From positions 224,001 to 288,000 of the forward strand of contig CAVXXK010000006.1 of assembly GCA_963765675.1 (NCBI GenBank): a stretch of DNA of 64,000 nucleotides, in the 5' to 3' direction. This DNA is from an uncultured delta proteobacterium. GTDB taxonomy: Bacteria > Desulfobacterota > Binatia > Binatales > Binataceae. This document shows, in pieces, positions 1 to 64,000 of the stretch (positions are counted from its first letter, which is position 1; each line of letters begins with the position of its first letter). The position numbers were made by a program, and so were the translations under genes. A model generated the notes under the pieces. That model did not search any database, was not told where the DNA came from, and saw only the letters and a list, made by a program, of their open reading frames with translations.

Positions 1-856
1 CCGAGGTGCGCGCCGAAACCGCGGCGTACATCGTGTTCATCGCGGCGAACACCGCGCCCACGCCCATAATGATCGCGACGATCAGGCCGAGCACGCGCAT
101 CTGGTTGGCGACGACCGATTGGTCCTTGTAGTACTGCGGCTCGGTTTCAGCTTGCAGATTGATTCGCGGGTCGTCGGCAATTCGATTGACCAGCGCCTCG
201 GAGTCGGCTCCTGGAGCCATCTTGAGCCGCACCGTCGCGTAGTAGGCGCCGCGCTGGGTGTCGTCCTGAACGTTGTGGATATCGGCCCAGACCTCGGACT
301 CGAACGAACTTCCGCCGGCGGTGAAAATTCCGACCACCTTCCATTTTCCGCGGCCGAATTCCATCGTCGAGCCAACCCTGGTGTTGGCGTAGCGCCCGGC
401 GAGCCCCTTGCCGACGATCACTTCGCCCATCGCGGGTTTGAACATCCGGCCTTCGATTATCCGCACATTCTGATGCACTTCGAGCGCGACCGGCAGCACG
501 CCGCGCACAACGATATTGTCGCTCGGTCCTTTTTCGCGCTGCATCAGCACCTGCACCGGCAGCTCGGGCGAAATCATCGGATTGCCCGCGGAGTCGCGGC
601 GGATCTGCGGCAGAAATTTCATCGCGTCGAACTGATCGAGGTTGATCGATGAGTAGGTTTCGGTGGTCGCGCCCTTGCGCAGCACGATCATGTTGTCGGG
701 TTCGCCAGTATCGGCGATCATCGTCCCCAGCCCCGCGACCATCGCCATTACGACTACGAACACTGCGACCACCAGCGCGATTCCACCCGCGGTCATCCCG
801 GTCGAGACCCGGCGTACCAGCAGGCTGCGCACGTTGTATTTGAGCGGTATCGCCAT
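1..856 (-). CDS. ABC transporter permease (FtsX/MacB-like), partial; runs off the window start
   Basis: Not in the ORF track. Reading minus from ATG 856 gives MAIPLKYNVRSLLVRRVSTGMTAGGIALVVAVFVVVMAMVAGL..., a typical permease N-terminus. Start overlaps the upstream stop (TGATG). Confidence 0.85.
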   Translation of the reverse strand, partial: MAIPLKYNVRSLLVRRVSTGMTAGGIALVVAVFVVVMAMVAGLGTMIADTGEPDNMIVLRKGATTETYSSINLDQFDAMKFLPQIRRDSAGNPMISPELPVQVLMQREKGPSDNIVVRGVLPVALEVHQNVRIIEGRMFKPAMGEVIVGKGLAGRYANTRVGSTMEFGRGKWKVVGIFTAGGSSFESEVWADIHNVQDDTQRGAYYATVRLKMAPGADSEALVNRIADDPRINLQAETEPQYYKDQSVVANQMRVLGLIVAIIMGVGAVFAAMNTMYAAVSARTS

Positions 857-2001
857 CAGGCCACCATCCGCAGCGCGTCAACGATATTCTGGCGCGCGGC
901 CGCCCGCGCGGGCACCCACGCACTGAGCAGTCCAATCATCGCCGCGGCTATGAGAGTTTCGGCAAGAACCGATAGGGGCATCGTGATGTTGCCGATCGGC
1001 CCGAACGCCGGGCTGCCGACCGCGAAGATCTTGAGCACGATGAATGCGGCTCCGCATCCGATAAGTCCGCCCACAAGTCCGATGGTCACCGACTCGGAGA
1101 GCAGGAGACCGAGGATAGTGTTCGAGGGAAAACCGATCGAGCGCATCACCGCGATCTCGCCGCGCCGCTCGCGAATCGACATCGCGGCGGTATTCGCCGC
1201 GACCAGCCCGATCGTCAGGACCACGATAAATCCCAGGATCTCGGCCAGCTTAAAGAACATCCGGAAGTTGTTCATGAAGCTGCCGATGAAAGCCGCTTCC
1301 GACTCGCTGCGCGTCTGCGCCGAGGAATTGGCGAAGCCTTCATCGAGCGCCGCGATCACTTGCGGCACGTTCTCGGATTTATCGACCCGGACCCAATAGA
1401 CACCGACGACGCCTGGACGGCCCGCGGCCTCGTCAAGATAGTCGCGGCGGAAAATCAGGAAGTTCGCCGGCGCGCTGCCGCCGTGCATCACGCCCACGAC
1501 ATCGAGCGTGACGTTGAACGAATAAGCCGTGCCGCGCAGCGTGATCTGCTGGCCGACGTGCAGGTTGAAGCGTTTCATCGTGCCCGAGCCGACCAGGCAC
1601 GCGGTGCGCAAGCTCTCGAATTTTTTCCACGATTCTTTCGACACGCCCCAATCGGGCCACATCGCCTCGGCAGTGTCGGGATCGACCGCGAGGTTCGGAA
1701 ACTGATCGTTGACGTCGTGATAGATTCCGCCAAACCAGGTCTCGGGCGTGACCGTCTCGACGTGGGGAGTCGCCGCGATGCGCTGCTTGTACGCCTCGGG
1801 CATCGAAAAGGCCAGCCCCGCCTTGTTGTGGCACGCGATTCGCACCGACGACGCGCTGTCGGCAAGAATTTCGTTGGCGACACTGGGCAGGCTGACCAGC
1901 GCTGAAAAGATAAACAGCGACACCGCGATCGAGAGGACCGTCAGAATCGTGCGCCGCTTGCTGCGCAGCAGATTTTTCAGCACCAGCATGACGTACTTCA
2001 T
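856..2001 (-). CDS. ABC transporter permease (FtsX/MacB-like), copy 2
   Basis: 381 aa; N-terminal TM, periplasmic domain, C-terminal SIRERRGEIAVMRSIGF FtsX motif plus 3 TM. Confidence 0.92.
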   Translation of the reverse strand: MKYVMLVLKNLLRSKRRTILTVLSIAVSLFIFSALVSLPSVANEILADSASSVRIACHNKAGLAFSMPEAYKQRIAATPHVETVTPETWFGGIYHDVNDQFPNLAVDPDTAEAMWPDWGVSKESWKKFESLRTACLVGSGTMKRFNLHVGQQITLRGTAYSFNVTLDVVGVMHGGSAPANFLIFRRDYLDEAAGRPGVVGVYWVRVDKSENVPQVIAALDEGFANSSAQTRSESEAAFIGSFMNNFRMFFKLAEILGFIVVLTIGLVAANTAAMSIRERRGEIAVMRSIGFPSNTILGLLLSESVTIGLVGGLIGCGAAFIVLKIFAVGSPAFGPIGNITMPLSVLAETLIAAAMIGLLSAWVPARAAARQNIVDALRMVA

Positions 2002-2090
2002 CGCTCGGCGCCTGCCGCGATCACTGCGCCGCCTGCGCGAATGATGGCGGAGAACTGCCCGCGCGGGTCAGATTTGAGCGGTATCGCCAT
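1998..2090 (-). CDS. 30-aa junction mini-ORF (MAIPLKSDPRGQFSAIIRAGGAVIAAGAER), duplication remnant or translational coupler
   Basis: ATG overlaps the stop of 2090..3235; TGA overlaps the ATG of 856..2001; first 6 codons are identical to the start of the 1..856 permease. Confidence 0.45.
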   Translation of the reverse strand: MAIPLKSDPRGQFSAIIRAGGAVIAAGAER

Positions 2091-3235
2091 CAGGCCACCA
2101 TCCGCAGCGCGTCAACGATATTCTGGCGCGCCGCGGTTCGCGCCGGCACCCACGCACTCAGGAGTCCGATCAGTGCCGCGACGACCAGCGTCTCAATCAG
2201 TATCGAGAGCGGCATCTTGATTTCGCTCAGCGGTCCGAGCACCGGGCTGCCGACCGAAAAAATTTTGAGCACGATAAACGCCGCGCCGCATCCGAGGATT
2301 CCGCCGAGCAGCCCGATGATTAGGGACTCCGACAGCAGCAGGCTCAGGATCGTGCTCGAGGGAAAACCGATCGAGCGCATCACCGCGATCTCGCCGCGCC
2401 GCTCGCGAATCGACATCGCGGCGGTGTTCGCGGCCACCAGTCCGATCGTGATCACCACGATAAAACCCAGGATCTCGGCTAGCCGGAAGAACATCCGGAA
2501 GTTGTTCATGAAGCTGCCGATAAACGCCGCTTCCGACTCGCTGCGCGTCTCCGCCGAGGAGTTGGCGAAGCCTTCATCGAGCGCCGCGATCACTTGCGGC
2601 ACGTTCTCGGATTTATCGACCCGCACCCAGTAGTTATCGACGAAGCCTGGACGGCCCGCGGCCTCGTCAAGATAGTCGCGGCGGAAAATCAGGAAGTTCG
2701 CCGGCGCGCTGCCGCCGTGCATCACGCCCACGATATTGAGCGTGACGTTGAACGAATAAACCGTGCCGCGCAGCATGATCTGCTGGCCGACGTGCAGGTT
2801 GAAACGTTTCATCGTGCCCGAGCCGACCAGGCACGCGGTGCGCAAGCTCTCGAACTTTTTCCACGATTCTTTCGACACGCCCCAATCGGGCCACATCGCC
2901 TCGGCGGTGTCGGGATCGACCGCGAGGTTCGGAAACTGATCGTTGACGTCGTGATAGATTCCGCCGAACCAGCTCTCGGGCGTGACCGCTTCGACATGCG
3001 GAGTCGCGGCGATCCGCTGCTTGTAGGCCTCGGGCATCGAGTAGGCCAGCCCGGCCTTGTTGTGGCACGAGATCCTGACCGACGACGAGCTGTCCGCAAG
3101 GATTTCGTTGGCGACAGTGGGCAGGCTGACCAGCGCTGAAAAGATAAACAGCGACACCGCGATCGAGAGGACCGTCAGAATCGTGCGCCGCTTGCTGCGC
3201 AGCAGATTTTTCAGCACCAGTACGATGTACTTCAT
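2090..3235 (-). CDS. ABC transporter permease (FtsX/MacB-like), copy 1
   Basis: 381 aa, near-identical paralogue of 856..2001. Confidence 0.92.
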   Translation of the reverse strand: MKYIVLVLKNLLRSKRRTILTVLSIAVSLFIFSALVSLPTVANEILADSSSSVRISCHNKAGLAYSMPEAYKQRIAATPHVEAVTPESWFGGIYHDVNDQFPNLAVDPDTAEAMWPDWGVSKESWKKFESLRTACLVGSGTMKRFNLHVGQQIMLRGTVYSFNVTLNIVGVMHGGSAPANFLIFRRDYLDEAAGRPGFVDNYWVRVDKSENVPQVIAALDEGFANSSAETRSESEAAFIGSFMNNFRMFFRLAEILGFIVVITIGLVAANTAAMSIRERRGEIAVMRSIGFPSSTILSLLLSESLIIGLLGGILGCGAAFIVLKIFSVGSPVLGPLSEIKMPLSILIETLVVAALIGLLSAWVPARTAARQNIVDALRMVA

Positions 3236-3244
3236 CGGCAGTCC

Positions 3245-3979
3245 CTATGCGTGCGCTCCCGCCGCCTCAACTCGCGCAGGCCCGCCCTTGCCCGGCTCGA
3301 CCCCGGCCAGGATTCCCTTGTCGAGGCGGTAAACCGTATCGACGAACCGCTCGGCGCGCGGGTCGTGCGTGACCATCACGATCGTGCGATGAAACTGGCG
3401 ATTCAAATCGGTCAGCAGGTTCAGGATCTCCTCGGCCGATTTCGCGTCGAGGTCGCCGGTCGGTTCGTCGGCGACCACGATCGTCGGATCGGTGACCAGC
3501 GCGCGTGCGATCGCGACGCGCTGCTCCTGTCCGCCAGAAAGCTGACGCGGATAGTGATCCATCCGGTCCGCGAGCCCGACGATTCGCAGCGCCGTTTCCA
3601 CATGCTCGCGCCGCTCGGCCTTATTGAGCGGAGTCAGCAGCAGAGGCAGCTCGACGTTCTCGAACGCGGTCAGCACCGGAATCAGATTGTAGAACTGGAA
3701 CACGAGCCCGATGTGACGCGCGCGCCACGAGGCCAGATCTCGCTCCTTCATCCCGGTGATCTCCTCGCCCCCGACCGAGACCCGCCCCGAGGTCGCGTGA
3801 TCGATTCCCGCGATCAGGTTGAGCATCGTGGTCTTGCCCGATCCCGACGGACCCATGATCGCGACGAAGCGCCCCTCGGGCACCTGGATCGTCACGTCGT
3901 CGAGCGCGCGGACTTCAAATTCGTCACGCCGATAAATGCGGGTTACATGTTCGAGATCGATTGCGTATTTTGTATCCAT
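3245..3979 (-). CDS. ABC transporter ATP-binding protein (LolD/MacB type)
   Basis: Walker [17 protein letters not shown] signature, [13 protein letters not shown]. Confidence 0.96.
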
Positions 3980-4041
3980 CTGCGCTGCTCCCCTCGTTGT
4001 TGCCGCTGGTCAGAATCTCCGATCGATTTATTTCGTTTCGA

Positions 4042-4716
4042 TTATCTTCCCGCCGCGGCCGCCGCTGTCGGCCGATTGCGGATCCTGCGCGCGGGCGCCA
4101 TCTCACGTTTCAGTTGCGCCGCCAGCTTCGCGAAGACTTCGACTTTGGTCGTGCAGACCGCGCGTCCGAGCTCGACCACGATTTGCCGAAACGGGCTGTC
4201 GCCGCGCCGCTTCATTTCTCCGGCCAGCCAGGTGAGCATCTTCACCACCTCGGCATCCTCGCGTCCGGCGCGATCCAGATGCTCGAGCGCCGCCTGCGGA
4301 TCGTGCTCGGCGAAATAAATCTTGATCTGCGACTCGTCATAGATGAACAGCGGCTGCGCAGGCTCGCGCAGTGTCTTCAGGAACCGCGCCCGGCCGGCGG
4401 GCGTGATCGCGTAAACCTTGCGCGCGCGTCGTCCGTGCCGTTCCGAGCGCATCGTGACCAGGCCGTCGAGCGCCATGCGTTTGAGGGCAGGGTAGAGCGA
4501 ACCGTCGCTGACCCGGTAGAAGAATCCGATCGGATCCTGGAAGCGGCGCTTGAGATCGTAGCCGGTCATCTCGGATTCCATCAGAAAGCCGAGGATCGGA
4601 AATTTAACATCGATGCGCGGCGCGGGTGCGGGTTCGGCAAATGCGCGCGCCCACAATGGCAGCGGCTTAGGTGCAAGAATCGGCTGTGGCGCAGGTTTGA
4701 GGCTTCGTGATCGCAT
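4042..4716 (-). CDS. PadR family transcriptional regulator
   Basis: ILGFLMESEMTGYDLK...GSLYPALKRM...RKVYAITPAG; start uncertain (4716 or 4731). Confidence 0.9.
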   Translation of the reverse strand: MRSRSLKPAPQPILAPKPLPLWARAFAEPAPAPRIDVKFPILGFLMESEMTGYDLKRRFQDPIGFFYRVSDGSLYPALKRMALDGLVTMRSERHGRRARKVYAITPAGRARFLKTLREPAQPLFIYDESQIKIYFAEHDPQAALEHLDRAGREDAEVVKMLTWLAGEMKRRGDSPFRQIVVELGRAVCTTKVEVFAKLAAQLKREMAPARRIRNRPTAAAAAGR

Positions 4717-4728
4717 AACGTATCGACC

Positions 4729-4764
4729 CAATAGCTCGACTTGAGATAACGAGTCAAGCTATTG
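4729..4764. promoter_or_regulatory. Inverted repeat upstream of padR: putative PadR operator (or terminator of the upstream hydroxylase)
   Basis: caatagctcgacttg-agataa-cgagtcaagctattg, overlapping a minus-strand TTGACT -35-like hexamer. Confidence 0.5.
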
Positions 4765-4781
4765 CATTCGGCGCGAGGACG

Positions 4782-5285
4782 TTAGGCCCGTCGCACTGCG
4801 AATGTGAACGCGAGCCGCCAGTTGCTCTCCCCGATTAGCGGAGGAAGCGTGGCCGCTGCTCGTTCAATCCGACGGACCTCATCGGCAGCAGGTTCTGTGC
4901 CAAATGCCCGGTCCCACAGCGGCGTCGTCACCCCGAAGATCGCGTCCGGCACGCGCAGATGATGCGCGAGATGACGCCCGCGCAGCCGCGCCTCGAATCG
5001 ATTCGAGGGATGGGCGAAATGAATTCGGTAGTGAATCACCTCGTACAGAACGAACCCAGCGACGAGTCCATAAAACGCGCAGGCTCCCGCCGAATTGCCG
5101 AAAATTGCAACCGCTGCAAGCGTAACCGCGCTCACTGGGATCCACGCGCCGACAGTGAACACCGCATGAGGATCCTGATGATGCACCGCGTGCAGGGGAG
5201 TCGCGAAGGTACGAAATCGATGCCCGAGCCATCCGTGAATCGCATACTCAACGAAGGTCCAGGCGAGCACTCCGCCCGCAAACAA
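4782..5285 (-). CDS. Sterol desaturase / fatty acid hydroxylase family protein
   Basis: His boxes EYAIHGWLGH, HAVHH, YEVIHYRIH, HLAHH, FGVTTPLWD. True start may be ATG 5302 with a 1-nt loss in a T-run near 5280. Confidence 0.88.
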   Translation of the reverse strand: MFAGGVLAWTFVEYAIHGWLGHRFRTFATPLHAVHHQDPHAVFTVGAWIPVSAVTLAAVAIFGNSAGACAFYGLVAGFVLYEVIHYRIHFAHPSNRFEARLRGRHLAHHLRVPDAIFGVTTPLWDRAFGTEPAADEVRRIERAAATLPPLIGESNWRLAFTFAVRRA

Positions 5286-5528
5286 AGGACGCGCACGAGC
5301 ATGGCGTCGAGTCTATCCGCGCGCGAAAAGAGCAGCAACGCAACCGCACGACTGCATCCGAACGCAGTCAGCGTACTGCACGATCGGAAGAGTGGGCCGT
5401 CGAGATCGAGGCGCTTGACCTATACCTCAATAATGAACTATATCAGCAATGCAATGAAGACGAAGGCGCGGATCTTAGCCGTGCCTGCAAACGAACGACA
5501 AAGATCACAATCACGGAGGACGCATCCG

Positions 5529-6890
5529 ATGTGGAATTCTGACAGTCCATACCTTAACGGCAACTATGCTCCCTGGCGCGAGGAGGGCGACGCCTACGAC
5601 CTCGAAGTCGAGGGTGAAATTCCGCGCGAGCTCTCGGGCGCGCTCTACCGGATCGGTCCCAATCCGCAGTTCAAGCCGATCGGACGCTACCATTGGTTCG
5701 ACGGCGACGGGATGGTCCACGGATTTCTGCTGCGCGACGGCCGCGCTGCCTATCGCAATCGTTACGTCAAGACCGACGGACTCAAGGCCGAGATGAAGTA
5801 TGGACGCGCGCTCTACGGCGGCCTGATCGAAGGACTGACCCGCGAAGTTCCAGCCGACGTTCCGCCGATGAAGAATCAGGCCAACACCAATATTATCGGC
5901 TACGCTAACCGCCTGCTCGCGCTAATGGAGGGGGGTCTGCCGACCGAGCTCAAGCCCGAGACGCTCGAAACCGTCGGGATGTACAGCTTCGGCGGTAAGG
6001 TGAACGGTCCGGTAACGGCGCATCCGAAGTACGATCCAAAAAACGGCGACCTGCTGTTCTTCGGCTATTCGCCGTTTCCGCCGTACACGACCTGGTACCG
6101 CGCCGACAAGGGCGGCAACCTGCTTGAGACGCGCGCGATCGATTCCGGATTGCCGGTGATGATGCATGATTTCGTCACCACCGATAACTACGCGATCTTC
6201 TTCGTGTGTCCTTCCGTGTTCCGGATCGAGAACGCCTCGAAGGGGCTGCCGCTGATGGTCTGGGAGCCGCAGCATGGAACGAAAATTGGCGCGATGCATC
6301 GCAAGTCCGGCGAGATCAAATGGTTCCACACCGACGCGTTTTACGTTTTCCATTTCCTGAACGCCTATGAGGAAAACGGCTCGCTCGTGATCGACGGATG
6401 CCGTCTCGCGTCGCTCAACATGGGCGGCAATTCCTTCGGAGATCCGGCGATGCCCTGGCAGTGGACGCTCAATTTGAAAGACGGCTCGATGCGCGATCGC
6501 CAGATCGACGATACCTCGAGCGAGTTCCCGCGTCTCGACGAACGCCGCGCCGGACTGAAGCATCGCTATGGATATTTCGCCGGCGGCGTCGACAAGAAAG
6601 ATCGCGCGCTCAGTTTCAATGCCGTGATCAAGCGCGATTATCAGACCGGCAAGCATCAGCTTCAGACGCTTGGCGGCAACAAAACGCCCGGTGAGCCGGT
6701 CTTCGTCCCGCGCAGCGCAGGCTCGGCGGAGGACGACGGCTGGGTGCTCTCGGTCTGGTACGATCGAGCCGAGAACACAAGTGAGTTGGTAATTCAGAAC
6801 GCGCAGGATTTCAGCGGCGCACCAATCGCGCGCGTCAAGGCGCCTCATCGCGTCCCGTTCGGATTCCACGGCAACTGGGTGCCCGCCTGA
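5529..6890 (+). CDS. Carotenoid oxygenase / lignostilbene dioxygenase family protein
   Basis: GPNP, HWFDGDGMVH, TAHPK, MMHDF, VFHFLNAYE, EFPR, EPVFVP, PFGFHGNW; GGAGG RBS before ATG 5529. Confidence 0.95.
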   Translation: MWNSDSPYLNGNYAPWREEGDAYDLEVEGEIPRELSGALYRIGPNPQFKPIGRYHWFDGDGMVHGFLLRDGRAAYRNRYVKTDGLKAEMKYGRALYGGLIEGLTREVPADVPPMKNQANTNIIGYANRLLALMEGGLPTELKPETLETVGMYSFGGKVNGPVTAHPKYDPKNGDLLFFGYSPFPPYTTWYRADKGGNLLETRAIDSGLPVMMHDFVTTDNYAIFFVCPSVFRIENASKGLPLMVWEPQHGTKIGAMHRKSGEIKWFHTDAFYVFHFLNAYEENGSLVIDGCRLASLNMGGNSFGDPAMPWQWTLNLKDGSMRDRQIDDTSSEFPRLDERRAGLKHRYGYFAGGVDKKDRALSFNAVIKRDYQTGKHQLQTLGGNKTPGEPVFVPRSAGSAEDDGWVLSVWYDRAENTSELVIQNAQDFSGAPIARVKAPHRVPFGFHGNWVPA

Positions 6891-6894
6891 GCCA

Positions 6895-7581
6895 ATGAAG
6901 AAGCTGGCGGCCAAGCCAAAGCGGGCGGCGCGCGCCGGACTTGATTCCGGTACGGCGCGCGCCGCCGCGCCGATCGAGCGCGCGCGCGAGCGTCAAAGTG
7001 CGATCAAGTCGTCGCTCGAGTACGCGCTGTTGGGGCTGGTGTCTGAATCTCCCGGAGTGTCCGGCTACGATATCGTGAAAATCTTCGAGCTCTCGATGCG
7101 CCATTTCTGGCATGCGCACCAGGGGCAGATTTATCCCACGCTCGAGCGGATGGAAGCCGCTGGATGGATCAAGAGCCGGCAGGTGATCCAGCAAGGACGC
7201 CCCAACAAGCGCGAGTTCTCGATCACGCCGGCCGGAGAGTGCGCGCTCACGCGATGGCTGCATAGCCCGTTCGAGAAGATGAAGCTCAAGTATCCGCCAC
7301 TGTTGCGGACGCGATTCCTGGGACATCTCGGCGCAGACGCGGCCCGCGCCCAGCTTCAGGAGCATCGGCACGAGACACAGCGCTATCTGGAAGAGTTGCG
7401 CGCGATCGAGCGCGGCTTCTTCGCGCGCGTCGAGCGCTATCCGGACGTCAATGTGATGTTCTCTTTCTTCACCCTGAAGTACGGAATCGGCTGGATGGAA
7501 GAAAACCTGCGCTGGTGCGACTGGGCACTCGCCGAGCTCGACCGCAATCTCGCGCTCTTCCGCCCGCGCCACTCTCGCTAG
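6895..7581 (+). CDS. PadR family transcriptional regulator (with AphA-like C-terminal region)
   Basis: LEYALLGLV...SGYDI...FWHAHQGQIYPTLERME...GRPNKREFSITPAG. Confidence 0.92.
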   Translation: MKKLAAKPKRAARAGLDSGTARAAAPIERARERQSAIKSSLEYALLGLVSESPGVSGYDIVKIFELSMRHFWHAHQGQIYPTLERMEAAGWIKSRQVIQQGRPNKREFSITPAGECALTRWLHSPFEKMKLKYPPLLRTRFLGHLGADAARAQLQEHRHETQRYLEELRAIERGFFARVERYPDVNVMFSFFTLKYGIGWMEENLRWCDWALAELDRNLALFRPRHSR

Positions 7582-7595
7582 CGGGCCCCGATTGT

Positions 7596-7677
7596 CCCTC
7601 TCCCAACAGGATTGGGAGAGGGTGCGTGGCGCGGCGATTGCTCTTTTCAGCAATCGCCGTGACGCGCGGGTGAGGGG
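7596..7677. repeat. BoxC-like REP element (CCCTCTCCC...GGGAGAGGG...GGGTGAGGG) with internal hairpin
   Basis: ccctctccc-aacaggatt-gggagaggg plus cggcgattgct/agcaatcgccg hairpin; same family as 25571-25720. Confidence 0.8.
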
Positions 7678-7878
7678 CCTCCAGAATCGAAATCTGAAAG
7701 CGAAAGCCCGTCTACCGCAGGCCGATCCAGAAAAATCATCGATCCGGCATAAATCCGGTATAGACCTTGGCGCTGCTTTTAGTATTCTAGGGCAAACCTG
7801 AATTTCGGCCTCGTTTTATCGTCCGATATTGCAAGGGTTGCGGTTTGCGGGTTGACCATATGAATCCAGGAGGTTTGC

Positions 7879-9498
7879 ATGGCTAGGAAAATCGCCGCCA
7901 TCGCGGGCGGCGTGGTACTTGGACTGATAATCGCTTTTGCGCGTGCCGGCGCGTTTCCGTTCTGGAGTTCCGGCGACAAGGATTCATCCAAAGCGGATTC
8001 TTCGGCGCCGCAGGCTGTTTCGTCGATGAGTGCGGTTACTTCAGGGCCTCCCCTGCAAACTCCGCCTCAGACCTCTGAAAGCGCAGGCCGCGCGGGCGCG
8101 ATCGGTTCGTTTGCACCGCTGGTCAAGCGCGTGATGCCGACGGTCGTCAACGTCGCCGTCGTGCAGGACGTGAAGACTTCCGGCTTCGGCGGCCCCGGCG
8201 ACGAAGGCGGTGGCGACGAGGGCGGCGGTGGTGACGAAGGCGGCCCGGGAGCAGGACCCCCGCAGATGCCTCCTGGTATGGGCAATGGCAACGGCGATCC
8301 CTTCGAGCAGTTCCGCCGCTTCTTCGGCCAGATTCCCCGCGAGTACAAACAGCACGGACTTGGCTCCGGCGTGATCGTATCGCCCGACGGCTACATCCTG
8401 ACCAACAACCACGTGGTTGGCGGCGCCGAAGAAATTCACGTCACCCTGATGGACAAGCGCGAATTCACCGCCAAGGTGATCGGCAAAGATCCCAAGACCG
8501 ATCTCGCGCTGATCAAAATCGACACCAAGGATCCGCTTCCCGCCGCGGCGCTCGGAGATTCGGACGGCACCGAAGTCGGCGACTGGGTTATCGCGATCGG
8601 AAACCCGTTCGGCTTTTCGCTTACTGTCACCGCGGGAATCGTCAGCGCCAAGGGCCGAATCCTGGGCGGCAACTACGACGATTTCCTCCAGACCGACGCC
8701 TCGATTAATCCCGGCAATTCCGGCGGCCCGTTGTTCAACACCTCCGGCCAGGTGATCGGGATTAATACCGCCATCTACAGCCGCACCGGCGCCAACAACG
8801 GAATCGGTTTCGCAATCCCGATCGATATGGCGCGCAATGTGATGGAACAGTTGAAGGCGCACGGCCGCGTGATCCGCGGATGGCTCGGGGTTGAAATTCA
8901 GGAAGTCACCGAAGACCTCGCGCAATCCTTTGGATTGCCCAAAGCGGAAGGCGCTCTGGTCGCCAACGCCGACAAAGACGGTCCCGCCGCCAAGGCTGGA
9001 ATCGAGCGCGGCGATATCATCGTCAAGTTCAACAACAAGACGGTGCACGACGAGCACGAACTGCCTGAGCTGGTGGCCGAGACTCCTGTCAACGCGAGCG
9101 TGCCAGTCGAGGTGCTGCGCAACGGCAAGCCGATGACGCTAACCGTCAAGATCGGTGAGCTGAAGGAGCAGAAAGTCGCCAGCGCCAAGGCCGAAGAACC
9201 GGGCGGAAGCTGGGGCATGCAAGTCGGCGATATCACGCCGGAGCTCGCGCAGCAGTTCCATCTGCAGCGGGACAAGGGAGTTGTCGTCCGCCAAGTCGCG
9301 CCTGACAGCCCCGCAGCCGATGCGAGCCTGCAGCCCGGCGACGTGATCCTCGAGATCAATCGCGAGAAGGTTGCCGACGTAAAAGACTTCGTCGCCAAAG
9401 CCAAGGCGGTGAAAGCCGGCAAGAAACCCGCGCTGCTGTTGATCGCGCGCGGTGAAGCGACGCTCTACACAGTGATCAAACCCGGAGGCGGCGACTAA
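7879..9498 (+). CDS. degP: DegP/DegQ (HtrA) periplasmic serine endoprotease with two PDZ domains
   Basis: LTNNHV, TDLAL, GNPFG, TDASINPGNSGGPL, two PDZ domains; GGDE low-complexity linker. Confidence 0.93.
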   Translation: MARKIAAIAGGVVLGLIIAFARAGAFPFWSSGDKDSSKADSSAPQAVSSMSAVTSGPPLQTPPQTSESAGRAGAIGSFAPLVKRVMPTVVNVAVVQDVKTSGFGGPGDEGGGDEGGGGDEGGPGAGPPQMPPGMGNGNGDPFEQFRRFFGQIPREYKQHGLGSGVIVSPDGYILTNNHVVGGAEEIHVTLMDKREFTAKVIGKDPKTDLALIKIDTKDPLPAAALGDSDGTEVGDWVIAIGNPFGFSLTVTAGIVSAKGRILGGNYDDFLQTDASINPGNSGGPLFNTSGQVIGINTAIYSRTGANNGIGFAIPIDMARNVMEQLKAHGRVIRGWLGVEIQEVTEDLAQSFGLPKAEGALVANADKDGPAAKAGIERGDIIVKFNNKTVHDEHELPELVAETPVNASVPVEVLRNGKPMTLTVKIGELKEQKVASAKAEEPGGSWGMQVGDITPELAQQFHLQRDKGVVVRQVAPDSPAADASLQPGDVILEINREKVADVKDFVAKAKAVKAGKKPALLLIARGEATLYTVIKPGGGD

Positions 9499-9522
9499 GC
9501 GCGCATTTCCGGATTCCTCGAT

Positions 9523-9564
9523 AAGCGGCGGCGCTGCGAGTTCGCAGCGTCGCCGCTTTCTTTT
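9523..9564 (+). terminator. Rho-independent terminator after degP
   Basis: aagcggcggcgctgcg-agtt-cgcagcgtcgccgctt followed by tctttt. Confidence 0.75.
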
Positions 9565-9623
9565 GCGCCTTTCGCGACACAGCGCTTTCGCCGGACGCAT
9601 CGCGATGCTACCCATACTGTGCG

Positions 9624-10859
9624 GTGGCTGCTTCCGTCTTCAGGTGTGATGTTCTTATCGCGGGCTCGGGCCCCGCCGGTCTCGCCGCCGCTCTCTACCT
9701 GATACGCGCGCGGCCAGAGCTGGCAGGCCGCGTGATCGCGCTCGAAAAATCCGCACATCCGCGCTTCAAGACCTGCGCCGGCGGTCTCATTCCCAAAACG
9801 ATTCTCGCGCTCGAAGAACTCGGCATCCCGCTCGACGTTCCCGCGTGCACCGTGATGCGCGGTGAGGCGCGCACTCCGGTCGGCCCCGTCATCCTCGATC
9901 GCGGGGAGCCGCTATGCACGATCATCCGGCGCGACGAGTTCGATGCACACCTCGCGCGCGCCGCAATCGCTGCCGGACTCGGACTGGCGGAAAACACGCG
10001 TGTGCTGACCGTCACCCAGAATGCCGAGCGCGTTCGGGTCGAAACCGATCGCGGAGCTTTCGAGGCCAAAGTCCTTGTCGGCGCCGACGGATCTGGCAGC
10101 CGGGTGCGCGCCGCTATCTTCGGAGCGGGCAAGGAATCGATAGGCCGCGCCCTGATGGCGGATATCCCCGCCGATCCATCCCGCGCGGTCGAGTTCGCCG
10201 AGAATCGCTATCGCTTCGACTTCCGATGCGTCAGCGCGGGAATTCCGGGCTACGCATGGTCGTTCCCATGCCGGATCGACGGTAATCCGCATCTGAACGT
10301 GGGCATCTACGATCAACATCCGCGCGCGTCGGGCGCGGCCGGAGGCGAGCAGGCGCAGATGCTGACGGAACTGCGCGCCGCTTTTCCGGAGCTACCGCTG
10401 GCGGCGCTCGAGAATCGCACGCAGGCGTTTCGCGCCTTTCCGATAAGGTGGTTCGACGCGCGCGACCGTTACGTAAATGGCCGTGTGATTCTTGCGGGCG
10501 ACGCCGCCGGAGTCGATCCGCTGATGGGCGAGGGGATCTCGTGCGCGTTCGAGCACGGCAAGCTCGCCGCCGATGCGATCGTGCAGTTTCTCGGCGGTGA
10601 TTCGCGCGCGCTCGCCAAGTACGATCGCGCGCTGCATCGCGGCGCGGTCGGCCGCAAGCTCGGCAAACTCGTCTTCGCCGCGCGCCATTTCTACGGACCG
10701 CGTCATCGAATGTACTTCCGCATGGCGCGGATGAGCGCCCGCGCCCGCGATATCGGCGTCGATTGGTACAACGGAGCGCATCACACCGACGAGCTCCCGA
10801 CCCGCACTCTGGTCGCGCGATGGCTCCGCGAGATTCTATTCGGCGCGTCGGTCGGATAA
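9624..10859 (+). CDS. Geranylgeranyl-reductase-family FAD-dependent oxidoreductase
   Basis: GSGPAG, KTCAGG, RRDEFD, GADGSGS, GYAWSFP, GDAAGVDPLMGEGI. Confidence 0.88.
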   Translation: MAASVFRCDVLIAGSGPAGLAAALYLIRARPELAGRVIALEKSAHPRFKTCAGGLIPKTILALEELGIPLDVPACTVMRGEARTPVGPVILDRGEPLCTIIRRDEFDAHLARAAIAAGLGLAENTRVLTVTQNAERVRVETDRGAFEAKVLVGADGSGSRVRAAIFGAGKESIGRALMADIPADPSRAVEFAENRYRFDFRCVSAGIPGYAWSFPCRIDGNPHLNVGIYDQHPRASGAAGGEQAQMLTELRAAFPELPLAALENRTQAFRAFPIRWFDARDRYVNGRVILAGDAAGVDPLMGEGISCAFEHGKLAADAIVQFLGGDSRALAKYDRALHRGAVGRKLGKLVFAARHFYGPRHRMYFRMARMSARARDIGVDWYNGAHHTDELPTRTLVARWLREILFGASVG

Positions 10860-10868
10860 ATTTGTGAG

Positions 10869-11111
10869 TTGATGGCGAAGAAGAGAAAGAAGCGGCGCGG
10901 ACGCGGACCTGGCATTTTGTTGCTGATTGCGATCGTGGTTCTGATTGCGGGGTTCGTGGTGCGCCGCACGCTGATGCCCAAAGCGATTCATTACCTCGCC
11001 TATCGTCCGCCTGATAATCCCACGATTGCGCCGGCCGCGATGCCGAGCGAAGATCTATCCGCGAGCGACCGCAAGCAGCTCGACGACACGCTCAAGAGCA
11101 AGGCCCGGTAG
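10869..11111 (+). CDS. Small single-pass membrane protein
   Basis: Basic N-terminus plus one hydrophobic helix; tightly packed in operon. Confidence 0.7.
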   Translation: MMAKKRKKRRGRGPGILLLIAIVVLIAGFVVRRTLMPKAIHYLAYRPPDNPTIAPAAMPSEDLSASDRKQLDDTLKSKAR

Positions 11112-11119
11112 CCGCCGCG

Positions 11120-12031
11120 ATGCCGCAGACTCAGATCGTTGACGACCTTGGCTTCCGCGTCGAGCTCCAGGCTCCTCCGCGCCGGATTATTTCGTTGGTG
11201 CCGAGTTGGACCGAGACGCTGTTCGCGCTCGGGATAGGCGACCGCGTGGTCGGCGTGACCAAGTTCTGCGTGTCACCCGAGAAAGAGGTTGCGCCGATCA
11301 CGAAAATCGGCGGCACCAAGAATCCCGACCTGCGCGCGATCACGAATCTGCATCCCGATTTGATCATCGCCAACGCCGAGGAGAACCGGCGCGAGGACGT
11401 CGAACGGATGCGGGCGCAGGGAATCGCGGTTCTGACGACTTATCCGCGCACCGTGCCGGCGGCGGTCGAGTCGCTGCTGAAAATCGGCCGCGCAACTGGA
11501 TGCGAGGCCGAAGCCGGCACGCTCGCCCGCGAAATAACTCTGACCGTCAGCGAAATCGAAGCCACCATGGGAGTATGGGCCAAGCTCCGCCTGCGCGTCT
11601 TCTGTCCGATTTGGAAAAAACCCTGGATGGCGTTCAACGCCGACACTTATGCGCACGACGTGTTGCGGATGCTCGGCTACAATAACATTTACGCTTCCGC
11701 CGGAGAGCGCTATCCGATGACCACGCTCGAAGCCGCGCTCGATCTGCGCCCCGATATCGTTTTGCTGCCCGACGAGCCATACGAATTCGCCGAGAGCGAC
11801 GTCGAAGAACTCCGCGCGACGCTCCCGCCCGGCCTCTCGCGCCGTGTGCTGATAGTCAGCGGCCGCGACCTGCATTGGTACGGCGTCCACATGGTCGAAG
11901 GCCTCAAGTCCTTAGCCGCTCCGCTTGGCGAGGGTCCGCGCGGCAGTGCTGTAAAAAATCAACCGGCCACGAAGACACAAAGACACAAGGAAAAAAATCA
12001 GAGGACTTTCCTGTGGGAAAGTCCTCCTTAG
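11120..12031 (+). CDS. Helical-backbone metal/cobalamin-binding protein (BtuF-like)
   Basis: RIISLVPSWTETL, VGVTKFC, GGTKNP, EENRRED, LLPDEPYEF, WYG. The C-terminus runs into a repeat; one extra C near 11921 probably hides the true end ...ARLARVRAAVL* at 11954. Confidence 0.85.
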   Translation: MPQTQIVDDLGFRVELQAPPRRIISLVPSWTETLFALGIGDRVVGVTKFCVSPEKEVAPITKIGGTKNPDLRAITNLHPDLIIANAEENRREDVERMRAQGIAVLTTYPRTVPAAVESLLKIGRATGCEAEAGTLAREITLTVSEIEATMGVWAKLRLRVFCPIWKKPWMAFNADTYAHDVLRMLGYNNIYASAGERYPMTTLEAALDLRPDIVLLPDEPYEFAESDVEELRATLPPGLSRRVLIVSGRDLHWYGVHMVEGLKSLAAPLGEGPRGSAVKNQPATKTQRHKEKNQRTFLWESPP

Positions 12032-12070
12032 TGTCTTCGTGTCTTAGTGGCCGCTTCGTGCTTTGGTGTT
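11964..12070. repeat. AAGACAC-type palindromic element, copy 1
   Basis: cggccacgaagacacaaagacacaagga ... tccttagtgtcttcgtgtcttagtggccg around central hairpin gaggactttcc/gggaaagtcctc. Confidence 0.8.
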
Positions 12071-12117
12071 TTGATTGGTTTGCGCCGATCACCCGAACGC
12101 ACTAAACCTTGTCCATT

Positions 12118-13327
12118 ATGGCTGCATCTCCGCCGCTCACTGGAATAAAGGTTCTCGATCTGACTAAGCTCGCGCCCGGGCCGTTCTGTACGATGATCCT
12201 GGGCGACCTTGGCGCCGACATAGTCAAAATCGAAGAGCCGGGCGCTCCTACCGGACGCCGCGCGCAGCAGGCGGGCAAGGCCGGTTCGCAAGGATTGGCG
12301 GCGGCATTCGGCGGCTCGCCGTTCAACGCGCTCAATCGTAATAAAAAATCGATCGCGCTCAATCTCAAGAGCGGCCCCGGCAAAGAGGTCTTCCTGCGCC
12401 TGGCCCAACGCGCCGATATCGTCGTCGAGGAATACCGCCCCGGCGTCGCCGCGCGCCTTGGCATCAGCTATGACAAGCTCTCGGTGCGCAACCCGCGCCT
12501 CATTTATTGCTCGATCACCGGCTACGGGCAGGACGGCCCGTATCGCGATCTGGTCGGCCACGATCTGAATTACATTGCAACCGCCGGCGTGCTTTCGATT
12601 CTCGGACGGCCAGGCCAGCTCCCGACGATCCCGCACAACATCATCGCCGACTACGCCGGCGGCGGGATGCATGGGGCGATCGGAATTCTCGCCGCGTTGG
12701 TCGCGCGCACTCAAACCGGACGCGGGCAATACGTGGATATTTCGATGATGGACGGCGCGCTGGCCCTGATGGCGCAATCGTTCTCGACTTTCTTCGCGAC
12801 CGGCGCGGTCCCAAAGCGCGGCGAGACGATGCTCGACGGCGCGATCCCGAATTACAACGTGTACGAAACCAAAGACGCGTAAGATCATCACGATCGGATC
12901 GCTCGAACCGTGGTTCTTCGCCAACCTGTGCCGCGCGCTCGGCCGCGAAGATCTGATCGAGCACGAATTCAATCCTGATAAGCGCGCCGAGATTCAGAAG
13001 TTCTTCACCGATTCGTTCAAAACCAAAACCCGCGACGAATGGTTCGAGCTTTTGAGCAAGACCGATATCTGCGTCGGCAAAATGAATACGCTCGACGAGG
13101 TCGACAGCGATCCGCAGGTCCGCGCGCGCAAGATGATCGTCGAGCTCGATGCGCCCGGCGGCCAAAAGGTAAAGCAGGTCGGAATCTCGGTCAAGCTCTC
13201 CGAAACTCCCGGCTCGATCCGTACGCTCGCGCCCGCGCTCGGTCAGCATACCGACGAGGTGCTCACTGGCTTAGGGTACACGCTCGAACAAGTCGCCAAA
13301 TGGCGGGAGGAAGGCGCGGTAAAATAG
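12118..13327 (+). pseudogene. CaiB/BaiF (alpha-methylacyl-CoA racemase-like) class III CoA-transferase, split by a +1 frameshift near 12878
   Basis: LAPGPFC, LNRNKKSI, GHDLNY, ADYAGG in part 1. Removing one C at aaagacgcgtaag restores KDGKIITIGSLEPWFFANLC in frame with 13052..13327. May be an assembly error. Confidence 0.85.
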
Positions 13328-13328
13328 A

Positions 13329-13466
13329 AACGCCAAGGCGCCAACCGGCCACTAAGACACGAAGGCACCAAGAAGAACGCGCCGGCTCCCATAAAAGGGA
13401 TCCGGCGCTTCTGTTTCAGACCTTTCTTCTTAGTGTCTTAGTGGCCGTCCTTGGTGTCTTGGTGTT
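13329..13466. repeat. AAGACAC-type palindromic element, copy 2
   Basis: cggccactaagacacgaaggcaccaagaag ... cttcttagtgtcttagtggccg between convergent genes. Confidence 0.8.
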
Positions 13467-14421
13467 GATTCTCTTCTATCGCCCGCTTGCGCAGACCGAA
13501 CCATAGCGCGCTACCATGATCTGCACGCACCAGATGGTAGTGGCTGATGTCCCCCGGATCGTCGAGGCGCTGGCTCCTCAGCGTCGGCACGTCGCCCCAG
13601 CGGAAAACAGGATTGATGTCGAACCAAGCGAGTATCCGCGCGAGGATCGATCCGCCGAGCCATCGCGGTATGTATCCCTCGGAGTAGCGCAACCAGATCC
13701 AGGTCCCGTCTCGATCGATCGGCGTCGCGACGACGAGCAGATGGAATTTTTCCGCTTCTTCGATGCGCGCGATGCACGGCAGGCGCAACTCGGCGCGCAG
13801 GGGGTATTCGTAGTTGTACCAGCGCTTGCCGCCCTCGGGGCTGAGCGTGCCAGAGATTTTCACGATCTCATCTTCGATGTGCGCGTTGAAGTCCGTAAGC
13901 CGCGTGCCGGCGCCCGGAAGCCATCGCCGATGCACGAATGGGAAATGGAAGAAGTCGCCCATGTTCTCCATCACGCGCAGATAGGACACATCGATCTCGA
14001 AGGAACTCATGAATTTCGAGCCGTTCTCCCACACCGCCGGTTCCAGCCACGGAATCTCCGCAGATGCCTCCGCGCGATCGCCGAACCACATCCAAACGAT
14101 GCCGTACTCCTCTCGGAGCAAAACAGAATGTGCCTCGAATCCGACCGGAATCGGCGCCTCGGCGCCGTTGACCGGGATCAGCACACATTCTCCGCGCGGG
14201 TTCCATCGAAATCCGTGGTACGGACACTGGATACATCCTTCCCGAACTTTTCCGCGCGAAAGGCTCGCAGAGCGATGCGGGCAGCGGTCGGGCAGGGCGG
14301 CGGCGCCTCCGTCGAGACCACGCCACAACACCAGGTCCTGCCCGAGGCGTCGGATACCCACAGGGTGTCGCGCGCCGAGTTGCGAGCTTTGGTAAATCGG
14401 GTACCACTGGTTTGGAATCAT
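13438..14421 (-). CDS. Rieske non-heme iron oxygenase alpha subunit (VanA-like)
   Basis: CPH...CPYH Rieske ligands; ENMGDFFHFPFVH mononuclear Fe motif. Confidence 0.92.
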   Translation of the reverse strand: MIPNQWYPIYQSSQLGARHPVGIRRLGQDLVLWRGLDGGAAALPDRCPHRSASLSRGKVREGCIQCPYHGFRWNPRGECVLIPVNGAEAPIPVGFEAHSVLLREEYGIVWMWFGDRAEASAEIPWLEPAVWENGSKFMSSFEIDVSYLRVMENMGDFFHFPFVHRRWLPGAGTRLTDFNAHIEDEIVKISGTLSPEGGKRWYNYEYPLRAELRLPCIARIEEAEKFHLLVVATPIDRDGTWIWLRYSEGYIPRWLGGSILARILAWFDINPVFRWGDVPTLRSQRLDDPGDISHYHLVRADHGSALWFGLRKRAIEENQHQDTKDGH

Positions 14422-14425
14422 CGAT

Positions 14426-15085
14426 TCACCCTTTTCTCGTAGCGCCGCCGGCCGTGATGATAATGCCGTTACAGGCAATCTCGATGCCGCGATGAATTTC
14501 CTCGCGCGCCATCGCCGGCGTCACTGCCTCGTTGAGCATCCACGCGTTTATCCACGTGAGCGCGATCGCGTAAACCACCGTCGCCGCGCGCATCGCGTCG
14601 ATCCCTGACGCGATCGCTCTGCGCGTTTTGAGTTTCTCGATCAATTCCGCCAGGACAGCGACCAACCGTACGTCCAACTCGAACAGGCGCTGCCCGATCC
14701 GCGCCGGCTCCGCGATCGCAGCTGCAAGCAATTCACGCCAGAGAACGCGGTCGTCGCTCATGAAGCCTTCGAACCAGATATCGATCATCGCGATAATCGC
14801 GGCGATAGGTTTGGCGGGCGGCGAAGTGAGGACTGAGCGGGCGCTTGCGACCATTTCTTCGGTCTCCCGCCGCACGATTGCGAGCAGTAGGTCGGGTTTC
14901 GAGGAGAAGTAGTTATAAATCGTACCGACCGCCAGCCCCGCTTTTGCCGCTACGTCTTCCATAGCGGTCGAGGAGTACCCGCCGCGGACGAACAAGCTTG
15001 TCGCGGCGCGAACGATACGCCGTTCCCGCGCAATCTTCTGCCGGTCGCGCAATCCGCGCGGCCGCAACGCCAAAGATGAAGCCAT
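14426..15085 (-). CDS. TetR/AcrR family regulator
   Basis: AATSLFVRGGYSSTAMEDVAAKAGLAVGTIYNYFSSKPDLL HTH. Confidence 0.94.
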   Translation of the reverse strand: MASSLALRPRGLRDRQKIARERRIVRAATSLFVRGGYSSTAMEDVAAKAGLAVGTIYNYFSSKPDLLLAIVRRETEEMVASARSVLTSPPAKPIAAIIAMIDIWFEGFMSDDRVLWRELLAAAIAEPARIGQRLFELDVRLVAVLAELIEKLKTRRAIASGIDAMRAATVVYAIALTWINAWMLNEAVTPAMAREEIHRGIEIACNGIIITAGGATRKG

Positions 15086-15143
15086 TCAGGTTTTATTAAC
15101 CCACCGCGGGCGAGTTAAGTCAAGAAACCTGAAGCGATTCACT
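15076..15143. promoter_or_regulatory. Two TGAA-N4-TTCA palindromes flanking the tetR promoter: putative TetR operators
   Basis: tgaagccattca and tgaagcgattca; minus-strand TTGACT-N17-GTTAAT between them. Confidence 0.5.
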
Positions 15144-15507
15144 TTTGTTGTAGGGAACCGCCGCGCCTAACGCACGTTAGGTTTTTTGCCAGATTTGTTC
15201 ATGGCTGAACTGTTCAGCCTTATCCACGCGCGCCGTCCATGCGATAATCGTCGCGATTGGCCGGGCGGGTGATTGGCCTCCGCCACGGCACTCAGCGTGG
15301 GCCGGAACTTCTGCCATCGGTCGAATGACGAATGACAGTTCTGAAGTACACGGGTTTGACCGAGTCCTGGAGGGATCTGCCGTGGGTCAAAACGAACGCG
15401 CTTGTTTTTCGTAAAAGATCCGCGTGTTTGCTGGATAAGTTTCTGACAGCCCACCCAAATTTACCCAAACGAACCCACCACTTTTTTTGATTTCAGCGAT
15501 TCCAGTC

Positions 15508-15650
15508 GCCCAAGGAATCCAACCGAGCCGCCCTAAGACAGGAAGACACAAAGGAAGATCCCGCGAGAGCCGAAAGCCATTTTTCCGAACCAAATTCTTC
15601 TTCGCGCCTTCGTGTCTTAGTTGCCGCTTGCCGCCTTGGTGTTTATGTCT
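15508..15650. repeat. AAGACAC-type palindromic element, copy 3 (degenerate)
   Basis: ccctaagacaggaagacacaaagg ... gccttcgtgtcttagttgccg...ccttggtg. Confidence 0.7.
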
Positions 15651-15700
15651 TCCTCTTTCCCTCGATTGCCGACGCCGCCGCGCCCGCTTATCATTGCCGC

Positions 15701-17023
15701 ATGCCGCACAATCAAGTGATGTTCATTCGCGGACCGCATGAACCAATCGCGATCGACCACGCCGAGGGCTCATGGCTCTATACCACCGACGGCCGGAAGA
15801 TTCTCGACGGCGGCGCCGGCGCCGTGGTCGTAAATATCGGCCAGGGACGCGAGGAGATCGCCGAGATCGCGCGCCGCACGATCGCCAAGCTCGATTATAT
15901 CGTGCCGGTATGGACTTCGCCCGAGCGCGAGGCGCTGGTCGCGCGGCTCACGCGATGGACACCACCGGGGATGGACCGCTTCTACTTCACCAGCGGTGGT
16001 TCCGAGGCGGTCGAGGCCGCACTCAAGTTCGCGATCCTGCTGAACAAGGTTCGCGGCAAGGCCTCGAAGAAAAAGATCATCGGCCGCCAGTTCTCCTATC
16101 ACGGCAACACTCTGGCCGCGCTTTCGGTCGGTGGCAGCGGACGCCGAGCCGATTATGAGCACGTGCTGATCGATTGGCCGAAAATCCCGCCTTCGTATTG
16201 CTACCGATGCCCATGGGGCAAGACTTATCCTGCGTGCGATCTCGAATGCGCATCCGCGCTCGAGAAAGCAATCCTCGAAAACGGCGCCGATAATATCGCC
16301 GCGTTTATCGCCGAGCCGATGATGGGCTCGTCCGGGGGCGTGGTTCCTCCGGTCAAGGAATACTGGCCGAAGCTGCGCGAGATCTGCGACAAGTACGACG
16401 TCCTGCTAATCGCCGACGAAGTGATGACCGGCTTCGGACGCACCGGCCGCCGTTTCGCGGTCGAGCATTGGGGCGTCACGCCCGATATCCTGGTCGGCGG
16501 CAAAGGACTCACCGGCGGCTACATGCCGATGGGGATGATCGCGGTGCGCGGCGAGCTGGTCGAAGAGATCGAGCACGCGAAGGCCGACTTCATGTTCTAC
16601 ACCTACAGCTCGCATCCGGTCGCGTGCGCGATCGCCGACGGCGTCCTCGCGATCATGGAGCGAGAGCATCTGGTCGAGCGCTCGGCCGAGATGGGCGCGC
16701 GACTCGGAGCGCAGCTTCGCGAGGAATTGTCGGGGCACCCGATGGTCGGCGATATTCGCGGCAGCGGACTTTTCTGGGGCGTCGAGCTGGTGCACGACAA
16801 GGCCACGCGCACACCGTTCGCGCCGGACAAGAAGGTTACCAATCGGCTGCTCGGCGCCGCGGTTCGGCGCGGACTGTTTTTCTACCCGGCCTCCGGGATG
16901 GCGGGGAAGGCGGGCGGAGACGCGATGATGCTGACGCCGCCGTTTGTCATCAACGAGCAGGAAATGGAATTCCTGGTCCGCACCGCGCACGACGCGCTGG
17001 AAGAATTGAGGCCGCAGCTTTGA
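15701..17023 (+). CDS. Class III PLP aminotransferase
   Basis: SGGSEAVE, SYHGNT, FIAEP, ADEVMTGFGRTG, GGKGLTGGY. Confidence 0.94.
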   Translation: MPHNQVMFIRGPHEPIAIDHAEGSWLYTTDGRKILDGGAGAVVVNIGQGREEIAEIARRTIAKLDYIVPVWTSPEREALVARLTRWTPPGMDRFYFTSGGSEAVEAALKFAILLNKVRGKASKKKIIGRQFSYHGNTLAALSVGGSGRRADYEHVLIDWPKIPPSYCYRCPWGKTYPACDLECASALEKAILENGADNIAAFIAEPMMGSSGGVVPPVKEYWPKLREICDKYDVLLIADEVMTGFGRTGRRFAVEHWGVTPDILVGGKGLTGGYMPMGMIAVRGELVEEIEHAKADFMFYTYSSHPVACAIADGVLAIMEREHLVERSAEMGARLGAQLREELSGHPMVGDIRGSGLFWGVELVHDKATRTPFAPDKKVTNRLLGAAVRRGLFFYPASGMAGKAGGDAMMLTPPFVINEQEMEFLVRTAHDALEELRPQL

Positions 17024-17062
17024 TCGGCACGCCGCGAATTCCGTCGAGGGAGAAATTGCCGA

Positions 17063-17935
17063 ATGGCCGATAGCATCATCGGGCCCACCTCTCACTACTT
17101 TTACTCGCAGCGCCTGAAGTTGCACTACGTCGATTGGGGTAATGCCGACAAACCGCTGATGGTCCTGGTCCACGGCGGACGCGACCATTGCCGCAACTGG
17201 GATTGGGTCGCGCTCGATCTGCGCAGCCATTACCACGTGATCGCTCCCGACCTGCGCGGCCACGGCGATTCGGATTGGGCGATCGGCGGCAGCTACTCGA
17301 TGATCGATTACGTGCTTGATCTCGCGCAACTCATGCAGGCGGTCTCAACCGAGCCGGCCACTTTGATCGGCCACTCGCTCGGCGGCAATATCGTGCTGCA
17401 ATACACCGGCGTGTTTCATCGCGAGGTCAAGCAGGTCGTATCGATCGAAGGGATGGGACCGCCGCCGGGGATGATCAAGGAGACTCCCGCCTACGAGCGG
17501 ATGAAGAACTGGATCGCGCAGATGCGCGATCTGTCCAATCGCAAAGCGCGCGAGTACCCGAGCATCGCAGAGGCGCTGCGCCGGATGCGCGCGGCGAATC
17601 CTCATCTGAGCGAGGAGCAGGCGCGCCACCTGACCATCTGGGGCGTGCGCCGTAACGAGAACGGCACCTACTCGTGGAAGTTCGACAACTACGTTCACGC
17701 CACTTCGCCGTACATGTTCAATACTCGCGACGCGCGGCAAATCTGGGAGCGTATCACCTGCCCGACCTTCCTGATTCGCGGCTCGGAGTCGTGGGCCGGC
17801 GACTGGGTCAAGGACGGCCGCTTCGCCGCGTTCAAGAACGCGCAGACGGTCACGGTCGAGAAGGCCGGGCATTGGGTGCATCACGATCAGCTCGGAGAAT
17901 TCCTCACTCACGTGCATCGCTTTTTGGAGATATGA
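17063..17935 (+). CDS. Alpha/beta hydrolase
   Basis: VHGGRDH, DLRGHGDS, GHSLGG nucleophile elbow, AGHWVHHD. Confidence 0.93.
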   Translation: MADSIIGPTSHYFYSQRLKLHYVDWGNADKPLMVLVHGGRDHCRNWDWVALDLRSHYHVIAPDLRGHGDSDWAIGGSYSMIDYVLDLAQLMQAVSTEPATLIGHSLGGNIVLQYTGVFHREVKQVVSIEGMGPPPGMIKETPAYERMKNWIAQMRDLSNRKAREYPSIAEALRRMRAANPHLSEEQARHLTIWGVRRNENGTYSWKFDNYVHATSPYMFNTRDARQIWERITCPTFLIRGSESWAGDWVKDGRFAAFKNAQTVTVEKAGHWVHHDQLGEFLTHVHRFLEI

Positions 17936-17995
17936 TCCGGGCGTAACCGCGATCGTTGTGGACGAGCGGATTGCAAGAATGATGAGTGGAAGATC

Positions 17996-20050
17996 GTGAA
18001 GTCGCCGGATCTCGGGCTGCGCAGCGACCAGTTCGAGTACGTTCAACTGATCCTGCTGGCGGTGTTAGTCGGAGTTTTCGGGGCGCTCGGAAATCTCGGT
18101 TTCCGCGAGCTGATCGCGTTCTTCACCTGGCTATTCCGCGGTCTCGAATGGAATCTGCTCGGGATCAATCGCGGCGGAATTTTCCGCGCGCTGACGCCGA
18201 TCATCCTGCTCTCCGGCGGCGTCGCGATACTCGTGCTCGATCGCTTTTTTCCCGGCGATATTCTTGGCTACGGATTCCCAAATTTTCTCGAGCAGGTCAA
18301 TCTTGGCAGCGCGCGAATCAAGCGCCGATGGATCGTGCTCAAGGCTCTTGGCGCGTCGCTCTCGCTTGGCTCGGGCGCTTCGGTCGGACGCGAAGGCCCG
18401 ATCGCGCAAATCGGCGGCGCGATTGGCTCGGCCGTGGCGCAATTGCGCGGCCTCAGCTCCGACCGCGCCAAGGTGCTGGTCGCCGCCGGCGCGGGAGCCG
18501 GAATCGCGACCACTTTCAACGCTCCGATCGGCGGCCTGATGTTCGCGCTCGAAATTGTCCTCCTGGGCCAGACCGAGACCGCGAACCTCGCGCTGCTCAT
18601 CATCTCGACCTTCAGCGCGGTGGTGACTTCGCGCGCGATCCTCGGCAACGCCGCGGTCTTTCAGGTGCCCCAGTTCGATTTGAAAAGTTACTGGGAGATG
18701 CTGACCTACGCGTTGATGGGCGTGGCGTTGGGCGCTCTCGGCGCGAGCTATATTCGAGTGTTCAACGCGACTGGCGCGTATTTCCGGCGCATGGCTCTTC
18801 CAGCGTGGCAGAAGCTCGCCATCGGACTCTCGCTCGTCGGCGTGATCGCGATCTTCCTGCCCGCCAATCTCTCCGACGGATATCCGATCATCAACCGAGC
18901 GATGGCGGGCGAGTACGGCCTCGCGATGCTGCTGGCGTTGTGCGTCGCGAAGTACGTGGCGTCGAGCTTGTCGCTCGGCTCGGGCGCGCCCGGCGGAGTT
19001 TTCGGACCGATCTTTTTCATCGGTACGATGGCGGGGGGAGCGTTCCAGAGAATCTCGGCGCTCTTCATTCCGCATCTTACCGGGCCGCGCGGATCGTACG
19101 CGCTCGTCGGCTTGGGCGCTTTCCTGGCCGGCACCACGCACGCGCCGTTGACGGCGCTGTTTTTGCTCTTCGAGATGACCGGAGATTTTACGATTGCGTT
19201 GCCCGCGATGATCGCTGCGGTTACCGCGCTGGTGGTCTCGCGCGCAATCGAGTCCGAGTCGATCGATACTTACCGCCTCGCGCGCGAGGGCAAGACCCTG
19301 CAGATCTCGCAGGAGCGGCTCGCGCTTACGCATATACCCGTTAGCGCGGTGATGACCAAGGACGTAACCGTGGTGAGCGCGAACACGCGCCTGAACGATG
19401 TCCTGCACATAGCAGGACAGACCGCGCAGTCCACGCTTCCGGTCGTAAGCTCCGACGGCGAATTTGTCGGATTGATTGTGACTCGTGACCTGCTTGCGCT
19501 TTTAGGTGGCGGCGCAGAGCTCGGTCCACTGGTCAACGCATTCGATATCGCGCAGGTGAATTGTCCACATCTCACCGCTGATCAGAATCTGGATTTCGCG
19601 AGCCAGTTGATGGAGCAGGAGCGGCTCGACGAAATTCCCGTCGTCGAGAGAAGGGGCGGCGGACGCTTCCTCGGCCTGGTGACGCGCCAGCATATCGCGC
19701 AGGCGCTCAATCGGGTCTCGGTTTCGCTCTCGGCCTTGGCGACGCGCGATCAGAATATCTACTGGGCCACAGGCTATCGCGTCACGCGGCTCGAGGTTCC
19801 TGCCGCCGCCGATGGCACCACGGTCCGCGCCCTCGATACGCGCGCTCGCTTCGGTGTCACACTGCTGGCGCTGCAGAGCAGAGACGATCCGGACGCGGGG
19901 TTCGTGCCGGTGGCTCCCGACCGCCGCCTCAGGACTGGCGACCTGATCGTCGCAGCGGGACGTCCCGCCGACATCCGGCGCTTCGAGCGTGAGCTGGAGC
20001 TGCGCGTCTCGGCCTCCGCTCAGCCCGCGTCCGCGTCGGCAAAGACATAA
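17996..20050 (+). CDS. ClC family chloride channel/transporter with CBS pair and TrkA-C (RCK_C) domain
   Basis: GREGP, FNAPIGG, GVFGP, THAPLT; CBS domains; C-terminal RFGVTLLAL...LRTGDLIVAAG. Confidence 0.93.
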   Translation: MKSPDLGLRSDQFEYVQLILLAVLVGVFGALGNLGFRELIAFFTWLFRGLEWNLLGINRGGIFRALTPIILLSGGVAILVLDRFFPGDILGYGFPNFLEQVNLGSARIKRRWIVLKALGASLSLGSGASVGREGPIAQIGGAIGSAVAQLRGLSSDRAKVLVAAGAGAGIATTFNAPIGGLMFALEIVLLGQTETANLALLIISTFSAVVTSRAILGNAAVFQVPQFDLKSYWEMLTYALMGVALGALGASYIRVFNATGAYFRRMALPAWQKLAIGLSLVGVIAIFLPANLSDGYPIINRAMAGEYGLAMLLALCVAKYVASSLSLGSGAPGGVFGPIFFIGTMAGGAFQRISALFIPHLTGPRGSYALVGLGAFLAGTTHAPLTALFLLFEMTGDFTIALPAMIAAVTALVVSRAIESESIDTYRLAREGKTLQISQERLALTHIPVSAVMTKDVTVVSANTRLNDVLHIAGQTAQSTLPVVSSDGEFVGLIVTRDLLALLGGGAELGPLVNAFDIAQVNCPHLTADQNLDFASQLMEQERLDEIPVVERRGGGRFLGLVTRQHIAQALNRVSVSLSALATRDQNIYWATGYRVTRLEVPAAADGTTVRALDTRARFGVTLLALQSRDDPDAGFVPVAPDRRLRTGDLIVAAGRPADIRRFERELELRVSASAQPASASAKT

Positions 20051-20682
20051 GGGTGCGCGCGTCCCGCGCGAATCTCCGCGCAGAGTTCCGCCACGCTTTT
20101 GACCTCGCGTTCGAGTTCAGTCGCGCAGGTGAGGAACCATTTCGCGGTCGAAAAGTGCGCGTCGCTACCGCCGACCGCCGTCAGTCCGAGCTTGAGCGCG
20201 GTGTCTTGCGCGCGCTCGTTCTCGAGGTTCGAATTCTGCCCGTTCAGCACTTCGATTGCGCCTATCGCCGCGCCGTGGCGCGCGACCAGAGCGTCCAGCC
20301 GCGCGCCGAATCCCGACTCGCGGAACGGATGCGCCGGAATCGCAACGCCGCCTTCGTGATGAATCACCTCGATCAGATGCTCGCTGCGGAGCATGCGCGA
20401 GGTCAGGTCGAATCGGCGCATCACTTCCTGATTGACACCGTAGAGCAGCAGATGGCCGAGGTCGGTGTCCGCCTCTATCCCCTTGAACACCGCGATTCCG
20501 AAACGCTCGGAGAGTTCGGCGTATTCGCGATCGATCTCGGGGTCGGTCGGGAACAGACGATGCTCGGTGAAGCAGATCGCGCCAAGCCCCGCGCCGCTCG
20601 CTTGCGCGAACCCGAGATATTGCTCCGCGCTAACCCGCGAGTCCGCGGAGAGTTTCGTATGCACATGAAGATCAACGATCAT
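20020..20682 (-). CDS. PHP domain metal-dependent phosphoesterase
   Basis: DLHVHT, FTEH, GIE, GHLLLYG, PAHPFR, EVLNG, GGSDAH. Confidence 0.92.
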   Translation of the reverse strand: MIVDLHVHTKLSADSRVSAEQYLGFAQASGAGLGAICFTEHRLFPTDPEIDREYAELSERFGIAVFKGIEADTDLGHLLLYGVNQEVMRRFDLTSRMLRSEHLIEVIHHEGGVAIPAHPFRESGFGARLDALVARHGAAIGAIEVLNGQNSNLENERAQDTALKLGLTAVGGSDAHFSTAKWFLTCATELEREVKSVAELCAEIRAGRAHPYVFADADAG

Positions 20683-20751
20683 GCTATCCCCGGATGCAGT
20701 TGCCTGATTCCTCCCCATTGTCTGACATGGGGGAGGAGCAGACCGTTCGGT

Positions 20752-20856
20752 CGTCATTTCGAGCCCTGGGCGAGAAATCCCGGAGCGCCCATGCTCTACG
20801 CCAGCGCCACATGCAATGTCCCTCCGCCGGGATTTCTCCCTGCGGTCGAAATGACG
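20752..20856. repeat. CGTC/TGTC-class REP doublet
   Basis: cgtcatttcgagccctgggcgagaaatcccgg ... ccgggatttctccctgcggtcgaaatgacg; related to 60551-60731. Confidence 0.75.
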
Positions 20857-20909
20857 ATCGAGGTTTCAGTGCCATCCGCATCCCACCGCTCAATTGAAAA
20901 CTCGCTCGC

Positions 20910-22418
20910 TCATGGCATGTTGAAGGCGTCGCGGGTCTGCAAGTGATCGACCACCGAAACAATTCCGGTGACGCGTAACACGGTCCATCGGATATTCGCG
21001 CGATCCCATTCGGTCGGAACCGTTCCCCACAGAATCAGCGTGTCTTCCTCGAGCTTGAACTGCACGCCCTTATAGCCTTCCGCATCGAGCTCGCGCCGGA
21101 GCAACTGCAATTGCTCGGGCGTCGCACCGCCGTTCAGATCGGGCATCGGTATCGGCATCGGGCCGAGGTCGGGCGCAGGCGGCTCCGCGGGTTGCACCGC
21201 AAGATGCGCGATCACGGTGGTCAGCAGGAACGCGCCCCCGAACAGCACCGCGAGTGCAAGCAGATAAAATCGCGAGCCGCGGTTGCGCCGCCTGCCGCGC
21301 CGATATTCTCCCGGCATCGGAGCTGAACCGGGAAAATTGCCCAGGTCGATTGTCCGCGCCTGTGCCGATTCGGGCTCGGATACGGGATCGTAACTGAGAG
21401 GCGCTGCGCAGAACGAGCAGTAGCGCGAGTCCCCGGGAATCTGCCGGCCGCATCGCGGACACTCAATCGTTGCGAGGTCGGAAAGCACAGTCGGCGCAGA
21501 AGGCGACGCGGGCGTACCCGCGCGTCCGAGCGGCAGCCGCATCTGCGGGCGCGATTGGTTCGTCGTCGGCGCCGGAGCCGGCTGCGGTGCGGTCACCACG
21601 CGGGGCTCGATCGGCGCTCCGGATTTGATCGCGACCAGCCGCGCCTTGAATTCGCCTACATCCTGCGGGCGCAGCGCGACGTCGTAGTTGAGCGTCTGAT
21701 CGACCAGATCGGCCAGCGCGGGGTTAACTCCCGGCGCGGCGCTGCGCAGCGGCGGAAAGCTGAACGGAGGCTCCGCGGCAGGATCGCGCCCGGAGATCGC
21801 ATGATGCATCGTCGCGGCAAGCGCGTAGAGATCGGAGCGGAACTCGACGCGCCCGCGATACTGTTCCGGCGGCGCGTAGCCCTGCGTTCCGATCATCGTC
21901 GCGTTCTGCATCGGCAGGAAGTGCCGCGCGATTCCGAAGTCGATGAGCTTGACCTGTCCGTTCGCCGTCAGCATCACGTTCGACGGCTTCAGATCGCGAT
22001 AGATCACTGGCGGTGAGAGGCTGTGCAGGTAGGCCAGCGTGTCGCAGATCTGAAGCGCGATATCGATCACCTCGCTCTCGGGGAGTTTGCCATCCGCGTC
22101 GCGCAGCCGGTCTTCGAGGGTCTGGCCCTCGATATATTCCATCACCAGGTAGTGGCGATTCTCTTCGCTGAAGCGATCGAACACGCGGGGGATATGCTCG
22201 TTGCTGAGAGTGGCGAGCATGTCGGCCTCGCGCTGGAACGCGGCGACGGCGTCCTGCTGCTTTTCGGGACTGGTGAAGGTATCCACCATCTCGGCCAGAG
22301 CGCACGGGCGCGAGGCCAGGCGCAGATCCTCGGCCAGATAGACCATCTTCATTCCGCCGCCGCCGAGCGGACGGATCGCGCGGTAGCGACCGCCGACGAT
22401 AGTGTTGGCCGCGATCAT
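20910..22418 (-). CDS. Hanks-type Ser/Thr protein kinase with WNK-like Lys placement; zinc ribbon, TM and C-terminal BON-like domain
   Basis: GGGGMKMVY, CALAEM, FQRE, YRDLKPSN, DFG, GTQGYAPPEQ; CPRC...CSFC; TM; TLILWGTVP...GIVSVVDHL. Confidence 0.93.
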   Translation of the reverse strand: MIAANTIVGGRYRAIRPLGGGGMKMVYLAEDLRLASRPCALAEMVDTFTSPEKQQDAVAAFQREADMLATLSNEHIPRVFDRFSEENRHYLVMEYIEGQTLEDRLRDADGKLPESEVIDIALQICDTLAYLHSLSPPVIYRDLKPSNVMLTANGQVKLIDFGIARHFLPMQNATMIGTQGYAPPEQYRGRVEFRSDLYALAATMHHAISGRDPAAEPPFSFPPLRSAAPGVNPALADLVDQTLNYDVALRPQDVGEFKARLVAIKSGAPIEPRVVTAPQPAPAPTTNQSRPQMRLPLGRAGTPASPSAPTVLSDLATIECPRCGRQIPGDSRYCSFCAAPLSYDPVSEPESAQARTIDLGNFPGSAPMPGEYRRGRRRNRGSRFYLLALAVLFGGAFLLTTVIAHLAVQPAEPPAPDLGPMPIPMPDLNGGATPEQLQLLRRELDAEGYKGVQFKLEEDTLILWGTVPTEWDRANIRWTVLRVTGIVSVVDHLQTRDAFNMP

Positions 22419-22419
22419 T

Positions 22420-22824
22420 TCAGTAGCGCCATGTGTCCGAGGGCGCCGCGGTTCCGCGCAAGCCGCGCGGGCGCCGCCGGGGACGCGGTCCCGCGATTCG
22501 CTCTTCGCGCAGCGAGCCCTGCACGGCGGCATTCAGCGCGCATACGAAGTGAAGGATGGGACCTATTGGTCCCAGGATGTAGGCCAGCACGACAACGCAG
22601 AACCAAACCACACCGCGCACAACATGTCCCTTGTAAATCTGCCCGAGTCCCGGAATCACGCTCAGGACGAACGCTACGATCGGGTTGAAGCCCGGCTCTC
22701 CCGCGAAGGTCCGGGTTCCCGCGACCGGCGCGCCGCAATCCTTGCAGAACTTCGCCTCGGCAACGACGATCGGCTGGCCGCATCGTGAGCAGAAACGCGG
22801 CTGGTCGAATTGCGGATCAGGCAC
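22420..22824 (-). CDS. Zinc-ribbon plus TM2-like membrane protein
   Basis: FCSRCG...FCKDCGAP, then AFVLSVIPGLGQIYKG; GTG start overlaps the upstream stop. Confidence 0.82.
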   Translation of the reverse strand: MPDPQFDQPRFCSRCGQPIVVAEAKFCKDCGAPVAGTRTFAGEPGFNPIVAFVLSVIPGLGQIYKGHVVRGVVWFCVVVLAYILGPIGPILHFVCALNAAVQGSLREERIAGPRPRRRPRGLRGTAAPSDTWRY

Positions 22825-24094
22825 GGAAGGTAAACGGCGCCTGCCCGAGCCGGAACGAATCGCCGTCGGTGAGAGGCGCCTGCGTGATTCGCCGGTCTGC
22901 GACAAAAGTTCCATTCTGGCTGTTCAGATCTCTCAGTTCGAATCCGCCGCCGGAGCTCACGATGCTCGCGTGATGGCGTGAGACCGACGAATGATTCACC
23001 ACGATATCGTTGTCCAGCGCGCGGCCAAGGCTGGTCGCGCCATTTGTACGCAGCGAATGGCGTTGGCCGGACGCATCTTCGAGCGCGGGACCGTTCATCT
23101 GCGGACCCGGCGCGGCAACGTGCGACTCGACGTGAACCGCCGCCGCGGCTTGCGCAGGAGACGCGGCGGCAGCCGAGCCTTGCCGCAGATGGAACATCAG
23201 CTCATACCCACCGACGCGGATCTTGTCGCCGTCGTGCAAGTCAGCGCTCTCGACCCGTTGTCCGTTGACGAAGGTCCCGTCCTGAATCGCAAGCCCCTTA
23301 AGGACAAAATCCTGGCCGCGCCGTTCGATTACCGCGTGGCGCTGTTGCACTGCGGGATCGCCAAACAGTCCGATCGGATTTTCCTCCGCACGACCGATCG
23401 TAGCGCGCGAGCCCTCGACCCTGAACTGGCGTCCGCGCAAACGTCCCTGTTCCACGGTGAGCCACGCGACCTTGGTCAGCTCCTGCACCAATCCGATAAA
23501 CAAGCCGATGAAAAATCCGATGAGGCTGAGCCCGATGAGCCGCGACCACAGTCCTCCACCGGTAATCTCGTTTATCGGATCGAACAAGATCCCGCCGGCG
23601 AAGCCGCCGATGAATCCGCCGATCGCGCCCTTGGCGATATTCGGCATCGAGAGCGACGCGAGGCCCACGCCCGCGCCGAGGATCGTCGCCATGATCACCC
23701 AGCTCAGGACGCGTCCGAGGAACAGGAAGAAGCCCGACCCCGGATGCCCGAGGCCCCATCCGCCGAAACTTAACATTGCGCTGAAAATGTAATTCGAAAA
23801 ATAATCGGCGGGCAGCGCGAGCAGCAGGCAAACCACGAATCCGCGGATCAGGTTGTTGCGCGTCGTCGGATTCCATTCGATTTCCTGGCTGCCGACCGCA
23901 AGGATGAATCCGCCGATCACTCCCGACAGGATCGCCATCGCGACGTAAGACATCGCGGCGTCGAAGCTCGAGATCTGTTCGGTCAGGCTATGCCCATGGC
24001 TCGCGAGCTCGACCGGAAGCCATCCGAGCGCGCCGCCCAGAAGGCCCGCGAGCGCCTTGTTAAAAAGGTCGCGGCGATTTATGGAGCCGTCCAT
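22817..24094 (-). CDS. Multi-pass membrane protein with two FHA domains
   Basis: About 6 Gly-rich TM helices; FHA1 IGRAEEN...VQQRH...QDGTFVNG; FHA2 LGRALDN...VSRHH...SQNGTFV. Confidence 0.92.
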   Translation of the reverse strand: MDGSINRRDLFNKALAGLLGGALGWLPVELASHGHSLTEQISSFDAAMSYVAMAILSGVIGGFILAVGSQEIEWNPTTRNNLIRGFVVCLLLALPADYFSNYIFSAMLSFGGWGLGHPGSGFFLFLGRVLSWVIMATILGAGVGLASLSMPNIAKGAIGGFIGGFAGGILFDPINEITGGGLWSRLIGLSLIGFFIGLFIGLVQELTKVAWLTVEQGRLRGRQFRVEGSRATIGRAEENPIGLFGDPAVQQRHAVIERRGQDFVLKGLAIQDGTFVNGQRVESADLHDGDKIRVGGYELMFHLRQGSAAAASPAQAAAAVHVESHVAAPGPQMNGPALEDASGQRHSLRTNGATSLGRALDNDIVVNHSSVSRHHASIVSSGGGFELRDLNSQNGTFVADRRITQAPLTDGDSFRLGQAPFTFRA

Positions 24095-24301
24095 TTCAGA
24101 TCGATCCTCGTGCTCATCGCGATTCTCACAAAACCAGCACGCCCAACATATGCTTTACCAGCAGTTATAATAACCCGTCGCATCGACGCGTAAAATCCGC
24201 GCTCCATCGCCAGATGCAGCCTTCGGCTTGCGGCTGGTTGCAGACTCGGGCAGATGCACGGCATGATCGTGATGAACGCATCACCTGTTATTGGAGTATC
24301 A

Positions 24302-25543
24302 ATGGCAGAGAAGACGCTTGTCCCGGAAGCATTTGGACCTTTACAGGGTGTGAAAATCGTCTCGACCGGCACCCTGATCGCGCAACCGTTTGCCGCGGAG
24401 CTCGCCGCCGAGATGGGCGCCGAGGTGATTCAGATCGAGCGCCCGGGCACCGGAGACACCGGATGGCGCAATATCGGAATCAGACTCGCGACTCACGACG
24501 GCACTCCGCCGGTCGCGACCACCTGGGTGCAGGAACGGCGCAACGTTTTCTGCATCACGCTCGATCTCTCCAAGCCGCGCGGGCGTGAAGTCTTCCTGAA
24601 GCTTGCCGCGCGCGCCGATATCTGGATGGAGAGCTCGAAGCCCGGCACCTATCCGAAGTGGAACCTGGATGATGCGGCGGTGTGGAAGCTCAATCCAAAA
24701 CTCGTCATCACGCACGTGAGCGGCTTCGGCCAGACCGGCGATCGCGAGTATGTCACGCGCGCATCCTACGACATCGTCGGCCAGGCCGTGGCCGGGATGA
24801 TGTATCAGACGGGATATCCTGATCCCACGCCGCCGACGCGCGCCGCGCCGTGGACCGGCGACTATATCACCGCGTTGTTCACGCTATGGTCGTCGCTGGC
24901 GGGGCTTACCTATGCGCGTTCGACGGGCAAGGGCCAGGCGATCGACGTCGCGCAGTACGAGGCGATTCACAAGACGATGGGCGGCACGATGCTCGAGTAT
25001 TTTCAGCAAGGCGTTGTGCGCGAGCGCTCGGGCAATCGCGCGCAGGGCTTTCAGCCGCTCGATAGCTTCCAGGCGAGCGACGGATGGGTCGTGTTGGGTG
25101 CGCTCGGTGAAGTTTACGATCGCCTGGTTCGAGTGATCGGCCTGGATCCGGCCGATCCGAAATGGCAGAGCGCGCGCGTGAATCTCGAATCGATCGAGGG
25201 GATCGAGTTCGACGCGATCCTGCGCGGATGGGTCAGCGAGCGCACGGTCGCGCAGGTGGTGCACGCGATGGCGGAAGGCAAGGTGCCGTGCTCGCAGATC
25301 ATGTCGAGCAAGGATGCGGCCGAGGATCCGCAGTATCGTGCGCGCCAGATGCATATCGAGTGGGAAGATCCGCACGTCGGCAAGGTAAAGGGCATCGGCA
25401 TCGCGCCGAAGTTCTCGCTAACGCCCGGAAAGATCGTCCGCGGCTCGGTCACGGTCGGCGCTGACAACGCCCGCATTTACGGCGGCCTACTGGGGATGGC
25501 GTCGAGCGAGATAGAAGCGCTGAGGCGCGACAAAGTGATCTGA
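24302..25543 (+). CDS. CaiB/BaiF class III CoA-transferase
   Basis: IAQPFAA, GAEVIQIE, QERRN, VSGFGQTG, WTGDY. Confidence 0.92.
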   Translation: MAEKTLVPEAFGPLQGVKIVSTGTLIAQPFAAELAAEMGAEVIQIERPGTGDTGWRNIGIRLATHDGTPPVATTWVQERRNVFCITLDLSKPRGREVFLKLAARADIWMESSKPGTYPKWNLDDAAVWKLNPKLVITHVSGFGQTGDREYVTRASYDIVGQAVAGMMYQTGYPDPTPPTRAAPWTGDYITALFTLWSSLAGLTYARSTGKGQAIDVAQYEAIHKTMGGTMLEYFQQGVVRERSGNRAQGFQPLDSFQASDGWVVLGALGEVYDRLVRVIGLDPADPKWQSARVNLESIEGIEFDAILRGWVSERTVAQVVHAMAEGKVPCSQIMSSKDAAEDPQYRARQMHIEWEDPHVGKVKGIGIAPKFSLTPGKIVRGSVTVGADNARIYGGLLGMASSEIEALRRDKVI

Positions 25544-25570
25544 CGTCGCCACAAAAAGTCGCAGAGCGGC

Positions 25571-25720
25571 ACCCTCACCCACGCGTCACGGCGATTGCTA
25601 AATGAAGCAATCGCCGCGCCGCGTCGCCCTCTCCCGGAGGGAGAGGGTATTTCCGACGCATTGCGATTCCTGATTCCCTCTCCCGCCGGGAGAGGGTGCC
25701 GCGAAGCGGCGGGTGAGGGT
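25571..25720. repeat. BoxC-like REP doublet in inverted orientation
   Basis: accctcaccc...cggcgattgct/agcaatcgccg...ccctctcccggagggagaggg and ccctctcccgccgggagaggg...gggtgagggt; between convergent genes. Confidence 0.82.
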
Positions 25721-25763
25721 GCTGCTCTGCGGCTGCTCTCGGCCGCGCACCGCAGCGCAGCGC

Positions 25764-26591
25764 TCAATGCGCGACCTTGCCCATGAAGGCTGCGGCCGCG
25801 CGGGCGAATTCGCGGTCGTCGGCATAGCGGCCGAGATCGAGGATGAAATAGCTCGCGCCCGCCTCGCGTTCGGCGTCGAGCCTTGCTCGTGCGGCGGCTA
25901 TATCGTCGAGCTTCATGCCGCGGCGCACGATAATCTCCGGCTCGGGACGCCCGGCTGCGCGCATCTTCGATCGTAAATCTTCAACCAACGGTTTAAGTTC
26001 TGCCGCGCGCTGCATCGGATGCCATCCGTCGCCGAATTCGAGCACCCGTTTGATCGCGTTTGCGCCACCACCGCCGATCCAGATTGGCGGACGGGCAGGG
26101 CGCGGTTCGAACACAAATGCTGGAAACTTCGCCAGCTCTCCGCGAAATGGCGCGGGCTCGGAGCCGTCGAACAGATGCCGCAGCACGCGCAGGGTCTCGG
26201 TCGTGAGCGCGCCGCGCTTCTTCATGTCGACGCCGAGCGCCTCGAACTCGGGCTTCATCCATCCGACGCCGACGCCGAGAATCATCCGTCCGCCCGACAA
26301 CTCCTGGATAGTTGCGATCTGCTTCGCCGTCAGCACCGCGGGCCGATACGGGAGCACCAGCACCGAGACTCCAAGCCGGATACGCTCGGTCGCGCCGGCG
26401 AGGAACGCGAGCGTTGCCAGCACGTCAAGATAGCGGCCGCCGGAGCCCTCGGTTTGATCGGGCGGGATGCATAAATGGTCGGAGACGAAGATCGCATCGA
26501 AGCCCGCCTGCTCGGCGGCCCTGGCGCAGGCCAGAATTGTCGCGCGCGTAGATTGCGGTCCCATGTTGCGAATCGCGATTCCGTATTTCAT
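25764..26591 (-). CDS. LLM-class flavin (probably F420)-dependent oxidoreductase
   Basis: GFDAIFVSDH, ATERIRLGVSVLVLPYR, SGGRMILGVGVGW, PPIWIGG, GDGWHP. Confidence 0.9.
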   Translation of the reverse strand: MKYGIAIRNMGPQSTRATILACARAAEQAGFDAIFVSDHLCIPPDQTEGSGGRYLDVLATLAFLAGATERIRLGVSVLVLPYRPAVLTAKQIATIQELSGGRMILGVGVGWMKPEFEALGVDMKKRGALTTETLRVLRHLFDGSEPAPFRGELAKFPAFVFEPRPARPPIWIGGGGANAIKRVLEFGDGWHPMQRAAELKPLVEDLRSKMRAAGRPEPEIIVRRGMKLDDIAAARARLDAEREAGASYFILDLGRYADDREFARAAAAFMGKVAH

Positions 26592-26684
26592 TTGCCACCT
26601 CGCCGCGAACAGATTCGCGCCTATCGCAAGACTGGCAAGCGTCGCGAGGGCACGTCAAACTGCATCAGGCGGGAGGACGATCGT

Positions 26685-27293
26685 TTGGGGAGACCATCGG
26701 CGAAGGAGCGCAGGCCCTACAACAGCGAGGCGATCGCGGACGTCGCGGTGCGGGTGTTCCTGGAGCGCGGCTACGACGGCGCGTCGCTCGACGACGTGGC
26801 GCGCGCGGCCGGAATCACCAAGGCCAGCATCTACTACCATGTCCGCAGCAAGGAAGATCTGCTCGCGCGCGGCGTCGGACGCGCGTTTGATGCGCTGGGC
26901 GCGGCGATGCGCGAGCCGGGCGCGAAGCAGGGCAGCGCGCAGGCGCGGCTTAAGTATATCGTGCGGCGCACGATCGAGATCACGGTCGTGATGCGGCCCG
27001 AGGTCGCGCTGCTGTTGCGGGTGCGCGGCAACACTCGCGTCGAGAAGGCGATCGTCGAGCGGCGCCGCGCGTTCGATCATCTGGTGGCGCGCCATTTTGC
27101 CCGCGCGCAGCGCGCGGGCGAGTTCCGGCGCGATATCGATCCGCGGCTGGCGACGCGGCTGTTGTTCGGGATGCTCAACTCGATCACCGAATGGTACCGG
27201 CCCGGCGGCGAGCTCGGCGCGGAAGATATCGTGCAGGCGGTGTTCCGGCTCGCGTTCGAGGGCCTCAAAAGCAAGCGCTCGCGCGCTACTTGA
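26685..27293 (+). CDS. TetR family regulator (PaaR/KstR2-like)
   Basis: VFLERGYDGASLDDVARAAGITKASIYYHVRSKEDLL; LLFGMLNSITEWYRPGG; GGAGG then TTG start. Confidence 0.92.
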   Translation: MGRPSAKERRPYNSEAIADVAVRVFLERGYDGASLDDVARAAGITKASIYYHVRSKEDLLARGVGRAFDALGAAMREPGAKQGSAQARLKYIVRRTIEITVVMRPEVALLLRVRGNTRVEKAIVERRRAFDHLVARHFARAQRAGEFRRDIDPRLATRLLFGMLNSITEWYRPGGELGAEDIVQAVFRLAFEGLKSKRSRAT

Positions 27294-27319
27294 TTTATCT
27301 ACCGAATGGTTGATAAACC
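27290..27319 (+). promoter_or_regulatory. Promoter overlapped by a 24-bp palindrome (putative TetR operator)
   Basis: tttatctaccgaatggttgataaa (27294-27317) across TTGATT...TAAACC. Confidence 0.65.
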
Positions 27320-27340
27320 TTGAGTAGAGGCAAAAGCGCG

Positions 27341-28363
27341 ATGAGCGAATTCATTATACCGCCCGGCGGACTAATTCCGGCGGCGGAAGTCCCGCAGCCG
27401 AATATCTTTCCGATGGAATGGCGCTGCGAGACGCCCAAGCTGCGCGAGATCTACGAGCGCGCCAAGGTCGAGGGCTTCAACCCCGCCGATATCGCGTGGG
27501 AGGAGCTCTCGCCGGAAGCGTGGAGCGACGACGAGAAAGTGGCGATCATGTATTGGTGGGCGCTGCTCTCGAACTTCGATTCGTCGGGACCGGCGGTATT
27601 CGCGCGCGCGATGATCCGCGCGTTCGAAACCCACGAGGAAGACCCGATCCGCAAGTGCTTCTTCTCAATCACCCGCGACGAGACCAATCACGAGGAGTGC
27701 TGCCAGCGCGTGATCCAGCGCCTGGTGCCGGGCGGGCCGCAGGGCTTCGCGCCCGCGAGCGAATTGCAGCGGGTCGCGCTCAACAATATCGGATGGCTTT
27801 ATCACAACGGCGGTCGCTACTGGACCGGATACAATCGCGCGATCGAGAAATATCCGCTCGCGATTATCTTCACCTCGTTCATGATGGGCGAGGTCGCGTC
27901 TTCGACGCTATTCCACGGGATGTCGCGCGCGACCACGCATCCGGTGTTCCGCGAAATCTTCACCTGCATCGGCCGCGACGAAGCGCGCCACTTGCAGATC
28001 TGCATCAACCTGCTCGAGAAGCAGTGGCCCGGCCTGACCGACGCGGATCGCGGATTCATCACCAAGCAACTGCGCGCGGGATTCGTGTTCCTCTCGATGG
28101 TGCTGTGGGAGCCGCCGAATCAGTTCTGGGATCTGCCCGACTACTTCCTGCACAACCATCGGATCCTGCTGCGCGTTGCGCGCGAGGCCGGCCTTGGCAT
28201 CCTGACCTACGAGCAGCAGGCCGATAACTGGAAGCTCGCAATCGCGCGGGTGCGCAAGCTGGTCGAGCGATGGGGCATTGCGTTTCCCGCGATTCCGGAA
28301 CTCGATATCGAGGGCGTGGACGTCGGCGACATCACGGCGGAAGATATTATTCCGGTTTTTTGA
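27341..28363 (+). CDS. Ferritin-like diiron protein of unknown function
   Basis: Two ExxH motifs (RDETNH, RDEARH) with upstream acidic ligands (NFD, MGE). Confidence 0.85.
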   Translation: MSEFIIPPGGLIPAAEVPQPNIFPMEWRCETPKLREIYERAKVEGFNPADIAWEELSPEAWSDDEKVAIMYWWALLSNFDSSGPAVFARAMIRAFETHEEDPIRKCFFSITRDETNHEECCQRVIQRLVPGGPQGFAPASELQRVALNNIGWLYHNGGRYWTGYNRAIEKYPLAIIFTSFMMGEVASSTLFHGMSRATTHPVFREIFTCIGRDEARHLQICINLLEKQWPGLTDADRGFITKQLRAGFVFLSMVLWEPPNQFWDLPDYFLHNHRILLRVAREAGLGILTYEQQADNWKLAIARVRKLVERWGIAFPAIPELDIEGVDVGDITAEDIIPVF

Positions 28364-28399
28364 TCGCCTGGAATTTTAGGCATCGCAGGAGGTAGCGCG

Positions 28400-29173
28400 A
28401 TGACTGTCGATCTTCATATCACCGGCGCGCTGGCCGAGATCGTTCTCAATCGTCCCAACAAGCTCAACGCAGTAAACGACGCGATGGCGGCCGAGCTGGG
28501 CGAGGTCTTCGATCGCGCCGAGCGCGCGGGAGTCCGCGCGCTGCTCCTGCGCGGTGAGGGCGCCGGCTTCTGCGCCGGGCGCGATCTGGCTGAAGCCGAT
28601 CCGGGCAACGAAGACGGCGAGGAGATTCTCGAACGCGTCGCCAATCCACTCATCAAGCGGCTGGCGCTTTTCCCCGCTCCGACGTTCGCCGCCGTGCATG
28701 GCGCCTGCCTGGGCCTCGGGTTTGGCCTCGCGCTTGGTTGCGACGTGGTTTATATCGCCGACGACGCGAAGATCGGCTCGCCCTTCGCGCGAATCGGCGC
28801 GGTACTCGATTCGGGCGGCCATTCGTTTCTAGCCGCGCGGATCGGGTCGCATCGCACACTTGAGCTGATCTACACCGGCCGCTTGCTCTCGGGTGCGGAG
28901 GCGGCCGCGTGGGGAATCGTCAACGCCAGTATGCCGAAAGACAAACTTCTCGAGCACGCGCGCGCGGTGGCTTCACAGGTCGCGACGGGGCCGACCGCGG
29001 CGTTCATGGAATCGAAGCGGCTCATCCGCCGCATCGACGAGGAAGCGCTCGGCCTGCTCGCGGTCTTGAAGTGCGAGGCGCGCGCGCAAGGAGTCGCGGG
29101 ACGTACCGCGGATTACAAGGAAGGAATCGGAGCGTTTCAGCAGAAGCGCGCGCCGAAGTTTACCGGCAAGTAG
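28400..29173 (+). CDS. Enoyl-CoA hydratase/isomerase (PaaG-like)
   Basis: LNRPNKLNA, FCAGRDL, AAVHGACLG, GAVLDSGG, EGIGAFQQKRAPKF. Confidence 0.9.
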   Translation: MTVDLHITGALAEIVLNRPNKLNAVNDAMAAELGEVFDRAERAGVRALLLRGEGAGFCAGRDLAEADPGNEDGEEILERVANPLIKRLALFPAPTFAAVHGACLGLGFGLALGCDVVYIADDAKIGSPFARIGAVLDSGGHSFLAARIGSHRTLELIYTGRLLSGAEAAAWGIVNASMPKDKLLEHARAVASQVATGPTAAFMESKRLIRRIDEEALGLLAVLKCEARAQGVAGRTADYKEGIGAFQQKRAPKFTGK

Positions 29174-29180
29174 AAAGCGT

Positions 29181-30836
29181 TCAGCGGCCGCGGCGCGGCG
29201 GATTCGCCATCCGCCGAGCAGTCTCGCCGAGTGCGCCAGCCGGATGAAAGCGGCTGTATTCTTCGACCGTCAAGCCGCGCGCGACTTCTAGCGCAACCGA
29301 TAATCCCGCCAGCACGAACACTTCCGCCAGCACGCTGATACGCGGCGCGAGGCCGAGTCCGCCGCCTTCGTGGCGCACGGGCGCATACATCACCAGGTCG
29401 GCCAGGTTCGCGAGGTCCGAGTCGCGATTTCCGGTGACCGCGATAATGTCCGCGCCCTGATCTTTGATCGCGGTCGCCGCGGTCGTGAGCTCGCTCGTGT
29501 TGCCGCTGTTCGAGATCGCGATCACAACGTCGTGCGGATGCACCTGTCCCAGGCTGCCGTGCAGCGTCTCGGTCGCGTGCAGGAAAGTCGCGGGCGTGCC
29601 GACCGAGCAGAACAGGCTGGCCGCGTAGCGCGCGACGTGTTCGGGCTTGCCGACTCCCGTCACGTGCACGCGTCCGCCGCGCGCCTGGGCAGCGCGAATC
29701 ATCTCGACCGCGCGGGCGATAGCGTCAAGGTCGAGCGCGCGATGCAGCGTCGTCAGCTCGTCGAGCGATTGGGCGAAGAAGCGATCGATCTCGCGAACCT
29801 CGCGCCGGGCCTGCTCCGCGGGCGAGGGCGGGCGCACGTCGGGAGCGATCGCGCGCGGCGCGGGTAAAGGCTCGCCGTAGAGCTTTTCGATCTCCGCGCG
29901 CAGTTCGAAGCCGTCGGGAAACGCGCCGAGCTGCGTTACGCAAACCGCGCCGGCGGCATTGGCGAGCCTGACGGCCTTGTCCCAAGGCAAGTTCCAGCGG
30001 ATCGCGGCGAGCAGTCCGCCGAGGAACGCATCGCCGGCTCCGGTTGAATCAACTTGTTTGACCGGAAATGCGGGCGCGGCGAGCGCGAGGTCTTTCGCCG
30101 CGATGACGCATCCCTGGTCGCCGAGCGTGATAATCACCGCGCGATTTTTGTACTTGGCGCGGATGCTCACCGCCTGCGCGAGTGCGTTCTTGCCCGCCGC
30201 GAGACTCGCCGCCGCGGACTTGGCAGGTTTCAGGATCGTCGCCAGGCGCATCGCGCGTTCGAGCTCCGCGCGCGTCCCGAGCATCGGCGTTGCGTCGGTG
30301 GCCGGCAGGTCGACGTCGAGGATCGTCGGAATCGAATGCGCGCGCGCAATTTTCAGAATCTCGATCACGGCGGGCAATGGAAGCTGCGAGATCTCCGTCG
30401 ATACCAGGTGCGCGCCGCGGATGAATGCGCCGTGCCGGCGCCGGACTTCCGCGGGCGTGAGCTCGGCGGTCGCGCCACGCGCCATGTAGATCGCGCGGTT
30501 TCCCGCCGAATCGACCAGCACGTTCGCGAACGAGCTCGCGCTCCCGTCGAGCGTCAGGTGGTGCACGATTCCGAAGCGATCCATTCCGGCGCGTAGAAAT
30601 TCGCCGTGTCTGTCGTCGCCTATCTTCCCGAAGATGCCGGTGCGCAGGCCGAGCACGCGCGCCCATCCGAGATGATTCAGCGTCAGGCCGCCGACGCGCG
30701 CACGCTCGATCGCGCCGTCGGAGTCGTGGGCGCTAAGCACGGTCTTTTCGTCGGCACGGATGATTCGCGGCGCGCGGTAGAAAAGGTCGACCACCATGCT
30801 GCCGCATCCGGCTACGTCGAGCTTGGTGTCAGGCAT
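29181..30836 (-). CDS. PfkB-family sugar kinase fused to a KpsF/GutQ-like SIS isomerase domain
   Basis: VDSTGAGDAF PfkB signature; C-terminal GVGKPEH, HGSLG, SNSGNT, LAP, FHPAGALG. Confidence 0.9.
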   Translation of the reverse strand: MPDTKLDVAGCGSMVVDLFYRAPRIIRADEKTVLSAHDSDGAIERARVGGLTLNHLGWARVLGLRTGIFGKIGDDRHGEFLRAGMDRFGIVHHLTLDGSASSFANVLVDSAGNRAIYMARGATAELTPAEVRRRHGAFIRGAHLVSTEISQLPLPAVIEILKIARAHSIPTILDVDLPATDATPMLGTRAELERAMRLATILKPAKSAAASLAAGKNALAQAVSIRAKYKNRAVIITLGDQGCVIAAKDLALAAPAFPVKQVDSTGAGDAFLGGLLAAIRWNLPWDKAVRLANAAGAVCVTQLGAFPDGFELRAEIEKLYGEPLPAPRAIAPDVRPPSPAEQARREVREIDRFFAQSLDELTTLHRALDLDAIARAVEMIRAAQARGGRVHVTGVGKPEHVARYAASLFCSVGTPATFLHATETLHGSLGQVHPHDVVIAISNSGNTSELTTAATAIKDQGADIIAVTGNRDSDLANLADLVMYAPVRHEGGGLGLAPRISVLAEVFVLAGLSVALEVARGLTVEEYSRFHPAGALGETARRMANPPRRGR

Positions 30837-31965
30837 GGGGACGCACAGCCCGCGGAACTTCCTTGAGGTGCGGGCGCGAGCCGGTTTCGCTGACCCATCC
30901 GGCTTCGAGCGTATCGGCCGCAAACCGCCGCATCGCGCGGATGCGCGTGACAAGCTCACGGCGTTCGCCGGCTTCGAGCGTGGGCGAGCCTGCCGCGACC
31001 GCGTCGCTCTCGATCACGCCGAATTCGCGCAGCGCCGCCTTGTAGCACGCGATTACCGGACTGTAGGGTTTTCCCGAGCGCGTGAATTCGCACGCGGCGC
31101 GCAACTGACCGGTAGCTTCGGCGTAGCGCCGCATCAAGCCAGGATTTCCCGCGCGGCACACGCGCCATGCACGCTGCCACTCGCGCGGCATCACGTTCGA
31201 CGCGCCCGAGACGACGCCGTAGGGCATCGCGCGCTGAGTCAGGTAGCGGTTCCATCGATGGCGGATCGTTCCCGAGAGTCCGTCGGCGGGCGCGAACAGA
31301 TCGAAAATCAAATACGGAATTCCGGCGTACACCGCGAATTCATGCGAGAGCTTGAAGTGCGAGGCCGCGCGCGTGTAGTTGCCGAGCACGGCCTTTCCGG
31401 CTGTTACCTTGATGCCGCGCACGTACGCGAGGCGCGCCATCTGTTTCACGTCGCGTGTATGCAGATGGGGAGATTTGCCCGGCGCCGCGATGTCGGCGTT
31501 ATCGTAGAGAAAAATCGGAATCGTCTTGCCTCGGCGTATGAAGACTGCACCGATCTCGCGCTCGACGAACTCGGGCGGCGCGGCGAGATCTCGAATCGAA
31601 AGCGGAGCGATCACCGCGGCGTCGGCGTCGAGATCGAGTGCATACTCGAGGTTCGCGATCGTCTCGGCGCGCGTATGCGCGGTGATTCCGGCCCACGCCT
31701 CGACCTTGCGCCCGATGCGCGCCGAGATGCGGCGGCATTCGTCCACCGCGATCCGCATCACGTCCTGCCGGCGTGGATTATCGATCCGGTCCCATTCCCC
31801 GGTCGTGCCCGCGGCGAACACGATGTCGGCGCCGCGTCCGTCCTGTACGACGAAACGCACCAGGGCGCGCTGCTCGTCGTCCAGCACGCGGCCCTCGCGA
31901 TCGAAGATGGTGACGATCGGCGTCGAGAGTCCGGGGCGCGGAAGGTATTCGTCAATTGATGGCAT
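30829..31965 (-). CDS. Dihydrodipicolinate-synthase-family (class I) aldolase/lyase
   Basis: GTTGE, FLYDN, GIKVT Schiff-base Lys; 8-nt overlap with the downstream gene. Confidence 0.85.
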   Translation of the reverse strand: MPSIDEYLPRPGLSTPIVTIFDREGRVLDDEQRALVRFVVQDGRGADIVFAAGTTGEWDRIDNPRRQDVMRIAVDECRRISARIGRKVEAWAGITAHTRAETIANLEYALDLDADAAVIAPLSIRDLAAPPEFVEREIGAVFIRRGKTIPIFLYDNADIAAPGKSPHLHTRDVKQMARLAYVRGIKVTAGKAVLGNYTRAASHFKLSHEFAVYAGIPYLIFDLFAPADGLSGTIRHRWNRYLTQRAMPYGVVSGASNVMPREWQRAWRVCRAGNPGLMRRYAEATGQLRAACEFTRSGKPYSPVIACYKAALREFGVIESDAVAAGSPTLEAGERRELVTRIRAMRRFAADTLEAGWVSETGSRPHLKEVPRAVRPHA

Positions 31966-32015
31966 CGCGGAAATCCTAGCAGAAAGCGCGTCGATCCGCT
32001 CGAAGGCCGCCAGCC

Positions 32016-32699
32016 TCAGAGCAGGGCGATTCCGACGAAGGTTTTGAAAAACTTGTGGGTTTCGGACGAGGCGTACGGCTCCATCTTGAGCTCCAGGCGC
32101 ATGCGGTAAAACCCGTCCGGCATCGCGGCGTCGGGCGGCGGATTGTCCGCCCATACCGCGCTCTTGGCGGCGTCGACGAAGGTCCGATCGACGATTCCCT
32201 TGCCGCTGTGTTGTTCCACCACTATTTCCTTGAGCTTGCCGCTCGGGTCGAGCGTGGCGGTCAGCACGACGGGTTGCAGATCGGAGGGCAGACTAGCGTG
32301 TCCGATATTGCCGTTCGCTTCCTGCAGATAGACCGCCTGCCACAGGCGATCGACCAGCACGCCCGAGAAGCTTGCGAACTTCGCCGCCTTGGGATTTTGC
32401 AGCTTCTCGATACCCGGAGACTGGTCCGGACCAACATGGCGGACGGTGCCCGGCGCTTCTTCGCTCGCGCGGACCGAGCCGGGAGCATTGTAAACGTGAG
32501 TAGCGGCAAACGCGGCCGACGGATCCATGATCGGGTTGATCGGCTGAGTCGACAGCGTGGAAAGATCGTTGACGAAATGCGGGGTTGAAACCGCCCCGGG
32601 CTCTTCCGTATCAGGCGGGTTGAACAGACTGCATCCCACGAGCGCGGCCGCGAGCGCGTAGCTGAGTAAAGCGCACACCAGAATCCTTGGTAGTCTCAC
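32016..32699 (-). CDS. Lipoprotein with TonB/TolA C-terminal-like domain
   Basis: Lipobox LVGC; VVLTATLDPSGKLKEIVVEQHSGKGIVDRTFVDA...PPP. Confidence 0.7.
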   Translation of the reverse strand: MRLPRILVCALLSYALAAALVGCSLFNPPDTEEPGAVSTPHFVNDLSTLSTQPINPIMDPSAAFAATHVYNAPGSVRASEEAPGTVRHVGPDQSPGIEKLQNPKAAKFASFSGVLVDRLWQAVYLQEANGNIGHASLPSDLQPVVLTATLDPSGKLKEIVVEQHSGKGIVDRTFVDAAKSAVWADNPPPDAAMPDGFYRMRLELKMEPYASSETHKFFKTFVGIALL

Positions 32700-34204
32700 T
32701 TGTCCTTCGCCTGCGCCGCATCGAGCGCCAAAATCCGCTGCCGCGCACTATTGTAGTCGCTCGCGAAGGCGTCGAAAAGTTCCTCGCCGAATTTGCGCTC
32801 GTCGCTGCGCACCGCTTCGTTGTGCTGGTCGGCAATCTTGTCGCCCACCTTGGCCAGGAACTCGAGCGTCGGCGAGTATTCGAATTGACCGGTGAACCCA
32901 AGGGTGTAGCGGTCGAGTCCCTCACCTGTGCGGCGCGACGCGAAGGTCGAGGTCAGTCCGCCGTTTCCCTGGGCCAGCACGCGCAGGAACTCGCCCGCGA
33001 TCAGGTCGATCACCTTATGGATACCCGGCGGTGCGATCAGCTCGGGCACTTCGTTCATCGTGTTGATCGCGACTATCGAGTCGCCGTCGCGCCGGTAGTC
33101 GGTCGTGAAGCCGACTTTTTCCAGCCCGAAGACCATTCCCAGCCGGTACACACGCACAGAAGCCTCAGTCCGGTAGCTGCCGTGCTCGACGCTCTGGATC
33201 GCGACGCTTTCCCCGGCAGGGCGATAGTTCTTGTCGAACGGGGCGAGCAGGCCGTTTCGGTCCATGAAGATCAGGTGCATCCGTCCGCGATCGAACCGCG
33301 AGATCATCCAATAATTTCCCGCCGCATCCTGGATCGCCGACTCGGCCACCAGCACCGGCGCGACCTTGCGATAGAAATCATAAAGATGCGGATACGCCTT
33401 CAGCGCGTCCATCCGGACCTCAACGTCGGCATTGAACAGCACGGTCGGACCGCCCGCGTCGTCGAACTCGTCGAGCACGTTGTGAAAGATGAGATAGTGA
33501 TCGAGCTTGGCGGCGAACGCCGGCATCTCGCGATGAAACCGCGCCAGCGCGGCGCGATCATGATGATTGAATTCGCCCGGCGCGGTGTCCCACGGCGCTT
33601 TCAGATCGCCATGAATCTGCCGGAGGCCGTCCGCCGCCAGATCGACGACCGCGCTCGCGGGATAGGTGTCCATCAACAGCTCGCCGGCGAGCAGTCCGAC
33701 GACGCTCGAGGTCCCGGTATCTGGCGTGGGAACCGGCGTGATCGTGAACTGGCCGGCCATGTGCTGAGGAGCTTCGGGGCTCACGTACTTGTCCGTCAGC
33801 TTGTAGAGGTACTCGCCCGATTTCGGGCCACCCGAGACGGCAATCTGATGCGCTCCGTTCTTGAGCGATTGCCACGGAATATCCGGCTGGGAGTAAAGTG
33901 CGGAGGCGCGGATCAGAGTCGATTCGCGCGGTGGCATCTTTTCGACCAGCTTGGTCAGCGCGTCGTCCAGCTCGGGATGAAACGAGATCGCGCGCTGGAA
34001 GGTGAGCTGACGATCGAAGATCAGGATCGCACGCGCCGCGCGGTCCGGTCCGGGCGATGCAAGCTCGATGATCGGTGCGAAGATCGTCTCACTGTCGGGC
34101 GCAAACCCCGGCGCGACTGCGGGAAGCGTCGGCGCTGGTTTGGCGGACGATTGCGCAGTGCCTTCGGCACGTACAAGGCTGGAAAACGCCAGTATCGCCA
34201 GCAT
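32696..34204 (-). CDS. Secreted hypothetical protein (about 500 aa)
   Basis: Signal-peptide-like start, natural composition, GTGA coupling to the lipoprotein; start uncertain (34204-34240). Confidence 0.7.
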   Translation of the reverse strand: MLAILAFSSLVRAEGTAQSSAKPAPTLPAVAPGFAPDSETIFAPIIELASPGPDRAARAILIFDRQLTFQRAISFHPELDDALTKLVEKMPPRESTLIRASALYSQPDIPWQSLKNGAHQIAVSGGPKSGEYLYKLTDKYVSPEAPQHMAGQFTITPVPTPDTGTSSVVGLLAGELLMDTYPASAVVDLAADGLRQIHGDLKAPWDTAPGEFNHHDRAALARFHREMPAFAAKLDHYLIFHNVLDEFDDAGGPTVLFNADVEVRMDALKAYPHLYDFYRKVAPVLVAESAIQDAAGNYWMISRFDRGRMHLIFMDRNGLLAPFDKNYRPAGESVAIQSVEHGSYRTEASVRVYRLGMVFGLEKVGFTTDYRRDGDSIVAINTMNEVPELIAPPGIHKVIDLIAGEFLRVLAQGNGGLTSTFASRRTGEGLDRYTLGFTGQFEYSPTLEFLAKVGDKIADQHNEAVRSDERKFGEELFDAFASDYNSARQRILALDAAQAKDK

Positions 34205-34324
34205 TGCGGCGATCGAAATCGTGGTTAAGTTACGTCGCAGGAAGGTACAAGAGCTGCGAATTGTGTGCGATCGCAGTGGATGATATTCTCTCAAGTAAGA
34301 GACTGGACCGCGAGAGTTGAACAA

Positions 34325-34525
34325 ATGAAAGCCGCAATCCATCCCGTATACCGTCGCTGCGTGGTTACCTGCGCCTGCGGCAACACGTTTGAGACCCGCT
34401 CGACGGTGGGAGAACTCCACGTCGAAGTCTGTTCCAAGTGCCATCCGTTCTACACCGGACAGCAGCGCCTGGTCGATACCGCTGGCCGCGTCGAGCGGTT
34501 CAAGCGCAGGTATGGAATGAAGTAG
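34325..34525 (+). CDS. rpmE: 50S ribosomal protein L31 (zinc-binding type A)
   Basis: MKAAIHPVY...CACG...[24 protein letters not shown]. Confidence 0.97.
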
Positions 34526-34602
34526 CATAGTAACTCCCGCCGCCCGAGGTTGCGGTCCGTAAAAGGATCGCAGCACCTGCGGGTGCGCGGGGGATTGGTC
34601 TT

Positions 34603-34634
34603 GCGGCGGGATGGTTCCCGCCGCGTTTGTTTTT
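34603..34634 (+). terminator. Rho-independent terminator between rpmE and prfA
   Basis: gcggcggga-tggt-tcccgccgc followed by gtttgttttt. Confidence 0.7.
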
Positions 34635-34684
34635 GGGGCCCGGGATTTCCCGAGGGGGACGGACGCACAGTCGCCCGGACGGCA

Positions 34685-35746
<1,062 letters not shown>

Positions 35747-35754
35747 GAATACCG

Positions 35755-36639
35755 ATGGCGCCCCGGAACTACGCCGAAGACCGCCGCGCTCATGTCGTGC
35801 GTATGCTCGAGGCTGCCACTGCGCGCTTGACGCACGCGGGCGTAGAATCTGCACGCTTGGATGCTGAGTTGATTCTCGCGCGAGCCATGGACACGAATCG
35901 CAGTGCAGTTGTCTCCGCGCCGATCGAGATTTCCGCAGCCGCAGCCGAGCGCTTTGAGGCGATGCTCTCGCGGCGTGCGGCGCGCGAGCCGCTCGCCTAT
36001 ATTCTCGGTTCAAAAGAATTCTACTCGCTCGAATTCGAGGTCACGCCCGCCGTGCTGATCCCGCGTCCGGAGACCGAGTTCCTGGTTGCCACCGCGCTGG
36101 AATTCGCGGCGCAGCATTCCGGCATTCGCGTGCTTGATATAGGTACCGGTTCGGGCGCGATTGCGATTTCGATCGCGCTCAACGCACCAAGCGCGATCGT
36201 CGTCGCGGCGGATATCGAGCAGGAGGCGCTCGGTGTCGCGCGGCGCAACGTCGCGCGGCATCATGCAGAGGATCGCGTCGAGCTGCGGCTCGCGGACATT
36301 TTCGAGCCTCTCGACGGGCTCGCTGCTCTTGGGAACTTCGATCTGATCGTCTCCAATCCGCCCTATGTCGAAGTCTCAGCGATCGATTCGCTCGCGCCCG
36401 AAGTCCGCGAGTTTGAGCCTCCCGCCGCGCTCTTCACCGGTGCGGGAGCGCTCGAATGCTACATGAGGATTGCCGCCGGCGCGTGCGAGCATCTGAATCG
36501 CGGCGGTGTGCTGATGGTCGAGGTTGGAGCGGGGCAGGCGGAGGCGGTTGGCGCGCTCTTTCGCGAGGCGGGATTGCACCTTACGGGTGTGATAAACGAT
36601 CTGGCCGGGATCGCCCGCGTCGTGACGGCGCGAGTCTGA
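35755..36639 (+). CDS. prmC: Release factor glutamine methyltransferase
   Basis: LIPRPETE, DIGTGSG, VSNPPY; follows prfA. Confidence 0.96.
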   Translation: MAPRNYAEDRRAHVVRMLEAATARLTHAGVESARLDAELILARAMDTNRSAVVSAPIEISAAAAERFEAMLSRRAAREPLAYILGSKEFYSLEFEVTPAVLIPRPETEFLVATALEFAAQHSGIRVLDIGTGSGAIAISIALNAPSAIVVAADIEQEALGVARRNVARHHAEDRVELRLADIFEPLDGLAALGNFDLIVSNPPYVEVSAIDSLAPEVREFEPPAALFTGAGALECYMRIAAGACEHLNRGGVLMVEVGAGQAEAVGALFREAGLHLTGVINDLAGIARVVTARV

Positions 36640-36646
36640 ATTTCAA

Positions 36647-37906
36647 ATGGACAAGATGATCATTCGCGGCGGAAAGCCGCTGCGCGGCACCGTGTCGGTG
36701 AGCGGCAGCAAGAATACCGCACTGCCGATTTTGATTGCGTCGCTGCTCACCGACGAGCCGGTGAAGCTCTACAACGTGCCGCGCCTGCGCGATGTTACTA
36801 CGACGCTGGGCCTGCTCGGCGATCTCGGCGCCGAAGCGCGATGGACCGGCGACAACGAGGTCGAGGTCTGCGCGAAGAAGATCACCTCGCACGTCGCGCC
36901 GTATGAGCTGGTCAAGACGATGCGCGCGTCGTTCCTGGTGCTGGGTCCGCTGCTCGCGCGCGAGGGCAGGGCGCGCGTATCGACTCCGGGAGGATGCGCG
37001 ATCGGCGCGCGGCCGGTGAATCTGCATATCACGGGAATCCGCGCGCTCGGCGCGAAGGTTCAGTTCCGCAACGGCTATGTCGAGGCGCATGCGCGGCGGC
37101 TCGTGGGCGCGCGTATCTGGCTCGACAATCCGTCGGTCGGCGCGACCGAGAACATCATGATGGCCGCAGTCCGCGCGCGCGGGCATAGCCAGATAGAAAA
37201 TGCCGCCCGCGAGCCGGAGATTATCGATCTCGCCGCGATGCTCTCGGCGATGGGCGCGAAGATCTCCGGCGCGGGCACCCACGTGATTGAAATTGATGGC
37301 GTCGAGCGTCTGCACGGCGTCGAGCACGAGGTTGTTCCCGACCGAATCGAGGCGGGCTCGCTGATGGTCGCGGCCGCAATAACTGGCGGCGACGTGATTA
37401 TCAACAATGCGCCGCTGGCGCATCTGGAAGCGGTCACCGCCAAGCTGATCGAGGCCGGGGTCGAGATCACCCCCGATAACGGCTCTGTCCGCGTGCGCCG
37501 CAACGGCAAGCTCAATCCGGTCGAGCTGCGCACGCTGCCCTATCCCGGTTTTCCGACCGACCTGCAGGCGCAGATGATGGCGCTTTTGACGCAAGCCTCG
37601 GGCACTTCGGTTATCACCGAAACAATTTTCGAGAACCGCTTTATGCACGCGCTCGAACTGATCCGGATGGGCGGCGATATCCTGATGAAGGGCGCGACCG
37701 CCGTCGTTCGCGGCCCGACGAAGCTGCAGGGTGCTCCGGTGATGGCGACCGATCTGCGCGCGAGCATGAGCCTGATCCTCGCGGGTCTCGCCGCCGAACG
37801 TAGCACCGAGATTGGCCGCGTGTATCATCTCGACCGCGGATACGAAGCGCTCGATGCGAAGCTCTCGGCGCTGGGCGCGCGGATCGAACGGGTCAAAGAG
37901 TCCTGA
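36647..37906 (+). CDS. murA: UDP-N-acetylglucosamine 1-carboxyvinyltransferase
   Basis: GSKN, MRAS, PGGCAIGARP, PGFPTDLQ, FENRF, TDLRA. Confidence 0.97.
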   Translation: MDKMIIRGGKPLRGTVSVSGSKNTALPILIASLLTDEPVKLYNVPRLRDVTTTLGLLGDLGAEARWTGDNEVEVCAKKITSHVAPYELVKTMRASFLVLGPLLAREGRARVSTPGGCAIGARPVNLHITGIRALGAKVQFRNGYVEAHARRLVGARIWLDNPSVGATENIMMAAVRARGHSQIENAAREPEIIDLAAMLSAMGAKISGAGTHVIEIDGVERLHGVEHEVVPDRIEAGSLMVAAAITGGDVIINNAPLAHLEAVTAKLIEAGVEITPDNGSVRVRRNGKLNPVELRTLPYPGFPTDLQAQMMALLTQASGTSVITETIFENRFMHALELIRMGGDILMKGATAVVRGPTKLQGAPVMATDLRASMSLILAGLAAERSTEIGRVYHLDRGYEALDAKLSALGARIERVKES

Positions 37907-39219
37907 TGAAGCTCCGAATTCTCAAGTCCGGCACGCCGGCGATGCGCCGGTTCGTGGCGATGATAGTCGCGCGGCGCGGCGGCGCCGATGATGCAAAGAT
38001 CAATGACGCGGTCGCAAAGATCATCGTTGACGTTCGGCGCCGCGGCGATCGCGCCCTGTTCGACTACACCCAAAAATTCGATCGCGTGAAGCTGACGCCG
38101 CGCACGCTGCGCGTCACCGCCGCGGAGCTGGCATCCGCGCCGAAAAAGATTCCGGCGCGCGATCGGCGCGCGCTGGAACTCGCCGCGCGGCGAATCGCGC
38201 GGTTCCATCGCGAGACGCTCGAGCGTCCGTTCGCCTTCATCGACGACCTTGGGATGCGCCTGGGACAGCTCGTGCGCCCCTTGCGCCGCGTAGGCCTGTA
38301 CGTGCCGGGCGGGATGGGCGCGTATCCGTCCTCGGTGCTGATGAACGCGATTCCGGCGCGCGTCGCCGGCGTCGAGGAGATCGTGATGGTGGCGCCGCCC
38401 TCGCGCGAGGGCGAACGTGACGCGGTGATGGCGGCGGCGGCGATCGCGGGAGTGACGGAATATTACCGCGTCGGCGGAGCGCAGGCGGTCGCCGCGCTGG
38501 CCTACGGCACCAAATCGATTCGCGCGGTCGACAAGATCGTCGGTCCCGGAAATGCCTACGTGCAGGCCGCCAAGCGGATGGTCTATGGAGTCACCGATAT
38601 CGACAAGATGGCGGGGCCGAGCGAAGTGCTGGTGATCGCCGATTCAAGCGCGCGCGCTGACTGGATCGCCGCCGATCTGATCGCGCAGGCCGAGCATGGC
38701 TCGGGCGACGAATCCGCAATTCTGCTGACGTCCTCGGCTCGCGTCGCACGGGAGGTCGAGCGCGCGCTCGAATCTGCGCTCGCCACGCTGCCGCGTGCGG
38801 TGGCTGTGCGCCGCGTGCTCGATCGCCGCGGCGCGGTGATTATTGTCAAGGACCTGGAAGAGGCGTTCGCGCTGTCGAACGAAATCGGGCCGGAGCATCT
38901 GGAGTTGGAGATTCGTAATCCGCGCCGATGGCTCGCAAAAGTTCGCGCCGCTGGTGCGGTTTTCTTAGGTGCGATGAGCCCGGCACCCCTTGGCGACTAT
39001 CTTGCGGGGCCGAATCACGTGCTGCCCACCGGCGGGTCGGCGCGCTTCGCCTCGCCCTTGGGCGCATACGATTTCCTCAAGCGAACCAGTATAATCGAGG
39101 CCTCGCCGCGCGCGGCGCGGGAGTTGGGTCCGTCGGTCGCGCATCTGGCGCGGATGGAAGGATTTGAGGGGCATGCGCGCGCGATGGAGCTGCGCAGCCG
39201 GGGAAATCACGATGGCTGA
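37906..39219 (+). CDS. hisD: Histidinol dehydrogenase
   Basis: GLYVPGG, YPSSVLM, GPGNAYV, AGPSE, QAEH, PEHLE, AGPNHVLPT. Confidence 0.97.
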   Translation: MKLRILKSGTPAMRRFVAMIVARRGGADDAKINDAVAKIIVDVRRRGDRALFDYTQKFDRVKLTPRTLRVTAAELASAPKKIPARDRRALELAARRIARFHRETLERPFAFIDDLGMRLGQLVRPLRRVGLYVPGGMGAYPSSVLMNAIPARVAGVEEIVMVAPPSREGERDAVMAAAAIAGVTEYYRVGGAQAVAALAYGTKSIRAVDKIVGPGNAYVQAAKRMVYGVTDIDKMAGPSEVLVIADSSARADWIAADLIAQAEHGSGDESAILLTSSARVAREVERALESALATLPRAVAVRRVLDRRGAVIIVKDLEEAFALSNEIGPEHLELEIRNPRRWLAKVRAAGAVFLGAMSPAPLGDYLAGPNHVLPTGGSARFASPLGAYDFLKRTSIIEASPRAARELGPSVAHLARMEGFEGHARAMELRSRGNHDG

Positions 39220-39898
39220 AACGAAGAATCGCAAACGAAAGCCTTTGGCGTCTCGCGCCAGTAACGGAACCAGCCGCGCGGTCGTCAGCGTCACGGGCGA
39301 CGCGCCCCGGCGTTCCGCCGAGATCGAGCGCAAGACTCGCGAGACGCAGATCGCGCTCGCGCTCAAGCTCGACGGCTCGGGACGAGGCGAGGTTTCCACC
39401 GGAGTGCCGTTCCTCGACCATATGCTGGAGAGCTTTGCACGCCACGGCTTCTTCGACCTCAAGATTGGCGCTCATGGCGATATCGAGATTGATGAGCATC
39501 ACACGGTCGAGGACGTCGGGATCGTGCTCGGGCGCGCGTTTCGCCAGGCGCTTGGCGATCGCGCCGGAATCCGCCGCTTCGGCGAGGCAACGGTCCCGCT
39601 CGATGAGGCGCTGGTCACCGCAGTGGTCGATATCAGCGGGCGCGCCTACCTGGGCTACGACGTCACGATCACGCAAGAGCGCGTCGGGAATTTCCAGACC
39701 GAGCTGGTCCACGATTTCATGAAGGCGCTCAGCGACGAGACCGGGATGAACCTGCATCTGCGGATGCATTCCGGGCGCAATCCGCATCATATCGTCGAGG
39801 CGACGTTCAAGGCTCTCGCGCGCGCGATGGACTCGGCGACCACGCTGGAGCCGCGAGTCGTCGGAGCGTTATCGACCAAGGGCACGCTCGCTTCCTGA
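39212..39898 (+). CDS. hisB: Imidazoleglycerol-phosphate dehydratase
   Basis: RKTRETQI, FLDHML, DEHHTVED, PLDEAL, NPHHIVEA. Confidence 0.97.
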   Translation: MAETKNRKRKPLASRASNGTSRAVVSVTGDAPRRSAEIERKTRETQIALALKLDGSGRGEVSTGVPFLDHMLESFARHGFFDLKIGAHGDIEIDEHHTVEDVGIVLGRAFRQALGDRAGIRRFGEATVPLDEALVTAVVDISGRAYLGYDVTITQERVGNFQTELVHDFMKALSDETGMNLHLRMHSGRNPHHIVEATFKALARAMDSATTLEPRVVGALSTKGTLAS

Positions 39899-39901
39899 GC
39901 G

Positions 39902-40636
39902 ATGTTCGAAAAGTTCACCGTCATTCCCGCGATCGATCTGAAGGGCGGCGAAGTCGTGCGCCTGCTCCGCGGCGACATGGCGCGCGCGACCGTGTACGGC
40001 GCCGATCCGGCGGCGGTGGCGCGCAAGTTTGAGGAGCAGGGCGCCGAGCTGATTCATATCGTCGATCTCGACGGCGCCATCGCCGGAGCGCCCCGCAACC
40101 TGCCAGCGATCAAGCGAATCCGCGCGGCCGTGCGCTGCGCGATCGACGTGAGCGGAGGGCTCCGCACGATCGAAGCTATTCGCGCCGCGATCTCCTCGGG
40201 GGCCGACCGCGTGTCGATCGGCTCGGCGGCATTCCTCAACCCGGGCTTGATCCGCGATGCGTGCGCGGAGTTCCCCGGGCGCATCTTCGGCTCGCTTGAT
40301 ATCCGCGACGGCAAGCTCGCGATCAAAGGATGGGTCGAAACGAGCGAGCTTAGCGTCGAGCGCGCCTGCGCGATCTTCAGGGACGGCGGCGTCTCGGCGC
40401 TGACCGTCACCGATATCGCGCGCGATGGCGCGGAGACCGGCGTCGACGCGGCCAGGATGGCTGCGCTAGCCCGTCAGGCAGGACTACACATTATCGCGTC
40501 AGGTGGAGTCGCCTCCCTCGCGGACCTGCGAGGGCTGGCTGATCGCTTCGGCGACGGTGTAGTCGGAGCGATCGTCGGTCGAGCGCTCTACGAAGGACGC
40601 TTCGATCTGTCCGCCGCGCTCGCGATCGTTCGCTGA
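39902..40636 (+). CDS. hisA: ProFAR isomerase
   Basis: IPAIDLKGG, HIVDLDGA, SGGLRT, KGW, TDIARDG, ASGGV, GRALY. Confidence 0.95.
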   Translation: MFEKFTVIPAIDLKGGEVVRLLRGDMARATVYGADPAAVARKFEEQGAELIHIVDLDGAIAGAPRNLPAIKRIRAAVRCAIDVSGGLRTIEAIRAAISSGADRVSIGSAAFLNPGLIRDACAEFPGRIFGSLDIRDGKLAIKGWVETSELSVERACAIFRDGGVSALTVTDIARDGAETGVDAARMAALARQAGLHIIASGGVASLADLRGLADRFGDGVVGAIVGRALYEGRFDLSAALAIVR

Positions 40637-40841
40637 TCTCCTGCTTCAAACGACAGCCTCGGGCTTATGATCTCAACTCGAGACCGGTCCTGCAGGAAAC
40701 TCTAAAGTTTCATTCTATTCAGGTACTTAAGCTCGTTTCGCGCGTTTTGCGATTCCCTATTGATCGCCAATTCGACACACGAATAGGATTGTTTTAGCTA
40801 TCTATAAGACCTACAGAACTATAAAACACAAAAGTAAACTA

Positions 40842-40870
40842 TTGACATATCTCTGACGCTTCTAGAATAT
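40842..40870 (+). promoter_or_regulatory. Sigma70-like promoter in the AT-rich region upstream of flp
   Basis: TTGACA at 40842; TAGAAT/GAATAT 15-17 nt downstream. Confidence 0.45.
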
Positions 40871-41015
40871 ATTTACACATTCAAGCAGAGCGTAGCACCA
40901 GTAACACGTCGATTAGCTGTTTCAACTGACCGGAATGCTCAATTGATTTCGGTCATATGGCGTGGAGAATCCGACCCCTCGAAACGAAATCGTGAGTACC
41001 CGGAGGGCAACGTTA

Positions 41016-41186
41016 ATGGACTTCATTAGGAGCCTCTATGTTCGAATTTCTGAGAGATCCCGCGGGCAGACGGCGAGCGAATATGCCCTGATTGTGGCGG
41101 TTCTCTCGATCGTGGTCTACGGAAACCTCAAGTCGATAGGCACGACGGTGCATGGCTTGATCAGCAACGTGGTGGCGTTGCTTTAG
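41016..41186 (+). CDS. flp: Flp/Fap type IVb pilin
   Basis: RG-QTASEYALI prepilin motif (G-1, E+5, Y+6) plus hydrophobic helix; GGAGG RBS. Confidence 0.88.
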   Translation: MDFIRSLYVRISERSRGQTASEYALIVAVLSIVVYGNLKSIGTTVHGLISNVVALL

Positions 41187-41199
41187 GATTATCGCGGTA

Positions 41200-42208
41200 T
41201 CAAGGGTCAATCGGGCGCAGCTTGACGAAGGGGTTCGCGCACAACGGCGGCCTCTTTCCATCAAAAACCACAAGTATATTTTCGACCGCTAGCGCAGCCA
41301 TCCTTTGGCGCGCCGCATAGCTCGCACTTCCGATATGAGGAGTGATTACGACGTTGTCCAGTCGCAGCAGGGGATCGTCGCGGCGGATCGGCTCGGGATC
41401 CGTCACGTCGAGACCGGCACCAGCCAGATGGCCCGATTTTAGCGCGGACGCCAGCGCGCGCTGATCGACAATACCGCCGCGCGCGGTGTTGATCAGGATC
41501 GCGCCGCGCTTCATCCGCCGAAACTCCGGTGCGCCAATCAGATGGCGCGTAGCCGCGGTGAGCGGAACGTGAAGCGACACGAAGTCCGACTCTGCGAGCA
41601 GCCGATTCATCGTGACGCGCCTCGCGCCTCGCGTCCGTCTTCTCTCCGTGCGCGCGTGGGGATGGCGATCGTGTGACGTAGAGCACGCGCATCTGGAAGC
41701 CCGCCGCCCGCCGAGCTACCGCACGTCCGATAGCGCCCCATCCGACGATCCCGAGCGTCGCGCCAAAGACCTCCGGTCCGAGCAGTACGCGCGGTCCCCA
41801 CGTCTTCCACTTTCCCGCGCGAACCTGCCGGTCACCTTCGGCTATACGCCTCGCCGCCGCGAGCATCAGGGCGAAGGCCAGGTCCGCCGTCGCCTCGGTC
41901 AGGACGCCGGGAGTATGCCCGACCGCGACGCCCGCGCGCGTGGCGGCCTCGAGATCGATATTGTCCACTCCGACCGCAAGGTTGCTCACGACGCGCAGCC
42001 GCGGCGACGCGGCGAGGAGCGCGGCGTCGATTCGGTCGGTCACCATCGTGAGTGCTCCATCAGCCTCGCGAATCCGGCGGCGGAGCTCGCCGTAAGGCGG
42101 CGGCATCGGATGGGGCCACAAGTCAACGCGTGCGTTGCGCCGCAACTCGGCGAGCGCCTCCGGCGCGATCTCTCGGGTGACGAAAACCTTCGGGCGGCGG
42201 TGTTTCAT
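41200..42208 (-). pseudogene. D-glycerate/glyoxylate reductase family 2-hydroxyacid dehydrogenase, frameshifted near 41625
   Basis: [26 protein letters not shown] in one frame; SLHVP, INTARG, LDV, PEP, TPHIGS in the next; 7-bp tandem repeat at the junction. Confidence 0.85.
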
Positions 42209-42298
42209 TGAGATTTCAGTATGATTCCGGTTATCGCTGGAAGCGGCGAAACTGCGCACGGTTCAAAAGGCCGCGCAGCTTTGCTATACGCGACGGTT

Positions 42299-44459
42299 GT
42301 GAGTGACTCCACAGTATCGCAGATAATCGCGGACGCCTCGCGCGCGGGGCGCACCGCACTTTCGGAAATCGAAGCCAAGCGGTATAGTCGCCGCGCTCGG
42401 AATCAACGTCGCGATTCCGGTCGCCGCGGCCACCGCCGAGGAGGCCGCCGCGATCGCCGTGCGGCAGGGTTTTCCGGCCGTGCTCAAGGTGCTCTCGCCG
42501 GACGTGAGCCACAAGAGCGAGGTCGGTGGCGTCGAGTTGGGTTTGAATTCCGCCGACGAGGTGCGGGCAGCGTTTGCGCGGATCCAAAAGAATCTCGCCG
42601 CGAAGGCGCCCGGCGCGAAGTTCGAGGGCGTAGCGATCCAGCCGATGGCGGCCGCGGGAGGCGTCGAGCTGCTGGCCGGTATCGTCCGCGACGACCGCTA
42701 CGGTGCGACGATCATGGTCGGGCTAGGCGGAATCCTCGTAGAGGTCCTTAAAGACACCGCTATCAGGCTCGCTCCGGTCACCGAGCGCGAGGCGCGCGCG
42801 ATGCTCTCGGAATTGCGCAGCGCCGCCCTGCTCAAGGGAGTTCGCGGGCGGCCCGCGGCCGATATCGACGCAGTCGCCTCGATGCTGATTACACTGTCAG
42901 AGTTCGCGGCGGCGCATCCTGAAGTTCGCGAGATGGATCTGAATCCCGTCGTCGCGTACGAACATGGCGTGACCGTGCTCGACGCGCGCGTCCTGCTCGG
43001 CAAGCCGGCGCCAGCAGCGCTCGCCGATCCGCATCGCGCGGCGCGGCTCGAGAATCTCAAACGTGCGTTCAATCCGCGCTCGGTCGTCGTGATCGGCGAC
43101 AAGAAGGCCGGCGGCTACATGTGGCTGCGTGCGCTGGCGAACCTCAAAACCAAGCTTTATTCGGTTCAGATCGACCCGAACGAAATCGCGGGAATCGAAG
43201 CGATGGGGGTCGAGAATCACAAGAGCCTGGCCGAAATCAAGGAGCCGATCGACTACGCGGTAAGCGCCGTGCCGCGCCAGGTCGCGCCAAGAATCCTGCG
43301 CGATTGCGTCGCGAACAAGGTGGGTTCGATCGGATTTTTTACCTCGGGATTTTCCGAGACCAGCGAGGAGCTGGGAATCCGGCTCGAAGCCGAGCTGTGC
43401 GAAGTCGCGCTCGGCTCGGAAATCGCGCTGGTCGGCCCGAACTGCATGGGACTCGCGAATCCGTCGATCGGGATGCGCAATTACCCCGACGGCAAAGTGG
43501 GCGAGCCGGGCGACGTATGTTTCATCTCGCAGAGCGGCACACACACGATAAATTTTTGCGTGCAGGCGGCGGCGCACGGCGTCCGCGTCAACCTGGCGGC
43601 GTCTATCGGCAATGTGCTGGTCCTCGAGGCGGCTGACTATATCGACCTGATGGCCGCCGATCCGGCCACCAAGGTTATCGGGATGTATATCGAGGGCGTG
43701 CGCGACGGACGCCGCTTCTTCGAGAGCCTGCGCGCCGCGGCCGCGCGTCATCCTGTCGTGGTATGGAAGGGCGGCGCGACTGAGGCGGGTGCGCGCGCGA
43801 CGTTTTCGCATACCGGGTCGCTCGCGACGCCGCGGGCGCTGTGGAGTGCGCTGGTCCGGCAGGCGGGCGCGGTCGAAGTCGGCTCGCTCGACGCGATGCT
43901 CGACGCGGTCGAGCTGCTCTCGCGCGGGCGCAAGGTTGCGGGCCGTGCGATGGGACTGGTCGCGATGACGGGCGGGCAGTCGGTAGTAGTGACGGATACA
44001 TTCGCGGCAGCGGGGCTCGAGATTCCCGCGCTGTCGGATGCGTCGTACGACGAGCTGAAAACATTCTTCAACGTGATCGGCGGCAGTTACCGCAATCCGC
44101 TCGACGCGGGCGGAACGATCGGGTCGGGAGTGCATCCGGGCGGACTCGATCGAATCCTCGCGATTCTCGATCGCGATCCGGCGATTGATTCGATAGTGCT
44201 CGAGGTAGGAACTGGGTTCCGCGCGGCGAGGTGGGCAACGCATGAAGACGAAATCACGACGCTGCTCGACAAGCTCGGCGAGTTCGCGACGAAGTCGAAC
44301 AAGCCGTTCGCGCTGATACTGCATCCCGCGCATCTCGAGGCGCTCGTCGCGCGCGGCAAGGAACTCGCGCGCCAACGCGGCCTGGTAGTCTTCGACAGCT
44401 TCGAGCGCGCCGCGGCCGCCTTCGCCACCGCCTCAGCGTACTGGCAAGCGCATCGCTGA
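42299..44459 (+). pseudogene. NDP-forming acyl-CoA synthetase (ATP-grasp N-terminal, CoA-binding C-terminal), +1 frameshift near 42380
   Basis: ALSEIEAK then (after removing one C) GIVAALGI...HKSEVGGV; GPNCMG, SQSG, SHTGSLA catalytic His; may be an assembly error. Confidence 0.85.
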
Positions 44460-44510
44460 TCGCTAACCGACGCGTAATTCGTGTTCCACTGTTGCAGGCG
44501 TTTCGACGGC

Positions 44511-44606
44511 GGGCGCGTCGCGACGCGCCCCTACGAAATCGAGAATGCGTTCTCTGGATAGGAATCGAATTCGCTTTCGTAGGGGGCGGCTCGCGAGCCT
44601 CCCGTC
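44511..44606. repeat. GTAG-class REP doublet (REPIN-like)
   Basis: gggcgcgtcgcgacgcgccc-ctac-gaaa and tttc-gtag-ggggcggctcgcgagcctccc in inverted orientation between convergent genes. Confidence 0.78.
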
Positions 44607-44714
44607 TTTCGCGCTGTCTGCGCCACTATAGAGTGAATCGACTCGGCGGCCGAGCCGCGCGAATGCTCGCGCTCTGGCGAGGTTCCAGCCTCGACCGGAA
44701 TAGCCGGCGCCGCG

Positions 44715-46094
44715 CTACGCGGGCGGCACGACGACTGTAAGGGCGGCGTGAGTCGCGTCGCCGTCGACGATTGCGAGCCATTTCCCTTTCGGCGACCAAC
44801 TGATCTCGGCGACGCCGCGTGCCTGGCCGTATGCGATTTGAAACGCGTTCTGCGCGTGGGTCGTATAGGTGATGATCTTGCGCAGCGCGAGCGGACTCGC
44901 GGGCTGGAAAGTCTGGATCGCCGCGTGATCGATCGCCGTCGAATAGTCCATCGTGCTCGACGCGAGCATCGGCGCCACCGTATTGAATCCGAGCTGCTTG
45001 ATATTTATTTGCGGCTCGTCCGGGTCAAAGATCGCGAGCTCCGCCTCGACCGGGTTTAACGGATGGGTCTCGACCATCGTGAAAGTAAGTTTCTGATTGC
45101 CCAACGCCAGCACCGCGCCGCCCGCGGTGTATCCGGCCGCGCCGCTCGATACGGCGATGGTTTTGTCCTGCCCGTTTTTGATGAAGTGCTCGAACACTCC
45201 CGCACTATTGCTCGCTGGAATCGGCTGCACGTACAGAAACGAGCTTTCGTCCACCGGATTCCATCCGAGCACCCGCACCGGAGCATTCGCACGCAGGCGC
45301 GTGCACGTCGAATGGCGCCGATCGATTAGCGCGGGTGGGACGCCGTCGCCCCCTGCGCTGACCGCATAGATTCCGAGCGGACTCCAGCTGAGCGCGCCGA
45401 GTGTGCAGGGAAGCTTCATCGGTGCGACGGAAGCCGGGCCCGTCACCACCAGGATTTGCAGCCCCTCTGACGCCTTCGGCGTCGGCAGCGGCGGCAATCC
45501 GGCGTCGTCAGGATTGGGAGGCGGAGGAGCGGGCTGGTTGGCGCCAGGCCGCAGCACGATCGCGATCGAATCGCTGTTGAGCCAACTGAGGCTCGCGAGA
45601 TCGTAAACTCCGTCGAAGCTGGCGACTGGATGGCCGGGTCCGCTCGCAATCAGATCGCGAATCACTATATCGAGGCGGTTCTGTCCGGCCACGGCGACCG
45701 CAAAAGCCAGCGACATTCCATTCGGGCTTGGCGCGAAATCCATCAGCCGGCCCGGCTCAGCCGAACCTTCGCCAGTCTCGGCGCCCAGCACGCGCGAAGT
45801 CTTCCAGTCAGGACCGCCGAATCCGAGAATCATGACGTTGCCGTTCAACGTACCGACAGTGGCAATCTCGTTGCCGTTCTCAAGCCATATCGGCGGATAT
45901 CCCGCCATCGGCGCAAATCCTTGCGGCAGATCAACCTTGGCCACCACGTGGATGCCGGGGGTGATGTCGAGGGTTGCCGTGGTATCCGTCTGGGGGACCA
46001 GTTGTTTCTTGGGCGCCTCCTTGGTGAAGAGCGAGCATCCGCTCGCGGACAGGAGCGCGGTGCAGATCAGGAGGATTAGGAAGGACCTGTTCAT
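44715..46094 (-). CDS. Lipoprotein with TolB/WD40-like beta-propeller repeats
   Basis: Lipobox ASGC; PSPNG, LSWSPLG, ISWSPKG repeats. Confidence 0.75.
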   Translation of the reverse strand: MNRSFLILLICTALLSASGCSLFTKEAPKKQLVPQTDTTATLDITPGIHVVAKVDLPQGFAPMAGYPPIWLENGNEIATVGTLNGNVMILGFGGPDWKTSRVLGAETGEGSAEPGRLMDFAPSPNGMSLAFAVAVAGQNRLDIVIRDLIASGPGHPVASFDGVYDLASLSWLNSDSIAIVLRPGANQPAPPPPNPDDAGLPPLPTPKASEGLQILVVTGPASVAPMKLPCTLGALSWSPLGIYAVSAGGDGVPPALIDRRHSTCTRLRANAPVRVLGWNPVDESSFLYVQPIPASNSAGVFEHFIKNGQDKTIAVSSGAAGYTAGGAVLALGNQKLTFTMVETHPLNPVEAELAIFDPDEPQINIKQLGFNTVAPMLASSTMDYSTAIDHAAIQTFQPASPLALRKIITYTTHAQNAFQIAYGQARGVAEISWSPKGKWLAIVDGDATHAALTVVVPPA

Positions 46095-46148
46095 TGAAAA
46101 ACGGTAGTCTAGATTGCGCGGTGCCAAAAGGCGACCGTATAGGCACTC

Positions 46149-47972
46149 ATGAAAAAATCTTTCCTGAAAAACTTGTGGATAAGCCGCGAGCTCCGGATCG
46201 CAGTCGTGGTCGCAATCCTGTGCGTTGCCGGAGCCTTCGCATGCGCGGTCGGCGACTGGAAAATCGGCGTGACGTTGATCGTTGCGGCGGGCGCGGTCGT
46301 GGTGGCGTTCTGGTTGATTGTCGTGCGGCCGGCAAAGCTGCCGCGCGACGCGGTCGTGATCCTCGAGCTCGGCGGCGCGATTCGCGAAGACTCGCGCCGC
46401 TCGCTGCGTCAGCAACTTATCGGCGGCGGCGCGCTGAGCCTGCGTCATCTGCGCTATGGGCTCGAAGCGCTCGCAACCGATACGTCGGTGCGCGCGGTTA
46501 TCGTTCATATAACGGCAACCGAAACCGGACTAGCCACCGCGCACGAACTGCATCGCCTGATTCGGGCGGTCAGCAAAAGCGGCAAGCGGGTCGTTGCGCT
46601 TCTGACCGGAGACTCGCCCTCGGTCCGCGACTACCTGATCGCGGCGGGCGCGAACGAGATCGTCGCGAATCCGGACGTGATGCTCACGATGCTGGGCGTG
46701 GCGATGGGCAATCCTTTCGTGAAGGGCGCGCTCGACAAGGCGGGGGTGCGCGCGCAAACGTTGCAATGGAAGGAGTACAAGGGCGCGGGCGAGATGTTCA
46801 CGCGCGATGCGATGTCGCCCGAGGTGCGCGAAAGCCTGGACGCGATTATCGGCGACTGGATGCAAATCATCGCGAGCGCGATTTCGGACTCGCGCCGAAT
46901 TCCGATCGATCGCGCGCGCGAGCTGGTGAGCTCTGGATTTATCGGAATGAAAGCGGCGCGCGCGGTGGGGCTGGTCGATGGTGACGGCTATATCGAAGAT
47001 CTGCGCGCGGGTTTCGATCCCGACGGCAAGCAAAAATGCTTCGTCAAATTCTCGCGCTATCTGCGCCATGCCACCTATGTGCGCGAGCGCGGTAGTCGGC
47101 CGCAAATCGCGCTTATCGTCGGTGCGGGCCCCGTGATTTCCGGACAAGCGCGGCCGGGCGGCGAGTACATCTCGGGTGAAACGACCTCGGAGCTGTTCGA
47201 GAAAGCCTCGCGCGAGGAATCGGTGCGCGCGATCGTGTTCCGCGTCAACTCTCCCGGCGGATCCGCGGTCGGCTCCGACATGGTGTGGCGCGCGGTGCGC
47301 GAGGCGCAGGGGCGCGGCAAGCCTGTGATCGTGTCGATGGGCGATGTGGCAGGGTCGGGCGGCTACTACGTTGCGATGGGGGCGGACGCGATCGTGGCAG
47401 AGCCGGCGGCGATTACCGGCTCGATCGGAGTGGTGTTTGCGAAATTCGATCTGTCGGCGATGCTCGCGCGACTCGGCGTCCGGTTCGATTATGCCAAGAG
47501 CGACGCGCGCAGCGACGCGATGTCGTTTGCGCGTCCGATGAGCGACGACGAGCTTGGGCAGATCAACACGGCGATCGGAGAAGTGTACGGCAACTTCACC
47601 GGCAAAGTGGCCGAGGGCCGCCGCCTGGACGCCGAACAGGCCGAGACGCTGGCCAAGGGTCGCGTGTGGAGCGGAGTCGCCGCCAAGGAGCGCGGTCTGG
47701 TTGATGAACTGGGTGGGATGGCGCGAGCGATCGAGATCGCGCGCGAGCGCGCGCATATCCCGAAGGATCAGGCGCATCAGGTCGTCAAGTACGCGCCCAG
47801 CGAAGGGTTCTTGTCGCTCTGGGGGTACTTCATGCCGGCCGCGGCATCCTCGTGGAGCATCGATCTAATCGCAAACGCCGTCGGAGTTCCGGCCAGATGG
47901 GCTCCCGCGATGGCGACGCTCCTAATCCGCGGCGGCGCGCTTTTGATCTGCCCATGGCTCGAGCGACTGTGA
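46149..47972 (+). CDS. sppA: Signal peptide peptidase (protease IV)
   Basis: EYKGAGE, RVNSPGGS, SMGDVAGSGGYY, TGSIGV, GRVWSG. Confidence 0.92.
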   Translation: MKKSFLKNLWISRELRIAVVVAILCVAGAFACAVGDWKIGVTLIVAAGAVVVAFWLIVVRPAKLPRDAVVILELGGAIREDSRRSLRQQLIGGGALSLRHLRYGLEALATDTSVRAVIVHITATETGLATAHELHRLIRAVSKSGKRVVALLTGDSPSVRDYLIAAGANEIVANPDVMLTMLGVAMGNPFVKGALDKAGVRAQTLQWKEYKGAGEMFTRDAMSPEVRESLDAIIGDWMQIIASAISDSRRIPIDRARELVSSGFIGMKAARAVGLVDGDGYIEDLRAGFDPDGKQKCFVKFSRYLRHATYVRERGSRPQIALIVGAGPVISGQARPGGEYISGETTSELFEKASREESVRAIVFRVNSPGGSAVGSDMVWRAVREAQGRGKPVIVSMGDVAGSGGYYVAMGADAIVAEPAAITGSIGVVFAKFDLSAMLARLGVRFDYAKSDARSDAMSFARPMSDDELGQINTAIGEVYGNFTGKVAEGRRLDAEQAETLAKGRVWSGVAAKERGLVDELGGMARAIEIARERAHIPKDQAHQVVKYAPSEGFLSLWGYFMPAAASSWSIDLIANAVGVPARWAPAMATLLIRGGALLICPWLERL

Positions 47973-48023
47973 TCTCTCGCCGAAGCAACGGATCAGACAG
48001 CAGGTAAGGCCGCCCTGCTGCGA

Positions 48024-48887
48024 TTAGTTGACCGTCGCTGATGCGGTGGCTTCTTCCTGCAGCATGGCGGCGTGACGGCGCTCGGCTTCGGGCCGGGTTT
48101 CGGCGAGCGTGCGGAGCATCGCGGCGTGAATCTTCCCGTTCGACGCCACAATGTTCGCGCCGCTGATATCGAGCGTCGAGCCGTCCATGTTCGCTACGCT
48201 GCCGCCCGCTTCCTCGATCAAGAGCGCGCCCGCGGCAACGTCCCAGGCCTTGAGGCCGAACTCCCAAAAGCCGTCCGTGCGTCCGCTTGCGACGTTGGCC
48301 AGATCGAGCGCGGCCGCGCCCGTGCGCCGCACGCCGTGCGAACACATCATGAATGCTTCCCAGAACGCGAGGTAGAAACGGCGGCGCTCGCGGCGGTCGT
48401 ACGGAAAGCCGGTCGCGAGCAGCGCAGAGCCGATGACGGGAGTCGCACTCACCTTGATTGGTTTGCCGTTTAGTTTCGCGCCGCGTCCGCGCTGCGCGGT
48501 GAAACATTCCTTGTGCAGCGCGTCGTAGATGACGCCGAAGCGGGTCTCTCCGCGGCGTTGGTATGCTATCGACACGCAGAACTGCGGGAACGCGTGCGCA
48601 AAGTTGGTGGTGCCGTCGAGCGGATCGATGATCCATCGATGGTCGCTCTGATGCGCGCTGGCGCCACTTTCCTCGGCCAGGATCGCGTGAGTAGGAAATG
48701 CGCGGTGGATCAGCTCGATCACCGCCGTTTCGGATTCACGGTCGGCTTCGGTGACGAGGTCGATCGAGTTGGATTTGCGGTCGATCGTGATGCGCGAAAG
48801 GCGCTTTAGATGAATCTTTCCGGCGGCGCGCGCCGCGCGTATCGCGACTTGCTCGATTTCGGTTGGCACGGACTGAAGATAGTTCAC
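48024..48887 (-). CDS. suhB: Inositol monophosphatase family protein
   Basis: DLVTEAD, AEE, WIIDPLDGTTNF, TGFPY, WDVAAG. Confidence 0.9.
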   Translation of the reverse strand: MNYLQSVPTEIEQVAIRAARAAGKIHLKRLSRITIDRKSNSIDLVTEADRESETAVIELIHRAFPTHAILAEESGASAHQSDHRWIIDPLDGTTNFAHAFPQFCVSIAYQRRGETRFGVIYDALHKECFTAQRGRGAKLNGKPIKVSATPVIGSALLATGFPYDRRERRRFYLAFWEAFMMCSHGVRRTGAAALDLANVASGRTDGFWEFGLKAWDVAAGALLIEEAGGSVANMDGSTLDISGANIVASNGKIHAAMLRTLAETRPEAERRHAAMLQEEATASATVN

Positions 48888-48948
48888 CGCGCGCGAACAT
48901 CAAAACGCGCGTCGCTGATCAATCGACAGAGACATTTTTATGATGCGC

Positions 48949-50322
48949 TTATGATGCGGCCGCGTTCGATTCGGTCTGCGCGGTCATCAGGTGTTGCGCG
49001 TACGGCATGATGGTCGCGAACAGATCGACCTGGGAATCGAGCGTCTTTCCCAGCCCTGACAGCAATCCCATCACGCGGTTCACCAGCAGCACGTCGCCGG
49101 GAACCTCGACGATCGGATTGGCGCGTAGCGCGCGCGGTAGCTCGTCGTTGAATTTCTCGATCAGCTCCTTGTCCGCGTATGCCTTATTACGCGTGACCGT
49201 CTGTCCGAGAAACAGATCAGCGACCGTCAGGAGCGTATCGGGCGAACCGTCGCGGGTACGAAAGCCGAGTTCTGTAAACGCGCGGATCGTCGCCGCGCGA
49301 TCCGAGGTGAGAATCGCGAAGGTCAGGCGGACCATCCCGTCGCGGAACACAGGCGGAAAATCCTTGGCGAGTCCGAAATCGAGATACACCAGGCGCGGAC
49401 CGGGCTGGACCAGGATATTTCCCGGATGCGGGTCGGCGTGGAAAAATCCGTCGCGCAGGATCATCGCGCAGAACTGATCCATCAGCTTCTGCGCAACCGC
49501 GCGCTTGTCGATTCCCGCGCGCTCGAGCGCGGCGACGTCGGTGATCTTGATCCCCTCGATCAGCTCCATCGTCAGCACGCGGCGCGCGCTGAACTCGCGA
49601 TAGATCTCGGGCACGCCGACGGCGGGATCGCCGGCAAAGTTGCGCCGGATCGTGTCGGCGTTGTCGGCCTCGTGCACGAAGTCGAGCTCCATCGGAATGT
49701 ACTTGAGGCCCTCGCGCGCGACCACGCGCAGATCGAAATCGCGCTCGAGCCACGCGAGCCATTTGAGGACCAGCAGCAAGTTGCGCAGATCGGCGCGGAC
49801 GATTCCCTCGATTCCGGGATACTGCACCTTGACCGCGCATCGACGTCCGTCGTGCAGGCGCGCGGCATGCACCTGCGCAAGCGAGGCCGACGCGATCGGC
49901 ACCGGATCGAACTCGGCATACGCGGATTCGAGCGGGCGGCCGAGCTCGCGCTCGATCTGCTCGCGGATCATCGGAAATGGACGCGGCGGCACGTGATCAT
50001 GCAGCCCGGCCAGAGTCGAAACCCATTCGTCAGGCAGGACATCGGCGCGAGTGGCGATAAATTGCGAGGCCTTGATCAGCAGCCCCTCGAGCCGAATCGC
50101 GGTTGCGTACATCGCACGTGCGGCGCGCAAATCCTGGCGGCGATAGAGCGCGGCCTTGTTGCGCGCCGAAACGAATCGGGTCCAGAGCTGCACCGATTTG
50201 TAGCCGACGTAAACCCGGGCCGCGAGCGAGACGACGTTTAGGAAGCGCCAGGCCCGCGTCGCGAGGCCGGGCGCGGGCAGGTTTGGCGGAAATTCGATCC
50301 GGTCGATGCTGCTGGAGGTCAT
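48949..50322 (-). CDS. ABC1/AarF/UbiB family atypical kinase
   Basis: IKASQ, ASASLAQVH, AVKVQYP, ELDF, FHADPHPGN, LDFG. Confidence 0.93.
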   Translation of the reverse strand: MTSSSIDRIEFPPNLPAPGLATRAWRFLNVVSLAARVYVGYKSVQLWTRFVSARNKAALYRRQDLRAARAMYATAIRLEGLLIKASQFIATRADVLPDEWVSTLAGLHDHVPPRPFPMIREQIERELGRPLESAYAEFDPVPIASASLAQVHAARLHDGRRCAVKVQYPGIEGIVRADLRNLLLVLKWLAWLERDFDLRVVAREGLKYIPMELDFVHEADNADTIRRNFAGDPAVGVPEIYREFSARRVLTMELIEGIKITDVAALERAGIDKRAVAQKLMDQFCAMILRDGFFHADPHPGNILVQPGPRLVYLDFGLAKDFPPVFRDGMVRLTFAILTSDRAATIRAFTELGFRTRDGSPDTLLTVADLFLGQTVTRNKAYADKELIEKFNDELPRALRANPIVEVPGDVLLVNRVMGLLSGLGKTLDSQVDLFATIMPYAQHLMTAQTESNAAAS

Positions 50323-50417
50323 GAATTGAGCGGATGCGGACGCGGTAACCGTTACTACTTTAGATGAAGAACCGCGGTCATAGAACCATTTGATACGGCA
50401 ATGAAATCGGCGTCGGA

Positions 50418-50446
50418 TTGACCGCGGTCGAACCACGCGATAGTAT
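50418..50446 (+). promoter_or_regulatory. Sigma70 promoter TTGACC-N17-TAGTAT
   Basis: Exact 17-bp spacing; predicted start site coincides with ATG 50454. Confidence 0.7.
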
Positions 50447-50453
50447 GCGCCTC

Positions 50454-50513
50454 ATGAAGCCAAGTAACGCAGTTCGCCTGGTCCCCAATTCAGGTCGTGT
50501 CCTCATGAATTGA
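50454..50513 (+). CDS. Putative leaderless leader peptide MKPSNAVRLVPNSGRVLMN
   Basis: 19 codons starting at the predicted TSS, followed by an intrinsic terminator. Confidence 0.45.
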   Translation: MKPSNAVRLVPNSGRVLMN

Positions 50514-50537
50514 GACGGACTCCGATACCTGGCTTTG

Positions 50538-50580
50538 AAAAGCCCTGCTGGTTTCGGAACCGGCGGGGCTTTTGTTTTTT
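50538..50580 (+). terminator. Intrinsic terminator/attenuator upstream of the MFS gene
   Basis: aaaagccctgctggtt-tcgg-aaccggcggggctttt plus gtttttt. Confidence 0.85.
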
Positions 50581-50616
50581 GGCCTTTTTTCGTTGGAATC
50601 GTTTGGGAGGGGAGCG

Positions 50617-51867
50617 TTGCCAAGTCTCGACGCGAACGGCGCGGTACGCGGAATTACGCGACGCTACTACGCGGTATGGCTTATCTACTCGCTGGCGGGT
50701 GGGTTCCTGTTCGGCGTGTACCCGATCTTCCTGCACTCGCGCGGACTCAACCAGTTCGAGATCAACAGCGTGCTGGCGGCGTACTTCGTCGTGCTGTTTT
50801 TGACCGATGTGCCGACGGGCGCATTTGCCGACGCTCTGGGTCGGCGCCGATCATTCGTGCTCGGCACCGCGCTGCGCGCGTGCGCATTCGTGGTGTATTT
50901 CTTCGCGCGGCACTACTGGGTCTTCGTGATTGCCGAGAGTATCGACGGGATCGGCACCACCTTCGGCAACGGCGCGATCGATGCGTGGGGTGTCGATGCG
51001 CTCGACATGGCGGGATACGAAGGGCTGAAGGACCGCCTATTTTCGCGCATCATGCAGCTCACCACGATCGGCTTCATGGTTTCGGCGATTTTCGGCTCGT
51101 ATATCGCCGACATCAATATCGCGTGGCCATGGCTCTGCGGCGCGGCCGGCTACGTGATCAGCGCAGTGATCGGATATTCGCTGATGACGGGCGAGAAACC
51201 GAATTCCGAGGGCGTCCATCTGCTCGCGATTCCCGGGATGATCGTGCGCCGGGTTATCAGCGGGTTCGGCGCGGGCTTCGACAGCAAGGTGGTCCTGATG
51301 CTGAGCGCGGCGGGCGCGATCCAGGTCGCCGCGTGGTCGCCGTACTGGCTCGAATGGCCGCTACTCATGAACCAGAGCTACGGTGTCGGCATCTGGATTA
51401 TCGGATGGATCTACTGTGCGCTGTCGGCGGCGCGGATGCTCGGCGCGGAGATCGTTTCGCGCACGCGGCCCGATCAATCAGCGCGGGCGGGGCGAATCGC
51501 GGCGTTGGTCGGCGCGGCGAGCGTCTTGCTCGCGGTAGCTGGGATGCTCCAGAGTCGGCCGAATATCGTGCTGATGATCCTGTTCGTGATGAACATCTTC
51601 TCTGGCGCGACGCAGCCACTGCTGCAGAGCTGGTTCAACGAGCAGATTGAATCGGAGCAGAGGGCAACGCTGCTATCGTTCAACAGCACCTTTGCGACCA
51701 TGGGCGGCTCGGTCGGCTTGATCGTCAACGGATTTATCGCCGACCGCGCCGGCCTGCCGGTAGCATGGCAATTTGCCGGATTGCTGTCGCTGATGGCGAT
51801 ACCGTGCTACCTCGCGCTGCGCACGGGCGGCGGCGCGATCGAGATCGAGGTGCCGGCCGCGAAGTAA
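50617..51867 (+). CDS. MFS transporter (probable efflux)
   Basis: DVPTGAFADALGRRRS motif A, about 12 TM, EQRATLLS; TTG start after GGAGGGGAG. Confidence 0.92.
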   Translation: MPSLDANGAVRGITRRYYAVWLIYSLAGGFLFGVYPIFLHSRGLNQFEINSVLAAYFVVLFLTDVPTGAFADALGRRRSFVLGTALRACAFVVYFFARHYWVFVIAESIDGIGTTFGNGAIDAWGVDALDMAGYEGLKDRLFSRIMQLTTIGFMVSAIFGSYIADINIAWPWLCGAAGYVISAVIGYSLMTGEKPNSEGVHLLAIPGMIVRRVISGFGAGFDSKVVLMLSAAGAIQVAAWSPYWLEWPLLMNQSYGVGIWIIGWIYCALSAARMLGAEIVSRTRPDQSARAGRIAALVGAASVLLAVAGMLQSRPNIVLMILFVMNIFSGATQPLLQSWFNEQIESEQRATLLSFNSTFATMGGSVGLIVNGFIADRAGLPVAWQFAGLLSLMAIPCYLALRTGGGAIEIEVPAAK

Positions 51868-51932
51868 GGGGAGCGGATGCAGTTCCGCCCGCGGCGTGAT
51901 TAGCGCGCGGGCGGAGGTGGCGGGTTCGGTGG

Positions 51933-52154
51933 TTAGCGACGCGGCGCTTTCCGGATCGTCTTCAGGATGAAAATAAAATCCTGCTTGGACAAAATCGATC
52001 CGAGCATCGCGAGATGGGACAGAGCTTCCATCTCCTGGTCGGTGATCTTGTGACGCGCGCGCAGTCCCTGGTCGGACTGAAATGACTGCCAGACCTCGCG
52101 CCGGAAGGTGGTGTCGCCAGTGGTTTTCGTCGGTGCGTGATTTTGCGTTGCCAT
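51933..52154 (-). CDS. Small hypothetical protein (73 aa)
   Basis: AGGGG RBS and its own TTGCAT-N17-TATAAC promoter; helical composition. Confidence 0.72.
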   Translation of the reverse strand: MATQNHAPTKTTGDTTFRREVWQSFQSDQGLRARHKITDQEMEALSHLAMLGSILSKQDFIFILKTIRKAPRR

Positions 52155-52167
52155 TTTTCCCCTGCGT

Positions 52168-52205
52168 ATCGAGATTGTTATACTCGATGCAGTTAATTCA
52201 TGCAA
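52168..52205 (-). promoter_or_regulatory. Sigma70 promoter of the 73-aa gene with an overlapping palindrome
   Basis: Minus-strand TTGCAT (52205-52200) N17 TATAAC (52182-52177); atcgag-N9-ctcgat spans the -10. Confidence 0.6.
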
Positions 52206-52511
52206 ACAGTTTGAGTGCTTTGTCATAACAAAACGTGTCATGCCTGAGCGTGCGCGGTTCAAGCCCGAAGCCGGGGCGGAATTCCGGCGAAAACAGGGTG
52301 CGGAGCCGAGCCGTCAGGCCACTTCCGGCAAAGTCGAATGCGGGCTTCATAGCCATGACAGACGAGCCGGGGTCGCGAACTATTCAGCCTGATTTTCCGG
52401 GGTTTATTTCTGTGGCGGCGATGCCACTAGCGGCGCGCCGGGGGGTCCGTTAAAACTATATTCTCACGTGGCGCACGACTAGCGCCCCCGAAGAGGATAA
52501 GTCGAAGTCAG

Positions 52512-53726
52512 ATGGATTTCCCGAGAATCAAACGCCTGCCGCCGTATGTTTTCAACGAGATTGGAGATCTGTGCCTGAAGGCGCGCCGGGCCGGCGAGGA
52601 CATTATCGACTTCGGCATGGGAAATCCCGACGAGGCCACTCCGCCGCATATCGTGGCGAAGCTGATCGAGGCGGCCGCCAAGGCGCCGAACCATCGCTAC
52701 TCGGTTTCACGCGGAGTGTACAAGCTCCGGCTCGCGATCACCGACTGGTACAAGCGGCGTTATGGGGTCGAACTCGATCCGGACGGTGAAGCGATCGTCA
52801 CGATCGGCTCGAAGGAGGGTATCGCGCATATGGCGCTGGCGATCCTCGACCAGGGCGACGTGGTGCTCGCGCCGACGCCGACTTATCCGATCCATCAGTA
52901 CGGATGCATCATCGCCGGCGCGCAAGTGCAGGGGGTGCCGATGCGCGCAACCGGTGAGGAATTTTACGAAGAGCTGACCGCGATCGTCAGCCGCACCTGG
53001 CCGCGGCCAAAATTTTTGATCATGAACTTTCCGCATAATCCGACCACGGCGACGGTGGATTTGCGCTTCATGAAGCGGGTCGCGGATTTTGCGCGCGAGA
53101 ACCAGATGATGGTCGCGCATGATTTCGCATACGCGGACCTGTGCTTCGACGGCTACGTTGCGCCATCGTTCATGCAGGTGCCGGGCGCCAAGGATATCGG
53201 GGTCGAGTTTTTCACGCTCTCAAAGAGCTACAATATGCCCGGATGGCGGGTCGGCTTCGCGGTAGGAAATCGAGAGATGATCGGCGCGCTCGCGCGGATG
53301 AAATCGTACCTCGACTACGGGATGTTCGCTCCCGTGCAGGTCGCGGCGATCGCGGCGCTCAACGGTCCGCAGGAGTGCGTCTCGGAGATCAACGCGACCT
53401 ACAAACGCCGCCGCGACGTTCTGGTGGAAGGGCTGGTGCGTGCGGGATGGCCAGTGGAGAAGCCGCGCGCCACTATGTTCGTGTGGGCGCCGATTCCGGA
53501 GGCATTCCGCCACATGGGCTCGATCGCGTTTGCCAAATTCCTGTTGTCCGAAGCCAAAGTCGCGGTTTCGCCGGGCGTCGGATTTGGCGCCGACGGCGAT
53601 GGCTTCGTTCGGTTCGCGCTGATCGAGAATGAACACCGCACGCGCCAGGCTGTGCGCGGAATCCGTCACGCCCTTTCGAGCGCCGGCGCTGGCGCCCCGG
53701 CGCGCCGCGCCGCGAGTGTCTCCTGA
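52512..53726 (+). CDS. alaC: Class I/II PLP aminotransferase (AlaC-like)
   Basis: [49 protein letters not shown]. Confidence 0.85.
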
Positions 53727-53754
53727 ACGGCCGCGATCTTCACGGCGGTCAAAT

Positions 53755-55062
53755 TTGAAACCGATTCGGATAGCCCTGCTCGGATGCGGCACGGTCGGCG
53801 GCGGCGTGGTCAGGCTGCTGCGTGCCAATGCCGCCGCGTATGCGCATAAGCTCGGCACTCCGCTCGAACTTGCGGCAGTCGCCGATCGCAGCCTCAAACC
53901 CGATCGCGCGCTTGGCCTCTCCAGCAAACTGATTACGCGAGACGCCGCCGCGCTGGTGGTGCGCAAGGACATAGATATAGTCGTCGAGCTGTTCGGCGGT
54001 ACGGAGCCCGCGCGCAGCTTGATCTTGAAGGCGCTCGCAGCGGGCAAGGACGTCGTGACCGGAAACAAGGCGATGCTCGCGGAGCATGGCGCCGAGATCT
54101 TCGGCACCGCCGCGCGCCACGGCCGCAGCGTTGGCTTTGAAGCGAGCGTCGGCGGCGGTATCCCGATTATCCGCATCCTGCGCGAGGGGCTGGTCGGCGA
54201 CCGCCATCGCGCCGTGTACGGAATCGTCAACGGCACCTGCAACTCGATTCTCACTACGATGAGCGCGAGCGGCGCGGAGTTCAAAGATGCGCTCGCGGCG
54301 GCGCAGCGCGCAGGCCTTGCGGAACCCGACCCGAGCCTCGATGTTGGTGGTCACGACGCCGCGCACAAGCTGTGCCTGCTGGCCGCGCTGGCGTTCGGCG
54401 TGATGCTCAAGCCCGCGCAGGTGCATACCGAGGGCATCACGCGAATCACGCAGGACGATATCGTCTATGCGCGCGAGCTCGGTTATGTGACCAAGCTGCT
54501 CGCGATCGCAAAGGAAGACCAAGGCGTGATCGAGGCACGGGTGCATCCGACGCTGCTTCCGCGCGACCACGTTTTGGCGAGCATCAACGACGCCTACAAT
54601 GCGATCTATATCGACGGCGTGGCGCTGGGCACCACGCTCTACTCCGGCTTCGGCGCGGGGCAGATGCCGAGCGCGACTGCGGTGCTTGCCGATATAATGG
54701 AAATCGCGCGCGAGCGCCGCGCGGGCGGCTCCGGACGCGCGCACGCGCTGGGGCATCCTGTCGAGCTTATCGGCAAGGCCCGTGTCAAGCCGATGGACGA
54801 CGTGGTATGCGAATACTACCTGCGTTTCATGGCGCGCGACGTGCCGGGAGTGCTCGGCGCAATCGCGTCGGTTTTGGGACGCAGCGGGATTTCGATAGCG
54901 TCGGTTATCCAGAAGGGCCGCGGAGGGAAAAAGACCGTGCCGGTGATCATGCGAACCCATTCCGCGCCCGAGCGCAACCTGGTTCGCGCGCTCGAGCGTA
55001 TTGAGCGCACCCCGATGGTGGACGCGCGGCCGGCATTCATCCGGATCGAGGAGAATTTGTAA
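53755..55062 (+). CDS. hom: Homoserine dehydrogenase with ACT domain
   Basis: [32 protein letters not shown]-terminal ACT. Confidence 0.96.
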
Positions 55063-55067
55063 ACCCG

Positions 55068-56171
55068 ATGGCCGAGCAGAGCCAATATCGAGACAATCCT
55101 CCCCGGCTCAACCGATGGCCCGGGCTGATCGAGTATTACCGGCGTTTCCTTCCGGTGACCGACGACACTCCGGTCGTGACCCTGAACGAGGGCAACACGC
55201 CGCTCGTCGAAGCTCCGCAGCTCGCGGACCGGCTCGGCCCGAACGTCAAGGTTTACTTGAAGTGTGAAGGCTCCAACCCGACCGGTTCGTTCAAGGACCG
55301 CGGGATGACGCTGGCGATCTCGAAAGCGCTCGGCGAAGGCGCCAAGGCCGTCATCTGCGCCTCGACCGGCAACACCGCCGCGTCAGCGGCCGCCTATGCG
55401 GGCCGCGCCGGTCTGCGCGCGTTCGTGCTGATTCCCAAGGGCGCGGTCGCACTCGGCAAGCTTTCGCAATCGGTAATGCACGGGGCCAAGGTCCTCGAGA
55501 TCATCGGCAATTTCGACATCTGCCTCAAGGTAGTGCGCGATCTGGCCGAGCGCGATCCGCTGCGGATCCGGCTGGTGAACAGCGTTAATCCCGATCGAAT
55601 CGCGGGGCAGAAGACCGCCGCATTCGAGATTTGCGACGCGCTCGGCGACGCGCCGACGCATCATTTTTTGCCGGTCGGCAATGCCGGAAACATCACCGCG
55701 TACTGGGCCGGTTATCGCGAATACAAATCGGTAGGACGATCCGAGCGTCTGCCGAAGATGATGGGTTACCAGGCGGCGGAGTCCGCGCCGATCGTGATCG
55801 GGCATCCGATCGATGACCCGCACACGGTCGCGACCGCGATCAAGATCGGCAATCCCGCGAGCTGGACCGGCGCGACCGGCGCGCGCGACGAATCCGCCGG
55901 CATTATCGACATGGTGACTGACGCCGAGATTCTTGCAGCCTATCGTTTGATCGCGGCGGGCGGCGTGTTCGCCGAACCAGCTTCGGCTGCGTCGGTCGCG
56001 GGTTTGATAAAGTACGGCGCGTCGGGTGCGATCAAGCCGGGGTCGGTATGCGTGTGCACATTGACGGGCCACGGTCTTAAGGATCCCGACACGGCGCTTA
56101 AGAATCTGTCGAACACGATCGTACTCGAGCCCGATATCAAGAAGCTGATGAAGATCATCGAGCAGGGTTAG
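55068..56171 (+). CDS. thrC: Threonine synthase
   Basis: [37 protein letters not shown]. Confidence 0.96.
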
Positions 56172-56191
56172 CGGGAATTCAGGACATCAGC

Positions 56192-57421
56192 ATGAAGTAC
56201 GTAATTATCCACGGTGACGGCATGGCCGACTGGCCGTGCGACGAGTTGGGCGGAAAAACGCCGCTCGAAGCCGCGAACAAACCCAACATGGATCTGCTCG
56301 CGACGCGCGGAATCCTCGGGCTGACCGCCACGATCCCAGCCGGGATGCCGTCGGGCAGCGACGTCGGCACGATGTCGATGCTCGGGTACGACCCTCGGCG
56401 GTATCACACCGGACGCGCGCCGATCGAGGCCGCGAGCCAGGGGATTGCGATGGGGCCGGCCGACGTTGTGTTCCGCATGAACCTGGTCTCGCTAGCTCCT
56501 GGAGCGGGCGGCGCGCAGATAATGAGCGATTTCACCGCGGGACATATCAGCAGCGAAGAGGCGGCGCGGATCGTCGATGATCTGCGCCGCGAGCTTGGCG
56601 GTGACGGAATCGAGTTCTTTGGCGGCGTCAGCTATCGTCATCTGATGGTGTGGCGCAATGGAATCGGCAACACCAGGCTTACTCCGCCGCACGACATTTC
56701 CGGCAAGGAAATAGCTGCGCATCTTCCTGAGGGTGAAGGTTCGGAACGCCTGCGCGATCTGATGAAACGCGCCGCCGCGATTCTCGCGCGTCATCGCGTG
56801 AATGCGGCCCGCCGCGCCGCGGGCAAGCCAGAGGCGACCTCGGTGTGGTTCTGGGGGCAGGGGACGCGTCCCGCGGTGCCGACGCTGAAAGAGCGTTTCG
56901 GAATCGACGGCTCGGTAATCTCGGCGGTCGATCTGGTCAACGGAATCGGGCGGCTTGCGGGGCTTGCGCCAATCAAGGTGCCGGGAGCGACCGGGTTTCT
57001 CGATACCGACTACGGCGCGAAGGCGCGCTACGGCCTCGAGTCGCTCAAGAATCACGATTTCCTGCTGCTGCATATCGAAGCGCCCGATGAGGCCGGGCAT
57101 ATGGGCCGCGCGGATTTGAAAACCGAAGCGATCGAGAAAATCGACGAATTGATAATCGGTCCGATGCTTCCGGCGCTGGCCGCGATGGGCGAGTTCGCGA
57201 TTCTGCTCCAGCCCGATCACGCGACCCCGTCGAAGCTGAAGACCCACTCGCCCGAGCCGGTTCCGTTCGCGCTGCTCACCTCCAGGACTTATGCGCGCAA
57301 GGATGCTCCGGCGCGCCGTTACACGGAAGCCTCGGGAAAGAGCACCGGGATTGAAGTTCGCGACGGGTACCGATTAATCGAATCGCTCTTGGGAAAAGGT
57401 GGCGTTCTCGGCCACGCGTGA
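56192..57421 (+). CDS. apgM: Cofactor-independent phosphoglycerate mutase, ApgM-type (proposed homoserine kinase family)
   Basis: DGMAD, GSDV, GRAPIEA, HIEAPDEAGH, PDHATP. Confidence 0.88.
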   Translation: MKYVIIHGDGMADWPCDELGGKTPLEAANKPNMDLLATRGILGLTATIPAGMPSGSDVGTMSMLGYDPRRYHTGRAPIEAASQGIAMGPADVVFRMNLVSLAPGAGGAQIMSDFTAGHISSEEAARIVDDLRRELGGDGIEFFGGVSYRHLMVWRNGIGNTRLTPPHDISGKEIAAHLPEGEGSERLRDLMKRAAAILARHRVNAARRAAGKPEATSVWFWGQGTRPAVPTLKERFGIDGSVISAVDLVNGIGRLAGLAPIKVPGATGFLDTDYGAKARYGLESLKNHDFLLLHIEAPDEAGHMGRADLKTEAIEKIDELIIGPMLPALAAMGEFAILLQPDHATPSKLKTHSPEPVPFALLTSRTYARKDAPARRYTEASGKSTGIEVRDGYRLIESLLGKGGVLGHA

Positions 57422-57433
57422 ACGGGAGGAACG

Positions 57434-58387
57434 ATGGAACGCAATCTCGCTCTCGAAGTGGTGCGCGCCACCGAGGCTGCGGCTCTGGCCGCCGCGCGCT
57501 TTATCGGCAAAGGCGACGAGCGCACCGCGGATCGCGCGGCGCAGGACGCGATGCGCAAGACGCTCAACTCGGTCGCGATGGACGGCAAGATCGTCATCGG
57601 CGAGGGTACTGCGGACGAAGCCGAGTTCCTCTACCAGGGCGAGATCGTCGGCAACGGCGCCGGGCCCGAGGTCGATGTCGCGCTCGATGCGCTCGAGGGC
57701 TCGCTCATCTGCGCGACCGGCGGTCCCAACGCGCTGTCATGCGTCGCGCTGTCGGAGCGCGGCAAGATCCTGCGCTGCCCGGACACTTACATGGACAAGA
57801 TCGCGGTCGGGCTGGTCGGGCGCGACGTGGTCGACCTGGACCGCTCGCCGACCGACAATCTCAAAGCGCTGGCCGACGCGAAAAAGGTTTACGTCGAGGA
57901 TCTGCGCGTCGCAATTCTCGATCGTCCGCGCCATGAAAAACTGATTGCCGAGGTCCGCCGCGCCGGCGCCGGAATCAAGCTGCTCTCGGCCGGTGACCTT
58001 TCCGCCGCGATCGCGACCACCCGGCCCGAAAGCGAAATCGACATGCTGATCGGTGTTGGCGGAGCGCATCAGGGCGTGCTGGCCGCGGCTGCGATCCGCT
58101 CGGTCGGCGGACAGATGCAGTGCCGCTTCGTGCCGCGCAATCCGCAGGAGGCCGAGGAGTGCCTCGCGATGGGAATCATGGACTTGAAGCGCCGCTACAC
58201 GCTCGAGGAGCTCGCGGGCGACAACGTGATGTTCGCGGCTACGGGCGTTACCACCGGCGACTACTTGCGCGGCGTGCGATTTTTCTCCGGCGGCGCGATG
58301 ACCAACAGCGTCGTGATGCGCTCGACCACGCGCACGGCGCGTTTTATCGAGGCGATTCATCATTTCGATTTTAAGCCGGAATACTAA
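57434..58387 (+). CDS. glpX: Class II fructose-1,6-bisphosphatase
   Basis: VRATEAAA, VIGEG, DALEG, YMDK, DRPRH, ATGVTTG. Confidence 0.92.
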   Translation: MERNLALEVVRATEAAALAAARFIGKGDERTADRAAQDAMRKTLNSVAMDGKIVIGEGTADEAEFLYQGEIVGNGAGPEVDVALDALEGSLICATGGPNALSCVALSERGKILRCPDTYMDKIAVGLVGRDVVDLDRSPTDNLKALADAKKVYVEDLRVAILDRPRHEKLIAEVRRAGAGIKLLSAGDLSAAIATTRPESEIDMLIGVGGAHQGVLAAAAIRSVGGQMQCRFVPRNPQEAEECLAMGIMDLKRRYTLEELAGDNVMFAATGVTTGDYLRGVRFFSGGAMTNSVVMRSTTRTARFIEAIHHFDFKPEY

Positions 58388-58416
58388 TCTTCAATTCCGG
58401 CGCAAAGGGAGGGATC

Positions 58417-58857
58417 ATGAAGCGTATTCTTTTCTCGGCGATCAGATCGCTTACCGGAGTCTTCGTTCTGGCGGTGATCCTCGCAGCATGCAGCGCGGCG
58501 GGTACAGCGAAACAAAACGACGCCAAAATCGGCTGCAACTTCGATGCGAACAAGGTCTGTCAGGGCGCTCTGACACGTCCGGTATCAACCGCGCAGGGCT
58601 TCACCACCAGCAATCAGAGCTACATTACGCAGAACAGTCTCGCGACAACCTGGGTGATGGTGCCGGTCAAGGCGCCTGGCGGGTCCGAGGTCGATGTGCA
58701 ATGCCAGGTTAACTATGGCAAGAAGCAAGTCATCTATGCGTATCCGACTGCGAGCGGCACTGTCTCCGATAGCGATCGGCAATGGTTTCATCAGACCGGA
58801 ATGTGCATGGGGACCGAGGGCACTGAGGCGACACCCAAGATCGGCGCGCAGGAATAA
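58417..58857 (+). CDS. Hypothetical lipoprotein
   Basis: GGAGG RBS; lipobox LAAC; four additional Cys. Confidence 0.75.
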   Translation: MKRILFSAIRSLTGVFVLAVILAACSAAGTAKQNDAKIGCNFDANKVCQGALTRPVSTAQGFTTSNQSYITQNSLATTWVMVPVKAPGGSEVDVQCQVNYGKKQVIYAYPTASGTVSDSDRQWFHQTGMCMGTEGTEATPKIGAQE

Positions 58858-58943
58858 TCAGGCGTTTCGAGGATTATCGCTGACTGGCTAATCCCGCGAT
58901 TGCACAACCTCATTCGCCTAAAGACAAGCGAGGATAAGCCAGC

Positions 58944-59129
58944 ATGTGGACCCAATTTACTATTGATGGAAAGACCGTCCTTGTGAACATGGCGATGGTC
59001 TCGCATGTGCTGGAACTGGCTGACGGGCAGCGCGGATGCAAACTATTCATCGCGCCGGATTATTTCCTCACCGTCGATCAGGTGATGCGCGAGGTGATGA
59101 CGCGGCTCGGGATCGATCCGCGCAACTGA
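58944..59129 (+). CDS. Small hypothetical protein (FlbD-like pattern)
   Basis: GAGGA RBS; MWTQFTIDGKTVLVN...LTVDQ pattern. Confidence 0.6.
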   Translation: MWTQFTIDGKTVLVNMAMVSHVLELADGQRGCKLFIAPDYFLTVDQVMREVMTRLGIDPRN

Positions 59130-59279
59130 TTTTTCATCCGCTTGCAGAAAATTGATAGTCAGCCCAGGCTTCCGGTGCTATCGTCCGAAAATATTCTCGA
59201 CCGGGAACGAAAGGGGGCCTGTTTGCGTTATCCAAAAGGGGTGCCGGTTTGCGATTCCGCTAGCAACTGTGACGAGCCT

Positions 59280-60506
59280 GTGCCGCGTCGGCTCAGGACG
59301 GTGAGTTGCGTTATCTCACTGCTTCTCTTGTTCGTCGCTGGATGCGGCGGCGGATCAGGATCGGGTTCAGGATCGCCGTCCGCGGGTATCGTTCACTTTG
59401 TTCCTAATTCGCATGCGTTCTGGAGCAAGCAGGCGAACTGGACGACCAGTTTCGGTCCGGCATACGCCGACATCACGACGGCGAGTTCCAACTTTTTGCC
59501 GTGCAGAGGCGGACCGTTTGCGCTCTGCTACTACTCGGGTCCGAGCAACGGCAACGAAGACCTGTCCTGCACGCTGACCGCCGATGGCAAATACGCCAAC
59601 TGCCGATGCTACGAAATTCCGTACGGCGTGTACTTCGTAGATATCAACGCGATCCTGAACCGATCCGTCTATCAAAACACTGTAGCCACATGCGGAGTGG
59701 ACGGCAGCCTGTGCGGAAAGATGAACTCGGCGCCGGTGTGCCAATCGGTTAATCAAGGAACCTTGATTCCCGGCACCGGGGTTTACTCGACCTTCAGCTT
59801 CGATTGCGTCCCGACCGACGGAATCGGCGTGACCAATTGTTCCACCTCGCAGTACGCCGGATGCATGACCGCGCCGTGCTTCAAGACCGGCCAGCCGCAG
59901 ATCGATAGCTGCTCGTGCCCGGTCTTCAACGGTCCTTACCAGGTTGGGACGAACAACCAGGCATGCACTCTCGGCGACGATCTCGTCTGGTCGGCCGCGT
60001 ATGCCCCTCCGAGCGCCACACCAACCCCGGCCGCGACGTTTATCGCGCCGCCGAAGGTCGTGCAGGCCGCTGCCGCGGTCCCGAGTCCCGGAGCCTGCCT
60101 TCCGGATGCACCCGGAGGATACGGCTGCCCGCTCTATGTCCCCGGAACCACGGTCCTGCCGCCAAACAGCGGCGTCGACTGTTCGGTGGTCTGCTCGGAA
60201 TACAATACCTGCCAGCAGAAGGGCGGAGTCGAGACCGGCTACACCTGCGATGCGACGCTTTGCACCGACCAATGTAATGACCGCGATCTGCTCGGGACCG
60301 CGTGCTCGAATCTCGCGAAGTGCGACGTTTCGGAAATTATCAAAGCCGAAACCGCGGCCAGTTGCAGTTGCTGCGCGAGCCAGCTCTGCAATTGCGATTC
60401 GAGCGCACAGACCGATTCGGAGATTGCCGCGCTCAACCAGCAGCAGCGCGATCGAGGTATCGTCCCGCAGTGCGACGTCAACGGCACGCTCTGCGGCACA
60501 CCCTGA
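59280..60506 (+). CDS. Cysteine-rich lipoprotein
   Basis: Lipobox VAGC plus GS linker; about 32 further Cys in two domains split by a Pro/Ala/Thr linker; start uncertain. Confidence 0.82.
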   Translation: MPRRLRTVSCVISLLLLFVAGCGGGSGSGSGSPSAGIVHFVPNSHAFWSKQANWTTSFGPAYADITTASSNFLPCRGGPFALCYYSGPSNGNEDLSCTLTADGKYANCRCYEIPYGVYFVDINAILNRSVYQNTVATCGVDGSLCGKMNSAPVCQSVNQGTLIPGTGVYSTFSFDCVPTDGIGVTNCSTSQYAGCMTAPCFKTGQPQIDSCSCPVFNGPYQVGTNNQACTLGDDLVWSAAYAPPSATPTPAATFIAPPKVVQAAAAVPSPGACLPDAPGGYGCPLYVPGTTVLPPNSGVDCSVVCSEYNTCQQKGGVETGYTCDATLCTDQCNDRDLLGTACSNLAKCDVSEIIKAETAASCSCCASQLCNCDSSAQTDSEIAALNQQQRDRGIVPQCDVNGTLCGTP

Positions 60507-60550
60507 CTCGAAGGCATAGCATATCCATCCCGCTGGGCTGCTAACGCGAC

Positions 60551-60731
60551 GGGCGAGATTCCTCGCGGTGTGCGCCGCGCGAGACGATCCGCGGGATGCG
60601 TAGATGGCGGTTGATTTGCGCTCGGAATGACAATTTGCGGGTGGCTTGTGTCATTCCGAGCGCGGCCAGGCACAGCGTATCGGAGCCGTGCGCGTCACAT
60701 CGAGTGCCGGGTATCGCGAGGAATCTCGCCC
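60551..60731. repeat. TGTC-class REP doublet with nested perfect inverted repeats
   Basis: gggcgagattcctcgcg/cgcgaggaatctcgccc and gcgctcggaatgaca/tgtcattccgagcgc. Confidence 0.82.
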
Positions 60732-60863
60732 TCGGCGCTCGCACCCCTTCCCCGAGCAAATCAGCCAATCACGCAAATCCTTTTGACGCGCGGCAGCATT
60801 TCCCAATTTCGGCGCGATACATGAGCCGGTGGCAATCGCTCGCGCCGCTGCTATAGATAGGAC

Positions 60864-61643
60864 ATGGAACTTGCCACGGTAATTTTCGACGCCGGTCCGA
60901 TCGCGACGCTCACCGTAAATCGGCCCAATGCTCTGAACGCGCTGAACCGCGAAGTCCTTGAAGACATCACGCGCGTCATCCGGGATATCCGCCACGACCC
61001 TTCCGTGCGCGTGCTGATAATCACGGGCGCCGGCGATCGCGCGTTTGTCGCGGGCGCCGATATCGCCGCGATGAGCAAGATGACCGCGGCGGAGGGCCTC
61101 GAATTCTCGCGGCTCGGGCATCGGACGCTGACCAGCCTCGAAGAGCTGCCGATTCCCGTTATCGCCGCGGTAAACGGCTTCGCACTCGGCGGGGGAACGG
61201 AGCTCGCGCTCGCGTGCGATCTTATAATCGCGAGCGAGAAAGCGCGTTTCGGCCAGCCCGAAATCAACCTGGGATTGATTCCCGGCTTCGGCGGCACGCA
61301 GCGGCTGGCGCATCGGATTGGCCACGCCAAAGCGCGCGAGCTGATCATGACTGGAGATATGCTCGACGCGAAGAGCGCGCTCGCGCTCGGACTGGCTATC
61401 CAGGTTGTCGCTCCCGCAGAGCTGATTGCAGCGGCGCGTGCGCTGGCCGACAAGCTCGTCTCGAAATCCGCGTTCGCGCTGCGCCAGGCCAAGGCTGCGC
61501 TGCGCGCGGCCGCGACGATGGAAGAGGACGCGGGACTGCGCTATGAGCAGGAAGCGTTCGGCGTGGTTTTCGCCAGCGAGGATCGCGTCGAGGGCACCTC
61601 TGCGTTTGTCGCCAAGCGTCCGCCCGCATGGAAGCATCGCTGA
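60864..61643 (+). CDS. crt: Enoyl-CoA hydratase (crotonase)
   Basis: NRPNALNAL, AFVAGADI, AVNGFALGGGTEL, GQPEINLGLIPGFGGTQRL. Confidence 0.9.
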   Translation: MELATVIFDAGPIATLTVNRPNALNALNREVLEDITRVIRDIRHDPSVRVLIITGAGDRAFVAGADIAAMSKMTAAEGLEFSRLGHRTLTSLEELPIPVIAAVNGFALGGGTELALACDLIIASEKARFGQPEINLGLIPGFGGTQRLAHRIGHAKARELIMTGDMLDAKSALALGLAIQVVAPAELIAAARALADKLVSKSAFALRQAKAALRAAATMEEDAGLRYEQEAFGVVFASEDRVEGTSAFVAKRPPAWKHR

Positions 61644-61727
61644 TAGAGCATCCGCTCTGAACGCCTGTTCCGAAACGGACGACTCCTTCTATCGACCCTG
61701 TCGGACTTCTACGCTAAAACTGAATCG

Positions 61728-62870
61728 ATGGACTTGGAACTCACTTCGGCGCAGAGCGCCGCGCGCGACACCGCGCGCCGGTTCGCCCGCGAGAAGCTCG
61801 AACCGATCGGCGTCGAATGCGACCGGACGCATCAGTTTCCGAAAACGGCGATCGACGAACTCGGCCGGCTCGGAATCCTCGGCACCTTTATCCCTGAGAA
61901 TTTCGGCGGCGCGGGCCTCGACCAGGTCGCCTACGCGCTCGTGGTCGAGGAGTTGGCTGTCGCCTGCGCTTCCACCGCCGTGATCGTCTCGGCGCATTGC
62001 TCGCTCGCGTCGTGGCCGATTCTTGGATTGGGTAGCGATAAGATGAAGGCGCAGTTCCTGCCGAAGATGGCCTCGGGCGAATGGCTCGGATGCTTCGCGC
62101 TCACGGAGCCGCAGGCAGGATCGGACGCTGCCGGGCAGAAGACTCGCGCGATTCTCGACGGCGACAGCTACGTTATCAATGGCACCAAGAATTTCATCAC
62201 CAATTCGCCGCAGGCGGGCGTCGCAATTGTGTTCGCGATGACCGCGCCGGAAAAGGGGCATCACGGAATCAGCGCGTTCGCGGTCGAGACCAGCTCACCG
62301 GGATGGACGGTCACGCGAGTCGAAGACAAGATGGGGATTCATGGCGCGCATTCTGCACAGCTCAGTTTCACCGATATGCGCGTGCCGCGCGAGAACTTGC
62401 TGATGGGCGAAGGCGAAGGCTTCAAGGTCGCGATGAAGACCCTGGACGGCGGGCGTATCGGAATCGCGGCGCAGGCGATCGGGATCGGACGCGCGTCGCT
62501 CGAAGCGTCGCTCAAATACGCGCAGGAGCGCCAGACCTTCGGGCGTCCGATCGCGCAGCATCAGGCGATCCAGTTCAAGCTCGCCGATATGGCATTGGCC
62601 GTGGACGCGGCCCGTCTGTTGACGCTGCGCGCGGCGGCGCTGAAGGACGCCGGCAAGCCTTGCACCAAGGAATCCGCGATGGCCAAGCTGTTTGCGGCTG
62701 AAACCGCAATGGAGGCCGCCACCGAAGCGATCCAGATCCATGGCGGCTACGGCTACACCCGTGAGTTCAAGGTCGAGCGCTATTTCCGCGACGCGAAGAT
62801 CACGGAAATCTACGAGGGCACGTCGGAAATCCAGCGCCTGGTTATCGCGGGCCAGGTTCTCGGACACTGA
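61728..62870 (+). CDS. Short-chain (butyryl-CoA-type) acyl-CoA dehydrogenase
   Basis: FALTEPQAGSD, GTKNFIT, KMG, LDGGRIGIAAQ, HGGYGY, IYEGTSEIQ. Confidence 0.93.
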   Translation: MDLELTSAQSAARDTARRFAREKLEPIGVECDRTHQFPKTAIDELGRLGILGTFIPENFGGAGLDQVAYALVVEELAVACASTAVIVSAHCSLASWPILGLGSDKMKAQFLPKMASGEWLGCFALTEPQAGSDAAGQKTRAILDGDSYVINGTKNFITNSPQAGVAIVFAMTAPEKGHHGISAFAVETSSPGWTVTRVEDKMGIHGAHSAQLSFTDMRVPRENLLMGEGEGFKVAMKTLDGGRIGIAAQAIGIGRASLEASLKYAQERQTFGRPIAQHQAIQFKLADMALAVDAARLLTLRAAALKDAGKPCTKESAMAKLFAAETAMEAATEAIQIHGGYGYTREFKVERYFRDAKITEIYEGTSEIQRLVIAGQVLGH

Positions 62871-62894
62871 AATCCGGGTCGCGGTGAGGATAAC

Positions 62895-64000
62895 GTGAGC
62901 TCGAAAAAAGATTGGCTCGAAACCACTTTCAAGCAGGCCGCCGAACGGCCCGCGCGCTTCTCGACCGTCTCCGACATGGAGATCGAGCCGCTCTACACGC
63001 CCGAAGACGTGCGCGGCGACTACGACACCGCGCTCGGAAATCCGGGAGAGTTTCCCTACACCCGCGGCGTGTACGGCTCGATGTATCGCGGACGTTTCTG
63101 GACCATGCGCCAGTTCGCGGGCTTCGGTCTTGCCGAAGACACCAACCAGCGGTTCCATTACCTGCTCAAACAGGGCCAGGACGGGCTATCGACCGCGTTC
63201 GATATGCCGACGCTGATGGGCTACGACGCCGACCACGAACGCGCGCAGGGCGAAGTCGGACGCGAGGGCGTCTCCGTCAGCACGATCCACGACATGACGC
63301 GCCTGTTCGACAAGATTCCGCTCGACAAGGTCACCACCTCGATGACGGTTAACTGCTCGGCGTCGGTCCTGCTCGCGATGTACCTGGTCGTTGCGGAGCG
63401 CGCAGGAATTCCATGGGAGAGCGTCGGCGGCACGATTCAGAACGACATGCTCAAGGAGTATATCGCGCAGAAAGAATGGATCTGTCCGCCGCGTCCCGCG
63501 ATGCGCGTGGTTACCGACATGATCGAGTTCTGCGCCAAAAAAGCGCCGCGATGGCACGCCGTCTCGATCAGCGGCTACCATATTCGCGAGGCCGGCTCGA
63601 CCGCCGTGCAGGAACTCGCGTTCACAATCGCCGACGGGCTTTGCTACGTCGAAGAAGCGGTCAAGCGCGGCCTGGAGGTTGACGATTTTGCGCCGCAGCT
63701 TTCGTTCTTCTGGAATATCCACAACGACTTTCTCGAAGAGGTCGCCAAGCTGCGCGCGGCGCGCCGGATGTGGGCGCGCCTGATGAAAGACCGCTTCGGT
63801 GCGAAGAATCCGCGCTCGATGATGTTGCGTACGCACGCGCAGACGGCGGGTGCCTCGCTCACCGCGCAGCAGCCGATCAACAACGTCGTGCGCGTCGCGA
63901 TCCAGGCTCTCGCCGGCGTGCTGGGCGGTGTGCAGTCGCTGCATACCAACTCGATGGACGAGACGCTCGCGCTGCCGACCGAGCAGGCGGTCACCGTCGC
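62895..64000 (+). CDS. icmA: B12-dependent acyl-CoA mutase large subunit, isobutyryl-CoA mutase type; partial, runs off the window end
   Basis: Not in the ORF track. From GTG 62895: [48 protein letters not shown]. Confidence 0.85.

Follow-up and report, generated by a model that had tools for sequence, protein, structure and literature searches.

A Binataceae-specific clade of PknB-like receptor kinases with a WNK-like lysine in the glycine-rich loop and alanine at the beta3 lysine position

Main finding

The window, i.e. the whole stretch of 64,000 nucleotides that was analysed, encodes a member of a Binataceae-specific clade of Hanks-type (PknB-like) receptor Ser/Thr kinases. The usual pair of beta3 (VAIK) lysine and alphaC glutamate is not present in its kinase domain: Ala42 occupies the lysine site, and the glutamate (E64) is kept. 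A lysine, K24, is found instead in the glycine-rich loop (G-loop). The reading preferred here, with a probability of about 70 %, is that the ATP-anchoring lysine of this clade has moved from beta3 to the G-loop, which results in a WNK-like geometry, and that the protein is an active kinase working as a membrane receptor with an FHA partner. Since the K24/A42 pattern recurs in every relative examined, it is far beyond chance or error. The coordinates of the gene, its motifs and its neighbours are collected in Table 1.

Table 1. Position and basis of the features of the kinase gene and of its neighbouring genes (window coordinates)
Feature	Position	Strand	Basis or remark
Receptor Ser/Thr kinase gene P0001, 502 aa	20910..22418	-	stop codon 20910-20912; translation and Pfam
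Cytoplasmic kinase domain, residues 1-275	21594..22418	-	Pfam; AlphaFold2 pLDDT 93.6, pTM 0.89
Gly-rich loop G19GGGMKMVY27	22338..22364	-	K24 codon AAG 22349-22347
A42 codon GCC, beta3 position usual for the VAIK Lys	22293..22295	-	StkP alignment
alphaC Glu E64 (FQRE)	22227..22229	-	present in all 30 sequences of alignment A1 and all 34 of A3
Catalytic loop Y140RDLKPSN147	21978..22001	-	motif present in kinase translation
D160FG162	21933..21941	-	D160 52/52, G162 52/52 clade representatives
Four-Cys zinc ribbon, residues 317-342	21393..21470	-	Zn_Ribbon_1 24.4 bits, just below cut-off 25
Single predicted transmembrane helix, residues 382-407	21198..21275	-	hydrophobic helix 73-98 of C-terminal model
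C-terminal BON-fold domain, residues 434-499	20922..21119	-	predicted fold; presumed outside cytoplasm
Zinc-ribbon membrane protein, 164 aa, upstream gene	22420..22914	-	stop 1 nt before kinase start
Membrane protein with two FHA (phosphothreonine-binding) domains, 425 aa, first gene of unit	22817..24094	-	Pfam FHA E 2e-35, two stretches
PHP-family metallohydrolase, downstream, loosely linked (152-nt gap)	20020..20757	-	Pfam PHP and PHP_C
ClC/CBS/TrkA_C channel gene	17996-20050	+	two genes from kinase, beyond PHP gene, opposite strand

Gene, active site and domain architecture

The longest open reading frame of the kinase gene opens at 22532, and the supported start is 22418. This start was favoured because homologues of 491-525 aa open at the equivalent methionine and the upstream stop codon is only 1 nt away. 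The resulting protein, with the N-terminal residues MIAANTIVGGRYRAIRPLGGGGMKMVYLAEDLRLASRPCALAEM, matches the Pfam Pkinase model (PF00069) over residues 13-215 with 122.5 bits, compared to a cut-off of 31.7. Its best sequence matches in the PDB include StkP, PknB, PknA and Stk1 (E-values from 1e-31 to 1e-25), and PknA, Stk1 and PknB are the best Foldseek matches of the kinase-domain model (TM 0.73-0.78).

In a HMMER alignment with StkP from S. pneumoniae, A42 (CALA42EM) lies under the lysine of VAVK, and K24 lies under the GRGGMA alanine, at the residue that corresponds to the third Gly of GxGxxG. The AlphaFold2 model of the kinase domain places K24 as the first residue of beta2 (24-31), A42 within beta3 (37-45) and E64 within alphaC (51-69). 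The initial annotation, made from the DNA letters, had proposed that the beta3 lysine is replaced by Ala42. This is borne out by the translation, the StkP alignment and the AlphaFold2 strand assignment, and the lysine that it had placed at the last glycine of the Gly-rich loop is indeed K24 in GGGGMK24. The motifs described there as intact, namely the alphaC Glu, YRDLKPSN, DFG and the APE-like motif (A182PPE185), could all be located in the translation.

These residues are also well conserved. E64 reaches at least 90 % conservation in alignment A4, and K144, N147, E185 and D196 are each found in all 52 clade representatives, with R141 and D142 found in 51. The same fraction (51/52) carries F161, so that the motif is DFG and not DLG, as had been noted before. 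The protein also shares the bacterial hallmarks of Hanks-type kinases given in the text of the bSTK atlas (bioRxiv 10.1101/2025.01.12.632604). These are the G-loop methionine (M23), the gatekeeper methionine, for which M93 was taken from its motif position (LVMEY), and the Pro-rich G-H loop P213-L224 (PAAEPPFSFPPL, including EPPFSFPP).

Beyond the kinase domain, the four cysteines of the zinc ribbon are invariant in 51 orthologues. The following hydrophobic helix is predicted to cross the membrane, so that the protein would span the membrane once, with the kinase as its cytoplasmic head, followed by a zinc ribbon, a transmembrane helix and an outside BON domain. For this C-terminal domain the Pfam BON model (PF04972) gives a weak match (16.7 bits compared to a cut-off of 27, E-value 0.009), and 2 of 34 clade members pass the model (E-value 1.3e-12). 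The structural model shows an alpha-beta-beta-alpha-beta topology with pLDDT values of 88-97, and its best Foldseek match is OsmY from E. coli (E-value 5.1e-4), followed by DolP, Kbp, BonA and the B domain of Rv0899.

Distribution and origin of the lysine swap

The motifs GGGGMK...ALAEM are found in 119 of the 120 full-length homologues listed (56-95 % identity). The N-terminus of the remaining one, P0104, is absent; it begins past the G-loop, yet it has ALAEM. For the analysis of co-variation, the 150 best representatives of 50 %-identity clusters were sampled, and 133 of them were alignable and scored. A G-loop lysine without the beta3 lysine was found in 52 representatives, with alanine (51) or serine (1) at position 42, whereas the beta3 lysine is kept in 81, whose residue 24 is G, S, A, T or C. 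Lysine at both positions occurs in none of the 133. Columns 24 and 42 alone separate the two groups completely, with frequency differences of 1.00 and 0.98 compared to 0.70 for the next column. In addition, all 79 further clade members with a BLASTP row have K24, A42, E64, D142 and D160, and K24 is invariant in all 130 aligned clade members. Codon usage at both sites varies across 19 genome loci, with AAG (13) and AAA (6) for K24, and GCC (14), GCG (2), GCA (2) and GCT (1) for A42.

The initial annotation had named co-variation of the two residues among homologues as a check. They are paired throughout the scored representatives and never mixed, which rules out an isolated mutation or error. 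This co-variation is one evolutionary event kept across a clade and not a series of repeated independent events, and therefore it does not count as statistically independent evidence for a coupling between the two positions. Furthermore, loss of the beta3 lysine does not always come with its relocation, since a few kinase-like domains have neither the beta3 nor the G-loop lysine, for example P0201 and secondary domains of multi-kinase proteins.

The 52 K24/A42-type (K/A) kinases group together in a single clade that lies within canonical bacterial kinases. In a FastTree phylogeny of 134 rows, the clade lies on one side of a branch with an SH-like support of 98, and a quick IQ-TREE run on 97 rows, from which the two trait columns were left out, gave an SH-aLRT value of 98. 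The sister group is weakly supported (70) and includes two canonical paralogues from the same genome, which have 54-55 % identity to the kinase. These trees indicate that the lysine swap arose once, within canonical bacterial PknB-like kinases.

The taxonomic distribution is narrow. All 18 sampled Binataceae genomes carry K/A kinases, at 22 genome loci, and none of 133 genomes from sister families does. One pattern match outside Binataceae, G416, was rejected as a kinase as it had no tblastn match. A scan of genome contigs, which is not a census, contains at least five K/A kinases among the 80 loci listed. According to a Pfam tally of 34 clade members, the clade comprises receptor kinases with FGE-sulfatase, Sel1, TPR, PDZ, BamE and BON domains. 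This diversification into many sensor architectures may be taken as a sign of a working signalling family.

Operon and genomic neighbourhood

The gene arrangement suggests that the kinase is translationally coupled to the zinc-ribbon membrane protein and the tandem-FHA membrane protein, and the FHA protein may read phosphothreonines made by the kinase. Both upstream genes are conserved in the relatives' loci L001-L005; in L001, an extra ORF lies between the kinase and the PHP gene. The top NCBIfam match of the FHA gene is FhaB/FipA, under its cut-off, and the PHP gene matches CehA/McbA-type metallohydrolase and nucleotide phosphoesterase models, all below their cut-offs. The PHP product was considered as a possible cognate phosphatase of the kinase. 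No NCBIfam equivalog above cut-off was obtained for any of the four genes (FHA, zinc-ribbon, kinase and PHP). A promoter and terminator scan of 19900-24400 returned no more sites than shuffled sequence. Its sole promoter-like site, at 24194-24167, lies upstream of the FHA gene. Among the sequencing runs listed for this DNA, there was no RNA run, and the DNA runs reached shares of at most 0.23.

Kinase-FHA operons are found in actinobacteria, where PknA and PknB occur with FhaA and FhaB, and PknF with Rv1747. The present operon resembles them in that a Hanks-type kinase is co-encoded with FHA-domain membrane proteins. It differs in its polytopic tandem-FHA protein and its zinc-ribbon membrane protein, and no gene for a PP2C phosphatase was seen in it. 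In two other genomes, the K/A paralogues lack a neighbouring FHA gene, and the argument from the FHA gene is therefore restricted to the present orthologue.

Comparison with known kinases

The closest counterparts in sequence and fold are PknB and PknA from M. tuberculosis, StkP from S. pneumoniae and Stk1 from S. aureus. As in these kinases, a cytoplasmic kinase domain, one transmembrane helix (predicted here) and an outside sensor are combined, and FHA proteins occur as partners. In contrast to them, the Binataceae kinase has the beta3 alanine and the G-loop lysine, a BON sensor instead of PASTA, and a zinc ribbon between the kinase domain and the transmembrane helix.

The arrangement of the active site itself corresponds to that of the WNK kinases. 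In Kannan et al. 2007 (PMC1821047), the G-loop lysine of WNK is described as needed for catalysis and as contacting ATP, and WNK is treated as the sole functional protein-kinase family working without the beta3 lysine. According to accounts of WNK1-4 and the plant WNKs (PMC1821047, PMC12599244), a small residue replaces the beta3 lysine (cysteine in WNK1, alanine here), beta2 starts with a lysine that occupies the third Gly of GxGxxG, and neither the alphaC Glu nor the catalytic Asp and Asn nor the Asp of the DFG position is lost. The equation of K24 and A42 with K233 and C250 of WNK1 was made through the PKA numbering (55 and 72; PMC1821047) and is not a direct alignment.

This likeness seems to be convergent, with the layout acquired independently, since the swap apparently arose inside bacterial PknB-like kinases and the nearest structures are PknA, PknB and Stk1. 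No WNK is among the 60 best of 2209 PDB sequence matches or among the Foldseek rows listed (ranks up to 50), which contain bacterial STKs, Aurora kinases and others. WNK accessory domains were not detected in the kinase by Pfam, and its order of kinase domain, zinc ribbon, transmembrane helix and BON domain differs from WNK. The clade nesting and the lack of WNK among these listed matches thus support the probable convergence proposed in the initial annotation. Its remark that it knew of no characterised bacterial example also holds, in that no published description of a bacterial kinase with a relocated lysine was found in the literature.

A comparable shift within a prokaryotic kinase fold is that of CAK-chloro (choline/aminoglycoside-kinase-like), for which the account in Kannan et al. 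2007 (PMC1821047) describes a positive charge moved from position 72 to 55 (PKA numbering). However, CAK-chloro belongs to a separate superfamily branch of small-molecule kinases and has arginine rather than lysine, with methionine at the beta3 position. Its alphaC Glu is replaced by phenylalanine, whereas this glutamate is invariant in the Binataceae clade.

Proposed mechanism and alternatives

In the proposed mechanism, the ATP-anchoring lysine would have shifted from beta3, where Ala42 is now found, to the third-Gly position at the start of beta2. From there, K24 could reach beneath the Gly loop and past the small side chain of Ala42 to hold ATP's alpha and beta phosphates, and it could pair with the invariant alphaC Glu64. 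That the Binataceae enzyme is an active kinase rather than a pseudokinase, and that K24 contacts ATP, are both suggested by the conservation of the other catalytic residues, which is the one basis for these two assumptions.

Alternatively, the protein might be a conserved pseudokinase or ATP-binding scaffold that has lost phosphotransfer and signals by conformation or FHA recruitment. K24 would then have another role; for example, it might help to bind nucleotide that is not turned over, or form a contact when the protein is autoinhibited. Some eukaryotic pseudokinases retain the HRD and DFG motifs too, and the canonical paralogues in the same genome could phosphorylate the protein in trans. 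The VAIK lysine is one of the three pseudokinase-defining residues, and according to the text of the bSTK atlas (bioRxiv 10.1101/2025.01.12.632604) it is missing in all seven pseudokinase families (ActPs1-3, DLHK, GLW, CP1 and DYD), so motif-based pipelines would call the Binataceae kinase a pseudokinase. However, the HRD Asp is also gone in six of these seven families, and the atlas pseudokinases have lost the HRD and/or DFG Asp or combine a Lys-to-Arg exchange with loss of the alphaC Glu, whereas D142, K144, N147, D160, G162 and E64 are kept here (51-52 of 52 representatives; E64 invariant in A1 and A3). A G-loop lysine is not described for any bacterial family in the atlas text, and the sole residue that changes together with K42 is a lysine at the exact catalytic position of WNK. 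Moreover, many sensor architectures have evolved within the clade, which is typical of active receptor kinases. For these reasons, a pseudokinase is considered unlikely, and an active kinase with a relocated lysine remains the preferred reading.

The likeness to WNK could also extend to regulation. The kinase would then be controlled by chloride, potassium or osmolarity, with the relocated lysine making the active site ion-sensitive, and its partner would be the adjacent ClC channel. The ClC arrangement is kept in L001, L002, L004 and L005, and the outer domain shares the BON fold with OsmY and the K+-binding protein Kbp. This adjacency has no specific weight, however, because synteny with these close relatives extends over the entire neighbourhood and covers genes for a CoA-transferase, an LLM oxidoreductase, a hydrolase and an aminotransferase. 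In addition, the ClC gene lies on the opposite strand past the PHP gene, and a neighbouring ClC gene is missing for the K/A paralogues of two other genomes. In WNK, DLG replaces DFG and forms the chloride site, whereas the Binataceae kinase has DFG. Nothing supports chloride sensing by this kinase, and a functional analogue of WNK is therefore quite improbable. No greater probability is given to the idea that the BON-receptor kinase and its paralogues with other sensors form a bacterial ion- or osmolarity-gated family independent of WNK, in which the lysine would make phosphotransfer sensitive to ions or water activity and the ClC neighbour would belong to the same physiology. The possibility that this MAG was wrongly sequenced or assembled at this place, or that the swap is a mutation private to it, can be dismissed, since the same two residues recur in nearly all homologues listed and at the 22 loci of 18 genomes, with synonymous codon variation at both sites.

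Significance

If the reading of an active kinase with a relocated lysine is true, the clade would be a second, independent and evolutionarily stable case of a functional kinase without the beta3 lysine. It would provide a natural replicate in bacterial receptor kinases, and the canonical sister paralogues in the same genome would permit a direct test of the effects of lysine relocation on catalysis and regulation. The small soluble kinase domain is amenable to swap-back mutagenesis. Furthermore, the rule that the absence of the VAIK lysine denotes a pseudokinase would misannotate real kinases in bacterial genomes. For the Binataceae, a widespread uncultured soil family, the K/A kinases mark a lineage-specific signalling system.

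Results

Active-site layout and domain architecture

The longest minus-strand ORF ending at 20910 starts at 22532 and encodes 540 aa. In homologues the start corresponds to the Met at 22418, whose ATG lies 1 nt past the TGA of the upstream gene; this start gives a kinase of 502 aa (N-terminal sequence MIAANTIVGGRYRAIRPLGGGGMKMVYLAEDLRLASRPCALAEM). In the HMMER alignment with S. pneumoniae StkP, which ranks first among 2209 PDB sequence matches, A42 is opposite the Lys of VAVK, and K24 is opposite the final Ala of GRGGMA, where GxGxxG has its third Gly. The initial annotation had described a bacterial Ser/Thr kinase with a WNK-like active site, in which Ala replaces the beta3 Lys and a Lys sits in the Gly-rich loop, while the alphaC Glu (FQRE64), Y140RDLKPSN147, D160FG and the APE-like A182PPE185 are intact. 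This description is correct in every detail. In the AlphaFold2 model, for which 150 aligned sequences were used as input (mean pLDDT 93.6), beta2 (24-31) starts with K24, A42 falls inside beta3 (37-45) and E64 lies in alphaC (51-69).

The four Cys of the zinc ribbon are invariant in 51 orthologues. The C-terminal domain is modelled with an alpha-beta-beta-alpha-beta topology (pLDDT 88-97). Among PDB folds it is closest to E. coli OsmY (E 5.1e-4); the next matches are DolP, Kbp-based sensors, BonA and the Rv0899 B domain.

Features of the K/A kinase (Lys at position 24, Ala at position 42) and of its gene neighbourhood; PHP, downstream metallohydrolase gene
Feature	Position	Strand	Remarks
Kinase gene	20910-22418	-	
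K24 codon	22349-22347	-	AAG
A42 codon	22295-22293	-	GCC
Four-Cys zinc ribbon	residues 317-342		Pfam just below cut-off
One hydrophobic helix	residues 382-407		
C-terminal domain	residues 434-499		Pfam BON, weak alone (E 0.009)
Membrane protein with two FHA domains	upstream	same as kinase	425 aa; FHA E 2e-35
Zinc-ribbon membrane protein	upstream	same as kinase	164 aa
Overlap of FHA gene 3' end and zinc-ribbon gene 5' end	22817-22914		out of frame, ~98 nt
ClC chloride-channel homologue	17996-20050	+	684 aa; two CBS and C-terminal TrkA_C; convergent with PHP

Conservation and origin of the lysine relocation

Both GGGGMK and ALAEM occur in 119 of the 120 full-length homologues listed by a word-indexed search (56-95% identity), which rules out an isolated mutation or error; the remaining homologue, P0104, begins past the Gly-rich loop and has ALAEM. 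Searching 1.84 billion cluster representatives exhaustively with HMMER yielded 935,310 kinase-domain relatives. The best BLASTP segment of each of the best 150 was mapped onto the query, and 133 of them, covering positions 19-200, were scored. Lys at 24 without Lys at 42 (51 Ala, 1 Ser) was found in 52, Lys at 42 in 81 (position 24 being G in 62, S in 9, A in 7, T in 2 and C in 1), and Lys at both positions in none. The 17 sequences left out were nine gene calls starting at the loop Met, six fragments, P0230 and P0201; the last has Gly and Ala at the two positions, i.e. a lost Lys with no relocation. Once all segments were included, a few secondary domains in multi-kinase proteins, at 26-34% identity only, also had neither this Lys nor the loop Lys. 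Between 52 K/A and 58 canonical rows, positions 24 and 42 split the groups fully, with frequency differences of 1.00 and 0.98; the next best column reached 0.70.

In a tree of 134 kinase domains built with FastTree, one branch (SH-like support 98) separates all 53 K/A rows from the others, and the K/A state changes once. A quick IQ-TREE analysis (LG+G4) of 97 rows, in which 28 of the 53 K/A rows were kept, 14 long or multi-domain canonical rows dropped, both canonical paralogues of the window's own genome added and the two trait columns taken out, again gave one change (SH-aLRT 98). The sister group, weakly supported (70), comprises 13 canonical rows, among them both own-genome paralogues. The lysine swap thus arose within the PknB-like radiation. 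The co-variation of loop Lys and beta3 residue is present, but since the state changes once, it represents a single event retained across one clade and not many independent events. Among 19 genome loci (57-100% protein identity), K24 is encoded by AAG in 13 and AAA in 6, and A42 by GCC in 14, GCG in 2, GCA in 2 and GCT in 1. This synonymous variation indicates selection on the residues themselves.

The window's own genome (4.5 Mb, 16 contigs) has five kinase-like loci, and only the kinase studied here is of the K/A type. Two canonical kinases at 972969-977585 of contig C1 are 54-55% identical to it. They flank a degenerate kinase-like ORF outside the window (~975309-975917) with LNDICPQS for the catalytic loop and GLD for DFG, which is probably a pseudokinase. 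Related Binatus loci (L008-L010) have an FHA gene close by.

Nine representatives (P0145, P0146, P0149, P0154, P0162, P0179, P0189, P0192 and P0209) start at the loop Met (MKxVY), probably because their gene calls lack the true N-terminus. In annotation, such calls would leave out the first beta strand and two glycines of the loop.

Taxonomic distribution

Sources that name an organism are mostly Candidatus Binataceae/Binatus (9 of 11 in the homologue search, 7 of 10 among further clade members). The exceptions are contigs of 2.7-8.3 kb in MAGs labelled as Limnocylindrales, Acidoferrales and Beijerinckiaceae. Across 151 genomes of the class to which the window belongs, 23 matches to a 21-nt degenerate pattern for GGMKxVY were found. 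Of these, 22 lie in K/A kinases that also have A42, E64, the YRD motif and DFG; reversed-pattern controls gave none. K/A kinases are present in every one of the 18 family genomes (the window's own and 17/17 others, or 16/16 without the unpublished G474) and, with this pattern, which GGAMK or GGQK variants would evade, in 0 of 133 genomes of 18 other families of the class. The sole match outside the family, in G416, is not a kinase. A stricter 32-nt pattern matched 5 of 401 genomes of the phylum, every one in the same family. Two K/A copies each are present in genomes G458 and G490, and three in G474 alone. A scan of genome contigs gave at least five K/A loci among the 80 listed, all from Binataceae or "uncultured delta proteobacterium". 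P0131, P0279 and P0280 share one metagenomic contig of 17,439 nt, and P0136, P0288 and P0150 one of 23,529 nt; these K/A-type kinases have FGE-sulfatase or TPR/Sel1 tails, and three per contig suggests arrays of paralogues.

Gene neighbourhood

The gene order FHA, zinc-ribbon protein, kinase is preserved in five related loci (L001-L005), followed by PHP, the convergent ClC gene and a hydrolase in the four of sufficient length. The wider surroundings, with CoA-transferase, LLM oxidoreductase and aminotransferase genes, are also syntenic in close relatives. Synteny therefore says little on function, and the ClC gene is kept in place together with its entire neighbourhood. In L001, an extra 437-aa ORF (9922-11235) separates kinase and PHP, which shows that PHP has no tight tie to the kinase. 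No FHA, zinc-ribbon, PHP or ClC-type neighbours were found at E 1e-5 beside the second-copy K/A kinases of G490 and G458. The overlap of the FHA and zinc-ribbon genes may be genuine and conserved, and not a longest-ORF artefact, because in each of the five related loci tblastn matches to the two proteins share 47-92 nt.

Discussion

The resemblance to WNK is limited to the lysine position, for which equivalence follows from PKA numbering in the available text of Kannan et al. 2007 (PMC1821047) and the modelled beta2/beta3 assignment. Membership in the WNK family can be rejected, since in sequence and fold the kinase is closest to StkP, Stk1, PknB and PknA, DFG is present in place of the WNK DLG, as already annotated, and the G-loop Met, gatekeeper Met and Pro-rich G-H loop are shared, which the accessible text of the bSTK atlas (bioRxiv 10.1101/2025.01.12.632604) names as bacterial hallmarks. 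The single origin inside bacterial kinases bears out the convergence initially proposed. No specific link to chloride was found.

Whether the kinase is a working enzyme was assessed from conservation. A point against activity is that some pseudokinases retain HRD and DFG. In its favour, R141 and D142 are kept in 51 of 52 clade representatives, and K144, N147, D160, G162, E185 and D196 in all 52. E64 shows no variation in two alignments comprising 30 and 34 diverse K/A members. Moreover, the clade has given rise to receptor kinases that bear FGE-sulfatase, Sel1, TPR, PDZ, BamE and BON domains. K24 is invariant in 130/130 aligned clade members, and the activation-segment residues T174 and T178 are at least 90% conserved. 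According to the text available from Kannan et al. 2007 (PMC1821047), the WNK loop Lys is needed for catalysis and contacts ATP like K72 of PKA, and in CAK-chloro, where K72 is gone, the alphaC Glu is left unpaired and decays to Phe. The invariant alphaC Glu of the K/A clade fits a Glu that still has a partner. The bacterial pseudokinase families in the accessible part of the bSTK atlas mostly lack the HRD Asp and DFG Asp as well, in contrast to the K/A clade. Judged from its sequence, the kinase is probably active, with a probability of roughly 70%.

In agreement with the initial annotation, no characterised bacterial example was found in the literature, including the accessible text of the bSTK atlas and of Kannan et al. 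2007, nor any description of a bacterial Hanks kinase with a G-loop catalytic Lys; the supplementary tables of the atlas might list such sequences. The atlas drew on RefSeq and UniProt; MAG proteins of this kind are scarce in both. The K/A kinases form a clade of bacterial receptor kinases in which the lysine has relocated, convergently, to its WNK-type position, and the representative here is readily testable.
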